Shown: piece by piece, positions 1 through 38,611 of the stretch
Layout: each line of letters begins with the position of its first letter
Position numbering within the stretch: the stretch's first letter is position 1
Origin: a virus
Strand: one strand, 5' to 3'
DNA: 38,611 nucleotides
Virus record (IMG/VR): IMGVR_UViG_3300046688_000010
Coordinates: 1 to 38,611 of that record
The notes under the pieces: model-generated
Seen by the model: the letters and a program-made list of their open reading frames with translations, nothing else
The model's database searches: none
Told to the model about the DNA's origin: nothing
Program-made: the position numbers and the translations under genes

Positions 1-376
1 TTTTCACCAGCAGATGGTGCATTACCTGCGCCGTGGAATTGACTACACGCTGAAGGGTGGCGTGGTCGATGTCGGGACCATCCCCGCCGGGTCGCTGATC
101 GTTTATTCGGCCTCGGGGGTGTTCGTGACGCAGATCTTCAACGGCACCGCCAACGCGATCAACATTGGCGCCTCGACCGATCCGGGCCAAGATAACTTTG
201 GCACGGCGCTGTCGGTGGCGGCGCTGGGCCAGGTGCCGCTGGACGAGGGCGTCAACATCAGCCCGGTGGTCGCGGTCGATACCAAGATCCAGGCCAACCT
301 GGCTGGCATCACCGGAGCGCCGACGACGGGAACGGGGATCATCATGATCGCCTTCGTGCCCAACAACGACCTCTGA
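1..376 (+). CDS. Small capsid-associated protein (possible decoration/cement protein); 3' part of a gene that spans the window junction
   Basis: Track ORF 14..376 stays in frame back to base 2. The identical copy at 38485..38611 shows the real start is ATG 38450, preceded by AAGGAG (136 aa in total). It lies directly after the major capsid gene. No motif recognised; function is inferred from position only. Confidence 0.7.
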   Translation, partial: FHQQMVHYLRRGIDYTLKGGVVDVGTIPAGSLIVYSASGVFVTQIFNGTANAINIGASTDPGQDNFGTALSVAALGQVPLDEGVNISPVVAVDTKIQANLAGITGAPTTGTGIIMIAFVPNNDL

Positions 377-385
377 TCCGGGTGA

Positions 386-424
386 CTGCCGGCGCTCTGT
401 GGTTTAGGGCGCTGGCAGTGTTTT
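386..424 (+). terminator. Candidate (leaky) intrinsic terminator after the capsid genes
   Basis: A 10-bp stem pairs 386-395 CTGCCGGCGC with 409-418 GCGCTGGCAG (one G-U). The loop is 13 nt and is followed by UGUUUUGG. Confidence 0.5.
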
Positions 425-433
425 GGAGGCGCC

Positions 434-1060
434 ATGAGCACCTTTGCTGCAATGGAAGCACGCATTATTTCGGAGCTTCACCGGGATGATATTGCCAGCG
501 TGGTCGATGACTACATCAACGACGCGATCGCGCACTATCAGCGGTTCAGGTTCTGGTTCAACGAGAAAAAGTCGATGGCGGTGACCATCGCCGGCACCGA
601 TCTCTATAACTGGCCGACCGATCTGGTCAAGCTCGACCGGCTGATCATGCTGGTCAACAGCGCTGAGACCGAGCTCGAGTTGGTGGCGCCGGAGGACATC
701 GATCAGCTGGGCATCAAGGCCAGCGACCGCGGCCAGCCGGCCTGGTTTGCGCACTACGGCAAGTCGTTCCGGCTCTACCCGTGCCCCAACCAGGCTTACC
801 CGCTGGCGCAGTATTACCTGTTCACGGTGCCGGCCGAGACCACCGGCTCTGCAGTGGAAAACATGTGGACCAAGGAGGCCGAGGAGCTGATCCGCACCCG
901 CGCGAAAAAGCTGCTGGTGGGGCAGTTCATGCCGACCTCGCAGGACACCATGGGCTGGGCGTCAATGCTCGACAAACAAGAGCGCGACCTCTTGCAGGAC
1001 ATGCAGCGGCAGACCCAGGAGAGCACCCGGAGCGGCCGGCTGCGGAGCTGGGATGCTTGA
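434..1060 (+). CDS. Head-tail adaptor candidate (tail-tubular-A-like position)
   Basis: 208 aa. GGAGG precedes the ATG, and the gene overlaps the next one by 8 nt. Function is inferred from T7-type synteny (portal-scaffold-capsid-adaptor-nozzle) only. Confidence 0.6.
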   Translation: MSTFAAMEARIISELHRDDIASVVDDYINDAIAHYQRFRFWFNEKKSMAVTIAGTDLYNWPTDLVKLDRLIMLVNSAETELELVAPEDIDQLGIKASDRGQPAWFAHYGKSFRLYPCPNQAYPLAQYYLFTVPAETTGSAVENMWTKEAEELIRTRAKKLLVGQFMPTSQDTMGWASMLDKQERDLLQDMQRQTQESTRSGRLRSWDA

Positions 1061-2647
1061 CTGGCGGCCAGACCTCGACCCCCGTACACCGGGGATCCTG
1101 ACCCTGGTCAGCGAGATGCTGCCGGAACCCAACGGCGGCTATTACACGGTGCATTCGGAGTGCACCTTCGGGCCGGACCCCAACGGCTATGTCTATGTGC
1201 CGATCGCCGGGGAGACTTTCCCCAATGCCTACTTTGGCAGTCGCTGGAACTCGATCCCCGGCGGCATCCTGCTGGTCGGCACCAACAAACGGATCAGTGT
1301 GCCCGACCTCAGTGGCGGCAACGGCTTTGTCAACGTCTCCCGCCCTGGGGACTACGCGCTGGGCACGTTGCCGTACCAGTACCCTGAAGATGCCTACGGC
1401 TTCTTCGACTTCTGCGCTTTCGGCGACATCATCGTCGCCTGCAATAGAGGGGTGACGGCGCAGAAACGCAGTGCGCTGGACCTCTCCGGGGGGACGCTGT
1501 TCTCGGATCTGGGCAACCCGGTGTGGACCGCCGCGCCGGGGGCCAGGGTGTGCTGCGTCGCCAATAATTTCGTGTTCCTGGGCGATGTGGGCAACTTCTC
1601 GACCGTCACCGGCGCTCGGGACATCCTGGCCTGGTCGGCCATCGGCGACCACACCGACTGGCGCATCAACCCCCAGGTCACCCAATGCTCGTTCGCGCAG
1701 TTTGTGGACACTCCCGGCGGGATCACTGCGGTGACCGAATTCCAGAACGGGATCGTGGTGTTCAAGGGCCACTCGATGTACCGGGGAAGATACGTCGGCG
1801 CGGGTCCGAATTCGCCCATCTGGGACTTCGAGCGCATTTCCGACAACATCGGCTGCATCGGGCCGCGCTCGTTCACCACCATCGACCAGGGCATCGTGTT
1901 CGTCGGCGATGAGGATATCTTCCTCTACGACGGCACCCGGCCGCGCTCGATCACCACCGGCATCAGAAGGTGGCTGGCGGCGAATTACATGTTCGTCGGC
2001 AACAACGCCGGACAGTACCCGTTGTTGCTGGGCCACTTCCGTACCGGCGACCTGGTCTATATGTGCGGGTTCACCAAAATGCTGGGCTGGAACTACCGGC
2101 TCGACAAGTGGGGTGCGCTGAGTACGACGATGACCGCCCAGGCCATCCCCTGCCGGACCAATACCATCCACTTTCGGACCAACCAGGTCATCGGGGTCAC
2201 TAACGGCCAGGAGCAGATCCAGACCAACCCGGAGGCGGTTAATGTCGACATCGGCTATATCGTCAACGGGGCGACCAAGAACCGCAACAAGGAGCAGTGG
2301 GGCAATTCGTACATGATCACCGGCTATGTCGGGCAACCGGACAGGTTGTCGACGCTGTCGCGGGTGACCCCGATCATGCCGCTGGCCCCGCAGAACCCGG
2401 TGACGGTGCCGCCGACGCTGGAACTGACCTGGTACGGCAGTCCGTCTCCGGGCCAGGGGCGGCAGATCGGCACCGCCAACTACAACAGCAAGTACCGTTT
2501 CGATACCCTGGGCGGCAACCCCAACCAGGTGGTGACCGCCAGCAGCTACGAGTTTTTCTCGTTCCGGCTGGACATCCACAACCAGGCGATCAATGCCACG
2601 GTTGGCATCGTCGACATCGTGCCCAAACTGACCCCTGCCGGTGAGCG

Positions 2648-2651
<4 letters not shown>
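1053..2651 (+). CDS. Tail nozzle/hub candidate (beta-propeller-like repeats)
   Basis: 532 aa with recurring G-x-hydrophobic strand-like segments (e.g. [35 protein letters not shown]). GGAG precedes the ATG and the stop overlaps the fibre gene start as GTGA. Function is inferred from synteny. Confidence 0.6.
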
Positions 2652-5220
<2,569 letters not shown>

Positions 5221-5221
<1 letters not shown>

Positions 5222-7140
5222 TGCACTCGGTCATGCACTGGGGATCGCAGTTCAAGCCGCCGCCAGCGGCGAACCTGGTCTTCGACCACCCGCTGATGTA
5301 CCAGTTGTGGCCGACCAAGGCGGTCAGCCCGACCCCGACCTTTTCCTGCTCGGGCCAGGGTGGCACGGTCCACGACTGGGAGATGGTGCTGCGTAAGTGC
5401 CGTCCGAACGAGGCGCGGTTCCCAGGCGCGAGGCGGGTCGAGAACATGATCCTCGGCAGCAGTCAGAACCTGACCGTCGCCCCGTGGACGGCGTACAACG
5501 TCGGCCTCAATTCGGCGGCACCGATCCTGACCTGGAACTATGGCGGATCGCAGGCCACTCGGGTGCAACTAAACCGTGGCAACGACCTCGCGGTCGGGGT
5601 GTCGAGCATGTACCAGGTCATCGTCGTCCCCCTCTGCACCGCCGCCTATCGGCTGACAGCCAACCTGTGGACGCTGGGCAACCCGGTGACGCTGGTCATT
5701 GCCCTCAGCAACCAGATCAACAATTTCACCATCACCAACACCAGTCCCGTCCGCTACTCGTTCCTGGTCACCGGCAGTTATGCCTCCGCACCCTCCTTCG
5801 CCATCGGCCTCTATGGCGGCAATAGTGGTGGGGTCAACAATTCGCAGTCGGCGGACATCATGGTCGGCAACGTGCAGATGGAGTTGATCTCGGGGCAGTC
5901 CAACACCAACCCCGGCGAGTACCAGAGTGTCGGTATGGGCGTTGCGCCGTATCAGTATTCCAATGTCGACGGGGTGCGCTGCTACGGGGTCAAGCTGGGC
6001 AATACGATGACCGGCAACATCGTCAACGAGATCGCCGGGACGGTGCCGCTGACCACCCCCAACGGGGCCAGCGCCATCGTCTGCGACACGGTGGGGCCGG
6101 GTGGCATCCTGATGGATACGCAGACCACCGTCGGCTGGGGCATCGAGTGGGACTTCAGCACGGTCAATGTGTCGAGCATGTCGGTCGTCACCAAGAACGC
6201 ACCAGGTCCGACCGGGGACTATTACGGGGCTGCTTTTGTCGAGACTGCGGTCAGTGCCCAGCACTACATGAACACCAGCGCCACCCTGCCGTTCGCGGTC
6301 ACCAATTCGTTCTTCGGCGTGTTCGCCGCCCCCGGCCAGCGCAACAACATCCAGGTGCAGCATATCCTCGGCCCCGACCAGGCCCTGGCGAGGTATACCC
6401 TCGCCGGTAGCGGCACGGTCACCGCAGCGTACATGAACGGCGGCACCGGCACCCTGCGTGGCTCGGGCATCATTCCCCTCAAGGGCGGGTGGTACTTCTG
6501 CTGGGTGGCGATGTCCGGGGTCGCGGCGAATACTGCGCTGTCGACCTGGATCGTTGCCGAGAACGGCAACACCTATGGCGGCAGTGGGCAACCGGCCTGG
6601 TATCTGTACGGGATGACGGTGATGGATACCGGCAGCGATACTTACACCTACCCCTGCCAGTACGCCGTCGCCACCCGTGGCACCGACATCCTGTCCTTCC
6701 CCGGCAACAACATGAACCCCGGCGTCGGCACCGTCTACGCCGAGGTCAGGACCAAGTGGAAGACCGCCTGGCAGCAGCGGGGGTATGTCACTGGCGAGAC
6801 CTATCATCTGCCGCTGATGATCCAAGGCGGGTACGGCTCGGACAGCATCGCCATGTACGACGGCACCACGCTGGCGGTCAAGACCGGACTGCCCGACTCC
6901 AGCACCGCCATCCGCAAGGTGGCGGCGACCTGGGGCGGGGGACAGCAGCGGTGTACGGGTGGTGGCCTGCCGGTGGCCGGGACCACGTTCTCGGGCAGCA
7001 TGGGAGCGAGTCTGGTGAGCATCGGCTACTCGCCCTGGGTGGGGGTGGCGATAGGGGGCCAGATCCGCAACGTCAGGATCTGGGACGTGGTGTCGTCTGC
7101 CGCCGATCTCAGTGCGGTCACTGCCGGGTCGGCCGGATGA
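5221..7140 (+). CDS. Second tail fibre / receptor-binding protein candidate
   Basis: 639 aa. The ATG overlaps the upstream stop (TGATG). The sequence is beta-rich and Gly/Thr/Asn-rich. The C-terminal ...GGQIRNVRIWDVVSSAADL resembles the end of LamG/ConA-type lectin folds (from memory, unverified). Confidence 0.6.
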
Positions 7141-7577
7141 GGTACGAGATGATCGCCCCCGAAAATTTACGAGCCTGCTGGACCAGGGTCAAGGCGGGGC
7201 TGGAGCGCGTCCTCCAGGTCGGCAGCGAGACCTGGATACCGGAAGACATCTACACCTACCTGCGGACCAAGATGGCCTTCCTGTACCTGGCCTGGGACGG
7301 TGACGAGTATCGGGGGTTCATGGTGATCGAGTCCAAGCGCGACGTGTTCACCAACCAACCGTTCCTGCACGTGTGGGTGCTTTTCGGCGAACCGCGCAGC
7401 GGGCTTGATCATTTCGCCGCAGTGGAGCAGTTTGTCGGAGAGACGGTGGAATTCATCGACGGGCTGGCGCAGGCGGCGGGTACCAGCACGGTACGGATGT
7501 CGGGGCGCGAGGGCTGGAAGCGGTTCCTGCGCGGAAAATTCAAGCCAGTGCGCGTGTGCTACGAACGACAGTTATGA
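7137..7577 (+). CDS. Hypothetical protein (146 aa) at the fibre / internal-protein boundary
   Basis: ATG 7137 overlaps the stop of the fibre gene (ATGA). The longer track ORF 6489..7577 lies inside the fibre gene in another frame. No confident family assignment. Confidence 0.65.
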   Translation: MRYEMIAPENLRACWTRVKAGLERVLQVGSETWIPEDIYTYLRTKMAFLYLAWDGDEYRGFMVIESKRDVFTNQPFLHVWVLFGEPRSGLDHFAAVEQFVGETVEFIDGLAQAAGTSTVRMSGREGWKRFLRGKFKPVRVCYERQL

Positions 7578-7588
7578 GGAGCTAAGAC

Positions 7589-8689
7589 ATGGGTGGCGGA
7601 TCGGGTGGTGGAGGCAGTTCGACGGTGGCGCGTTTCGAGCCGCCGGACTATGCGGCGCAGAGCTGGGCCGACTACGTCAACAACATGAGGGCGATCACCC
7701 AGCAGACGTACCAGCCCTATGAGGGGATGACCATCGCCCCCATCAACGACGCCCAGGCTGGGGGCATGCAGTACATGGCGAACATCGCCGGCAATGACTC
7801 GCCGGACATGGCCGCGGCCAAGGCGATGAACCAGATCACCGCATCGGGTGGCTACGAGAACCCCTACGCCACGATGCAGACCGAAAATGCGTACAACCCC
7901 TGGCAGCTGGCCGAGGCAGCGCCGCAGATCCAGACCAACACCTATCGCGACAGTTACAACCCGTACGGGGGGTTCAGCCCCGAGTACCAGCAGTTCAAGC
8001 AAAATTCGTTGAACGACACCGTTGGTGCCTACCAGCGCGGCACGGCAGCGCAGACCGACAGCGCCTACAACCGTGCCGGCGCGTTCCATGGCGGCGCGCA
8101 CGATGCCCAGATCGCGAGCAACGAAGACGCGCTGGCCAGGAACCTGGCCCGTCAGGGCTCGGAGATGGACTTTGGCCAGTGGGACCGGAGCTCGGGACTG
8201 TACAACACTGATATTGGACGCAACGCCGGGCTCGAGCAGCAGGCGATCGGGATGGTCAACGATACCCGCCAGGCGGACTATGCGCGGAACTCGGGGATCG
8301 CCGAGAACGCGCTCAACCGCGGTATGCAGTCGCAGACCAACGACCTCAACCGGGCGACGTCGGCCTGGGACGCGGAGCGGCAGCGGCAGATGGCGGCCTA
8401 CCAGAATGCGCTGCAGGGCCACCAGAGCGACCTGTCCGATGCGCAGCACCTGATCGGTATCGGCGACGCGCAGCGACAGTACCAGCAGGACATGCTCAAC
8501 CAGCAGCTCAACAGTTACAACCAGTGGCAGCAGTATCCGTATCAGCAGGCGGACATCTTCGGCAACGCGCTGTCGCGGGCCTCGGGCAACTACGGCCAGA
8601 ATACCCAGACCGGGCAGACCAACTACCAGGCCAGCCCGTATGGCCCGCTGATCGGTGGCGGACTGCTGGCGGCGAGCATGTTTGGGTAA
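7589..8689 (+). CDS. Internal virion / ejection protein candidate (Gln/Asn/Ala-rich)
   Basis: 366 aa. GAGGAG precedes the ATG. Gly-rich N-terminus and a hydrophobic C-terminal tail (LIGGGLLAASMFG). Function is inferred from position and composition. Confidence 0.7.
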   Translation: MGGGSGGGGSSTVARFEPPDYAAQSWADYVNNMRAITQQTYQPYEGMTIAPINDAQAGGMQYMANIAGNDSPDMAAAKAMNQITASGGYENPYATMQTENAYNPWQLAEAAPQIQTNTYRDSYNPYGGFSPEYQQFKQNSLNDTVGAYQRGTAAQTDSAYNRAGAFHGGAHDAQIASNEDALARNLARQGSEMDFGQWDRSSGLYNTDIGRNAGLEQQAIGMVNDTRQADYARNSGIAENALNRGMQSQTNDLNRATSAWDAERQRQMAAYQNALQGHQSDLSDAQHLIGIGDAQRQYQQDMLNQQLNSYNQWQQYPYQQADIFGNALSRASGNYGQNTQTGQTNYQASPYGPLIGGGLLAASMFG

Positions 8690-8698
8690 GGAGACGAC

Positions 8699-9433
8699 AT
8701 GAGCGGCATCGAAGAAGCAGCGCTGGCGGCGTGGATCGCCAACGCAGCCGCGGACTCCGCGCTGGTCTATGGCGGACTGGCGGCGGGCGAGGGCACCGCT
8801 GCGGCGGCGCTGGGCACCGGGGCGCTGTCGGGTGCCGTGGGGACCGCGGCCGGCACCGCGATGGGCGGTGGCGCGCTATCCCAGGCCGACATCCTGATGG
8901 CCCAGGCGATGGACCAGGGCGGGACGGCGGTGGCCCAGCAGGGCTTGATGAGCACGGCCCCTGAAGTGAGCTCACAGCTGCCGATGAGCGAGGTGGGCTC
9001 GCAACTGCCGATGAGCCAGGCGCCCAATGTGACCAGCAGCCTGCTGCAGCCGGGCAGCGCCGAGTCGTCGCTGTTTGGCAATATTGCTGAGGGCCAGCCG
9101 GCGCCAAGCCAGCTTACCGACTACGAGCGCTTCATCCGCTTTGGCAAGCAGGGCCTGACCAAGCTGGGCTCGGGCCTGGCCAAGACGGGTATGACCGGGA
9201 CCGTTGCCAAGAGCCTGCTCGACCCCGGCACGCCGCCGCAGCAGCAGCAAGTAATGGCGCGACAACCGGGTGGCGGAGCTCCGCAGCAGCAGCCGTCCTC
9301 GGTGTCGCTGCTCGGCCAGCAGCAGCCGTATCAGGCTCGGCCCTATGCGCCGACGCTGGCCGGCGTGGGGGGCGATGATGCAGAGATGCAGCGTCGCCGG
9401 AAACTGATGCTGCAACAGATGGGGTACGCATAA
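8699..9433 (+). CDS. Internal virion protein candidate (Ala/Gly/Gln-rich)
   Basis: 244 aa. AAGGAG precedes the ATG. Low complexity, with an internal SQLPMS duplication. Confidence 0.7.
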   Translation: MSGIEEAALAAWIANAAADSALVYGGLAAGEGTAAAALGTGALSGAVGTAAGTAMGGGALSQADILMAQAMDQGGTAVAQQGLMSTAPEVSSQLPMSEVGSQLPMSQAPNVTSSLLQPGSAESSLFGNIAEGQPAPSQLTDYERFIRFGKQGLTKLGSGLAKTGMTGTVAKSLLDPGTPPQQQQVMARQPGGGAPQQQPSSVSLLGQQQPYQARPYAPTLAGVGGDDAEMQRRRKLMLQQMGYA

Positions 9434-10611
9434 TGGCTAACACAGTCACCTACTACGACAACGAAGGTAACCCGTACACCTTCGATACGACCAGCGGCAA
9501 AATGGTCTCGGGTGGCGTCAACAGCGACATCAACAAGACCGATACCAACAAAGACCCCAACCGGCCAGAGGCGTGGAAGGGTGGGCAGCAGGGCGGTCCC
9601 TGGTTGCCGCCGACGTTCAAGCAGACCTACGGCAACTACACCGGGCTGTTTCCGAGCATGGGCCAGCAAGTCGGGCAAGCGTTATTCGGCTCGATCCAGC
9701 CGCAGAATTACCTGCCATCCTGGTTCCAGGGGACGCTGCCACCACGGCTCAATGCGCCGGTCAAGATGCAGTCGTATTACGGCAATAACCCGGCGCTGGC
9801 CAACCAGTTCCCGGGCGGCTCGAGCGGCCAGCCATTCGGCATCCAGCCTACGGGTAACCCCAACCCGCCCAGCGGGGTGCCGGGGTCGTTCAGCCGGACC
9901 ACGATGGGCAACCCCTACCCGCTCAACCAGGCGATCCAGTACGGGCGCTCCAATGTGCCGCAGGTGACCCACGCCACCAACCCGTTCATCGGCGCCTACG
10001 CCGGTCTCTCGGGCTACAACCCTGGCCAGCAGCAGGTCGGGCAGCCGGCCCCGGTCATCCCGAAGCTATCGTCCCCAGGAGGAACTCAGCCCCCGCCGGA
10101 CAACTTCAACCCGGGGCCGGGACAGAACCCGCCCCCACCGAACCAGACTGCCGGCGCCGGCGGGAACGACGGCCCTCCTCAGTATTACGACGTGCCGGAG
10201 GGCGGTGGGGTGATCAACCTCTCGGGTGGGAGTGGCCCACCGACCTGGCAGGTGCCGGCCGGCGGAGGGACGCAGCAGAAGACCTACTCGCCGGGCGAGT
10301 ATTCGCCCAACAACCCGTATGCCGGGCTGTATTCCAACCCGCAAGCGGATGCCTGGCAGCGCCAGCAGGGACCGGCGATGCTGCCGGGGACCGGCGGCGA
10401 TGTCTCACTGCCGTCCAACGGCTACGGGTGGGGCGAACCCGGCGGTTACCGGCTCGATACCGCACCCAGCACCACCGATCCGGGGTCGATGCTCGGCCTG
10501 CTCGGGTTCCTCGGTGGCAGCAATTTCCCGTCGAGTGCAGCCGCCTACGCCAACTGGTATCAACAGACGTATGGGAAGCAAGCGCCGGCACCGGCACCGA
10601 AGGCATATTGA
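9433..10611 (+). CDS. Pro/Gly/Gln-rich internal virion protein candidate (paralog A)
   Basis: 392 aa. TAATG start overlap. The C-terminal ~100 aa are shared with the next gene. Confidence 0.7.
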   Translation: MANTVTYYDNEGNPYTFDTTSGKMVSGGVNSDINKTDTNKDPNRPEAWKGGQQGGPWLPPTFKQTYGNYTGLFPSMGQQVGQALFGSIQPQNYLPSWFQGTLPPRLNAPVKMQSYYGNNPALANQFPGGSSGQPFGIQPTGNPNPPSGVPGSFSRTTMGNPYPLNQAIQYGRSNVPQVTHATNPFIGAYAGLSGYNPGQQQVGQPAPVIPKLSSPGGTQPPPDNFNPGPGQNPPPPNQTAGAGGNDGPPQYYDVPEGGGVINLSGGSGPPTWQVPAGGGTQQKTYSPGEYSPNNPYAGLYSNPQADAWQRQQGPAMLPGTGGDVSLPSNGYGWGEPGGYRLDTAPSTTDPGSMLGLLGFLGGSNFPSSAAAYANWYQQTYGKQAPAPAPKAY

Positions 10612-10622
10612 GGAGAATTGAG

Positions 10623-11219
10623 ATGAGCGGCGGCGGAATGGGTGGAACAACTGGTGGCGCAGGCCAGTTGAAGAGCATGGGCTACGGGCAACCGCAGCAG
10701 TTTAGTGGACTCAACAGCCTGCCCCAGGGCAACTACCAGATCCCCGGTTATGGCGGGGGACCGCCCCCACCAGCAAACCGTCCGCAGTACTCGCCGGACA
10801 ACCCGTACGGCGGGCTCTATGCCAACCCGCAGGCTGACGCCTGGCAGCAGCAACGTGCGGGCGGAATGCCGCCAGGCCCGCCACCGATACCGGCGCAGGC
10901 GATGGGCCAGGGAATTGGCCGAGCGCCGGGACTGCCACCGCAGGCCGCCCAGCCGGCGCAGCAGAACATGATGCGTAAGGCGCTCGGGGCTGATGTTCCC
11001 TTGCCGGACAATGGCTACGGGCACGGCACCCCGGGCGGCTACCGGCTGGACACCGCTCCGTCGACGCTCGATCCGGGGTCGATGACCGGCCTGCTGGGCA
11101 TCCTCGGGGGCAATGTCAACGGCACGCCCTGGAACCGGCAGGCGGCCAATTACGCCAACTGGTACACCCAGACCTACGGCAAGCAGGCCCCCGGCGGACC
11201 GCGCGCCTACGGCCAATAA
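10623..11219 (+). CDS. Pro/Gly/Gln-rich internal virion protein candidate (paralog B)
   Basis: ATG 10623 lies behind AGGAG, in frame with track ORF 10428..11219. It shares the motifs YSP(N/D)NPY.GLY.NPQADAWQ and GGYRLDTAPST.DPGSM.GLLG...ANYANWY.QTYGKQAP with the upstream gene. Confidence 0.7.
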   Translation: MSGGGMGGTTGGAGQLKSMGYGQPQQFSGLNSLPQGNYQIPGYGGGPPPPANRPQYSPDNPYGGLYANPQADAWQQQRAGGMPPGPPPIPAQAMGQGIGRAPGLPPQAAQPAQQNMMRKALGADVPLPDNGYGHGTPGGYRLDTAPSTLDPGSMTGLLGILGGNVNGTPWNRQAANYANWYTQTYGKQAPGGPRAYGQ

Positions 11220-11228
11220 GGAGCGATC

Positions 11229-13037
11229 ATGGCTGAGCTGGACGTCGACGAGCTGATCAAGAAAGCGCTCGAGCAGTACAACAAGCCGCAGACCGAGCCC
11301 TGGCGCACCGGGCTGGCGACGATGGCGATGGGCCTCTTGGCCAACAACCGCGGCAATTTGTGGGAGGGCCTCGGTCGTGGCGGCTTGCTCGGCATGGAGG
11401 CGATGCAGCAGGAGCGGACCCGGCAGCAGAAGGACCCCGCGGCGATGATCAGCCTGCTCAACGCGGTCGAGGAGTTCAAGGGCAACCGCGACATGGCCAA
11501 CCTGTTCAAGGGGCTCGGCCCGCAGGTCTCCGGCCCGGCCCAGTTCCAGCCGGCGCCGGGTATGCCCCAGGATGCCCCGCAGCAGGCTTATGGCATGGCC
11601 AGCCGGGACGACTTCAGCCCGAGCCCAAACGCGGTGCTCGGCCGGCCTCTGTCGCAACCCGAGCAGAGCGGGTACATGGGCTCGATGGTGACTCCCCAGC
11701 CGCGCTTCACCGGCAATGTGCCCACGCCGGAACAATTGATGCAGCATATCGCCAACCCGAAGCGGACCGCCGCGGCGCATAACCTGGCCGACATGCTCGG
11801 CTACAAGACCGAGAACGTCCCCGGCGGGGCGACCCGCTTTGTCGGCGGCCAGCCGACCTATACCGCGCCGATGCAGACCGAGGGGATGATCACCGACGCC
11901 AGCGGCGTTTCGCGCAAAGTGCCGGGGTGGCTCGAGAACAAGGCCGAGATCGAGAAGACCCTCGCCGGCGCGAAGAAGTCCGGTGAGGATCCGTACGCGC
12001 CGGCGGTGCCGGTGCCGACCGGCAACCAGGACAAGCCTGGCGAAACGGTGCTGGTCTCGCCGCAGGCCCAACGCGCGATCGGCACCCAGAACGCGATCCC
12101 GTTCCTGGCCCCACCCCAGCAGGCACCGCAGCAAGCACCCCAGCCGCTGCGCCCGCCCAACCCGGCCTACGGACCGCCCAACCTGCCGCCCGAGGTGGGC
12201 GGCGCCTGGAATGACTGGGTCAATGCCGGCCGCCCAGGGGGTCGTTTCAAGATCGACATCGCGCCTGGAGCTCCACCGTTGCCGAACGTGCCAGGCAGTG
12301 CCGACCAGCAGCCCAGCCGCATCGGGGTCGCTGCCGGCCCGGTGGCGGAGAAGGTGGCCGAGGTGACCCGGACCGCCCCGCCGGAGATCCAGAAGACCGC
12401 GCAGACTGGGGCCAATACCGACTTCATTGCCAACGAATATCGCCCAACACTAGTCGCGGCGCAGTCGGCCGTGCGCTCCAAGGCAACGCTCGACGTGCTC
12501 GACAACAAGGACGTCCGTACCGGGTGGGGAACCACCACTGCGGCGCTGGCCGGCAATGTGCTGGTCGGGATGGGTATGGCGCCGGATGCGGTGAAGAGCT
12601 TTGTGACCGACTCGCAGATCTTTCACAAACAGGTGCAGACCGAGGTTAACCGCAAGATGGTACTCAACAAGGGCCAGCAGACCGAGGGCGATGCCGGCCG
12701 GGCGGCGCTGATCGAGTCGCAGCTGACCGATACCGAGCAGGCCAACCAGTTCACGCGCGACATGGCCCGCGCGCAGTACAACCAGGAGATCGCCAAGGCC
12801 AAGTTTTACAGCGCCAACTACGCCGAGGCGATCCGTTCCGGCAACCCGTTCGCGCTGGAGGAGAAGTGGCGCGACCTGCAGCCGAGCCTGTTCGCCGATC
12901 CGGCGATGAAGAAGTGGGCGGTACGCGAAGCGCCAGCGAAGACCGTCGAGGGCAAGATGGACCCGGCAGGAACGCTCAAGCTGTTCCAGAGGACCGAGGA
13001 CGAGATCCTGAAGCGGCGCAAAGGCATGGGGGGCTGA
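11229..13037 (+). CDS. Internal virion / ejection protein candidate
   Basis: 602 aa. AAGGAG precedes the ATG. Hydrophobic N-terminal segment (GLATMAMGLLA). No enzymatic motif recognised. Confidence 0.75.
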   Translation: MAELDVDELIKKALEQYNKPQTEPWRTGLATMAMGLLANNRGNLWEGLGRGGLLGMEAMQQERTRQQKDPAAMISLLNAVEEFKGNRDMANLFKGLGPQVSGPAQFQPAPGMPQDAPQQAYGMASRDDFSPSPNAVLGRPLSQPEQSGYMGSMVTPQPRFTGNVPTPEQLMQHIANPKRTAAAHNLADMLGYKTENVPGGATRFVGGQPTYTAPMQTEGMITDASGVSRKVPGWLENKAEIEKTLAGAKKSGEDPYAPAVPVPTGNQDKPGETVLVSPQAQRAIGTQNAIPFLAPPQQAPQQAPQPLRPPNPAYGPPNLPPEVGGAWNDWVNAGRPGGRFKIDIAPGAPPLPNVPGSADQQPSRIGVAAGPVAEKVAEVTRTAPPEIQKTAQTGANTDFIANEYRPTLVAAQSAVRSKATLDVLDNKDVRTGWGTTTAALAGNVLVGMGMAPDAVKSFVTDSQIFHKQVQTEVNRKMVLNKGQQTEGDAGRAALIESQLTDTEQANQFTRDMARAQYNQEIAKAKFYSANYAEAIRSGNPFALEEKWRDLQPSLFADPAMKKWAVREAPAKTVEGKMDPAGTLKLFQRTEDEILKRRKGMGG

Positions 13038-13038
13038 C

Positions 13039-15303
13039 ATGGCTGACGAGATCGATCCTGCCGCGCTGTCCAACGAAGAGCTGATGAACCTCTATGCGCG
13101 GCTCAAGAAGGAGGTCGCGCCGACCCCGCCAGCGGGCTTGGTCGATCGCGGCCTGGCGCCGTTCCAGGGCTTCAACCAGGCGGTGTTCACCGGGCTGCCC
13201 GGGCTACCGGTCGACACCGCGGCCAATGTTATCGACCTGGGCAAGGCCGCCTACGGCGTGGCCAAGCGCGAGCTGCCTGACTTCGGACTACCACCGACTA
13301 CCGCCGCCGACTTGCCCGAGCTGACCCCGCGCGAGCAGGTGCCCGGCTCGAGCGCGTGGATCGCCGACCTGATCCGCAAAGGCGGGATGGGCAAGGCGAT
13401 CGACGTCAACCGCCCTGACGACGCCATCTCGAGATACCTGCACGCCGCGGGCATGGCCGCCGGCTCGGCGGTGGGCGGTTACCGCAACGCCCAGGGCACC
13501 ATCGGCAGTCAGCTCTGGGGCCCGGCCTGGCGCTGGCTGGCCGAGCTCGGCCCGGCGCCGTACAAGCCGGTGCCACCGACGCCACCGCCGACGCCCAACC
13601 TGGCGGTCACCGGCGCGCGCGACGTGGGCATGGCCGGCACCTCGGGCGCGGCGTCGCAGTACGCCGCCGAGCGCTTCCCGGACAACCCGGCAATGGCGGT
13701 CGCGGCCGGGTTCGCCCCACAGACCGTAGGCTGGGCGGTGCCGGCGTCGATCCGCGGCGCGGCGCGCGGCGGCGAGGAAGGCCGGGTGACCATGAACGAG
13801 CGGATGCAGACCCTGCTCGGCGCCGGGATCAGCAACCCATCGCTCGGCCTGGCCTCCGGCCAGCGCGCCCCGCAAGCGCTGGAGTCAATGTTCTCGCGCA
13901 CCCCGCTGTCGGCGGGGGTGATGGCCAAGAACGCCGTCGCGACCCAGGCGGCGATGGGCGAACGGGCGGGCCTCCTCGGCGACCTGTCGGCGGTCGAGCG
14001 CGGGCCGGACATCGCCGGCCGGGGGGCGCAGGCGGCGATCAAAGACTACCGCCAGCGGCAGCAGGACATCGAAGAGAACATGCTCAACCGCGCCGAGCAG
14101 GCGATCATTCCTGGTTCTCGTTTCCCGATCACCAACCAGCAGGGCGCGTACAACACAGTGACCGGGGCGATCCCTGGCGCACCGACGTCGACCGCAGGGC
14201 GCAACGCCGAGTACGGCCGGCTGAACACCGTCTTCCAGCAGCACCTGACCGATGCGGCGCCGATACCAGGCACGCCGGCCACCCCAACGCGGCAAGTGCC
14301 CTCGGGCATTCTCGACGCCAGGGGCAACCCGCTCATGATCACCATCCCTGGTACCCCAGGCACCCCCAGCCAACCCGGCGGGGTGCCGTTCGCGGCGCTG
14401 CGCGCGTTCAAGTCGCGGCTAGGCGGGGTGGCCTATCCGGCTGCCAACGAGCTCTTGACCGACCAGAGCACCGGCGCGGCGAAGGCGGTCCTGGGCGGCT
14501 CCAAGCAGGACCTGATGCAGGCCGCGCGCGACAACGACGCGCTGTTGCGGATGTCGCTGGGGCAGACCACGCCGCCCTTCGCCGAGCCGCGCATGGCCCG
14601 CGCGGACAAGTTCTACAAGGAGACCCAGCGCATCATCGAGGACGTGCTCGACCCGATCTACAAGCAAACCTCGGGCGAGGCCGCCTACGGCCAGATCTCC
14701 GGCACCGCCAGGCAGGCCGGCTCGGTCACCCGGCAGACCATGGCCTCGTTGCCCAAGGACGTGCGGGCCAAGGTGGCGGCGACAGTGATCGACGAGATGT
14801 CGCGCGCGACGCCGGGCAACCAGGACGCCACCGGCAATAAGTTCTCGTCGCAGACCTTCCTGACCAACTGGAACAAGCTCAAGCCGGAGGCGCGCGACGC
14901 GCTGTTCTCGGCCTACCCCAACGCCAAGGAGGTGCGCCAGGGGCTGGACGACATCGCCAACGCCGCGGCGATGATCAAGGAAAAGGGTGGGGTGTGGGCC
15001 AACCCCTCGGGCAGCGGCGGTGCGGTGGGCCAGCTGGCGCTGGGCGCTGGGGTCGGTAAGGCGATCATCAGCGGTTCGCTGAAGACCCTCGGCAGTGTGT
15101 TTGCTGCGCCGGTGATGACCTGGGCCGGCGCCAAGTTGTTCACCAACCCGAAGTTCGTCAACTGGGCGGCGCAGTCGACCACCATCCCCGACTCGCGCAT
15201 TCAACAACATCTGGCGCGGCTGGCGGTGACCTCGACCACCGAGAAGGACCCCGAAACGCGCAAGGCGATGCAGGACCTGATAGAGCAGATCCGGCCACAA
15301 TGA
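13039..15303 (+). CDS. Large internal virion / ejection protein candidate
   Basis: 754 aa, tightly coupled to the upstream gene. No enzymatic motif recognised. Confidence 0.75.
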   Translation: MADEIDPAALSNEELMNLYARLKKEVAPTPPAGLVDRGLAPFQGFNQAVFTGLPGLPVDTAANVIDLGKAAYGVAKRELPDFGLPPTTAADLPELTPREQVPGSSAWIADLIRKGGMGKAIDVNRPDDAISRYLHAAGMAAGSAVGGYRNAQGTIGSQLWGPAWRWLAELGPAPYKPVPPTPPPTPNLAVTGARDVGMAGTSGAASQYAAERFPDNPAMAVAAGFAPQTVGWAVPASIRGAARGGEEGRVTMNERMQTLLGAGISNPSLGLASGQRAPQALESMFSRTPLSAGVMAKNAVATQAAMGERAGLLGDLSAVERGPDIAGRGAQAAIKDYRQRQQDIEENMLNRAEQAIIPGSRFPITNQQGAYNTVTGAIPGAPTSTAGRNAEYGRLNTVFQQHLTDAAPIPGTPATPTRQVPSGILDARGNPLMITIPGTPGTPSQPGGVPFAALRAFKSRLGGVAYPAANELLTDQSTGAAKAVLGGSKQDLMQAARDNDALLRMSLGQTTPPFAEPRMARADKFYKETQRIIEDVLDPIYKQTSGEAAYGQISGTARQAGSVTRQTMASLPKDVRAKVAATVIDEMSRATPGNQDATGNKFSSQTFLTNWNKLKPEARDALFSAYPNAKEVRQGLDDIANAAAMIKEKGGVWANPSGSGGAVGQLALGAGVGKAIISGSLKTLGSVFAAPVMTWAGAKLFTNPKFVNWAAQSTTIPDSRIQQHLARLAVTSTTEKDPETRKAMQDLIEQIRPQ

Positions 15304-15306
15304 GGC

Positions 15307-15555
15307 ATGACCGAACCCACGCCGAAGACGGGCCACAACCTCTTGCTGATGGTGGAGGCGCTGGTGGCGATCGCGGTGGTGGTAGCGGGTGTGGTCTGGT
15401 ATGCGGTGAAGCTCGACGGCCGGGTGCAGGCGCTGGAAGAGGCGCAACATCGGGAAACGCAGCGCCAGGATGCGAAACAGCGCGACCAGCGTATCGAGCG
15501 TATCGAGCAGGCGATCGAGGAGCAGGGCCGGACCCTGAAGCAGTTGAGGAGATGA
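15307..15555 (+). CDS. Membrane-anchored coiled-coil protein (i-spanin-like architecture or virion-internal)
   Basis: 82 aa. N-terminal TM helix (LLLMVEALVAIAVVVAGVVWYAV) followed by a charged coiled coil. Confidence 0.7.
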   Translation: MTEPTPKTGHNLLLMVEALVAIAVVVAGVVWYAVKLDGRVQALEEAQHRETQRQDAKQRDQRIERIEQAIEEQGRTLKQLRR

Positions 15556-15556
15556 C

Positions 15557-18211
15557 ATGGCAATGCTGACCAAGGCAGAACGCGACCGGCGGATGGTGCC
15601 CTACACCGACGAGGAGAAGCAGCGCCGGCGGGCCAAGGCCTATGACGACCTAGTGGGCAATGCGCTGGGGATCACCAAGACCGGCCTCGGGGGCCTGATG
15701 GACATCCTCGGCGCCCAGGGCGATATCAGCACGGTGCTGATGCCCCAGGACATCCGCCAGAACATGATCCCCTCGGAGCAGCTCCCCGGCGGCTCAGAAT
15801 GGTGGCGCCAGCAGCTGATCAATGCCGGGGTGTTCAACCCGCGCGAGCCGTCGACGGCAGAAACGGTGGGCACCTTTATCGGTGGCGCGGCCCCCGGTGG
15901 GGCGATCAAGGCCGGCAAGGCCGCGGCGGGGGCGGTGAGGGGCGGCTTGCTCAACCTGGGCGAGCAAGGCCTGACCACCGCCGGCCAGACGCTGCGCAGC
16001 CTGGTGCCGCTGGGCAGCGCACTGCGCGAGCCGGGGCTGTTGACCGTGGTGCCGCGCGGCAAGGGCGGGGGCAAACCACCCAAGCCGCCGAAGGGTGACG
16101 TGCCGGTCTCGCCGGAGCCAGCGGCCACCCCAGAAGCTCCGCCCGCGCGAACCGGCAAGCGCGCGGCGTCGAACATCAACAAGGGCCCGGTGGGCAGCGT
16201 CTTCGATCCGGTCACTGACGAGGCCGCGGGGCTGGCGATCGCCAAGCGCGGCGCCCATCTCAAGCAGGACCCAAGCGGCAAGTATATCGGCGCGCCGGAC
16301 TGGGTCGACTCGCCGGCCCAGCTCGGCACCATGCGCCGCGGTGCCGACCAGATGCTGGTGCGCGGGGTCGAGAACGCACCGTGGTATGACCGCGCCAAGG
16401 ATGCAGTGTCGAGCGTCACCGGCTACCACCCGAGCATGTCGGCGCTGGGCCCCGAGGGCATCAAGTCATCGCTATTCGCTCGTGGCGGCTCGGTGTATTC
16501 GGCGCAGGCCGATCCGCTGCAGGAGACCAACTTTTTCCTGAAGCAGCACAACGCCAAGATGCTTACCGGGCTGGACCGCCAGGCGCGCACCGGCGACCAG
16601 ATGGACGCGGTGAAAAACGCCTACCAGCTGCAGCCCGACGGCACCTACAAGTTTTTCCCGGAGCTGGTCCAGCTGGGGCCGAAGACCACCCCCTACGCGA
16701 TGGGCAAGGACCCGACCATCCCGATGAACATTCTGTGGAAGACCGCCAACGACATCCGCCACGGGCGGGTGTTTCAATATCCCGGCATCGGCGGGAAGGA
16801 GTTCAGCCGTGGCTTTTCGCCGCAGGAGCATAACTTCCTGCACGGCGAGAACCTGCTGCTGGCCGACCGCGCCGGGGCGCGCAACGTGCCGATGCCGGCG
16901 TACGGTGAATTCGGCCCCAACGAGATGCCGTGGACGGTGCCGCGCGCGCAGGCCGCAACCTGGGGCACCCAGGGGTTCGATACCGAGAAGGCGAAAAACC
17001 TGGCGGGGATCGCGACGGCCGAGGCCAAGGTTGCGGCGTGGGAGAAGGCCGGCGGGTATAAGGGCACCGGCAAGGCCAAACCGAAAGTGCCGGAGCTCAA
17101 GTCGGACGAGGAGTTGTGGAAGGACGCCATGCTCGGCATCGACGATGCGGTCAAGCGCAACGCGGCGACGGTGTCGTACGAGGTCACCCCGGGCGAGGAC
17201 GTTTTCCACTTCAAGGGGCTGGCCCAGGACCAGGCGCTGAACGATGCCTATGCCCAGCAGCGGCTAGCCAACCTGCCCGAGCGTGACCCATATTACGAGT
17301 CGATGCAGCAATACTCGCTGCCGACCGAGAAGGCGGTCGGGCACTGGGATCCGGGTGGCGGCCTACCAGTGCAGCGCAACCTGTCAGCGCTGCCCCGCCC
17401 GTTGGTGGCGCTGGGTGAGGGTGGGGTGATCGATCCGATGAACGAACAGGCGATCAACGCGCTGGAGTTCATCCGCTCGGGCATGAACGCGCAGAGCGGG
17501 GGCGGCTACCGCATCCTGGTGCCGTCGACCAAGGGCGCCACCATCGCCGAGAAGACCGGCGCGATCATCCAGGCCCCGAAGGGCTCTGCCGGCGGGCAGG
17601 CCTTTGACGAGCACGTCAATGCAATGCGCCAAAGCCTGCTTGGTGACCTGCGCGCGACCGGGCTCGACGTGCTCGAGGATCCAACCGGAATTATGGCCGG
17701 CAAGTTCCATCCCCGGATGCCTGGGGCGGACGTGCAGGCGAAGGTCGAGTCGGTGCTGCCCAATTACCCTGGCGCTACCGGCGAGGCGGCGACCTGGAAC
17801 AGCGCCTTTTCTGGCGTACCCTGGGACGAACAGCAGGGCACCGGCAAGATGACCAAGGAGTTGGTCAAGGTGTTGACCGGCACCTCGGACAACGCCGCTC
17901 GACGGGCTGCCGGTCAAGCCGAGGTGCTGGCGATCCCCAACCTGGTCAGCCGGCTCGACGCGCATGGCGGGACCAACCTGGAGGTGGCGGCGACTAACGC
18001 CGCCGATCGCGCCTTCCAGGCGGCGAACCCGCAGTTTGTCGGCCGCGAGGACCTGTACAAACTGCGCGACATCGTCGGGCAGCAGGGGGGTTGGCAAAAG
18101 CTGCTCGACTATGTGGCTAAGAATGGCTACCAGGGTCTTCCGGCGGCGGGGGGGATAAGTCTGCTGGACTATTCTGAGTTGTGGCCCCGGAAGGATGAAG
18201 CGGGGTACTAA
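15557..18211 (+). CDS. Largest internal virion / ejection protein candidate (884 aa)
   Basis: GAGGAG precedes the ATG. This is the last large gene of the late operon. I could not recognise a lysozyme or transglycosylase motif. Confidence 0.8.
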   Translation: MAMLTKAERDRRMVPYTDEEKQRRRAKAYDDLVGNALGITKTGLGGLMDILGAQGDISTVLMPQDIRQNMIPSEQLPGGSEWWRQQLINAGVFNPREPSTAETVGTFIGGAAPGGAIKAGKAAAGAVRGGLLNLGEQGLTTAGQTLRSLVPLGSALREPGLLTVVPRGKGGGKPPKPPKGDVPVSPEPAATPEAPPARTGKRAASNINKGPVGSVFDPVTDEAAGLAIAKRGAHLKQDPSGKYIGAPDWVDSPAQLGTMRRGADQMLVRGVENAPWYDRAKDAVSSVTGYHPSMSALGPEGIKSSLFARGGSVYSAQADPLQETNFFLKQHNAKMLTGLDRQARTGDQMDAVKNAYQLQPDGTYKFFPELVQLGPKTTPYAMGKDPTIPMNILWKTANDIRHGRVFQYPGIGGKEFSRGFSPQEHNFLHGENLLLADRAGARNVPMPAYGEFGPNEMPWTVPRAQAATWGTQGFDTEKAKNLAGIATAEAKVAAWEKAGGYKGTGKAKPKVPELKSDEELWKDAMLGIDDAVKRNAATVSYEVTPGEDVFHFKGLAQDQALNDAYAQQRLANLPERDPYYESMQQYSLPTEKAVGHWDPGGGLPVQRNLSALPRPLVALGEGGVIDPMNEQAINALEFIRSGMNAQSGGGYRILVPSTKGATIAEKTGAIIQAPKGSAGGQAFDEHVNAMRQSLLGDLRATGLDVLEDPTGIMAGKFHPRMPGADVQAKVESVLPNYPGATGEAATWNSAFSGVPWDEQQGTGKMTKELVKVLTGTSDNAARRAAGQAEVLAIPNLVSRLDAHGGTNLEVAATNAADRAFQAANPQFVGREDLYKLRDIVGQQGGWQKLLDYVAKNGYQGLPAAGGISLLDYSELWPRKDEAGY

Positions 18212-18359
18212 CCACATGCACGACGGCACCGTCCATCGAGGCCTTGATCGCCATCGGCGGCAGGGCAGAGCTACCAAAGCTGGGGTTGTTGCGATAGAAG
18301 GCGCCGATCTGGCCAGGCGTCTGCCATCGACGATAATTGGGCGGTGCTTTTTTAGGCAT
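18117..18359 (-). CDS. Hypothetical small protein ending the leftward early operon; its 3' end runs antisense into the 884-aa gene
   Basis: GAGGAG lies 7 nt upstream of ATG 18359. Codons 11-48 (inside the 18212-18359 gap) are mostly G/C-ending. The bias is lost in the 95-nt overlap with 15557..18211. Confidence 0.4.
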   Translation of the reverse strand: MPKKAPPNYRRWQTPGQIGAFYRNNPSFGSSALPPMAIKASMDGAVVHVVSTPLHPSGATTQNSPADLSPPPPEDPGSHS

Positions 18360-18380
18360 AGCAGTCTCCTCTAGGAGGTG

Positions 18381-18899
18381 TCATGGAAAGTCTGGTGTCG
18401 TTGCTGGTGACGGTGATCGTGATGGGCCTGGTGGCGTATCTGCTGTACTGGCTGGTGGGGCAAATTCCACTGCCGGCGCCGTTTGCGGTGGTGGCGAAGG
18501 TGCTGCTGGCGCTGTTTGTGGTGATAATGCTGCTGAGCTTGCTTTTCGGCTGGGCGCCGATCCCGCGGCTACATATGCGTTGACCCAGTCGATGATGTCC
18601 CCCGCCCGCCAGAGCAGCGGCTTGCCGGGCCGCGCCGGGTGCGGGAAGCCAGGTTTCTTGCCGACCCGCTCGAGCGTGCGCGGTGCGTAGTGCAGGTAGT
18701 CGGCCACCGCGATCTTGTCCCACAGCAGGTCTTCTGGCCGGCAGGTGGGCTCGAGCGGCAGGATGAACTGGGCGTCGATCGCGTGCTGATAGTCGCTGCC
18801 GGCGGCGAACGCGTCGCACATCGAGCGCCGGGTAAATTGCGCCTCGTTGCGGGTCTCGAACCAGGCCTCGAAGGCCTGCTGTTGGGCCGCGGTGATCAT
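18381..18899 (-). CDS. AlpA/excisionase-type HTH protein with a long low-complexity tail
   Basis: ATGA coupling to the upstream gene. The segment LWDKIAVADYLHYAPRTLERVGKKPGFPHPARPGKPLLWRAGDIIDWV resembles AlpA/HTH_17 domains. The last ~64 codons are A-ending, Pro/Ala/Ser-rich read-through antisense to 18383..18583. Confidence 0.65.
   Translation of the reverse strand: MITAAQQQAFEAWFETRNEAQFTRRSMCDAFAAGSDYQHAIDAQFILPLEPTCRPEDLLWDKIAVADYLHYAPRTLERVGKKPGFPHPARPGKPLLWRAGDIIDWVNAYVAAGSAPSRKASSAALSPQTAPAAPSPPPQTAPAVEFAPPASTADTPPGPSRSPSPATTPDFP
18383..18583 (+). CDS. Two-TM small membrane protein (holin-like or exclusion-like)
   Basis: 66 aa. AGGAGG lies 5 nt upstream of the ATG. Typical CTG/GTG/GCG codon usage. 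It lies entirely antisense to the tail of the AlpA-like gene. Confidence 0.6.
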   Translation: MESLVSLLVTVIVMGLVAYLLYWLVGQIPLPAPFAVVAKVLLALFVVIMLLSLLFGWAPIPRLHMR

Positions 18900-19189
18900 G
18901 TCGGCTTCTTGTGGGTGGCCAGGCCGCGCGCCACCGAAAAGGCGATGTTCACCCGCTCGTCCTCGGCGTCATCCTCGGAATGTGCCCACTCGTTGCGGGC
19001 CGCGACCAACTCATCGATCGCCGCCTGCAAGCGGACGACCTGCGGTTCCAGTTCAGCCCGGCCGTAGGCGATACCGGCGACGAAGAGCAGCGCCAGCTGG
19101 CCCTGGATGTCCCAACTCGGCCCGGTTTTCTCAAGTGCCTCGTCAAACGCGGCCCATTGTGGTTTGGTCATTGCGGCGGGTAGTTTCAT
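18896..19189 (-). CDS. Hypothetical protein (97 aa)
   Basis: ATG 19189 overlaps the upstream stop (ATGA). The N-terminal extension in the track ORF is Arg-rich shadow sequence. Confidence 0.65.
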   Translation of the reverse strand: MKLPAAMTKPQWAAFDEALEKTGPSWDIQGQLALLFVAGIAYGRAELEPQVVRLQAAIDELVAARNEWAHSEDDAEDERVNIAFSVARGLATHKKPT

Positions 19190-19524
19190 GGTTTCACCTG
19201 TATCAGCCCTTCGCGCCAGAGGCGTAGTAGTGTCACGTCCATCGCCCGCCGGAACATCATCTGCTTGTCGGCGCGCTCGCTGGTATAGATGCTGGTCGGG
19301 TCGCGCCCGGTGCCCTGATCGAGCCAGCGGTGGCAGGCGCTGCACAAGTGCGCGCAGAAGCAGTCGTGCGCCTTGCGCATCGCGCCCTTGCCGTGGACCG
19401 ACATGTTGCTGTGGGCCGGTTCGCAGGGGCCGATCGCGCCGCAGTTGCCACAGACCGTATCCAGCCGGTGGGCCAGGTCGAGTAACTTGCGGTTGCGGTA
19501 CTCGGGGTCTTTGTCACGTTCCAT
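19186..19524 (-). CDS. DUF1364 (YbcO-like) putative nuclease
   Basis: 112 aa starting MERDKD. The pattern C-x2-C ... CEPAHS ... C-x2-CH ... LWREGLI matches my memory of E. coli DLP12 YbcO (AHIR..., CSACHDEID, WLKEGVIKA). Confidence 0.7.
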   Translation of the reverse strand: MERDKDPEYRNRKLLDLAHRLDTVCGNCGAIGPCEPAHSNMSVHGKGAMRKAHDCFCAHLCSACHRWLDQGTGRDPTSIYTSERADKQMMFRRAMDVTLLRLWREGLIQVKP

Positions 19525-19858
19525 AACCACGCCTCTCGGCTCGCTTGGAGGCCTCCTGCGTGCGCCAGACCTCGGCGTGGATGGTGGACAGCTGCAGCTC
19601 CCAGCGCAGCGCCTCGGCGCGTTCTGTGGCCTCCCTGAGCCCCTCCAGCAGGGTGAGGTAGTCGGGGTGGCAACGGGCGTCGCGTTCCTGCGCCGCGGCG
19701 CTGGTGGCGCCATGCGCCTCCGCCGCTTTCATGAGCATCGCCAGCTTCGACTTTTTGAACTCCTCCAAGTAACCAACCTGGGCCTTGGCCCTGGCGTACT
19801 GCGGGGCGATGGCGCGGAGCTCGTGCATGCGCCGCTCGATCGCTTCGTCGCTAGCCAT
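19514..19858 (-). CDS. Hypothetical helical protein (114 aa)
   Basis: ATG 19858 gives an 8-nt overlap with the upstream gene. Coiled-coil-like sequence. Confidence 0.65.
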   Translation of the reverse strand: MASDEAIERRMHELRAIAPQYARAKAQVGYLEEFKKSKLAMLMKAAEAHGATSAAAQERDARCHPDYLTLLEGLREATERAEALRWELQLSTIHAEVWRTQEASKRAERRGYGT

Positions 19859-20165
19859 GGCAGGCTGCTTCGTGCGCCCACTCGGCGTCCTGGTCAAACG
19901 GCTGGCCCTGGCCGGCCTGTAACCTGGCGATCGCCTGCTGCCAGGCAACGTCACTCTCGAGCGCCTCGAGCCGCTCGGCGAGTGCTTCGTTTCTGGCCTG
20001 CAGCGCCGGCGCGTCGAGGATCAGCAGCGCGTCGGCCGAGCCGTTACGGCCGATCACCGGCAGGAAGCACACCGTGCGGTTGCGCGCGCCGACGATGCGC
20101 CCGCCCTTGCCGCGGGGGTTGTGCAGCAGGCGCCAGGGGGCTGGGGTATGGGTTTGTTCGTTCAT
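19851..20165 (-). CDS. Hypothetical protein (104 aa)
   Basis: AGGAG precedes ATG 20165. The N-terminal TPAPW ... LILDAPAL pattern recalls Ead/Ea22-type phage proteins (weak). Confidence 0.65.
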   Translation of the reverse strand: MNEQTHTPAPWRLLHNPRGKGGRIVGARNRTVCFLPVIGRNGSADALLILDAPALQARNEALAERLEALESDVAWQQAIARLQAGQGQPFDQDAEWAHEAACHG

Positions 20166-20175
20166 GGTCGCGCTC

Positions 20176-20571
20176 CTAGAAAGGGATATCTTGGTCGAAT
20201 GGATCGGCGGCCTTGACCGGCGCGCTTGTCGTGGCGTGCTCTGCCGGCGGCGCGCCGAGCAGCTTCAGCTCACGCACGTTGATCTCGGTCGTGTAATGCT
20301 TGACGCCGTCCTTTTCCCACTCTCTGGTCTGCATCTTGCCGCTGACGTAGATCTGAGAGCCCTTGTGGACGTACTTGATCGCAACCTCGGCCACCTTGCC
20401 GTAGAGGTTCAGCCGGACCCACTCGGTTTTCTCCTGCTTGGTGCCGGACTTGTCCTTCCATTGCTCGTTGCAGGCGATGTTGAAGTTGGTCACCGCGGTG
20501 CCGTCCGGGAGGTACTTGGCGACCGGGTCCGACCCGGCGTTGCCGATAAAGGTACAGAGGTTGACGCTCAT
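20176..20571 (-). CDS. ssb: Single-stranded DNA-binding protein
   Basis: 131 aa. OB-fold N-terminus (NLCTFIGNAGSDPV ... TEWVRLNLYGKVAE) and the canonical acidic C-terminal tip DQDIPF. Confidence 0.95.
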   Translation of the reverse strand: MSVNLCTFIGNAGSDPVAKYLPDGTAVTNFNIACNEQWKDKSGTKQEKTEWVRLNLYGKVAEVAIKYVHKGSQIYVSGKMQTREWEKDGVKHYTTEINVRELKLLGAPPAEHATTSAPVKAADPFDQDIPF

Positions 20572-21425
20572 ACTGGGTCCCTTTCTGCCAGCGTACGCCG
20601 GCGAATTTCCTCACGCTTGATGGACGAACGGAATTCGGAGTCGAACAGGAACCAGATCGCCAGTTTGTCTTCGACATCGAAGTTGAACTCCTGGAAAACG
20701 TCGACCGCCTTGACGATGCCGTGCATGGCATAGGCCGCGACCACGTCCTGCGCCTTGCGCTCGAGCACCTCTTTGGCCCCAGCGTCGAGGGCGTTGAATG
20801 CGTCCTCGGTGACGTTGCGCGCGCTGCCCTTGGGCGGTTCACTGTCGCCGCGGGGGCGTTCCGGTGGCTTGTCGTCTGGCTTATCGTCATCCAGGTGCAG
20901 CTGGCCCTTGTGCCAGAGCTCCAGCGCACAACCGAAGCGCATTCCGGCGTTTCTCAAGGCATCGCCGATCGCCTCCTTTTCCCGGGCGCCGACGTCCATG
21001 TACGACTTGTTCTCGGCGTTGCCGTAGCCCAGCCGGGTGACGCCGCACACCGTCAGCCGGATCCACAGACCGCCGCGGGCATCGAACTGCGGCAGGCCAT
21101 CCTCGCCCAGCGCCAGCGGGTCCCAGGACCAAGCCTGGTCGGCCTCGAGCAGGCGATCGGTCAGTGCTGCATGGCCGACGTAGTCCAGGTGGATCACGTC
21201 CGGGTGGTGCCAGCCGCCGCATACCTCGCACCGGCGCTTGAGGTTGGGCGCGCATTCATTCTGGGCTTTGGTGCCCTTGGGCAGCTTGGAGATCTGGTGC
21301 GCCGGGAACGGCTGGCGCAGCAGTTCCAGCCCGGTGGGGGGCGGCGGCGCAGTTTTGCTGCCGAGGGCGATCCTTGGTGGGGTTTCGTACTCTTCCTTAC
21401 CGACTTCGGCTTGCTGTTGGGTCAT
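20568..21425 (-). CDS. Rad52-family single-strand annealing protein (DUF1071/Sak-like)
   Basis: ATG 21425 lies behind AAGGA. The motif ISKLPKG...C..CGGWH....HLDYVGHAALTDRLLEADQAWSWDP...LTVCGVTRLGYG...KEAIGDALRNAGMRFGCALELW is as I recall for this family. Confidence 0.85.
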   Translation of the reverse strand: MTQQQAEVGKEEYETPPRIALGSKTAPPPPTGLELLRQPFPAHQISKLPKGTKAQNECAPNLKRRCEVCGGWHHPDVIHLDYVGHAALTDRLLEADQAWSWDPLALGEDGLPQFDARGGLWIRLTVCGVTRLGYGNAENKSYMDVGAREKEAIGDALRNAGMRFGCALELWHKGQLHLDDDKPDDKPPERPRGDSEPPKGSARNVTEDAFNALDAGAKEVLERKAQDVVAAYAMHGIVKAVDVFQEFNFDVEDKLAIWFLFDSEFRSSIKREEIRRRTLAERDPV

Positions 21426-21502
21426 GCTTTTTCCTTGAGTAGCTGGTTGAGTTTGCCGAGCTCGGCGGCGATCAGCCGCCGGCGGGCGAGTTCCGCGGAC
21501 AT
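21422..21502 (-). CDS. Candidate 26-aa micro-ORF (MSAELARRRLIAAELGKLNQLLKEKA)
   Basis: It exactly fills the gap between two genes. Its ATG overlaps the upstream stop (TGATG) and its TGA overlaps the annealase ATG (ATGA). Codons are G/C-ending. Confidence 0.35.
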   Translation of the reverse strand: MSAELARRRLIAAELGKLNQLLKEKA

Positions 21503-21846
21503 CACTCGACTCCCAGGTGGTAGCGGATGTCGATGGTGCCCCAGCCCTCGCCGGCGATGACCGCATCGATCCAGCGCGCGCGCCAGCGATCGATCACCTC
21601 TTTATGGCTGAGCTCGCCGGGGTTCATGATCTGGGCCAGCGCCTCGGGGTGCTCGACGTTGAGCCAGTCGCAGCAGTCGCGGCTGATATCCAGGTCGCCG
21701 ATCTCGAGCCGGAAGCTCAATTCATCCTTGACCCGGCTGGCGCAGTCGCGGCGCAGGCGCACGGGGCTGCCGTGCTGCTGGCGGTGCAGTTCCTGGGCCT
21801 GGGCGAGGTGGATCTGCCGCGCCACTTCATGCTCGCGGTCGTTCAT
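21502..21846 (-). CDS. Hypothetical protein (114 aa)
   Basis: ATGA-coupled within the operon, with coding-type codon bias. Confidence 0.7.
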   Translation of the reverse strand: MNDREHEVARQIHLAQAQELHRQQHGSPVRLRRDCASRVKDELSFRLEIGDLDISRDCCDWLNVEHPEALAQIMNPGELSHKEVIDRWRARWIDAVIAGEGWGTIDIRYHLGVE

Positions 21847-22028
21847 GGTGCTACCGCATACTTGAGCGACAGCGCGCGGTACTTGGCGACGTAGTCTGGG
21901 AAGGCATCCTGGATGCGCTTGCTGTTGTCTTCGTCGGCGCGTAACCAGGCCTCGGCCAGCGCACTGACAAAGCCGCCGCCTAAAGACTTCATGGCGCGGA
22001 TGGTAGCCAGCTTTTCATCGTGGGTCAT
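21843..22028 (-). CDS. Hypothetical protein (61 aa)
   Basis: ATGA-coupled at both ends. Confidence 0.7.
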   Translation of the reverse strand: MTHDEKLATIRAMKSLGGGFVSALAEAWLRADEDNSKRIQDAFPDYVAKYRALSLKYAVAP

Positions 22029-22219
22029 TTCGGGGCCTCGGCCTTGGGCTTGCGGTTGCGGACGCGGGGCTTGCTGTTGACGGCCGAGATGACCCCGCGC
22101 AGGTTGAAGTCGGCCTCGGGCACCACCTGGGTGAAGACGTCGGTGGTTGTCGTCTCATTGCCGACGACACTGCCGTCGTTGCCACCGATCTCGGTGACGG
22201 TGATGCGGTAAGTTTTCAT
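22025..22219 (-). CDS. Hypothetical protein (64 aa) with a basic C-terminal tail
   Basis: ATGA-coupled at both ends. Confidence 0.65.
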   Translation of the reverse strand: MKTYRITVTEIGGNDGSVVGNETTTTDVFTQVVPEADFNLRGVISAVNSKPRVRNRKPKAEAPK

Positions 22220-22488
22220 TCGGTTGCCTCATAGAGTTCGTTCCATTGATCTTGAACTGCTTCCTCCCACCACTCATGCCCGACTGAGCGGAGACCATCG
22301 ATGAACTGCTCGGCGGTGCAGGGCCTGCACTCATCGCAGAATTCCAACCAGCCGGTGCGAAGCTTGTTGCCGTCGTCGGTGTTGCACATTTCGATCATGG
22401 CCGCACGGGCGCGGTCGTTCATCTCTTCGCTGACACCAGGGTCCATCGCGTTCTCCTCGGCGGCGGACAGGTATTCGTAGTGGCTCAT
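22216..22488 (-). CDS. Hypothetical acidic protein (90 aa)
   Basis: ATG 22488 starts MSHYEY. The longer track ORF upstream is Arg-rich shadow sequence. Confidence 0.65.
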   Translation of the reverse strand: MSHYEYLSAAEENAMDPGVSEEMNDRARAAMIEMCNTDDGNKLRTGWLEFCDECRPCTAEQFIDGLRSVGHEWWEEAVQDQWNELYEATE

Positions 22489-22607
22489 GCTGGTTCCCTT
22501 TTCCGCCCAGCAACCAGGCCGCATTTGCGTGCGGCTGCGCTGATCGTGGAGCCTTTGTCGACCATGCGTATGGCGGACTCGGTTGCGGCTGAGATACGGC
22601 CGCTCAA
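22485..22607 (-). CDS. Candidate 40-aa HTH-like peptide with a TTG start
   Basis: TTG 22607 overlaps the upstream TGA, and its own TGA overlaps ATG 22488, so it fills the 115-nt gap exactly. ESAIRMVDKGSTISAAARKCGL looks like a helix-turn-helix. An alternative start is ATG 22565 (26 aa). Confidence 0.35.
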   Translation of the reverse strand: MSGRISAATESAIRMVDKGSTISAAARKCGLVAGRKREPA

Positions 22608-22924
22608 ATATAAAATGGACTGGCCTTGCGGTACTGGTGCAATTTGTCCATGTAGACTTGGCGGCGAATTGCGTTAATTGACTTGATGTATTCCACCGTT
22701 TGCAGGTCATCACTAGTCTTGCTCGCGATGGGGACTGGTGCCGCTGGCATCGGTTCCGACACCGAAACCTTGAGAGCGTCCGGGCAGACCGCCCTCGCTG
22801 CCGCAAACTGGCGCTGGGTCAAATAACGAATGCTACTGCTTCCCTTTGCCGCGTTGAACCATTGACCATCCCAATAGAGGCCGGTCACTGTGTTTTGTGC
22901 TACAAATTTCGGCGCTGTCTTCAT
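22604..22924 (-). CDS. Hypothetical protein (106 aa), first gene after the internal promoter copy
   Basis: GGAGAA precedes ATG 22924. Confidence 0.7.
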   Translation of the reverse strand: MKTAPKFVAQNTVTGLYWDGQWFNAAKGSSSIRYLTQRQFAAARAVCPDALKVSVSEPMPAAPVPIASKTSDDLQTVEYIKSINAIRRQVYMDKLHQYRKASPFYI

Positions 22925-22961
22925 TTGTTTCTCCGGTTGGTACTGCGTTGTTGATGTCTGA

Positions 22962-22990
22962 ATTATCACCGCAGCGTAGAAAAGTGTCAA
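22962..22990 (-). promoter_or_regulatory. Sigma70-type promoter (copy A of the duplicated module)
   Basis: On the - strand: TTGACA (22990-22985), 17-nt spacer, GATAAT (22967-22962). An A/T-rich UP-like tract lies upstream. It sits in the 83-bp gap between 23008 and 22924. Confidence 0.65.
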
Positions 22991-23007
22991 TAGTTTTTCT
23001 AATATAT

Positions 23008-23298
23008 TTAACCATTGTCGTATTCCTGCTGCAACAGGTCTTCGATGGCCGCATCCTTGGTCGGGCCGCGGCCGATCAGACATCCCGGCTCGTAGCCGTC
23101 GCGGTAGGCGGACCAGTCCATCGAGCGAATGGGGATCGGCGGGTAGTCGAAGTAGGTGTGGATGCGCTCGGACTTGACCTTGAACCCGGAGCGCTTGCGC
23201 AGCCGGATCAATTCATCGTGCTCAAGATCGAGCTCCCACGGCACCTGGTAGTTGGTTTTCATGTCAAGGCAACAATTGTCTAGTTCTTGCATTGACAT
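23008..23298 (-). CDS. Hypothetical protein (start ambiguous: 23298, 23292 or 23262)
   Basis: 96-aa track ORF. Starting at ATG 23262 would give 84 aa and abut the upstream stop. Confidence 0.65.
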   Translation of the reverse strand: MSMQELDNCCLDMKTNYQVPWELDLEHDELIRLRKRSGFKVKSERIHTYFDYPPIPIRSMDWSAYRDGYEPGCLIGRGPTKDAAIEDLLQQEYDNG

Positions 23299-23476
23299 GG
23301 GCGACGATCACCTGGGCGAGCTCCAGCTCGCGGTTGACCAGGTCGGCGATGAACTGCTCGTGATCGGCCTGGGCGCGCAGCCGGTCGCGGACCCGGGCGA
23401 AGGTGGCGCCGACGTCGGTCGACGCCGAGTTGCGATAGACAAAGCGCGGATCCAGGATGGAGATGGGTGGTTTCAT
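23264..23476 (-). CDS. Hypothetical protein (70 aa)
   Basis: Compact operon context with coding-type codon bias. Confidence 0.65.
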   Translation of the reverse strand: MKPPISILDPRFVYRNSASTDVGATFARVRDRLRAQADHEQFIADLVNRELELAQVIVAHVNARTRQLLP

Positions 23477-23478
23477 AG

Positions 23479-23634
23479 TCAGAGTCCAGTGAGGTGGAGC
23501 ACGAGCAGCGCAATGGCGGCGAGGGTCAGCGCCGCGGCAACGACGCGATCGGCGATCATTGTTTGTCCCTGGCGCGAATGATGGCCGCCTCGGCGCGGAC
23601 CCCGGCGTCGAACTCGCGGGGATAGGGTCTTCAC
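23479..23634 (-). CDS. Candidate small membrane protein (51 aa from GTG 23634, or 26 aa from ATG 23559)
   Basis: GTG 23634 overlaps the upstream stop (GTGA). Basic N-terminus followed by the TM helix VVAAALTLAAIALLVLHL. Confidence 0.4.
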   Translation of the reverse strand: MKTLSPRVRRRGPRRGGHHSRQGQTMIADRVVAAALTLAAIALLVLHLTGL

Positions 23635-23825
23635 GCAGCCACCTCGAGTGCGACCGGCTTGATGCCGAGCGCGGTGTCGATATCGTCGACCAGGGTCTCG
23701 ACGTTGGTCAGGTACGGGTGCAGGTGGAGCAGCACGGTGAGGCACCCCGAGGCCTTGGCCAGCAGGTGCCGGGCACGGTCCTTGTCTTCCTGCGACCAGT
23801 CCTGGTAGGTGTTGGGCAATTCCAT
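23631..23825 (-). CDS. Hypothetical protein (64 aa)
   Basis: AAGGAG precedes ATG 23825. Confidence 0.7.
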   Translation of the reverse strand: MELPNTYQDWSQEDKDRARHLLAKASGCLTVLLHLHPYLTNVETLVDDIDTALGIKPVALEVAA

Positions 23826-23826
23826 T

Positions 23827-24012
23827 TCAGACTCCTTTCGCGGCGAGGTTGTAGGCGTCGAGCAGCGAGGCGTAGCCGACGTGGTTCACGGACTGGTTGG
23901 ACACGAAGGCGCAAGCGGTGGTCGGGCCGACGCCGGCGCCGACCAGGGTCAGCACCTGGACGAGCGGCTCGAGCAGCTTGGGCGGGACGGCGTCGATGCG
24001 GTAGGTCTTCAT
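23827..24012 (-). CDS. Hypothetical protein (61 aa)
   Basis: AAGGAG precedes ATG 24012. Confidence 0.7.
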   Translation of the reverse strand: MKTYRIDAVPPKLLEPLVQVLTLVGAGVGPTTACAFVSNQSVNHVGYASLLDAYNLAAKGV

Positions 24013-24023
24013 GCTGTTGCTCC

Positions 24024-24146
24024 TTAGTGAGGAAGGCGGAGGATGACGCCGAGGATCAGGTAACCGTAGATGGCGATCGGGGCGATGACGCCAACGGTGA
24101 TACCGACCAGCGCCGCGGCGTCCTTCAGAATTTCAAACTTGGTCAT
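24024..24146 (-). CDS. 40-aa single-TM peptide, first gene of the leftward early operon
   Basis: AGGAAA precedes ATG 24146. Sequence: MTKFEILKDAAALVGITVGVIAPIAIYGYLILGVILRLPH. Confidence 0.55.
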   Translation of the reverse strand: MTKFEILKDAAALVGITVGVIAPIAIYGYLILGVILRLPH

Positions 24147-24176
24147 TGCGTTTCCTGGTGCGTTGTTGATGTACGA

Positions 24177-24205
24177 ATTGTCAGGCAAGTGTAGGTATGT
24201 GTCAA
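24177..24205 (-). promoter_or_regulatory. Sigma70-type leftward early promoter (copy B of the duplicated module)
   Basis: On the - strand: TTGACA (24205-24200), 17-nt spacer, GACAAT (24182-24177). Confidence 0.6.
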
Positions 24206-24232
24206 TAGGCTTTCTAATAATTTTCCTGGGTG

Positions 24233-24261
24233 TTGCCAAATAGTCACGGTATTGCGACAAT
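24233..24261 (+). promoter_or_regulatory. Candidate rightward early promoter, divergent from the leftward one
   Basis: TTGCCA (24233-38), 17-nt spacer, GACAAT (24256-61). The predicted start site falls at or next to ATG 24269. The palindrome ATTGcgaCAAT (24251-61) overlaps the -10. Confidence 0.5.
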
Positions 24262-24268
24262 GGCCGCC

Positions 24269-24532
24269 ATGAACCTACACGACTATCTGACGACCACCAC
24301 CCAGCAGGAGCTGGCTGATCGCCTGGGGGTGACCCAGGGCATCATTTCGCAGTGGGTGCTCGGGCGGGTCCCGGTGCCACCCGAACGGGCCGCGGCGATC
24401 GAGCGCGCCACCCAGGGCGAGGTGACCCGGGTCGAGCTCAGGCCGGATGTCTTCGGCCCGTTGGGGATCCGCAGGAAACGACGCAATAAGAATTCGCCGA
24501 CCCCGCATGGCGGCGATCCCGGCAGTGCTTAA
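24269..24532 (+). CDS. Cro/YdaS-family HTH regulator
   Basis: QQELADRLGVTQGIISQWVLGRVPVPPERAAAIERATQGEVTRVELRPDVFG closely parallels E. coli YdaS (...VNQWIKGVRQLPAERCPAIERATRGEVLCEELRPD). No SD is present. ATG 24260 is an alternative start. Confidence 0.85.
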   Translation: MNLHDYLTTTTQQELADRLGVTQGIISQWVLGRVPVPPERAAAIERATQGEVTRVELRPDVFGPLGIRRKRRNKNSPTPHGGDPGSA

Positions 24533-24557
24533 TTCATTTCGACTGCACGGGTGTTTG

Positions 24558-24595
24558 GGGGGTGGTGTACGGAGCCGTAGACCACCCCCGTTTTT
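24558..24595 (+). terminator. Strong intrinsic terminator directly after the Cro-like gene
   Basis: GGGGGTGGT (24558-66) pairs with ACCACCCCC (24581-89). The stem is extended by UACG/CGUA inside the loop and followed by GUUUUU. Confidence 0.75.
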
Positions 24596-24606
24596 AGGAG
24601 GGTGTC

Positions 24607-24786
24607 ATGGTCTACGACCTGGATGGAGAGGTGTGGGTGATCCTGGGTGAGGGTGAGGTGATCATCCGGCTGGCGGCAAGCAAGGCGCCGGACGAGACGC
24701 TGACCTATATCGGACCGGCGGAGAGGTACAAGCCAGGCCTGAGAATTCCCGGAAAGGGAATAGCCAGGCCTGAGAATTCCCGATGA
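24607..24786 (+). CDS. Hypothetical 59-aa protein
   Basis: AGGAGG lies 5 nt upstream of the ATG. It was missed by the 60-aa ORF cutoff. The 3' third uses rare A/T-ending codons and carries the 21-bp direct repeats. Confidence 0.55.
   Translation: MVYDLDGEVWVILGEGEVIIRLAASKAPDETLTYIGPAERYKPGLRIPGKGIARPENSR
24731..24782. repeat. Perfect 21-bp direct repeat x2 with a 31-bp period
   Basis: AGCCAGGCCTGAGAATTCCCG occurs at 24731-51 and 24762-82. The two copies are read in different codon phases. Confidence 0.95.
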
Positions 24787-24802
24787 GGGAGGGAAGGAAA
24801 GC

Positions 24803-24991
24803 ATGCTTCATTTATTGGTCTCACTCATTTTTGTATTCTGTCTTGCGCTGTGGCTGCTCGAGCTGCTGGAGATCCTCTTCGCCCACTTCGACGCCTATCT
24901 GGGCGATCGGCAGAAGGCAAGGGCCAACCCGCGGCCGAAGCTGAGCTCGGCGCAGCACCAACGCAGAATGCTGGGCTACCCGGAAAAGTAG
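24803..24991 (+). CDS. Small single-TM protein with a basic C-terminus (62 aa)
   Basis: A purine-rich SD (GAGGGAGGGAAGGAAAGC) precedes the ATG. TM helix LLVSLIFVFCLALWLLELLEILF. Confidence 0.65.
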   Translation: MLHLLVSLIFVFCLALWLLELLEILFAHFDAYLGDRQKARANPRPKLSSAQHQRRMLGYPEK

Positions 24992-25041
24992 TTGGGCAAG
25001 TAGTTTTCCTTTACTTCCCATTTTCCCAGATGTAAGCTATT

Positions 25042-25411
25042 CCACGTCGAGTGGCATCGGCGACACGCAACGAAGGCCCTCTGGTAGAGGGGTGGACCGG
25101 GTAATACCGGCGGCTTTGTTGCGTAAGCTGATGCCATCCGTCCCTCGACCACAGGGCCTTTTCCTATGGCGATGGAGAGACTGGCCCGGGGCTCGGGACT
25201 ACACAGCGACAGGGGCCCCAGGTGAGAAGTGGTACTGGTCGGACAGTTGCGGAAGCACCACACATACGGGCGGTGAAGCTAGCACCCGTGCAACGAAAGG
25301 CTAGCCCGGCACGCGACCGACGGCGAAGCAGCAGCCTGTGGATAAGTGCGAATTGTCCCATTCCGGTGGGATGGTTCCGGCTGCTCCCTCCAGCGAAACG
25401 CACGTGGTTTT
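25042..25411 (+). ncRNA. Candidate novel structured RNA (~370 nt), family unknown
   Basis: ORF-poor island with many nested helices and an H-type pseudoknot (coordinates in the findings). G-U pairs favour the + strand. A promoter-like TTTACT-17-TAAGCT lies at 25010-38, and a U-run follows the closing helix. Confidence 0.45.
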
Positions 25412-25454
25412 GACTTTGATCTATATAAAAGAAGTTGCTTTTGACTTTGACTTT
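25408..25454. repeat. TTTTGACTTTGA 12-mer x2 (31-bp period) plus an overlapping third TTTGACTTT, around an A/T-rich tract
   Basis: Copies at 25408-19 and 25439-50, with a partial copy at 25446-54. TATATAAAAGAAG lies between them. The element provides three TTGACT -35-like hexamers. Confidence 0.6.
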
Positions 25455-25488
25455 AAAACCTTAGTATTCATAGATAAGGGGGTTGCCC

Positions 25489-25728
25489 GTGAAAAACTTT
25501 CAGAGCGCGACCGGGCTGGCGCTGGACGCTGACTTCGCTACCCACCGCCAGAGTTGCGCGCGGTGCGCCGGGTACAGCGCCGGGCAGCCGGCGACGCTGG
25601 CCAACTGCTGTCTCGAGGGGGTGGTGTTGCTCAAACGCGACATGCCGCACAAGAAGCGCATCAGCCGCGAGCGCAGCGAGCACCGCACGACCAAGTCCGG
25701 GCTGGCCGCTGCGATGCGCTACCGGTGA
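25489..25728 (+). CDS. Cys-rich hypothetical protein (79 aa)
   Basis: GTG 25489 lies behind AAGGGGG (TTG 25483 is an alternative start). Contains C-x2-C ... CC and a basic C-terminus. Confidence 0.6.
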   Translation: MKNFQSATGLALDADFATHRQSCARCAGYSAGQPATLANCCLEGVVLLKRDMPHKKRISRERSEHRTTKSGLAAAMRYR

Positions 25729-26255
25729 TGGACGGTACTAACCTCGAGCTGTTCGAGTACGGCATCCATACCGAGCACAGCGATATTCGAGCTCACGTGT
25801 CGGTGGTGAACCGCGCGGTCTATGTGTTCCTGACCAAGAATGGCATTGCCGCCGCGGCGCTGCGCCAGGTACCGCTGGTCGACGCCGGCCAGCCTGGGGT
25901 GAAGGGCAGGACCGCCGAGGGTTGGTTGGTCAAGCCGGAGTGGATCGCCGACCTGCGCCGGCTGCCGTTCGTTTCCTGGCCGCGCTGGGGCGACTTCGAT
26001 CCCGGCATGACCACTACCGAGAAGGGCGCGCTGGCCGTCCAGTGCGTGTTGCAGACGATGAAGCTCGGGCGCTTTCCGATCTGGTTTGACGCCACCGAGG
26101 ACGATCGCCACAACGTGCAGATCCTGGGCACCGATATCCTGGTGTTCTGCAAGAAGAAGGTCCAGGTCAAGTGCGACTGGAAGTGCGGTGGTCCGCTCGG
26201 TACCGGTAACCTGTTCCTGCAGAAGGCCGAGCGCAACCCGCTCAAGCGGCATTGA
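25728..26255 (+). CDS. Putative PD-(D/E)XK-fold nuclease (175 aa)
   Basis: TGATG start overlap. ...TEKGALAV..., ...GTDILVFCKKKVQVKCDW... fits an E / D / (E/Q)xK arrangement. The assignment is tentative. Confidence 0.6.
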   Translation: MDGTNLELFEYGIHTEHSDIRAHVSVVNRAVYVFLTKNGIAAAALRQVPLVDAGQPGVKGRTAEGWLVKPEWIADLRRLPFVSWPRWGDFDPGMTTTEKGALAVQCVLQTMKLGRFPIWFDATEDDRHNVQILGTDILVFCKKKVQVKCDWKCGGPLGTGNLFLQKAERNPLKRH

Positions 26256-26563
26256 TGCGCAGGGCGGCCAAGGTCGACGCCAACCATGCTGCGATCGCCG
26301 CGGCATTGCGCCAGACTGGCTGCACGGTGTTGAGCCTGGCCCCCATCGGCCAGGGTTGTCCTGACCTGCTGGTGGGCCGCGGCGGGGTGTGGGGCATGAA
26401 CCTGCTGCTGGAGATCAAGGATGGTGACAAGTCGCCCAGCCGGCGCGAGCTGACCCCGGACCAGGAGACCTTCCTGCAAAGCTGGAACGGGCCGATCGCG
26501 GTGGTGATGTCGCTGGAAGAGGCCCTAGCAGCGGTGCAGAGGCACCTGGGACGCTTGCGCTGA
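26255..26563 (+). CDS. VRR-NUC-type PD-(D/E)XK nuclease (Holliday-junction-resolvase-like)
   Basis: 102 aa. GCPDLLVG....LLLEIKDG....[26 protein letters not shown] matches the VRR-NUC motif order as I recall it. Confidence 0.75.
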
Positions 26564-26721
26564 TGGACCCGACCGATATCCTGTCCTGGCTTGTGATGAT
26601 CCTGCTGGTGTGCGTATATTTCGTACTGCTGGCGATCTGGGAAAGTTTTCGAGCTCGAGCAAGACGGCGCGAGTACATGCGCCGGTTCTGGACCGAACGC
26701 AGGCGAAGGGGGTTGCGATGA
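26563..26721 (+). CDS. Candidate 52-aa single-TM peptide with an Arg-rich tail
   Basis: The ATG overlaps the upstream stop (TGATG) and the TGA overlaps the next ATG (ATGA). Sequence: [52 protein letters not shown]. Confidence 0.5.
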
Positions 26722-27431
26722 AAGTCTACGTGGGCGGGGTGGAGGTACTGACGGCGACGCAGATCACGATCACCGACGACGGTGCGCCACCGCCATCGGG
26801 CGGCGGTACGCCGGGTCCGGCCGGCCCTCCTGGTCCGCAGGGTGTACCCGGTCCCGCAGGGCCGCAGGGTGCTACTGGCCCAGCCGGCGCCCAGGGACCG
26901 CAAGGGGTGGCTGGACCGCAGGGACCACAAGGGCCTGCAGGGCCGCAGGGACCGGCCGGTGGCACTACCCCACCACCCGACCCCGGCGACGGCGGCACCG
27001 ACCCGCCACCGCCCACTGGCGGGGGTGACTACGCCACCCCGACGGTGCCGATCATCGTGCCCTGGCCTGCCTCGGGCCAGGTTACCCTGCACGTCACCCT
27101 CGGCTACAACGAGACCAAAACCCATCGCCTGGTGTGGAAGGACGCGATGGACCCGGCCAAGACCGGTTTTGTGCGGGTGGTCGAGCAGCCCGGTTCTGCG
27201 GTGATGCCAAGGACGTTCACGCTCAACAACAACGGCGTCGCCAAATTCGGGCCGCACACCGAGAACGCGCCGGGGGCCAGCCTGGTCAACTATCCGACAC
27301 CGGGGTCACCCTCGACGGTGAGCATGAAGTACGACGATACGCTCGACATCATCATTACCAACGGCGACCGGCCACTGGGTGGTGCGAACGGCAACATCCT
27401 GCTCGACATTGGCGTGCCCATGAGGTACTGA
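26718..27431 (+). CDS. Collagen triple-helix-repeat protein (237 aa) outside the structural module
   Basis: Seventeen uninterrupted G-X-Y triplets ([22 protein letters not shown]...GPAG, nt ~26800-26955). These are followed by a Pro-rich linker and a ~150-aa beta-rich C-terminal domain. Confidence 0.85.
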
Positions 27432-27432
27432 C

Positions 27433-27636
27433 ATGGAAACCTACCAGCAGCGGGTGATCGAGGAAAAGGCGCAGCTCGACGAGAGGCTCAAGGCGCTGCG
27501 CGCATTCCGCAAGGCGGCGCTGGCCAACATCGTGGTGCCGGCAAGGGAACTCGAATTGCTGGGTGGGCAGGAGCTGGCGATGTCGATGTACAGCAGGGCG
27601 CTGGCCGACCGTATCTCTTACTTCCCGAAGGACTGA
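27433..27636 (+). CDS. Hypothetical helical protein (67 aa)
   Basis: Compact coupling. The pattern QRVIEEKAQLDERLKAL..F resembles a widespread small phage protein family (from memory). Confidence 0.75.
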   Translation: METYQQRVIEEKAQLDERLKALRAFRKAALANIVVPARELELLGGQELAMSMYSRALADRISYFPKD

Positions 27637-27639
27637 TCC

Positions 27640-27786
27640 ATGCCAGCCAGATACCTTGCCATTCGCAACAAGCTGCGCCAGGAGGGCCTGAAGCCGGCCG
27701 CGGCGAAGACTGCTGCGGCGAAGATCTTCAACGCCACCAGGCGCCCCAAAACGGCCCCGGTGACCGGCAAGCACAAGGCGAAGTGA
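27640..27786 (+). CDS. Hypothetical basic 48-aa protein
   Basis: GAAGGA precedes ATG 27640. Sequence: MPARYLAIRNKLRQEGLKPAAAKTAAAKIFNATRRPKTAPVTGKHKAK. Below the ORF-track cutoff. Confidence 0.6.
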   Translation: MPARYLAIRNKLRQEGLKPAAAKTAAAKIFNATRRPKTAPVTGKHKAK

Positions 27787-27986
27787 TGGTGCTCTGTCCG
27801 CTCTGCGGCCAGTGGCACCCAGGTATCGACCGGGTGCATGCCGCGATCGGGGTGATGCTGCAGCAGGTGCATGCCTGGGAGCAGCAGCGCGAGGTAGCAG
27901 CGCTGCTGCGGCCTAGTGGATCTGTTGCGGGGTCAGGTACAGATCGATCGCCCTCCGAACAAGCTCGGCGACAGATAACCCGCTAG
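27786..27986 (+). CDS. Cys/His knuckle small protein; 3' end reads antisense into the RHH gene
   Basis: TGATG start overlap. The N-terminus CPLCGQWHPGIDRVH is related to the motif in 31717..32316 and 32313..32471. The last ~25 codons are A/T-ending. Confidence 0.45.
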   Translation: MVLCPLCGQWHPGIDRVHAAIGVMLQQVHAWEQQREVAALLRPSGSVAGSGTDRSPSEQARRQITR

Positions 27987-28050
27987 AGTGGGCCAGCGTC
28001 TGCAGCGCGGCCAGCTGTGGCGCGGTCAAGAAGATATTAGTGCGGACCAT
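27913..28050 (-). CDS. Ribbon-helix-helix (Arc/CopG-type) DNA-binding protein, 45 aa
   Basis: GGAG precedes ATG 28050. MVRTNIFLTAPQLAALQTLAHSSGLSVAELVRRAIDLYL has the beta-strand / helix / helix pattern of RHH proteins. Confidence 0.75.
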   Translation of the reverse strand: MVRTNIFLTAPQLAALQTLAHSSGLSVAELVRRAIDLYLTPQQIH

Positions 28051-28516
28051 GTTTGCTCCATTCTGAGAGAGGGACGATGCCGGTCGAGTAGCTGACCAGC
28101 ATGGCCGGCTCGGGATCGAGCAGGGCCTCGAGCGGGTCGTAGGTCTTCTGCGCGTAGCGCGCATCGCCGTGTTGGTCGTGGCAGCGCTCGCATACGCGGT
28201 CGAGTTCACGCGCAGAGGCCTTGGACAGCACTAGGCGCATGCCTTTGCGCACCAGCTTGATCGGCACCGTGGCGTACGGGATGTCGGTATGGACCCCGAT
28301 GTCGGACTCGTTGGTGATGAGCGTTGGATGGCCGTAGCGCCACCCGGGCGAGCCGAGCTCGGTGCCGTCGTCATCGAACCTGGGGCCGAGAACGCAGCAC
28401 GCCGGCTGGCTGAGGTCGAGTGACTGCCAGGCGACGACGCCGCCGCGGTTGTGGATCCAGTCACGCACGCGTGCTGCGTTCTCGGCGGTGCATTCGCCTT
28501 TGAATTTGGTAGTCAT
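28037..28516 (-). CDS. Hypothetical protein (159 aa)
   Basis: ATG 28516 overlaps the upstream stop (ATGA). 14-nt overlap with the RHH gene. Confidence 0.7.
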   Translation of the reverse strand: MTTKFKGECTAENAARVRDWIHNRGGVVAWQSLDLSQPACCVLGPRFDDDGTELGSPGWRYGHPTLITNESDIGVHTDIPYATVPIKLVRKGMRLVLSKASARELDRVCERCHDQHGDARYAQKTYDPLEALLDPEPAMLVSYSTGIVPLSEWSKHGPH

Positions 28517-28710
28517 GCGAGCTCCACTTGTAAGCCGGCCTGGCCGATGCCGGTGATGACATCGCTGACGTAGCGGTGTTCGATGATGGTGGCCCCAGCC
28601 CAACGCAGGCGGTCCTCGGGCAAATTGGCCCTGACCCACTCCACTGCGGCTGGGGTCTTGGGGGTCAGCAGGTAGATGCTGCCCTCGTCGCGTACCAGAA
28701 AGTCACTCAT
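28513..28710 (-). CDS. Hypothetical protein (65 aa)
   Basis: ATGA-coupled at both ends. Confidence 0.7.
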   Translation of the reverse strand: MSDFLVRDEGSIYLLTPKTPAAVEWVRANLPEDRLRWAGATIIEHRYVSDVITGIGQAGLQVELA

Positions 28711-28889
28711 GCTTCCTCCAGCAGTTTGAGTTGGCGACGGGCCGCATCGCGCTTGAGTAGATGCCGCTCGCGTTGTGCGTCGGCGAGTTGCAGCTGCGCA
28801 CGCAGCTTATCGATCTCGGCGTCCAGTAATTTGATCAGCTGGTTGCTGTTGTCGATCTCGACCAGGATGGTGTACTTCTCGTTGCTCAT
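28707..28889 (-). CDS. Hypothetical coiled-coil protein (60 aa)
   Basis: ATGA-coupled, with heptad-like sequence. Confidence 0.7.
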   Translation of the reverse strand: MSNEKYTILVEIDNSNQLIKLLDAEIDKLRAQLQLADAQRERHLLKRDAARRQLKLLEEA

Positions 28890-29092
28890 GCTTTCCTCTC
28901 GACGTGATAGACCTTGCAGTTGATGCTCCCGACGCGGCTGCGGATGACGCCATGCCGCTCCGGGTGAAACCAGGTATAGGTGCGGGGGGCGACCTTGGTG
29001 CAGCGCTCGTAGAACGAACCGAAGCGCCGCACCTGGCCGATGAAGTCGAAGCTATCGCCGACCTGCAGATCGCGGAACAGGGTCTGGCTCAT
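28886..29092 (-). CDS. Hypothetical protein (68 aa)
   Basis: ATG 29092 overlaps the upstream stop (ATGA). Confidence 0.7.
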   Translation of the reverse strand: MSQTLFRDLQVGDSFDFIGQVRRFGSFYERCTKVAPRTYTWFHPERHGVIRSRVGSINCKVYHVERKA

Positions 29093-29325
29093 AGCTTTGC
29101 TCTGCGATGGGCGATGACCCCCCCGCCATACTCCACGTCCTCCCAATGGGTATGGCTTGCTTCCTGCAAAATGGCATCGAGTGCGGCGCGGACGCAAATG
29201 GCGTTGTGCGAGGCGGTGCTGTTGTACGACAGCGCGGCATCCCCCAGCAGGGCGAGAGGGTGGTTGGGATCGAGGGCGAACAGTCTTTGGACTTCGGCTG
29301 CAAGAGTGGCGTGAGTCAGTTTCAT
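29089..29325 (-). CDS. Hypothetical protein (78 aa)
   Basis: AAGGAG precedes ATG 29325. Confidence 0.7.
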   Translation of the reverse strand: MKLTHATLAAEVQRLFALDPNHPLALLGDAALSYNSTASHNAICVRAALDAILQEASHTHWEDVEYGGGVIAHRRAKL

Positions 29326-29326
29326 T

Positions 29327-29467
29327 TCATTGCTCCTTGAGAATTGAGGCGAGTTCGAGCAGGCGGACCAGGGTGCGGCCCCATTCGGCGGCTTGCTCAT
29401 GCTTGCCGCACAGCTTGTAGGCGATCGCTTTGGCGAGGGCCTGGGCTACTTTGCTACGGTCGATCAT
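29327..29467 (-). CDS. Hypothetical 46-aa helical protein, first gene of the leftward accessory operon
   Basis: AAGGAG precedes ATG 29467. Confidence 0.65.
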   Translation of the reverse strand: MIDRSKVAQALAKAIAYKLCGKHEQAAEWGRTLVRLLELASILKEQ

Positions 29468-29502
29468 TTCGTTTCTCCTTCGTGGTGCGTTGGTATGTGT
29501 GT

Positions 29503-29531
29503 AGTATCGGTGTATGTCCCCTCCCTGTCTA
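29503..29531 (-). promoter_or_regulatory. Candidate sigma70-type promoter of the accessory operon
   Basis: On the - strand: TAGACA (29531-26), 17-nt spacer, GATACT (29508-03). The 5' leader ...CAACGCACC... resembles the leaders of the two early promoter copies. Confidence 0.5.
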
Positions 29532-29588
29532 CTGGTCATTAGCTATATTCATATACACATTTCTACACTCAGTGGAATATCGCAGGCG

Positions 29589-29619
29589 TGTGAGGAAACT
29601 CCCGCGGCATTTCCTCACA
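29589..29619. promoter_or_regulatory. Perfect 10-bp inverted repeat in the divergent control region ahead of the late operon
   Basis: TGTGAGGAAA (29589-98) and TTTCCTCACA (29610-19) are separated by 11 nt. No U-run follows on either strand. Confidence 0.5.
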
Positions 29620-29670
29620 ACCCCTTGCAGCACCAGCCCGAGTGGAGTACAACCCTGGAAACCACTAGGT

Positions 29671-29853
29671 ATGGTGATCGTGATCACGTCACCCTCGAAA
29701 CCGCTTGACATCGCCTACGAACTCGACGACCCCGATGAGGTGCATATCGTCCCGCTCCAGGGCCGCGAGCATGAGCTCAACCCAGCCTGCTGGTGCCACC
29801 CGGATCCAGATCACGAATGCCCACAGCTCTACGTCCACAACCTCGAGCAGTAA
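29671..29853 (+). CDS. Hypothetical 60-aa Cys/His-containing protein, first ORF of the late operon
   Basis: ATG 29671 with a weak SD. Contains HELNPACWCHPDPDHECP. The upstream extension in the track ORF crosses the promoter region. Confidence 0.55.
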   Translation: MVIVITSPSKPLDIAYELDDPDEVHIVPLQGREHELNPACWCHPDPDHECPQLYVHNLEQ

Positions 29854-29928
29854 CGTGAATGTATTCAACAGCTTGCATCCCAGTCGACATGCTGCTCTGG
29901 ATCACCGCGGAACAGGAGCAACTCGAGC

Positions 29929-30498
29929 GTGAGCGCGGAGCGGGTCGGCCTGAAGAAACACGCCATGAGCAGGGCGGGCAACCCAGCAGTGGAAGCCACC
30001 CAGTGGAAACCGGGCCAGTCGGGCAACCCAGCCGGCAGACCGATCGGTGCGCGCCAGCACATAGAGACGGACTTCCTGAACGATGCGCTAGCGGACTGGC
30101 GCAAGGCGGGCGCGAAGAGCTTCCGCAAGCTAGCCGAGAAGGATCCGCACGCGTACCTACGACTGATCGCCGAAGTCGGCAACGTGATAGCAAGGGGCGC
30201 TACCAGTGAGCCCGCTAGCAACCACCCTGGAGCAGTATTCGACGCTGCAGCGTTCCTTGCTGGCGCTATCCTCGGCCGAGCAGGCCCAGGCCATCAGGTA
30301 TCTGTGTCTGCACGACCTGTACTACCTGCTACGGTACGCGCTGAACCGACCGGATGCGGAGCATCAGTGGATCCTGGACAGATGTCGGGAAGTGCAGGCG
30401 GATCCGAACGATCGCCTGGACCTGTGGAGCAGAGGCCACTACAAGAGCTCGATCATCACCCTGGCGCTGACCATCCAGGACATCCTGAACGATCCTGA
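29929..30498 (+). CDS. Terminase small-subunit-like protein (DUF5681-type KPGQSGNPAGRP motif) with an anomalous 3' extension
   Basis: The WKPGQSGNPAGRPIG motif lies directly upstream of TerL. The start is GTG 29929 or ATG 29965. There is no stop until 30498, so the ORF runs 293 nt into terL in a frame with A/T-ending codons. Confidence 0.55.
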   Translation: MSAERVGLKKHAMSRAGNPAVEATQWKPGQSGNPAGRPIGARQHIETDFLNDALADWRKAGAKSFRKLAEKDPHAYLRLIAEVGNVIARGATSEPASNHPGAVFDAAAFLAGAILGRAGPGHQVSVSARPVLPATVRAEPTGCGASVDPGQMSGSAGGSERSPGPVEQRPLQELDHHPGADHPGHPERS

Positions 30499-31720
30499 GC
30501 TAACGGTCGGGCTGTTCTCGCATACGCGCCCGATCGCCAAGGGTTTCTTGCGCCAGATCAAGCGCGAGCTCGAGACCAACGCCTGCCTGCGCGGTCTGTT
30601 CCCGGACATCATCTGGGCCGACCCCGCGCGCCAGGCGCCGAAGTGGAGCGAGGACGATGGGCTAGTGCTCAGGCGCCGCGGCAACCCGAAGGAGAGCACG
30701 CTCGAGGCGCACGGCCTGGTCGACGGCCAGCCGACCGGCAAACACTACTCCATCATGGTCTACGACGACGTCGTGACCCAGAGCTCGGTCACCTCGCCGG
30801 AGATGATGCAGAAAACGACCGAGATGCTCGAGCTGTCGTACAACCTGGGCACCGAGCACGGTCGCCGGCGGTTCGTGGGCACCAGGTACCACGCCGCGGA
30901 CAGTTACCAGACCATCCTGCAGCGCGGCACCGCCACCCAGCGCGTGCGGCTGGCCACCGACGACGGCACCCTGGACGGCGTGCCGGCGATCTGGACCGTG
31001 GAGCAGCTCAAGGAGAAGCGCAAAGACCTGGGCCCGTACACCTTCGCTTGCCAAATTATGCAGGACCCGCTCCACGACGCGACGCAGTCATTCCGCCGCG
31101 AGTGGCTCAAGCACTTCGAGAACCGCTCGGGCGAGGGGATGAACAAGTACCTACTCTGCGACGCGGCGAACAGCAAGCGCCGGAGCTCTGACTACACCAG
31201 CATCTGGGTCATCGGGCTGGCCGCCGATCGCAACTACTACGCGCTGGACATCATTAGGGACAGGTTGAACCTGACCGAGCGCGCCGCGGCGATCATGCGC
31301 CTGCACCGCAAGTGGCGCCCAATGGAGGTCCGCTACGAGTCGTACGGGCTGATGGCCGACATCGCCCATATCAAGGCCTGCCAGGAGGCGGAGAATTACC
31401 GGTTCGATATCACCCCGGTGGCCGGCCGGGCGCCGAAGAACGATCGCGTGCGCCGGCTGCTGCCGCTGTTCGAGCAGGGCCGCTTCTACCTGCCGATCAC
31501 CCATAACTACGGCGACTACGAGCACGTCGTGCGCGACCTGGTGCAGGACTTCATCGAGCAGGAGTACGCGAGCTTTCCTGTCGGCCTGCACGACGACATG
31601 ATGGACGCGCTGTCGCGCATCGCCGAGCCCGAACTCGAGTTGGTATGGCCGCGCGAGTCGAGCTCGACCAAGCCTGACCGCTACAAGCGGGTGGCCGAGA
31701 CCAGCGCGTGGGCGGCATGA
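30206..31720 (+). CDS. terL: Terminase large subunit
   Basis: 504 aa. Walker-A-like RGHYKSS and Walker-B-like IMVYDDV, plus a C-terminal nuclease-like part. GTG start behind AAGGGG; an in-frame TAG at 30188 excludes a longer N-terminus. Confidence 0.92.
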   Translation: MSPLATTLEQYSTLQRSLLALSSAEQAQAIRYLCLHDLYYLLRYALNRPDAEHQWILDRCREVQADPNDRLDLWSRGHYKSSIITLALTIQDILNDPELTVGLFSHTRPIAKGFLRQIKRELETNACLRGLFPDIIWADPARQAPKWSEDDGLVLRRRGNPKESTLEAHGLVDGQPTGKHYSIMVYDDVVTQSSVTSPEMMQKTTEMLELSYNLGTEHGRRRFVGTRYHAADSYQTILQRGTATQRVRLATDDGTLDGVPAIWTVEQLKEKRKDLGPYTFACQIMQDPLHDATQSFRREWLKHFENRSGEGMNKYLLCDAANSKRRSSDYTSIWVIGLAADRNYYALDIIRDRLNLTERAAAIMRLHRKWRPMEVRYESYGLMADIAHIKACQEAENYRFDITPVAGRAPKNDRVRRLLPLFEQGRFYLPITHNYGDYEHVVRDLVQDFIEQEYASFPVGLHDDMMDALSRIAEPELELVWPRESSSTKPDRYKRVAETSAWAA

Positions 31721-32316
31721 GGACCGTGCGCCGGACGCTGACGATCGTGGTCCGCCAGGACGTGGAGGAGGGTGTGCTGTTCGACGCTGCCTACCTGCCT
31801 GCGCTGGTGGAGTATGAGGCCGCGGTGAGGGCCGGGAAGTTGGGCCATAGCACCCCTGAGTTTTTCGAGGCCAGCAACGGGGTGCGCTTTGAGATGGCGC
31901 ACCGCACGGGGCTGGGTGAGCTTGACTCGGTGCGTGAGCTTGGGTTGCAGACGCGCACGGTGAACTGCCTGGTGTCCGAGGGGATCACGACGGTTGCCGC
32001 CCTGGTGACGTGGACTGAGCGCAGGTTGCTGCTGACCCCCAACCTGGGGCGCAAGGCGCTGAACGAGATCAAAGACGCGCTGCAAGCCGAGGGCCTGGTG
32101 CTGGCGAAGGAACCGGTGGCCCCGGAGGTGCCGCTGTGCGCGGTGTGCCGGATGCGGCACTGGCCGGGGGCAGGGCACCGCTATACCGACGAGGAGTCGC
32201 GGCGGCTGACGCTGCTGGCGACCGATCCTGGAATGGTGGCCGAGCTGCTCGCGCGGGTGATCGAACTGGAGAAGCGGGTGCAGCAGATGGCCGCGGCGAC
32301 GGTGGGGATGGTATGA
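31717..32316 (+). CDS. Protein carrying an RNA polymerase alpha-subunit C-terminal-domain-like (alpha-CTD, HhH) segment
   Basis: ATGA-coupled to terL. LGLQTRTVNCLVSEGITTVAALVTWTERRLLLTPNLGRKALNEIKDALQAEGL aligns by eye with E. coli RpoA CTD [53 protein letters not shown]. The C-terminus carries CAVCRMRHWPGAGHRY. Confidence 0.8.
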   Translation: MRTVRRTLTIVVRQDVEEGVLFDAAYLPALVEYEAAVRAGKLGHSTPEFFEASNGVRFEMAHRTGLGELDSVRELGLQTRTVNCLVSEGITTVAALVTWTERRLLLTPNLGRKALNEIKDALQAEGLVLAKEPVAPEVPLCAVCRMRHWPGAGHRYTDEESRRLTLLATDPGMVAELLARVIELEKRVQQMAAATVGMV

Positions 32317-32471
32317 AAGCCCCGGTCTGCAAGCTCTGCCACGTCGAGCATTGGGGCTATCAGCCGCACCGCTGGGCGCAGAAGCAGGTCGAGATGGTGA
32401 AGGGCAAGCCGGTGGAGATCAAGGCGCGGGTGCGTAGTGGCGAGACCTTGCGGAAGATGGAGAAGGCATGA
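32313..32471 (+). CDS. 52-aa Cys/His knuckle protein
   Basis: ATGA-coupled. CKLCHVEHWGYQPHRW repeats the motif at the end of the upstream protein. Confidence 0.6.
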   Translation: MKAPVCKLCHVEHWGYQPHRWAQKQVEMVKGKPVEIKARVRSGETLRKMEKA

Positions 32472-32653
32472 CAGCAAAGCGGACAGAGGTGGAAGAACAA
32501 CCGGTGGGTCCTGGGCTGCGGGAGTTGGAGCAGCAGATGGTGGTGATGAAGTCGGTGCAGGTCGAGCATGACTCTCGGCTATCGCGCATCTGGCACGACG
32601 TGGACGCGCTGCGGCAGCGGTTCGATGCCTTCGCGGCGAAGGTGGAGAAATGA
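32468..32653 (+). CDS. Coiled-coil protein (61 aa)
   Basis: ATGA-coupled. Paralogous to the next ORF. Confidence 0.65.
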   Translation: MTAKRTEVEEQPVGPGLRELEQQMVVMKSVQVEHDSRLSRIWHDVDALRQRFDAFAAKVEK

Positions 32654-32850
32654 CGATAGACAACCGGGACGAGGTCGAGGCGCAGGGGCGCGACGCGGCG
32701 CTGCTGCGGACGGTGCAGAGGATAGATGCCATGCAGCGCAACCTCGATGCGCTGGGGGTGAAGCTGGAGCATATCCGCACCGACACTGACGTGGCGCTGG
32801 CGAAGATCACGGTGCTGGAGCAGGCGGTGGCGGAGGCGTGGAAGAAGTGA
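32650..32850 (+). CDS. Coiled-coil protein (66 aa)
   Basis: ATGA-coupled. (V/I)DA(L/M)..(F/L)DA(F/L)..K(V/L)E is shared with the upstream ORF. Confidence 0.65.
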   Translation: MTIDNRDEVEAQGRDAALLRTVQRIDAMQRNLDALGVKLEHIRTDTDVALAKITVLEQAVAEAWKK

Positions 32851-33146
32851 ACGTGGGCGACCCGTTGCAATTCTTCCACCGGAGTAACGGCCAGCCGGTG
32901 TACGACTCGCTGGGTGAGTCGATCCGGGTGCCGGCGGAGGGGACGCCGATGGCGGCGACGGTGACGGCGGTAGTGAACATGGACACGGTGCACCTGACGG
33001 CCACTGACCTGGACGGCAAGGTGTTCAGCGAGGAGTATGTGTACATCCTCAATGCAGACGATAGCCAGCCGCGTGGTGGGCGGTATGCGCTGCGGATGGA
33101 CGATGCGGTGTTGAAGCACAGACGGGCAACCAGGTACGGGAGATGA
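32847..33146 (+). CDS. Hypothetical protein (99 aa; alternative start GTG 32838)
   Basis: GTG 32847 overlaps the upstream stop (GTGA) and lies 10 nt after GGAGG. Confidence 0.65.
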   Translation: MNVGDPLQFFHRSNGQPVYDSLGESIRVPAEGTPMAATVTAVVNMDTVHLTATDLDGKVFSEEYVYILNADDSQPRGGRYALRMDDAVLKHRRATRYGR

Positions 33147-33469
33147 CGATGGCGACCAAGCGGGAAGTGATCCAGGACGAGCAGGACGCTGAGAAGCGGT
33201 ACGCGAAGGACGAGGCGGGTGGCGGGGTCGAGGACCAGATGCAGGACTCGAAACGGTATCGCTACCTGCGCGACCAGGTCAGGAACGGCGACGGGTCGAT
33301 CAACGAGCAACTCTATGTCCGCTGCGACACCAGTCGCGACGGCCGCTGGTCGCTGGATGGCGAGGACCTGGACAGCGCGCTGGACCTGTTGCTGATCAAC
33401 CGCGCCGAGGCGGAGAAGGCGGCGGCGAAGGCGGCGAAGGAAGAGAAGGCGAAAGCGAAGGGGCGATGA
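33143..33469 (+). CDS. Hypothetical protein (108 aa) with a Lys/Ala-rich tail
   Basis: ATGA-coupled. C-terminus AEKAAAKAAKEEKAKAKGR. Confidence 0.7.
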   Translation: MTMATKREVIQDEQDAEKRYAKDEAGGGVEDQMQDSKRYRYLRDQVRNGDGSINEQLYVRCDTSRDGRWSLDGEDLDSALDLLLINRAEAEKAAAKAAKEEKAKAKGR

Positions 33470-33780
33470 TGGGCGAGGCGCGCAACCGGTTCAATGGTGA
33501 GGCCAGCCTGATCGATACCAGCGTCAGCGATCGCGCGATCCGCAGGGCCAAGCGCGAATTCTGCTCGCAGCTGGCGGAAAGGCTATTGGTGGCCTCGTCG
33601 CAGAACGCCGAGATGCCGATCGAGGTGCTGCTCGAGCGTGCCTGGAAGCTGGCCGAGCTGCACTACGAGGAGATGCTGCGCCGGCTGGCGCTGCGCGAGG
33701 AGGTGAGCCTGACCGAGCGCATGGCGGCCGACCAGACGGTGTCCGAGATGAGCCGAGCGGAGATAGCGCGAGGTAACTGA
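33466..33780 (+). CDS. Hypothetical protein (104 aa)
   Basis: ATGA-coupled. Ends 1 nt before the portal gene. Confidence 0.7.
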   Translation: MMGEARNRFNGEASLIDTSVSDRAIRRAKREFCSQLAERLLVASSQNAEMPIEVLLERAWKLAELHYEEMLRRLALREEVSLTERMAADQTVSEMSRAEIARGN

Positions 33781-33781
33781 C

Positions 33782-36289
33782 ATGTATTCAGAGCAGCCCA
33801 CCGACCCGGTCGACAACAGCGACGAAGAGCTGGTCGACGACATTCTCGAGAAGCGCAAGCGCTCGGAGACGCACCTTGCCGAGTGGCGCAAGAAGGCTGA
33901 GATCTGGTACGACATGGTGGCCGGCAAGCAGTGGACGGCCGAGGACGAGGCGGCGCACAAAGACATGCGCAAGCCGTGCGTGAGCTTCAACAGAATTGCG
34001 GTGATGGTCAACGCCATCTGCGGATCCGAGAGCAACAACCGCCAGGAAGTGCAGTACAAGCCGCGGACGATCGATGACAGTGGGGTCAACGACCTGCTGA
34101 CTGAGGGCGCCAAGTGGGCCAGGGACCAATGCGACGCGGAAGACGAGGAAAGCGACGCCTTCCGCGACACCGTGATCTGCGGTTACGGCTGGACCGAAAC
34201 CAAGATGGACTACGAGTGCAACCCGGAGGGCATGGTTGAGGTGCCGCGCCGGGATCCGTTCGCGTTCCACTACGATCCGGCCGCGGTCAAGCGCAACTTG
34301 AGCGATATGCAGTGGGTGCAGTGCGACGACTGGCTCGACGATGAGACCATTCTCAGCCGTTGGCCGGAGGCGGAGTTGGTCGGCGGCCAGGAGCGACTGC
34401 CGGATACCACCCCGCACGACGCTAGCCGCGCGCCTTGGTATGAAAAGACCGCCACCGATGACGCCCCGGACGGCACGCGCTGCGTCGTGCATCACTGCTG
34501 GCGCGAGCGGGTCACGGTGTGGATGGTCAAGCAGCCTCCTCCCCCAACGCCTCCCCCTCTCCCCCAACTTGGGGGAGGAATGCCGGGAATGCCGCCCCCT
34601 GGAGCGCCCAATGGGCCGCCTGGCATGCCGAGACCGCCTATGCCCCCGGGCGCAGCCGGTGGCATGCCGGCGGGCCCGCCACCAGGGATGCCGCCGCCAC
34701 CGATGGGTCAGCCCAACCCGATGGGGCCGCCAATGCCGGGAATGCAGCCGCCGAATGCGGCAGGAATGCGTCCTCCCGGCATGCCGCCAATGCCTCCTGG
34801 AGCTCCCGCAATGGGCCCAGGAGGCCCGCCAGGCGCGGGTCCCGCAATGCCGCCCCCCGGTCCCGGAATGCGTCCGCCAATGCAACCGAATGCGGCTCCG
34901 CCACCCGGCATGCCGCCGATCGGGATGCCCCCAGGCGGGATGCCGATGCCCCCGCCGCGGCCGAAAAAGCCGCCCGAGATCGAAATGAGCGAGGAGGACT
35001 ATCAGCTGGCGCAGGAGCGGACGCTGCAGATGGGCCTGCCCCCGCTGAAAGGCAAGCGGCGCACGAAAGCGGTGTACAAGCAGGCCTTTTTGCTCGGCAA
35101 GCAGCTGCTCGAGGTGTCCGACGCGCCGTGTCAGTACGAATTCATCTACCAGGCGATCACCGGCTACCGAGATCACCTGAAAGGCACCTTCTACGGCGCC
35201 GTAGCGGTGATGGAAGACCCCCAGCGCTACGCCAATAAGATGCTCAGCCAGCTCCTGCACATGATCAATACCAACGCCAAGGGCGGGATATTGATCGAAG
35301 AGGGCGCGGTCAACGACATCCGCGAGCTGGAGAAGAATTGGGCCAAGACCGATGGGGTGACGTTGGTCAATGCCGGCGCGCTGTCGGGCGCCAAGATCCA
35401 GCCCAAGCCTATCCCGCAGTACCCGAAGTCGATCGACGAGCTATTGACCTTCTCGGTGAGCTCCATTCGCGACGCCAGCGGGGTGCCGCTGGAGATGGTC
35501 GGGCTGGCCGACAAAATGCAGCCCGGCATCGTCGAGGAGGCGCGCACCAATGCCGGCATGGGCAATGTGGCGACGCTGTTCGATGCCTTGCGCCACTATA
35601 GAAAGGCCCAGGGCCGGCTGTTGGCGCATTTCCTGATCGAGTACATGGCCGATGGGCGCCTGGTGCGCGTCGCCGGCCCGCTGGGTGAGAAATACGAACC
35701 GTTGCTGATCCAGCGCGGGGTGCTCGAGTACGACGTGGTGGTCGACGTCGCCCCGACCGCCAGGGACATGAAGGAAAAGACCTTCCTGGCGCTGATGAAG
35801 ATCGCCCCGATGGTGATGCAAGCCGGCGGCCCGGTGCCGGAGGAGGCGCTCGACTATGCGCCGTTGCCGGCCGGGCTCGCGGAGAGCTGGAAGAAGCAAA
35901 TTGCCGCGGCCAAGCAGGCCAAGTCGCAGCAGGGCGACCCGCAGGTGCAGATGGCGCAGGCGGTGGCCCAGGCCGAGCAGGCCAAGGCGCAAACCGCGCA
36001 GACCAAGGCCGGCGCCGACATCCAGCTGAAGCAGCTCGAGCTGCAGGCGCAACAGCAGGCGCTGCAGACCCAGGCGCAGATGAAGCAGATGGAGATGCAG
36101 CTGAAGCAGCTGGACCTGCAAATGGCCCAGCAGCAGTCGCAGTGGAAGGCCGAAGAGCACCGGATGGCGATGGAGCTGCAGACGCTGAAAGTGCAGGGCG
36201 AGCAGCAGAAGCAGGGCGTGGAGATGATGAAGTCGGCGCACGAGGTGCAGCGCATGCAGGCCGCACCACTGGCGCCGACCGTGCAGTGA
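33782..36289 (+). CDS. Portal protein with a Pro/Gly/Met-rich insertion and a C-terminal Gln-rich coiled coil
   Basis: 835 aa, positioned before the scaffold and capsid genes. The N-terminal WYDMVAGKQW / SFNRIAVMVNAICGSE pattern is typical of podovirus portals (from memory). The insert lies at nt ~34530-34975. Confidence 0.9.
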   Translation: MYSEQPTDPVDNSDEELVDDILEKRKRSETHLAEWRKKAEIWYDMVAGKQWTAEDEAAHKDMRKPCVSFNRIAVMVNAICGSESNNRQEVQYKPRTIDDSGVNDLLTEGAKWARDQCDAEDEESDAFRDTVICGYGWTETKMDYECNPEGMVEVPRRDPFAFHYDPAAVKRNLSDMQWVQCDDWLDDETILSRWPEAELVGGQERLPDTTPHDASRAPWYEKTATDDAPDGTRCVVHHCWRERVTVWMVKQPPPPTPPPLPQLGGGMPGMPPPGAPNGPPGMPRPPMPPGAAGGMPAGPPPGMPPPPMGQPNPMGPPMPGMQPPNAAGMRPPGMPPMPPGAPAMGPGGPPGAGPAMPPPGPGMRPPMQPNAAPPPGMPPIGMPPGGMPMPPPRPKKPPEIEMSEEDYQLAQERTLQMGLPPLKGKRRTKAVYKQAFLLGKQLLEVSDAPCQYEFIYQAITGYRDHLKGTFYGAVAVMEDPQRYANKMLSQLLHMINTNAKGGILIEEGAVNDIRELEKNWAKTDGVTLVNAGALSGAKIQPKPIPQYPKSIDELLTFSVSSIRDASGVPLEMVGLADKMQPGIVEEARTNAGMGNVATLFDALRHYRKAQGRLLAHFLIEYMADGRLVRVAGPLGEKYEPLLIQRGVLEYDVVVDVAPTARDMKEKTFLALMKIAPMVMQAGGPVPEEALDYAPLPAGLAESWKKQIAAAKQAKSQQGDPQVQMAQAVAQAEQAKAQTAQTKAGADIQLKQLELQAQQQALQTQAQMKQMEMQLKQLDLQMAQQQSQWKAEEHRMAMELQTLKVQGEQQKQGVEMMKSAHEVQRMQAAPLAPTVQ

Positions 36290-36304
36290 GCGTAAGGAGG
36301 CAAC

Positions 36305-37207
36305 ATGTTCAGTGAGACCGTGGCGGCGGCCAACCCGCCCACAGCAGAGGAGGTGAAGGCAACTTCACCGGAAGTGCAGACGACCGAGCCAAGCTCGGGG
36401 GCGGCAACGCAGGAAGATGACCGCGAGAGCGGGGAAAAGCAGCACGATGACCCGAAAGTACTGATCGGGGCGGTGACCCGCTTACGGGCGGAGCGCCGGC
36501 AGATGGAGGCGGAGGCCAAGCAGCGCGACGCGCAGCTGCAGCAGTTCATGCAGGTCCAGGCCCAGCGCGACCAGGAATGGCAGATCGCGCAGCAGCGCAT
36601 GCAGCAGGTGCTGGCCGCGCAGTATGCCGAACCGGAGCCGGACAAGAACGTCGACCCGCTGGCCTATGTCGCGCGCAAGTCGGAGCAGGCCGCGGCCGAG
36701 GTGCAGGCCATGCGCCAGCAGCAGTACCAGCGCGACCAGGCGCAGTGGGCGGCGCAGCAGCAGTACGCACAGCAGGCAAACCAGCAGGCCGCGGTGCAGC
36801 AGTTCGTGCACCGGGTGACCGCCAGCGAGGCCCAGTTCCGGCAGGAGCACCCCGACTACCAGGAGGCGCTGACCTATGCCGTGAACCGGCGCACCAAGGA
36901 GCTCACCGCGGCTGGTTGGGATCCCGAGGATGCGCGCGGCATTGCCGGCAACGACTCGCGCAACCTGGCGCTGCAGTGGGTGCAACGCGGACAGGACCCG
37001 GCGCAGATGGCCTACGCGATGGCGCAGGCGATGGGCTATCAGCCGCTGGACGCGGAGGCGATGCACGAGCACGGCCAGCGCGCGACAAAGCCCTCCGGGG
37101 GCGGCGCGGCGCGCGGTAAGCTGACCGTGCGCCAGATCGCCAATATGACCCCGATGCAGCTGGCGCGCATCAGCGACGAGGACTTCAAGGCCGCCATGGG
37201 CGGCTGA
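36305..37207 (+). CDS. Scaffolding protein candidate
   Basis: 300 aa. AAGGAGG precedes the ATG. Gln/Ala-rich and helical, lying between the portal and capsid genes. Confidence 0.7.
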   Translation: MFSETVAAANPPTAEEVKATSPEVQTTEPSSGAATQEDDRESGEKQHDDPKVLIGAVTRLRAERRQMEAEAKQRDAQLQQFMQVQAQRDQEWQIAQQRMQQVLAAQYAEPEPDKNVDPLAYVARKSEQAAAEVQAMRQQQYQRDQAQWAAQQQYAQQANQQAAVQQFVHRVTASEAQFRQEHPDYQEALTYAVNRRTKELTAAGWDPEDARGIAGNDSRNLALQWVQRGQDPAQMAYAMAQAMGYQPLDAEAMHEHGQRATKPSGGGAARGKLTVRQIANMTPMQLARISDEDFKAAMGG

Positions 37208-37379
37208 ACAATAGGCGCGGGTCCGAAGAGGTTTTGGACATCGCCTAGAAATAAAGTAGGAAGATCGGCCTGGGGTGCCGCAAACCCCGATCGTTTGCTC
37301 ACCGACGCAAGGGTGAGAGATCGCTTCCATCCAGCGCGAGTGATGGGAACTTTTTCTCAACCACTTTGGAGCAAATGAA

Positions 37380-38438
37380 ATGGCAGATACCAGCTATCTG
37401 GTCAACGACCCGTTGACCGTAAAGGCCTGGGCCAAGAAGTTATTCGTGGACGCGTTGAAAGAGACGAAAGCGGATAAATTCATGGGCACTACGAGCTCGA
37501 GCCTGATCCAGATCCGCGACGAGCTGTCCAAGGGCGCCGGCGATCGCATCACGCTCGGCCTGCGCATGCAGCTGACCCAGCCGGGCGTGCTCGGCGACGG
37601 GACGCTCGAGGGCAACGAGGAGGCGCTCACGACGTACAGCGACGCGATCCTGATCGACCAATTGCGGCACGCCACACGCTCGGCCGGGAAGATGTCCGAG
37701 CAGAGGGTCACCTTCAGCATCCGCAACGAAAACAAGATGGGCCTCCAGGACTGGTGGAGCGACCGCATTGACACTGCATTTTTTAACCAAGTGTGCGGTT
37801 ACACCTTGCAGACCGACGTGCGCTTCACCGGGCTGCAGCCGGCGATCGCGCCCGATGTCAGTCGGCGGATCTGGGCCGGCACTTCGATCACTGACGACAC
37901 TACGCTCGCGGTGGGCGACATCTTCACCCTGAAGCTGATCGACGTCGCGGTCGAGCGGGCGTCGACGCTGAACCCGACCATCCGCCCGCTGATGATCGGT
38001 GGTGAGAAAAAATGGGTCTGTTTCTTACACCCCTATCAAGTCTATGACCTGCGTACCAATACCAATGTCGGCCAGTGGTTAGATATTCAAAAAGCAGCTC
38101 TGATGGGCGGTAACGAGAGCAAAAACCCGATCTACACCGGCGCGCTGGGCGAGTACAACTCGTGCATTTTGCATATGGACAAGCGGGTGACTACCGGCAT
38201 CACCAATGCCGGGGTGGATAAGCCGACGGTGCGTCGGGCTGCGTTCTGCGGCGCCCAGGCGGCGTGTTTTGCGTACGGTGGCGACGGTGGCCAGGAGATC
38301 CAATGGGTAGAGGAGCTCTTTGACTACAAAAACCGCTTGGGCGTGAGCGCCGGGATGATCTGGGGCCTCAAAAAGGTCATGTTCAACAACGTCGACTTCG
38401 GTGCTTTGACGATCTCGACCACTGCCGTCGCGCACTAA
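37380..38438 (+). CDS. Major capsid protein (HK97 fold; N4-gp56-like family as I recall it)
   Basis: 352 aa. GGAG precedes the ATG. The pattern GAGDRITLGLRMQL...GDGTLEGNEEAL...IDQLRHA... and the C-terminal FAYGG...W.EE.FDY.N..GV are typical of this capsid family. Synteny agrees. Confidence 0.92.
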   Translation: MADTSYLVNDPLTVKAWAKKLFVDALKETKADKFMGTTSSSLIQIRDELSKGAGDRITLGLRMQLTQPGVLGDGTLEGNEEALTTYSDAILIDQLRHATRSAGKMSEQRVTFSIRNENKMGLQDWWSDRIDTAFFNQVCGYTLQTDVRFTGLQPAIAPDVSRRIWAGTSITDDTTLAVGDIFTLKLIDVAVERASTLNPTIRPLMIGGEKKWVCFLHPYQVYDLRTNTNVGQWLDIQKAALMGGNESKNPIYTGALGEYNSCILHMDKRVTTGITNAGVDKPTVRRAAFCGAQAACFAYGGDGGQEIQWVEELFDYKNRLGVSAGMIWGLKKVMFNNVDFGALTISTTAVAH

Positions 38439-38449
38439 GGAGACTGATC

Positions 38450-38611
38450 ATGCCGACAGGAGTAGTTGCAACGAATGCGCGGAATTTTCACCAGCAGATG
38501 GTGCATTACCTGCGCCGTGGAATTGACTACACGCTGAAGGGTGGCGTGGTCGATGTCGGGACCATCCCCGCCGGGTCGCTGATCGTTTATTCGGCCTCGG
38601 GGGTGTTCGTG
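38450..38611 (+). CDS. 5' part of the junction-spanning capsid-associated gene (continues at base 1)
   Basis: AAGGAG lies 7 nt upstream of ATG 38450. From 38485 onward the sequence is identical to 1..127. Confidence 0.7.
   Translation, partial: MPTGVVATNARNFHQQMVHYLRRGIDYTLKGGVVDVGTIPAGSLIVYSASGVFV
38485..38611. repeat. 127-bp exact duplicate of window bases 1..127 (circular closure or terminal redundancy)
   Basis: Direct comparison: TTTTCACCAGCAGATGGTGCATTACC...GGGGTGTTCGTG occurs at both ends. Confidence 0.97.

Follow-up and report, generated by a model that had tools for sequence, protein, structure and literature searches.

A divergent phage-borne member of the Betaproteobacteria-1 RNA family (RF02932) with a knotted core, an extended 3' domain and a phage-specific direct repeat

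The DNA analysed here, hereafter called the window, is a viral record of 38,611 nucleotides from IMG/VR (IMGVR_UViG_3300046688_000010), and it raises the question of what is carried by the island at 24992-25488, located after a Cro-like gene. A first-pass annotation, made by reading the sequence by eye, had proposed that the island holds no gene and encodes a novel structured RNA or, as an alternative, an RNA-primed origin. No credible gene was indeed found, the open reading frames of the island being only 63-95 amino acids long, and its non-coding nature is supported by the differences among relatives, which consist of indels of 1, 2, 11 and 13 nt together with changes that compensate within helices.

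The + strand at 25185-25309 matched Rfam family RF02932 over the whole of the model (positions 1-120 of 120, cmscan) with 61.5 bits and E = 4e-9, exceeding the curated threshold, a gathering score of 49.4 bits. A covariance model of our own, with 203 positions and built from 41 relatives, matched the full-length RNA, knotted core and 3' domain together, at 25180-25403 (+) over positions 1-203 of 203 (86.7 bits, E = 1.6e-22). This was the sole copy in the window, and a single full-length copy per locus was likewise found in 66 of 66 loci. The segment 25180-25403 (+) almost certainly encodes Betaproteobacteria-1 RNA (RF02932), a non-coding RNA carried by phages, in a divergent form. The first proposal of a structured, pseudoknotted RNA on the + strand is thus borne out, but the claim that it belongs to no known family does not hold: the core is RF02932, and a match to a catalogued family is what the first-pass annotation itself had named as speaking against novelty.

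RF02932 belongs to a large set of orphan structured RNAs that were catalogued in 2017 (Weinberg et al. 2017, NAR 45:10811, PMC5737381). The main text of that paper does not mention the Betaproteobacteria-1 motif, and no discussion of its function was found in the literature searched. The family RNA was found in at least 80 contigs, and the family is present in 18 related viral loci. The catalogued motif is known from Betaproteobacteria, near phage genes; the window is an uncultured phage genome of roughly 38.7 kb, and a phage or prophage setting is common to the two. The window scores low (61.5 bits, with relatives reaching up to 103 bits), but it keeps the covarying pairs of the family and shares with it H1, H2 and the GAAG-CYAGC hairpin. 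Its H1 loop ends in AC..CAG, H2 has a CUG...GAA loop, and in the GGYGGYGAAG-CYAGC ... GGCURGC hairpin the loop pairs back to give an H-type pseudoknot. It differs from the family in having GACC in place of GGCUCC, CUCC in place of CACC, an additional hairpin inside hairpin Pb and an additional upstream Domain 1.

Relatives are carried by Acidovorax phage AP1 and by a Burkholderia replicon (Burkholderia sp. THE68). No DNA similarity to GenBank phages was detected with the window island or with the 10 kb around it as queries, and other family members as queries retrieved from GenBank Acidovorax phage AP1 and a single uncultured Caudoviricetes record, and nothing else. A scan of a genome collection with GGYGGYGAAGCYAGCNCC gave 120 loci, all of which nhmmer showed to be chance matches. 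No tRNA or tmRNA was identified in the window by ARAGORN, nor did any Rfam tRNA or tmRNA model match even at E <= 5; the CACCA motif 3' of Pb is the sole feature reminiscent of a tRNA. Other Rfam families gave, at E <= 5, chance-level miRNA and sRNA matches only.

Helices were scored on the covariance-model alignment, RNAalifold on MAFFT alignments being misled by length variation. The core consists of two hairpins, H1 and H2, locked by three pseudoknot contacts, PK1, PK3 and the S1/S2 H-type pseudoknot. The family architecture was paired in 85.8 % of cells, compared with 65.2 % in shuffles (66 sequences), and its covariation score was 0.539, compared with 0.171 for shuffles (0/500) and at most 0.096 for slid controls. 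H1 (25185-94 with 25213-22, +) has one mismatch in the window; every one of its eight family pairs has changed on both sides, 96.5 % of cells are paired, and the pairing is compensated among the window and two related lineages, L023 and L008. PK1 is formed by the H1 loop GCGACAG (25206-12), on the 5' side, and CUGGUCG (25235-41) in the loop of H2 (25229-33 with 25257-61, +); the pairs of both PK1 and H2 covary in the 66 sequences. The H2 loop also provides GUUGC (25246-50), which forms PK3 with the loop GCAAC (25290-94) of the H-type pseudoknot. PK3 was paired in 77 % of cells and had a covariation score of 0.646, compared with 0.174 for shuffles (0/500), on an alignment not fitted to it. PK1 and PK3 are contacts found here in the RF02932 family RNA, for which the Rfam drawing may already show a pseudoknot.

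The H-type pseudoknot (25266-25305, +), in which ACGGG (25266-70) pairs with CCCGU (25285-89) as S1 and GCUAGC (25278-83) with GCUAGC (25300-05) as S2, had been drawn correctly at the outset and is supported by covariation in the 66 sequences. One pair of S1 occurs across the family as AU (25), UA (14), GC (10) and CG (5), and S1 is extended by a wobble pair (C25271.A25284 in the window) that is U/G in 31 sequences, C/A in 34 and other in 1. Three pseudoknot contacts in about 125 nt place the core in the more intricately knotted range of small bacterial RNAs.

Two helices that the first-pass annotation had placed around this pseudoknot (25238-42/25317-21 and 25247-51/25312-16) fail, with 45.6 % of family cells paired compared with 43.8 % in shuffles, and the same bases instead form PK1 and PK3. 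The proposed closing helix P1 (25042-47/25402-07) is found in the window, but L023 has a weakened version (AAGUGG) and L008 lacks it. Since neither P1 nor the enclosing helices are conserved, the island does not form the single closed molecule of about 370 nt that had been envisaged, and as a whole it folds with an unremarkable energy (z = -1.34 for the + strand, -2.01 for the - strand).

Domain 1 (25046-25149, +) is a long branched hairpin identified by its minimum free energy (MFE) fold and by compensatory changes. Its fold stood as first drawn: together with the adjoining hairpin the MFE was -66.5 kcal/mol (z = -3.97), and 0 of 200 shuffles were as good. A compensatory change has converted GGCAU/AUGCC to GGAAU/AUUCC, and the inner helix is wholly replaced in L008. 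Domain 1 was found in four IMG/VR contigs only and matched no Rfam family; it is a separate, lineage-specific stable hairpin outside the RF02932 family RNA. Between the two, the MFE fold gives a small hairpin (25141-25176, +; apical stem CCACAGG 25149-55 with CCUAUGG 25163-69), at the position of which the L008 lineage has a terminator-like hairpin, a 12-bp stem with U7. Further upstream, the block 24985-25040 (+), containing TTTACT (25010-15), a 17-nt spacer and TAAGCT (25033-38), is nearly invariant in the window, L023 and L008 despite differing upstream ORFs, and may act as a promoter. The promoter TTTACT-17-TAAGCT suggested earlier was not called by a sigma-70 consensus scan. Neither a terminator-like site nor a minus-strand promoter-like site was detected in 24200-25700.

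The family RNA is about 205-225 nt long, compared with the 120 nt of the Rfam model, and the extension of about 85 nt comprises hairpins Pa and Pb and the repeat R1/R2. The order of the 3' domain is Pa, a GUGAAGG linker, Pb and CACC, and covariation backs both hairpins, which lie outside the Rfam model. In the window, the Pa region (25310-25340, +) carries R1 (25319-29, GACGGCGAAGC) after GACC (25315-18), the variant of the family motif GGCUCC. All five pairs of Pa are altered on both sides in the family, with 84-97 % of cells paired; in the model alignment Pa is weak in the window (CACG/UGUG). Pb (25330-25385, +; 25330-36 with 25379-85) is the outer helix of the fourth domain drawn at first, now seen to be a family hairpin. 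It encloses an inner hairpin (25356-60/25367-71), has the conserved loop motif GGGAUGG at 25368-74 and shows compensatory changes in the family, for example GGCAGACCU/AGGUCUGCC versus GGCGAAUCU/AGGUUCGUC; its 5' arm in the window is displaced relative to L023. CUCC (CACC in the family) and then R2 (25392-25403, AGCGAAACGCAC) follow at 25388-25403 (+). An RNA sequestering CsrA/RsmA was considered and rejected, the frequency of GGA per 100 nt being 2.06 in the 3' domain and 1.60 in the loci, which is no enrichment, and GGA lying within Pb in only 44 of 66 members.

A purine-rich direct repeat of 8-12 nt (73-74 % purine, compared with 60 % in the core) is formed by R1, which occupies the loop of Pa, and R2, which lies in the 3' tail after Pb. 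Its sequence is phage-specific, varying among phages and matching within each RNA. Family-wide, R1 and R2 of the same RNA were identical at 5.56 of 8 positions, compared with 2.98 of 8 between RNAs (p <= 1e-4). In the window, R1 (GGCGAAGC) and R2 (AGCGAAAC) are identical at 6 of 8 positions, and both mismatches have G in R1 and A in R2. This combination occurred 18 times in the family and its reverse 3 times, as would be predicted were R1 constrained to pair with the complement of R2. A search for a partner of R inside the RNA found none, own and cross duplex energies differing nowhere by more than 1 kcal/mol, and neither did a search of the 300-nt flanks (own -8.66, cross -8.69 kcal/mol). The only complement of R that is always present is the DNA template strand under R2. 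Further R-like copies in two lineages (L031 and L068) had no common context and were treated as chance. Folding of R2 onto the 3' strand of Pb as a terminator was seen in only a few lineages (L049, L031 and L038) and is not general.

R2 lies at the edge of an AT-rich tract (25396-25482, +) with 24-nt direct repeats (25396-25419 and 25427-25450) containing TTTTGACTTTGA, and the gene 3' of the tract starts at 25483 or 25490. The 80 nt downstream of the window RNA are 69 % AT. At the corresponding position across 63 loci, the AT fraction was 0.56 compared with 0.45, and direct repeats of at least 8 nt occurred in 29 % compared with 9 %. This enrichment is modest, and AT-rich, repeat-bearing DNA is also typical of promoters and operators.

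Of 65 loci, at least 40 have the family RNA next to a gene for a primase, helicase or initiator. In 25 of the 65 it begins a few nt past the stop codon of a Toprim primase gene, downstream of a DEAD-box helicase gene, a layout also found in Acidovorax phage AP1. It lies ahead of a replication-initiator-like gene in 9 loci and of a primase-helicase gene in 6. In most relatives the RNA begins directly after the stop codon of a gene. Sigma-70-like promoters for it are rare across the loci, an intrinsic terminator 3' of the RNA was present in 1 of 63 loci and absent from the other 62, and usually the RNA has neither a promoter nor a terminator of its own. The phage of the window encodes a single-strand annealing protein and an SSB, and no initiator, helicase, primase or polymerase gene is recognisable in its 38.6 kb; the lack of a recognisable initiator agrees with what had been noted at first.

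The RNA-primed origin that had been raised as an alternative is favoured, circumstantially, by the nearby replication genes and by the R1/R2 repeat. In the leading reading, which we put forward tentatively and rate as rather less than probable, the RNA would be co-transcribed with its neighbours and linked to replication, R1 pairing with the template DNA under R2. The RNA would be produced by read-through of an early or replication operon, and its knotted core would present R1. R1 would then pair, with G.T wobbles allowed, with the template strand under R2 at the edge of the AT-rich, repeat-bearing tract. Such pairing could nucleate a long-lived RNA:DNA hybrid (R-loop) by which phage replication is activated or primed, and host enzymes would perform the remaining steps in a 38.6-kb phage without recognisable replication enzymes of its own. 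Identity, architecture and this mechanism taken together are the best explanation that we can offer, and we consider it evenly balanced between right and wrong. In its strongest form, which we regard as doubtful, the extended RNA would represent a new kind of replication-origin RNA for temperate phages, with R1 seizing the template under R2. The R-loop or primer made by R1 would be the start point for phage DNA synthesis by host enzymes, and the phage-specific R would be an RNA-encoded specificity element, in the role that iterons have for protein initiators.

Several observations speak against pairing of R1 with the template. Wobbles of the rG.dT type weaken an RNA:DNA hybrid, the mismatch U(R1)/A(R2) occurs 9 times in the family and, together with the conserved CUCC/CACC prefixes, misfits a pure pairing model, and R1 and R2 of the window match at just 6 of 8 positions. 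Cumulative GC skew shows no turn at the RNA locus. An intricate, conserved core is not an obvious requirement of a simple R-loop primer and is more suggestive of a platform on which a conserved protein or machine docks.

A trans-acting scaffold or decoy RNA, the knotted core of which binds a conserved host or phage factor, is the rival that survives best, although it too is improbable. R1 and R2 would be two copies of a specificity element binding the same external partner, which might be a pyrimidine-rich RNA, a single-stranded DNA end or a dimeric sequence-specific protein, and the RNA would be cut from the operon transcript, perhaps ending at the conserved CACCA. The complexity and strong conservation of the core fit such a role, as do the placement of R1 in a loop and R2 in a single-stranded tail, which is usual for seed regions, the failure to find a partner for R in cis, the CC then A 5' of R2 in most members and the retention of the RNA in a phage without replication genes. 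It is harder to reconcile with the missing promoter and terminator in most loci, and no candidate target was found in the loci examined, the extra R-like copies in L031 looking like chance. The G/A asymmetry, moreover, points to a partner that in every case matches the complement of R2 exactly, which an external target would do only by coincidence.

The RNA could alternatively act in cis on the downstream operon, as a leader or an intercistronic regulator, working by processive antitermination as in HK022 put or as a ligand- or protein-sensing switch read out through R1/R2. This we consider unlikely. The position between same-strand genes without a promoter or terminator of its own would suit a cis-regulator, and in the window the RNA follows the Cro-like gene, where lambdoid phages place nutR or putR. 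A terminator-like hairpin precedes the RNA in several lineages, and in some loci the next ORF begins 0-40 nt from R2, but in many others 60-140 nt and promoter-like TTGAC sites separate R2 from the next gene. The downstream genes are not conserved among loci, no conserved terminator/antiterminator alternative pairing with R1 or R2 was found, and the known put RNAs have about 70 nt and two stem-loops and are not known to carry such knots.

The closed four-domain novel RNA of about 370 nt proposed at first (25042-25407, with the promoter at 25010-38 and an end at P1 and UUUU) is largely refuted and now very improbable. In its favour, the window sequence permits P1 and every other listed helix, Domain 1 stands out for its stability and the putative promoter block is conserved in three related lineages. 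Against it, the core belongs to a known family, the closest relatives have P1 disrupted or missing, the enclosing helices lack support in the family and compete with the supported PK1 and PK3, Domain 1 occurs in 4 contigs compared with at least 80 for the family RNA, and the whole-island z-score is -1.34.

The function of RF02932 is not solved by this analysis, but the question is narrowed. The RNA is nearly twice the length of the model used for its annotation, is found in phage replication modules and carries a phage-specific repeat within the molecule, the substitution pattern of which points to pairing with the complement of the 3' flank of the RNA itself. A cultured system that carries the family RNA is available in Acidovorax phage AP1, with Paracidovorax oryzae as host; there the RNA lies within an unannotated gap at 11822-12114 of OM049504. 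If the origin reading were true, it would explain how replication starts in small temperate phages without initiator, helicase and primase genes.

Among known systems, the P4 CI RNA and the P1/P7 c4 immunity RNAs are phage early-region RNAs with two direct repeats of phage-specific sequence, and these repeats are the targets of a complementary loop in a small RNA from the same transcript. The RNA described here likewise has two phage-specific direct repeats in one RNA, but it differs in that no segment complementary to them was found in the RNA or within 300 nt, and the C4 RNA gave no Rfam match in the window. The HK022 put RNAs, of about 70 nt with two stem-loops, are cis-acting and lie downstream of early promoters. 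They resemble the window RNA in being phage RNAs located past cro that need no gene of their own, the cis action being putative here, and differ from it in having no sequence similarity to it. ColE1 RNA II offers a functional analogy only, there being no sequence or structural homology; no antisense partner like RNA I, or promoter for one, was seen here, and RNA II falls well short of the family core in knotting and conservation. RNA II forms a lasting RNA:DNA hybrid that RNase H processes into a primer at the ColE1 origin, and it is controlled by the antisense RNA I, transcribed from the opposite strand. In the work of Masukata and Tomizawa from 1990, an upstream G-run of RNA II reportedly seizes the template near the origin. 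The likeness would lie in a read-through transcript next to an AT-rich region and in an upstream RNA segment that is a same-sense copy of a downstream site, so that pairing with the template is possible. Judged from the sequences, the upstream R1 could pair with the template at R2 in this way, and the repeat co-varies within each RNA. Host enzymes suffice in a ColE1-like scheme, which would therefore suit a phage without replication genes.

The structured RNA of the island (24992-25488) belongs to a family that is already catalogued. RF02932 (Betaproteobacteria-1 RNA) was the sole match above a curated threshold in an Rfam 15 scan of the whole window; it lies at 25185-25309 on the + strand, covers the full model and scores 61.5 bits (gathering score 49.4, E = 4e-9). 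The first-pass annotation, which had proposed a structured + strand RNA of no known family, was thus mistaken about the family, while the RNA itself is real and had been drawn correctly in part. A permissive scan of 24500-25600 added nothing credible from further Rfam families, and no tRNA or tmRNA was found with ARAGORN. The Rfam entry is for a probable sRNA near phage genes, with no function assigned. New with respect to the Rfam model are a 3' domain, the contacts PK1 and PK3, a wobble covariation, an internal specificity repeat and a link to replication modules. The family stems from Weinberg et al. (2017; PMC5737381), whose main text does not treat the motif, and none of the other papers searched mentioned it.

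The island lies between a 62-aa hydrophobic ORF ending at 24991 and a Cys-rich 81-aa ORF starting at 25483, with a Cro/YdaS-type HTH gene upstream (24230-24532; PF15943, E = 1e-19) and a putative endonuclease gene downstream (26252-26563). The ORFs crossing it (63-95 aa) are mechanical only, and its closest relatives depart from it through indels (1, 2, 11 and 13 nt) and through substitutions that compensate within helices, so that the island is not coding, as had been proposed from the lack of a credible gene. Between the Cro/YdaS-like gene and the hydrophobic ORF, two tandem 31-nt copies of CGGAGAGGTACAAGCCAGGCCTGAGAATTCC (24719-24780, 87 % identical) are found, each of which could pair with the neighbouring copy in a small hairpin of the GAAUUCCC/GGGAAU type. 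The early-right gene block also includes, no more than about 1.2 kb past the RNA, a gene for a collagen-repeat (G-X-Y) tail-fibre-like protein (26610-27431).

Relatives were collected by an exact-pattern scan of IMG/VR with GGYGGYGAAGCYAGCNCC, which matched at least 120 loci; among the 120 matches listed, nhmmer found the element in 80 loci, most matches extending well beyond the 120-nt Rfam model on the 3' side. Rfam's own model confirmed RF02932 in 18 of 18 loci tested. Likeness over the whole island was restricted, among the matches listed, to four loci, L023 (86 % identity over 475 nt) and L008, L013 and L057 (77 % over 515 nt). Among GenBank phages, Acidovorax phage AP1 carries the element in an unannotated gap directly after genes annotated as 'helicase' and 'primase'. 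The element is also present in one uncultured Caudoviricetes record, and Burkholderia sp. THE68 carries a further copy on a 1.5-Mb replicon. The genome collection scanned with GGYGGYGAAGCYAGCNCC gave chance matches only.

A covariance model of 203 positions, built from 41 sequences, found exactly one full-length match per locus in 66 loci, including sequences outside its training set; the window copy spans 25180-25403 (86.7 bits, E = 1.6e-22). Standard pairs occupied 85.8 % of the alignment cells compared to 65.2 % for shuffles, and the covariation score was 0.539 compared to 0.171 (none of 500 shuffles reached 0.539), figures which lean towards the nested helices to which the alignment was fitted, the pseudoknot pairs being outside the model. 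When the 3' partners were slid by 1-3 columns, covariation was at most 0.096. The family alignment supports, all on the + strand, hairpin H1 (25185-94 with 25213-22), in which 8/8 pairs change on both sides, hairpin H2 (25229-33 with 25257-61), the loop-loop helix PK1 (25207-12 in the loop of H1 with 25235-41 in that of H2), and the two hairpins Pa and Pb 3' of the Rfam model. The H-type pseudoknot drawn in the first-pass annotation (S1, 25266-70 with 25285-89; S2, 25278-83 with 25300-05) is likewise backed by family covariation. A long-range helix, PK3 (GUUGC 25246-50 with GCAAC 25290-94), was spotted by eye and then tested; 77 % of its cells were paired, with covariation of 0.646 compared to 0.174 (0/500 shuffles). 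The family architecture is thus extended and triply knotted.

The pair extending S1 (alignment A2 columns 107/120; C25271/A25284 in the window) was U.G in 31, C.A in 34 and other in 1 of the 66 sequences. This switch, stacked on the pseudoknot stem, suggests a conserved core pair of wobble geometry, possibly a protonated C.A+. Being isosteric, it points, together with the frequent + strand G.U pairs, to a folded + strand RNA and not to a DNA feature. Nested MFE folding was blind to the family structure (z = +0.65 for 25180-25403), and for the whole island z was -1.34 (+ strand) and -2.01 (- strand).

Domain 1, 5' of the family RNA, folds as originally drawn (MFE -66.5 kcal/mol, z = -3.97). Its architecture is kept in L008 by compensatory changes (GGCAU/AUGCC becoming GGAAU/AUUCC), the inner helix being wholly replaced, and the homologue there ends in a 12-bp stem followed by U7, which competes with the long hairpin. 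A Domain 1-specific pattern matched four already known contigs only, and in other lineages H1 is preceded by unrelated terminator-like hairpins, by a promoter (L113, TTGACT-18-AAGAAT) or immediately by a stop codon; Domain 1 thus forms a module of its own, specific to its lineage. Structured elements, different in each case, precede the RNA in L008 (10008-10162, the Domain 1 homologue), L066, L102 and L015; all end in a terminator-like long stem with a U-run, the 5' arm of which is buried in another hairpin, and so resemble a terminator/antiterminator or pseudoknotted arrangement. The U-run has been lost in the window lineage.

Other elements proposed around the RNA were not confirmed. The closing helix P1 is weaker in L023, and L008 lacks it; the two helices thought to enclose the pseudoknot were paired in 45.6 % of cells across the family compared to 43.8 % for shuffles, their bases belonging to PK1 and PK3. 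The proposed promoter TTTACT-17-TAAGCT was not called by a sigma-70 consensus scan, and no terminator-like site was found in 24200-25700. The approximately 55 nt that hold this promoter-like sequence (24985-25040) are almost invariant in the window, L023 and L008 despite differing upstream ORFs.

Beyond GGCUGGCGGGU, the 3' domain comprises, in order, Pa, a GUGAAGG linker, Pb, C(C/U)CACC and R2. The Pa loop holds GGCUCC and then R1, the Pb loop is often GGGAUGGCU, and R1 and R2, each of 8-12 variable nt, are direct repeats of each other inside one RNA, with a sequence that varies between RNAs. Both copies are AACGGGCAUGG in L003 and AAAGUGCAGG in L046, whereas L075 has GGCGGCGUGUG in R1 and AGCAACGUGUG in R2. 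The repeat co-varies inside each RNA; mean identity over positions 2-9 was 5.56/8 within and 2.98/8 between RNAs (permutation p ≤ 1e-4). Mismatches had G in R1 and A in R2 18 times and the reverse 3 times, a bias expected if R1 must pair with the exact complement of R2, wobble being allowed. The window has a weak version of the repeat, with GGCGAAGC at 25322-29, AGCGAAAC at 25392-99 and a G-to-A difference at each of the two mismatches. The purine fraction was 0.74 and 0.73 in the two copies compared to 0.60 in the core. The RNA of L043 equals that of L072 except for a clean deletion, bounded by two GGCUGG repeats, of Pa, R1 and half of Pb; it is either a natural deletion variant or an assembly artefact.

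No pairing partner for the repeat was found inside the RNA, where own and cross duplex energies differed by less than 1 kcal/mol everywhere, or in the 300-nt flanks downstream (mean own -8.66, mean cross -8.69 kcal/mol) and upstream (mean own -9.43, mean cross -9.20 kcal/mol); across whole loci there was none save the DNA strand opposite R2 itself. A rival reading, of low probability but close in this to the cis-acting one given below, is a processed, trans-acting scaffold or decoy that carries a specificity element twice.

ORFs around 65 distinct loci were clustered and typed, and the RNA proved to be associated with replication modules. In 25 of the 65 loci the gene ahead of it encodes a Toprim protein, typed as a DNA primase (phrog_2249, phrog_510), whose stop codon lies no more than a few nt from the RNA start. 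A DEAD/ResIII helicase precedes this primase gene in 21 loci, and in most of the 21 a gene that by eye is ParB/methylase-like precedes it as well; one member of the latter's cluster, in AP1, is annotated 'plasmid replication/partition related protein'. A replication-initiation-like protein (phrog_9474, phrog_270) begins about 300 nt downstream of the RNA in 9/65 loci, and a primase-helicase follows it in 6/65. The window phage, an uncultured genome of about 38.7 kb present on at least 15 contigs, encodes a single-strand annealing protein (20568-21566), an SSB (20176-20571) and an HNH nuclease (19186-19713) in its minus-strand left operon (18381-21566); no initiator, helicase, primase or DNA polymerase was found among its proteins tested. 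Its structural genes are of the N4-gp56 capsid and P22-portal types. Beside the large terminase, an ORF (31708-32316) contains an RNA polymerase alpha-subunit C-terminal domain (PF03118, E = 5e-16), unusual for a phage, and might thereby manipulate host transcription.

In most loci the RNA has no transcription signals of its own: R2 was followed by an intrinsic terminator in only one of 63 loci, and promoters of sigma-70 type were rare on both sides. The 110 nt downstream had an AT content of 0.56 (background 0.45) and exact direct repeats of at least 8 nt in 29 % of cases (background 9 %). Just 3' of the window RNA, a 69 % AT tract holds a 24-nt direct repeat (25396-25419 and 25427-25450, spaced 31 nt) ending in GyTTTTGACTTTGA, and the divergent locus L089 likewise has two copies of the motif GCTTTTGACT (part of GCTTTTGACTTTG) downstream of its RNA; possible identities are tandem -35 elements, operators or iterons. 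That the RNA is a cis regulator of downstream expression seems improbable. A GGAATACAGG(G)A motif resembling the CsrA SELEX consensus RUACARGGAUGU recurs 10-40 nt downstream of R2 in L010, L053 (twice), L025 and AP1 (L121); overall GGA density was not enriched.

The reading that we put forward, tentatively, is that the RNA works in cis, at or beside the phage origin, where R1 would pair with the template strand beneath R2 and this pairing would nucleate an RNA:DNA hybrid. A simple R-loop of this kind leaves unexplained a conserved core more elaborate than it needs, the conserved CUCC/CACC prefixes, for which it has no role, and the U(R1)/A(R2) mismatches. Such a hybrid between R1 and the template would be analogous in principle to ColE1 RNA II.

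Follow-up and report, generated by a model that had tools for sequence, protein, structure and literature searches.

The complete, closed phage genome analysed here, about 38.5 kb in length, encodes a small protein that carries the C-terminal domain of the RNA polymerase alpha subunit (alpha-CTD) as a free-standing unit; the window is the whole stretch of DNA that was analysed, with a length of 38,611 nucleotides. The gene for this protein is under purifying selection, and is an optional accessory cassette, which is precisely swappable and is not a packaging component. The best explanation that we can offer, and a tentative one, is that its product is a late-made binder of the minor groove of A/T-rich DNA, which may interfere with UP-element or alpha-CTD-dependent transcription.

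A free-standing alpha-CTD domain

The open reading frame (ORF) of the alpha-CTD protein occupies positions 31717..32316 on the + strand, and is complete, with 199 amino acids and a stop codon. This + frame is taken to be coding because its GC3 is 0.88 and the dN/dS of the gene is 0.34 (relative to an 89%-identical homologue); furthermore, it is unbroken in five independent contigs. The alpha-CTD-like domain claimed in the sequence-only reading was confirmed by Pfam, whose model RNA_pol_A_CTD (PF03118) matches residues 71-123 with an E-value of 5.3e-16 and a score of 58.5 bits, the gathering cut-off being 23.8. As delimited by Pfam, phmmer, the contact-residue alignment, AlphaFold2 and Foldseek, the domain is a double helix-hairpin-helix spanning residues 69-131 (31921..32109, + strand). 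All the 51 phmmer matches among the PDB sequences were RpoA (best E about 1e-10), the best alignments to the alpha-CTDs of E. coli and other bacteria were ungapped over 60-63 residues, and the motifs pointed out earlier, i.e. NCL, LL.TPNLG(R/K)K.L.EIKD.L and GL, were all found in register. The AlphaFold2 model, which was built from a 59-sequence alignment of mostly RpoA fragments and is thus partly dependent evidence, shows two helix-hairpin-helix motifs combined in one compact, helical fold, and its residues 71-130 (pLDDT 88-95) superpose on the E. coli alpha-CTD 1lb2_E (Foldseek: 0.9 A over 60 columns, TM 0.86) as well as on 3gfk_B (rmsd 0.7 A); an earlier AlphaFold model based on a 5-sequence alignment had a pLDDT of 41 and was unusable.

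By both HMM and structure, the phage domain and the alpha-CTD of RpoA (PF03118; PDB 1LB2, 3K4G, 9ZUM) share a common fold and family, and their ungapped match has a core identity of 46-49%. Unlike RpoA, however, the protein is phage-encoded, and possesses a unique N-terminal region of 68 residues and a C-terminal extension consisting of a CCHH motif and a helix. PF03118 is the sole Pfam match in the 199 residues, in keeping with the claim of a free-standing phage alpha-CTD; the alpha-NTD (PF01000/PF01193), which serves dimerisation and assembly, is absent, and therefore the protein is not an assembled polymerase subunit. The predicted pI is 6.1 for the whole protein, which is not basic overall, and 8.2 for the alpha-CTD domain alone.

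The identity of the domain to other free-standing copies is 52-57% (up to 52% for the IMG/VR copies, and up to 57% for metagenomic single-domain proteins), versus the 46-49% to RpoA, and this similarity of the two ranges suggests that the capture was not recent. One might suspect that the gene is a functionless relic of a host rpoA that was captured and has since been decaying, since W149-P150, downstream of the domain, lines up with the NWPP that is conserved in the tail of RpoA and thereby hints at descent from the rpoA 3' end. Such a fate is extremely improbable given the frame kept intact in all five contigs, the dN/dS value above, the preserved translational coupling (see below) and a capture that lies far enough back for free-standing copies and RpoA to be about equally similar.

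From its N- to its C-terminus, the protein consists of the 68 unique residues, then the alpha-CTD, then the motif C-x2-C-x3-H-x5-H and lastly a helix, an architecture that is unusual among phage copies. The N-terminal region (residues 1-68; 31717..31920, + strand) has detectable homologues in close relatives alone, and is predicted at low to medium confidence to form a helix (24-38) and a beta-hairpin (48-60); its 68 codons show a dN of 0.074 and a dS of 0.316 (dN/dS = 0.23). An N-terminus shared with other small alpha-CTD proteins of a subgroup with Trp at position 284 was considered and rejected (hhalign probability 0.3%). Behind the domain, the motif C-x2-C-x3-H-W-x4-H-R-Y (residues 141-156; 32137..32184, + strand) is a candidate zinc knuckle, with the putative metal ligands C141-x2-C144-x3-H148-x5-H154, in a stretch where the structure model is of low confidence. 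An identical CCHH motif with the same spacing opens the next ORF, g52 (52 amino acids; 32313..32471, + strand), which is kept in relatives without the alpha-CTD gene; BLASTP returned no alignment between the C-terminus and this ORF, so that the common CCHH is seen by pattern only. The predicted C-terminal helices (residues 158-198; 32188..32310, + strand) are amphipathic, with a pLDDT of 65-85, and constitute a candidate oligomerisation element, for which the heptad count was not decisive. An exhaustive HMMER search gave no match beyond residues about 15-168 and none convincing beyond the alpha-CTD, and a word-indexed search with the C-terminal 70 residues, which also missed the 89% homologue, gave no candidate.

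An exchangeable slot behind terL

The large terminase gene terL (30206..31720, + strand; phrog_38, E 7.7e-59) lies directly upstream of the alpha-CTD gene and is translationally coupled to it, as the start ATG of the latter overlaps the terL stop codon (ATGA); in the same manner, the stop codon of the alpha-CTD ORF overlaps the start of g52 (ATGA). The gene had been described as wedged between terL and the portal gene: it does follow terL directly, but six small ORFs (32313-33780) precede the P22-like portal gene (33782..36289, + strand), which closes the terL-portal interval. The attribution to a late operon holds as far as a head and packaging operon is concerned, but the late timing is deduced from the operon structure only. 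No promoter or terminator was found by scanning within and around the cassette, and no tRNA gene was found in the phage genome.

Comparison with two relatives, L075 (TerL 97% and capsid protein 99.7% identical) and L077 (TerL 77% identical), revealed that DNA homology breaks across a segment that we call the exchangeable cassette (31721..32298, not assigned to a strand). The homology to both ends at the terL stop codon (31720), and resumes at 32299 for L075 and at 32310 for L077, i.e. 3-14 nt upstream of the g52 start codon. In both relatives the slot holds another, unrelated ORF, about 86-100 codons long, which uses the same ATGA junctions; the presence of this ORF in the same slot of close relatives is what identifies the alpha-CTD gene as an exchangeable accessory cassette. 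These near-isogenic phages, with either the alpha-CTD or an unrelated cassette in one translationally coupled slot, amount to a natural experiment. Beyond these, a megablast of the region against GenBank phages returned no close relatives, and a scan with the full protein found only an unrelated Bradyrhizobium two-repeat protein in the genome collection and nothing in the metagenome collection. The tblastn matches in the 'phages' collection were set aside, as they were mostly rpoA from bacterial contamination. The slot ORF of L075 and L077 begins with a Tat-signal-like peptide, which gives no hint of a function shared with the alpha-CTD protein.

Small terminases generally combine a DNA-binding domain with an oligomerisation element, and the DNA-binding domain and predicted oligomerisation helix of the alpha-CTD protein resemble this layout. 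Together with the position of the gene directly downstream of, and coupled to, terL, this might point to a packaging accessory, i.e. a small-terminase-like DNA-recognition or oligomeric helper at the packaging site. However, both L075 and L077 do without the gene, a DUF5681 ORF upstream of terL already sits at the usual small-terminase position, the terL-portal spacing in more distant relatives is just 0.6-1 kb, and there is no small-terminase or other packaging match in Pfam or PHROGs, phrog_1660 with an E-value of 0.027 being at chance level. A packaging role is thus highly improbable, and the earlier suggestion that the protein binds packaging DNA is disfavoured by the existence of relatives with 97% TerL and 99.7% capsid protein identity that lack the gene. 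A link through phrog_1660 to PmgS of phage P1 was also rejected (BLASTP E 2.2; P1 PmgS has no PF03118 match).

The same operon context bears on whether the protein is a virion-delivered takeover factor, which would be a late product that enters the head and is injected along with the DNA, to act on host transcription at the outset of the following infection, in the logic of T4 Alt. The gene does reside in the operon for head morphogenesis, where its neighbours include small, conserved ORFs without an assigned function, and a late transcription modulator would make most sense if it were carried to the next infection; but the protein shows no capsid-targeting signal and no match to structural proteins, and an exchangeable cassette would be unusual as a virion component, so we consider this delivery very unlikely.

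Contact surfaces and proposed function

In bacterial RNA polymerase, the alpha-CTD is the part by which UP elements are read and to which most class I activators bind. The DNA-contact residues of the E. coli alpha-CTD, the '265 determinant', which we take to be R265, N268, C269, G296, K298 and S299, are identical at five of the six positions in the phage domain, where R80 stands for E. coli R265, N83 for N268, C84 for C269, G111 for G296 and K113 for K298, and S299 is replaced by Ala. In 36 other free-standing homologues, hardly any variation is seen at R265, at G296 or in the TPNLG-R/K-K loop. As the retained residues also belong to the structural core of the fold, their conservation is no proof of DNA binding.

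The protein-contact surfaces, compared in E. coli numbering over D259/E261, T285-L289, G315, R317 and K271, differ in the phage domain. Contacts to sigma region 4 or activators are altered (R255D, E261G, K271V, V287R, E288R, G315A and R317E), and the positions changed by R255D, E261G, K271V, R284W and K291L are invariant in 13 of the 13 RpoAs compared; the alpha-CTD of the host may differ from those of E. coli and these 13 sampled RpoAs. It had been proposed that the protein titrates host activators. In a wider form of this idea, the free alpha-CTD would be a protein decoy that mimics the host domain and draws class I activators, NusA, sigma region 4 or further partners away from RNA polymerase. 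The fold is that of a genuine alpha-CTD, T285, E286 and L289 are retained, and there are known cases of phages acting against the function of the alpha-CTD (T4 Alt/ModA, G1 gp67 and phiKMV Rac, see below). Nevertheless, the RpoA-invariant residues listed above are changed, as are the CAP-contact positions (V287R, E288R, G315A and R317E), and the sigma and activator surfaces vary freely across other free-standing phage copies. With surfaces of the sigma region 4 and CAP type altered that are invariant in the sampled RpoAs, titration is disfavoured, and a decoy of any kind seems unlikely.

Our tentative reading as a minor-groove binder builds on the retained DNA-contact residues, on account of which we infer that the domain may bind A/T-rich DNA in the minor groove, in the way the RpoA alpha-CTD does on UP elements. 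Oligomerisation would be brought about by the C-terminal helix, possibly with help from the CCHH knuckle, giving the protein two or more DNA-binding heads comparable to the two alpha-CTDs of RNA polymerase. Occupancy of UP-like or A/T-rich sites by such an oligomer would compete with the alpha-CTDs of the host polymerase, and lower alpha-CTD-dependent transcription, for example from strong host promoters, in the late phase of infection. The ORFs of the closed genome that were scanned did not include a phage RNA polymerase, and hence the host polymerase presumably transcribes the phage genome throughout. The earlier idea that the protein occupies UP-like A/T tracts accordingly survives as the most plausible role, given that the DNA contacts are kept, although a scan of this genome with the UP consensus found only a single site (22988-23011), which is not above chance. 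A/T-rich sites of the phage genome lie at 22980-23010, 24195-24225 and 29536-29565. Further points against our reading are the pI, which is not basic for the protein as a whole, and the timing: it is hard to see what a late inhibitor of alpha-CTD-dependent transcription would gain for the phage if its late promoters were not UP-independent.

Other phage copies and known takeover strategies

Several phages are known to disable the alpha-CTD in other ways: T4 Alt and ModA ADP-ribosylate R265 of the alpha-CTD (PMC2988021), gp67 of phage G1 blocks the use of the alpha-CTD and UP elements (PMC3694059), and Rac of phiKMV is associated with alpha cleavage (PMC7552054). If our explanation holds, the outcome would be the same, i.e. 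the loss of host transcription that depends on the alpha-CTD and UP elements. These proteins, however, act on the host protein and have no kinship in sequence or fold with the phage alpha-CTD, which would instead compete for the DNA site. Competition of this kind by a stand-alone alpha-CTD, if true, would be a fourth, unexplored strategy beside modification, blocking and cleavage.

Phage proteins consisting of an alpha-CTD only are common but apparently unstudied. Small proteins of this type were found at 69 IMG/VR loci (28 clusters) and among the viral entries of UniProt, and annotated copies exist in cultured phages, i.e. gp005 of Bacillus phage vB_BmeM-Goe8, Rhodococcus phage Finch, Mycobacterium phage Mithril, and Erythrobacter phage vB_EliS-L02, whose ORF40 is annotated as an alpha-CTD-only protein. 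The literature searched for characterised phage homologues of the alpha-CTD contained genome-annotation mentions only and no functional study; the earlier statement that such a phage protein is not known to have been characterised is therefore upheld for the literature searched, but the kind itself is not rare. The present protein resembles the other copies in that it is small and phage-encoded, and has PF03118 once but lacks an alpha-NTD; several of them also have, like it, a Trp where E. coli has R284. It differs in that most other phage copies have 95-180 amino acids with the domain at the extreme C-terminus, whereas this one adds the CCHH motif and the helix. The other copies usually occur in early or replication modules, the neighbours of 27 cluster representatives including exonucleases, helicases, polymerases, SSB and RusA, whereas the present copy occupies the slot after terL, with terL and head genes rather than early, replication or recombination genes as its neighbours. 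Moreover, one viral-contig protein (L007) is a fusion of sigma-70 region 4 to an alpha-CTD, and this fusion, together with the early and replication neighbours of other copies and the presumed reliance of the phage on the host polymerase, speaks for a link of the alpha-CTD protein with transcription.

From this distribution, one could picture phages as widely deploying alpha-CTD competitors at UP or A/T-rich promoters, the present case being a two-headed oligomer that is made late and is possibly in the virion. We regard this broader picture as doubtful; if true, it would define a class of takeover factors that mimic the DNA-docking head of the polymerase instead of modifying the polymerase.

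A comparably doubtful alternative is a generic DNA-binding accessory with a non-transcriptional role, for example in the protection of phage DNA, anti-defence, the exclusion of other phages, or help in replication or recombination. The exonuclease, helicase, polymerase, SSB and RusA genes around other alpha-CTD-only genes are in line with it, the slot behaves as a moron-type hotspot, and there are alpha-CTD modules in surroundings of a defence type: in Bradyrhizobium, a T5orf172-like protein that contains the alpha-CTD repeat twice adjoins AbiE-like ORFs, and PglW of the BREX system uses an alpha-CTD-like fold for DNA binding of a generic kind (PMC12839542), which is a precedent for our own reading as well. 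On the other hand, nothing specific supports such a role here, and neighbourhoods from other phages are not transferable to a protein of differing architecture. If the alpha-CTD protein binds DNA non-specifically only, the gene would be an ordinary accessory gene. Some metagenomic proteins carry 2-12 alpha-CTD repeats in tandem, and these, like PglW, the T5orf172-like protein and the sigma fusion, carry the same domain outside RNA polymerase, but in other architectures that share neither terminal part of the phage protein.

A stand-alone alpha-CTD domain under selection

The open reading frame (ORF) at 31717-32316 (+), located between terL and the portal gene, encodes a protein of 199 residues, of which residues 71-123 match the Pfam family RNA_pol_A_CTD (PF03118), i.e. 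the C-terminal domain of the RNA polymerase alpha subunit RpoA (alpha-CTD), at a score of 58.5 bits (E = 5.3e-16; curated cut-off 23.8 bits); in the same Pfam search the generic HHH_5 model scored under its own cut-off. All 51 hits in a PDB sequence search were RpoA, and the best of them (E about 1e-10) aligned without gaps over 60-63 residues. AlphaFold returned a pLDDT of 41 on a 5-sequence alignment and 88-95 at residues 71-130 on a 59-sequence alignment, and the modelled residues superposed at 0.9 A on the E. coli alpha-CTD 1lb2_E (60 columns, TM 0.86) and at 0.7 A on B. subtilis 3gfk_B; since the larger alignment consists mostly of RpoA fragments, the model mainly repeats the sequence match. 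The sequence-only reading had proposed an alpha-CTD-like domain here, to be checked by a PF03118 profile search and a superposition on the RpoA CTD, and its identification is confirmed by the profile score, the ungapped RpoA alignments and the fit to 1lb2_E. The N-terminal assembly domain of RpoA is absent from the 199 residues, and the protein belongs to the PF03118 domain family without being an RpoA orthologue. A P1 PmgS-like identity was rejected, as PmgS has no PF03118 match and BLASTP against it gave E 2.2.

The + frame is the coding frame, with a GC3 of 0.88. Purifying selection acts on the gene, the pairwise dN/dS against an 89%-identical homologue being 0.34, and the N-terminal 68 codons are constrained too (dN 0.074, dS 0.316 in the same comparison). 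That the gene is a captured fragment in decay is contradicted by this selection and by its conservation, and we regard it as hardly credible. Over its core, the domain shares 52-57% identity with the closest free-standing proteins and 46-49% with RpoAs, which rules out a recent capture from the host.

An exchangeable cassette in the head operon

An exact 127-bp terminal direct repeat (1-127 and 38485-38611) indicates that the assembly is closed (circular) and the phage genome, about 38.5 kb long, complete. The G+C content of the window is 65%, no tRNA genes were found in it, and no phage RNA polymerase was found among the ORFs scanned. Two ORFs contain collagen-like triple-helix repeats (PF01391), one of 857 aa in the structural region (2648-5221) and one of 273 aa in the early/middle region (26610-27431). 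The operon around the gene consists, in order, of a 60-aa ORF, a DUF5681 ORF (29929-30498; PF18932, 32 bits) in the usual small-terminase position and thus a candidate small terminase, the large terminase gene terL (30206-31720; phrog_38, E 8e-59), the alpha-CTD gene, six small ORFs (52-108 aa) with zero family hits, a P22-like portal gene (33782-36289), a 300-aa ORF and the capsid protein gene (PF13252). The DUF5681 ORF overlaps terL by 293 nt in a different frame, and is retained as a long ORF in two related viral loci, L075 (77% identity) and L077 (40%). Inserted into the portal protein, at about 34530-35000, is a low-complexity segment of about 160 aa with a high content of Pro, Gly and Met; the DNA at 34532-34945 could not be aligned to L077.

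The alpha-CTD gene is translationally coupled within the head operon: its ATG overlaps the terL stop codon (…GGCATGA…), its stop shares bases with the next ORF's start in like manner, and from terL through the ORF preceding the portal gene each gene has 4 nt, at one junction 13 nt, in common with its successor. Given this structure, and with no promoter-like or terminator-like site within or beside the gene, the 'late' expression assumed in the sequence-only reading is a reasonable inference.

Elsewhere, the full-length protein was found in only one further 90%-cluster (89% identical), on four distinct metagenomic contigs and always in an unchanged position. The gene is missing from both L075 (TerL 96.6% and capsid protein 99.7% identical) and L077 (77% and 85%). 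DNA homology to both ends exactly at the terL stop codon (31720), and picks up again at window position 32299 against L075 and 32310 against L077, leaving 14 and 3 nt, respectively, to the start of the next ORF. The slot is there occupied by an ORF of about 86-100 codons (L075:3227-3487; L077 about 2160-2477), which starts with MNRRGFLG…, resembling a Tat (twin-arginine) signal, has no Pfam match, and is homologous between the two loci and unrelated to the alpha-CTD gene. The ATGA junctions at both ends are identical for the two cassettes. The alternative cassette is also present in L077, the more divergent of the two relatives, so the alpha-CTD gene is probably the later arrival. In distant TerL relatives (55-58% identical) only 0.6-1 kb separates terL from the putative portal gene, which together with the swap marks this interval as a hotspot for variable genes. 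Judged from these comparisons, the exchangeability marks the gene as an accessory cassette and not as a conserved part of packaging or head assembly. A role as a terminase helper is accordingly very unlikely, as an unrelated cassette takes the slot in L075 and L077 and the small-terminase position is already taken by the DUF5681 ORF; these observations also led us to reject a small terminase identity, and speak against the earlier suggestion that the protein binds packaging DNA.

Stand-alone alpha-CTD proteins in other phages

An exhaustive HMMER search across 1.84 billion cluster representatives yielded 3199 hits at E <= 0.001, and the best 150 of them included about 40 proteins under 250 aa as well as proteins in which the alpha-CTD is repeated in tandem up to 12 times. 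Metagenomic tandem-repeat proteins include P0005 (891 aa) and P0006 (1031 aa). Scanning IMG/VR for two conserved peptides brought up 69 loci (28 clusters at 60% identity), in which the domain always lies in a small ORF (77-235 aa) and never in a full rpoA. Among cultured phages, gp005 (210 aa) of Bacillus phage vB_BmeM-Goe8, which lies amid small hypothetical genes 2 kb in from the left edge of the record, is annotated 'RNA polymerase subunit alpha', and ORF40 of Erythrobacter phage vB_EliS-L02 is mentioned in the genome paper without a functional test (PMC9127768). Contrary to the uniqueness first supposed, a stand-alone alpha-CTD is thus not unusual in phages. No functional study of a phage alpha-CTD-only protein was found in the literature searched; the protein belongs to a broad set that is annotated but unstudied, within which it is a new variant in architecture and position. 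The gene itself is an accessory cassette; the class is widespread and apparently unexplored, and offers an evident, testable hypothesis.

The neighbours of 27 cluster representatives are mostly genes for exonuclease, helicase, DNA polymerase, SSB, RusA and phage RNA polymerase; terL and a portal gene lie close by, about 2 kb downstream, at a single locus (L031). In a 235-aa viral protein (L007:5482-6189) sigma-70 region 4 (PF04545, 34.9 bits, cut-off 24.1) is fused to an alpha-CTD (72.4 bits), which ties at least some stand-alone alpha-CTD proteins to promoter DNA. This protein combines two promoter-upstream recognition modules in a single chain. A 335-aa protein of Bradyrhizobium uaiense (L082:3040-4047, NZ_VKHP01000020.1) has a weakly T5orf172-like N-terminus (19.1 bits against a cut-off of 20) followed by two near-host-like alpha-CTD repeats, and its adjoining ORFs look, by eye, like AbiEi/AbiEii. 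Such replication-module and defence-type contexts would favour a DNA-binding accessory without any role in transcription, a reading to which we give some, if rather low, probability.

Contact residues, flanking regions and possible function

Residues were compared, in E. coli RpoA numbering, across 36 free-standing homologues and 12 RpoAs, with putative contacts to DNA, sigma region 4 and CAP assigned after the E. coli literature. Of the DNA-contact residues, R265, N268, C269, G296 and K298 are retained, and S299 is replaced by Ala; R265 and the T-P-N-L-G-R/K-K loop are near-invariant among the free-standing copies. On the other hand, the protein carries R255D, E261G, K271V, R284W and K291L at positions invariant in all 13 RpoAs compared, and V287R, E288R, G315A and R317E at activator-contact positions. 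The changed positions also vary freely in other free-standing copies, Trp at 284 occurring in 11 of 37 such sequences (this protein counted) and in no RpoA. With the sigma and activator contact surfaces so diverged, a decoy for sigma or activators is unlikely, and the titration of host activators proposed earlier is disfavoured.

All exhaustive-search matches fall solely within the alpha-CTD part; alignments reaching past it are of low-complexity or repeat type, and in a profile comparison the first 68 residues did not resemble the N-termini of the small proteins closest to this one (hhalign probability 0.3%). Downstream of the domain lies a C141-x2-C144-x3-H148-W-x4-H154-R-Y motif (32137-32184, +), followed by predicted helices at residues 158-198. 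The next ORF (52 aa) opens with C-x2-C-x3-H-W-x4-H-R-W in identical spacing (32328-32375), and these account for two of the three occurrences of C..C...HW in the six-frame translation. Such motifs may represent a small zinc-knuckle family in this phage. Looser CxxC..WH..H motifs occur in the annealing-protein ORF and another short frame, the positions being 21230 (-) and 27795 (+). The W149-P150 pair lines up with the RpoA NWPP tail, a hint that the gene may derive from the 3' end of a true rpoA.

Tentatively, and with somewhat more doubt than confidence, we propose that the domain would bind A/T-rich minor-groove DNA in the manner of the RpoA alpha-CTD, that the C-terminal helix, possibly aided by the CCHH knuckle, would render the protein oligomeric, and that it would vie with the polymerase's own alpha-CTDs at UP-like sites, dampening alpha-CTD-dependent transcription. 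Its weak points are that the retained DNA-contact residues are also structural, that the full-length protein, with a pI of 6.1, is not basic, and that making a transcription dampener late offers no evident gain. A candidate factor delivered with the virion, which would act in the next infection, is quite improbable. The occupation of UP-like A/T tracts, raised in the sequence-only reading, stays plausible in that the DNA-contact residues are kept, but the genome offers a single UP-consensus-like site (22988-23011; 3 overlapping matches against 0.46 expected), and 4 of 100 shuffles matched the real count. The pattern GTGTCAATAG-N5-TTCTAATA recurs at the two places where the early region is most A/T-rich, about 22984-23008 and about 24199-24223, and the former copy overlaps that site.
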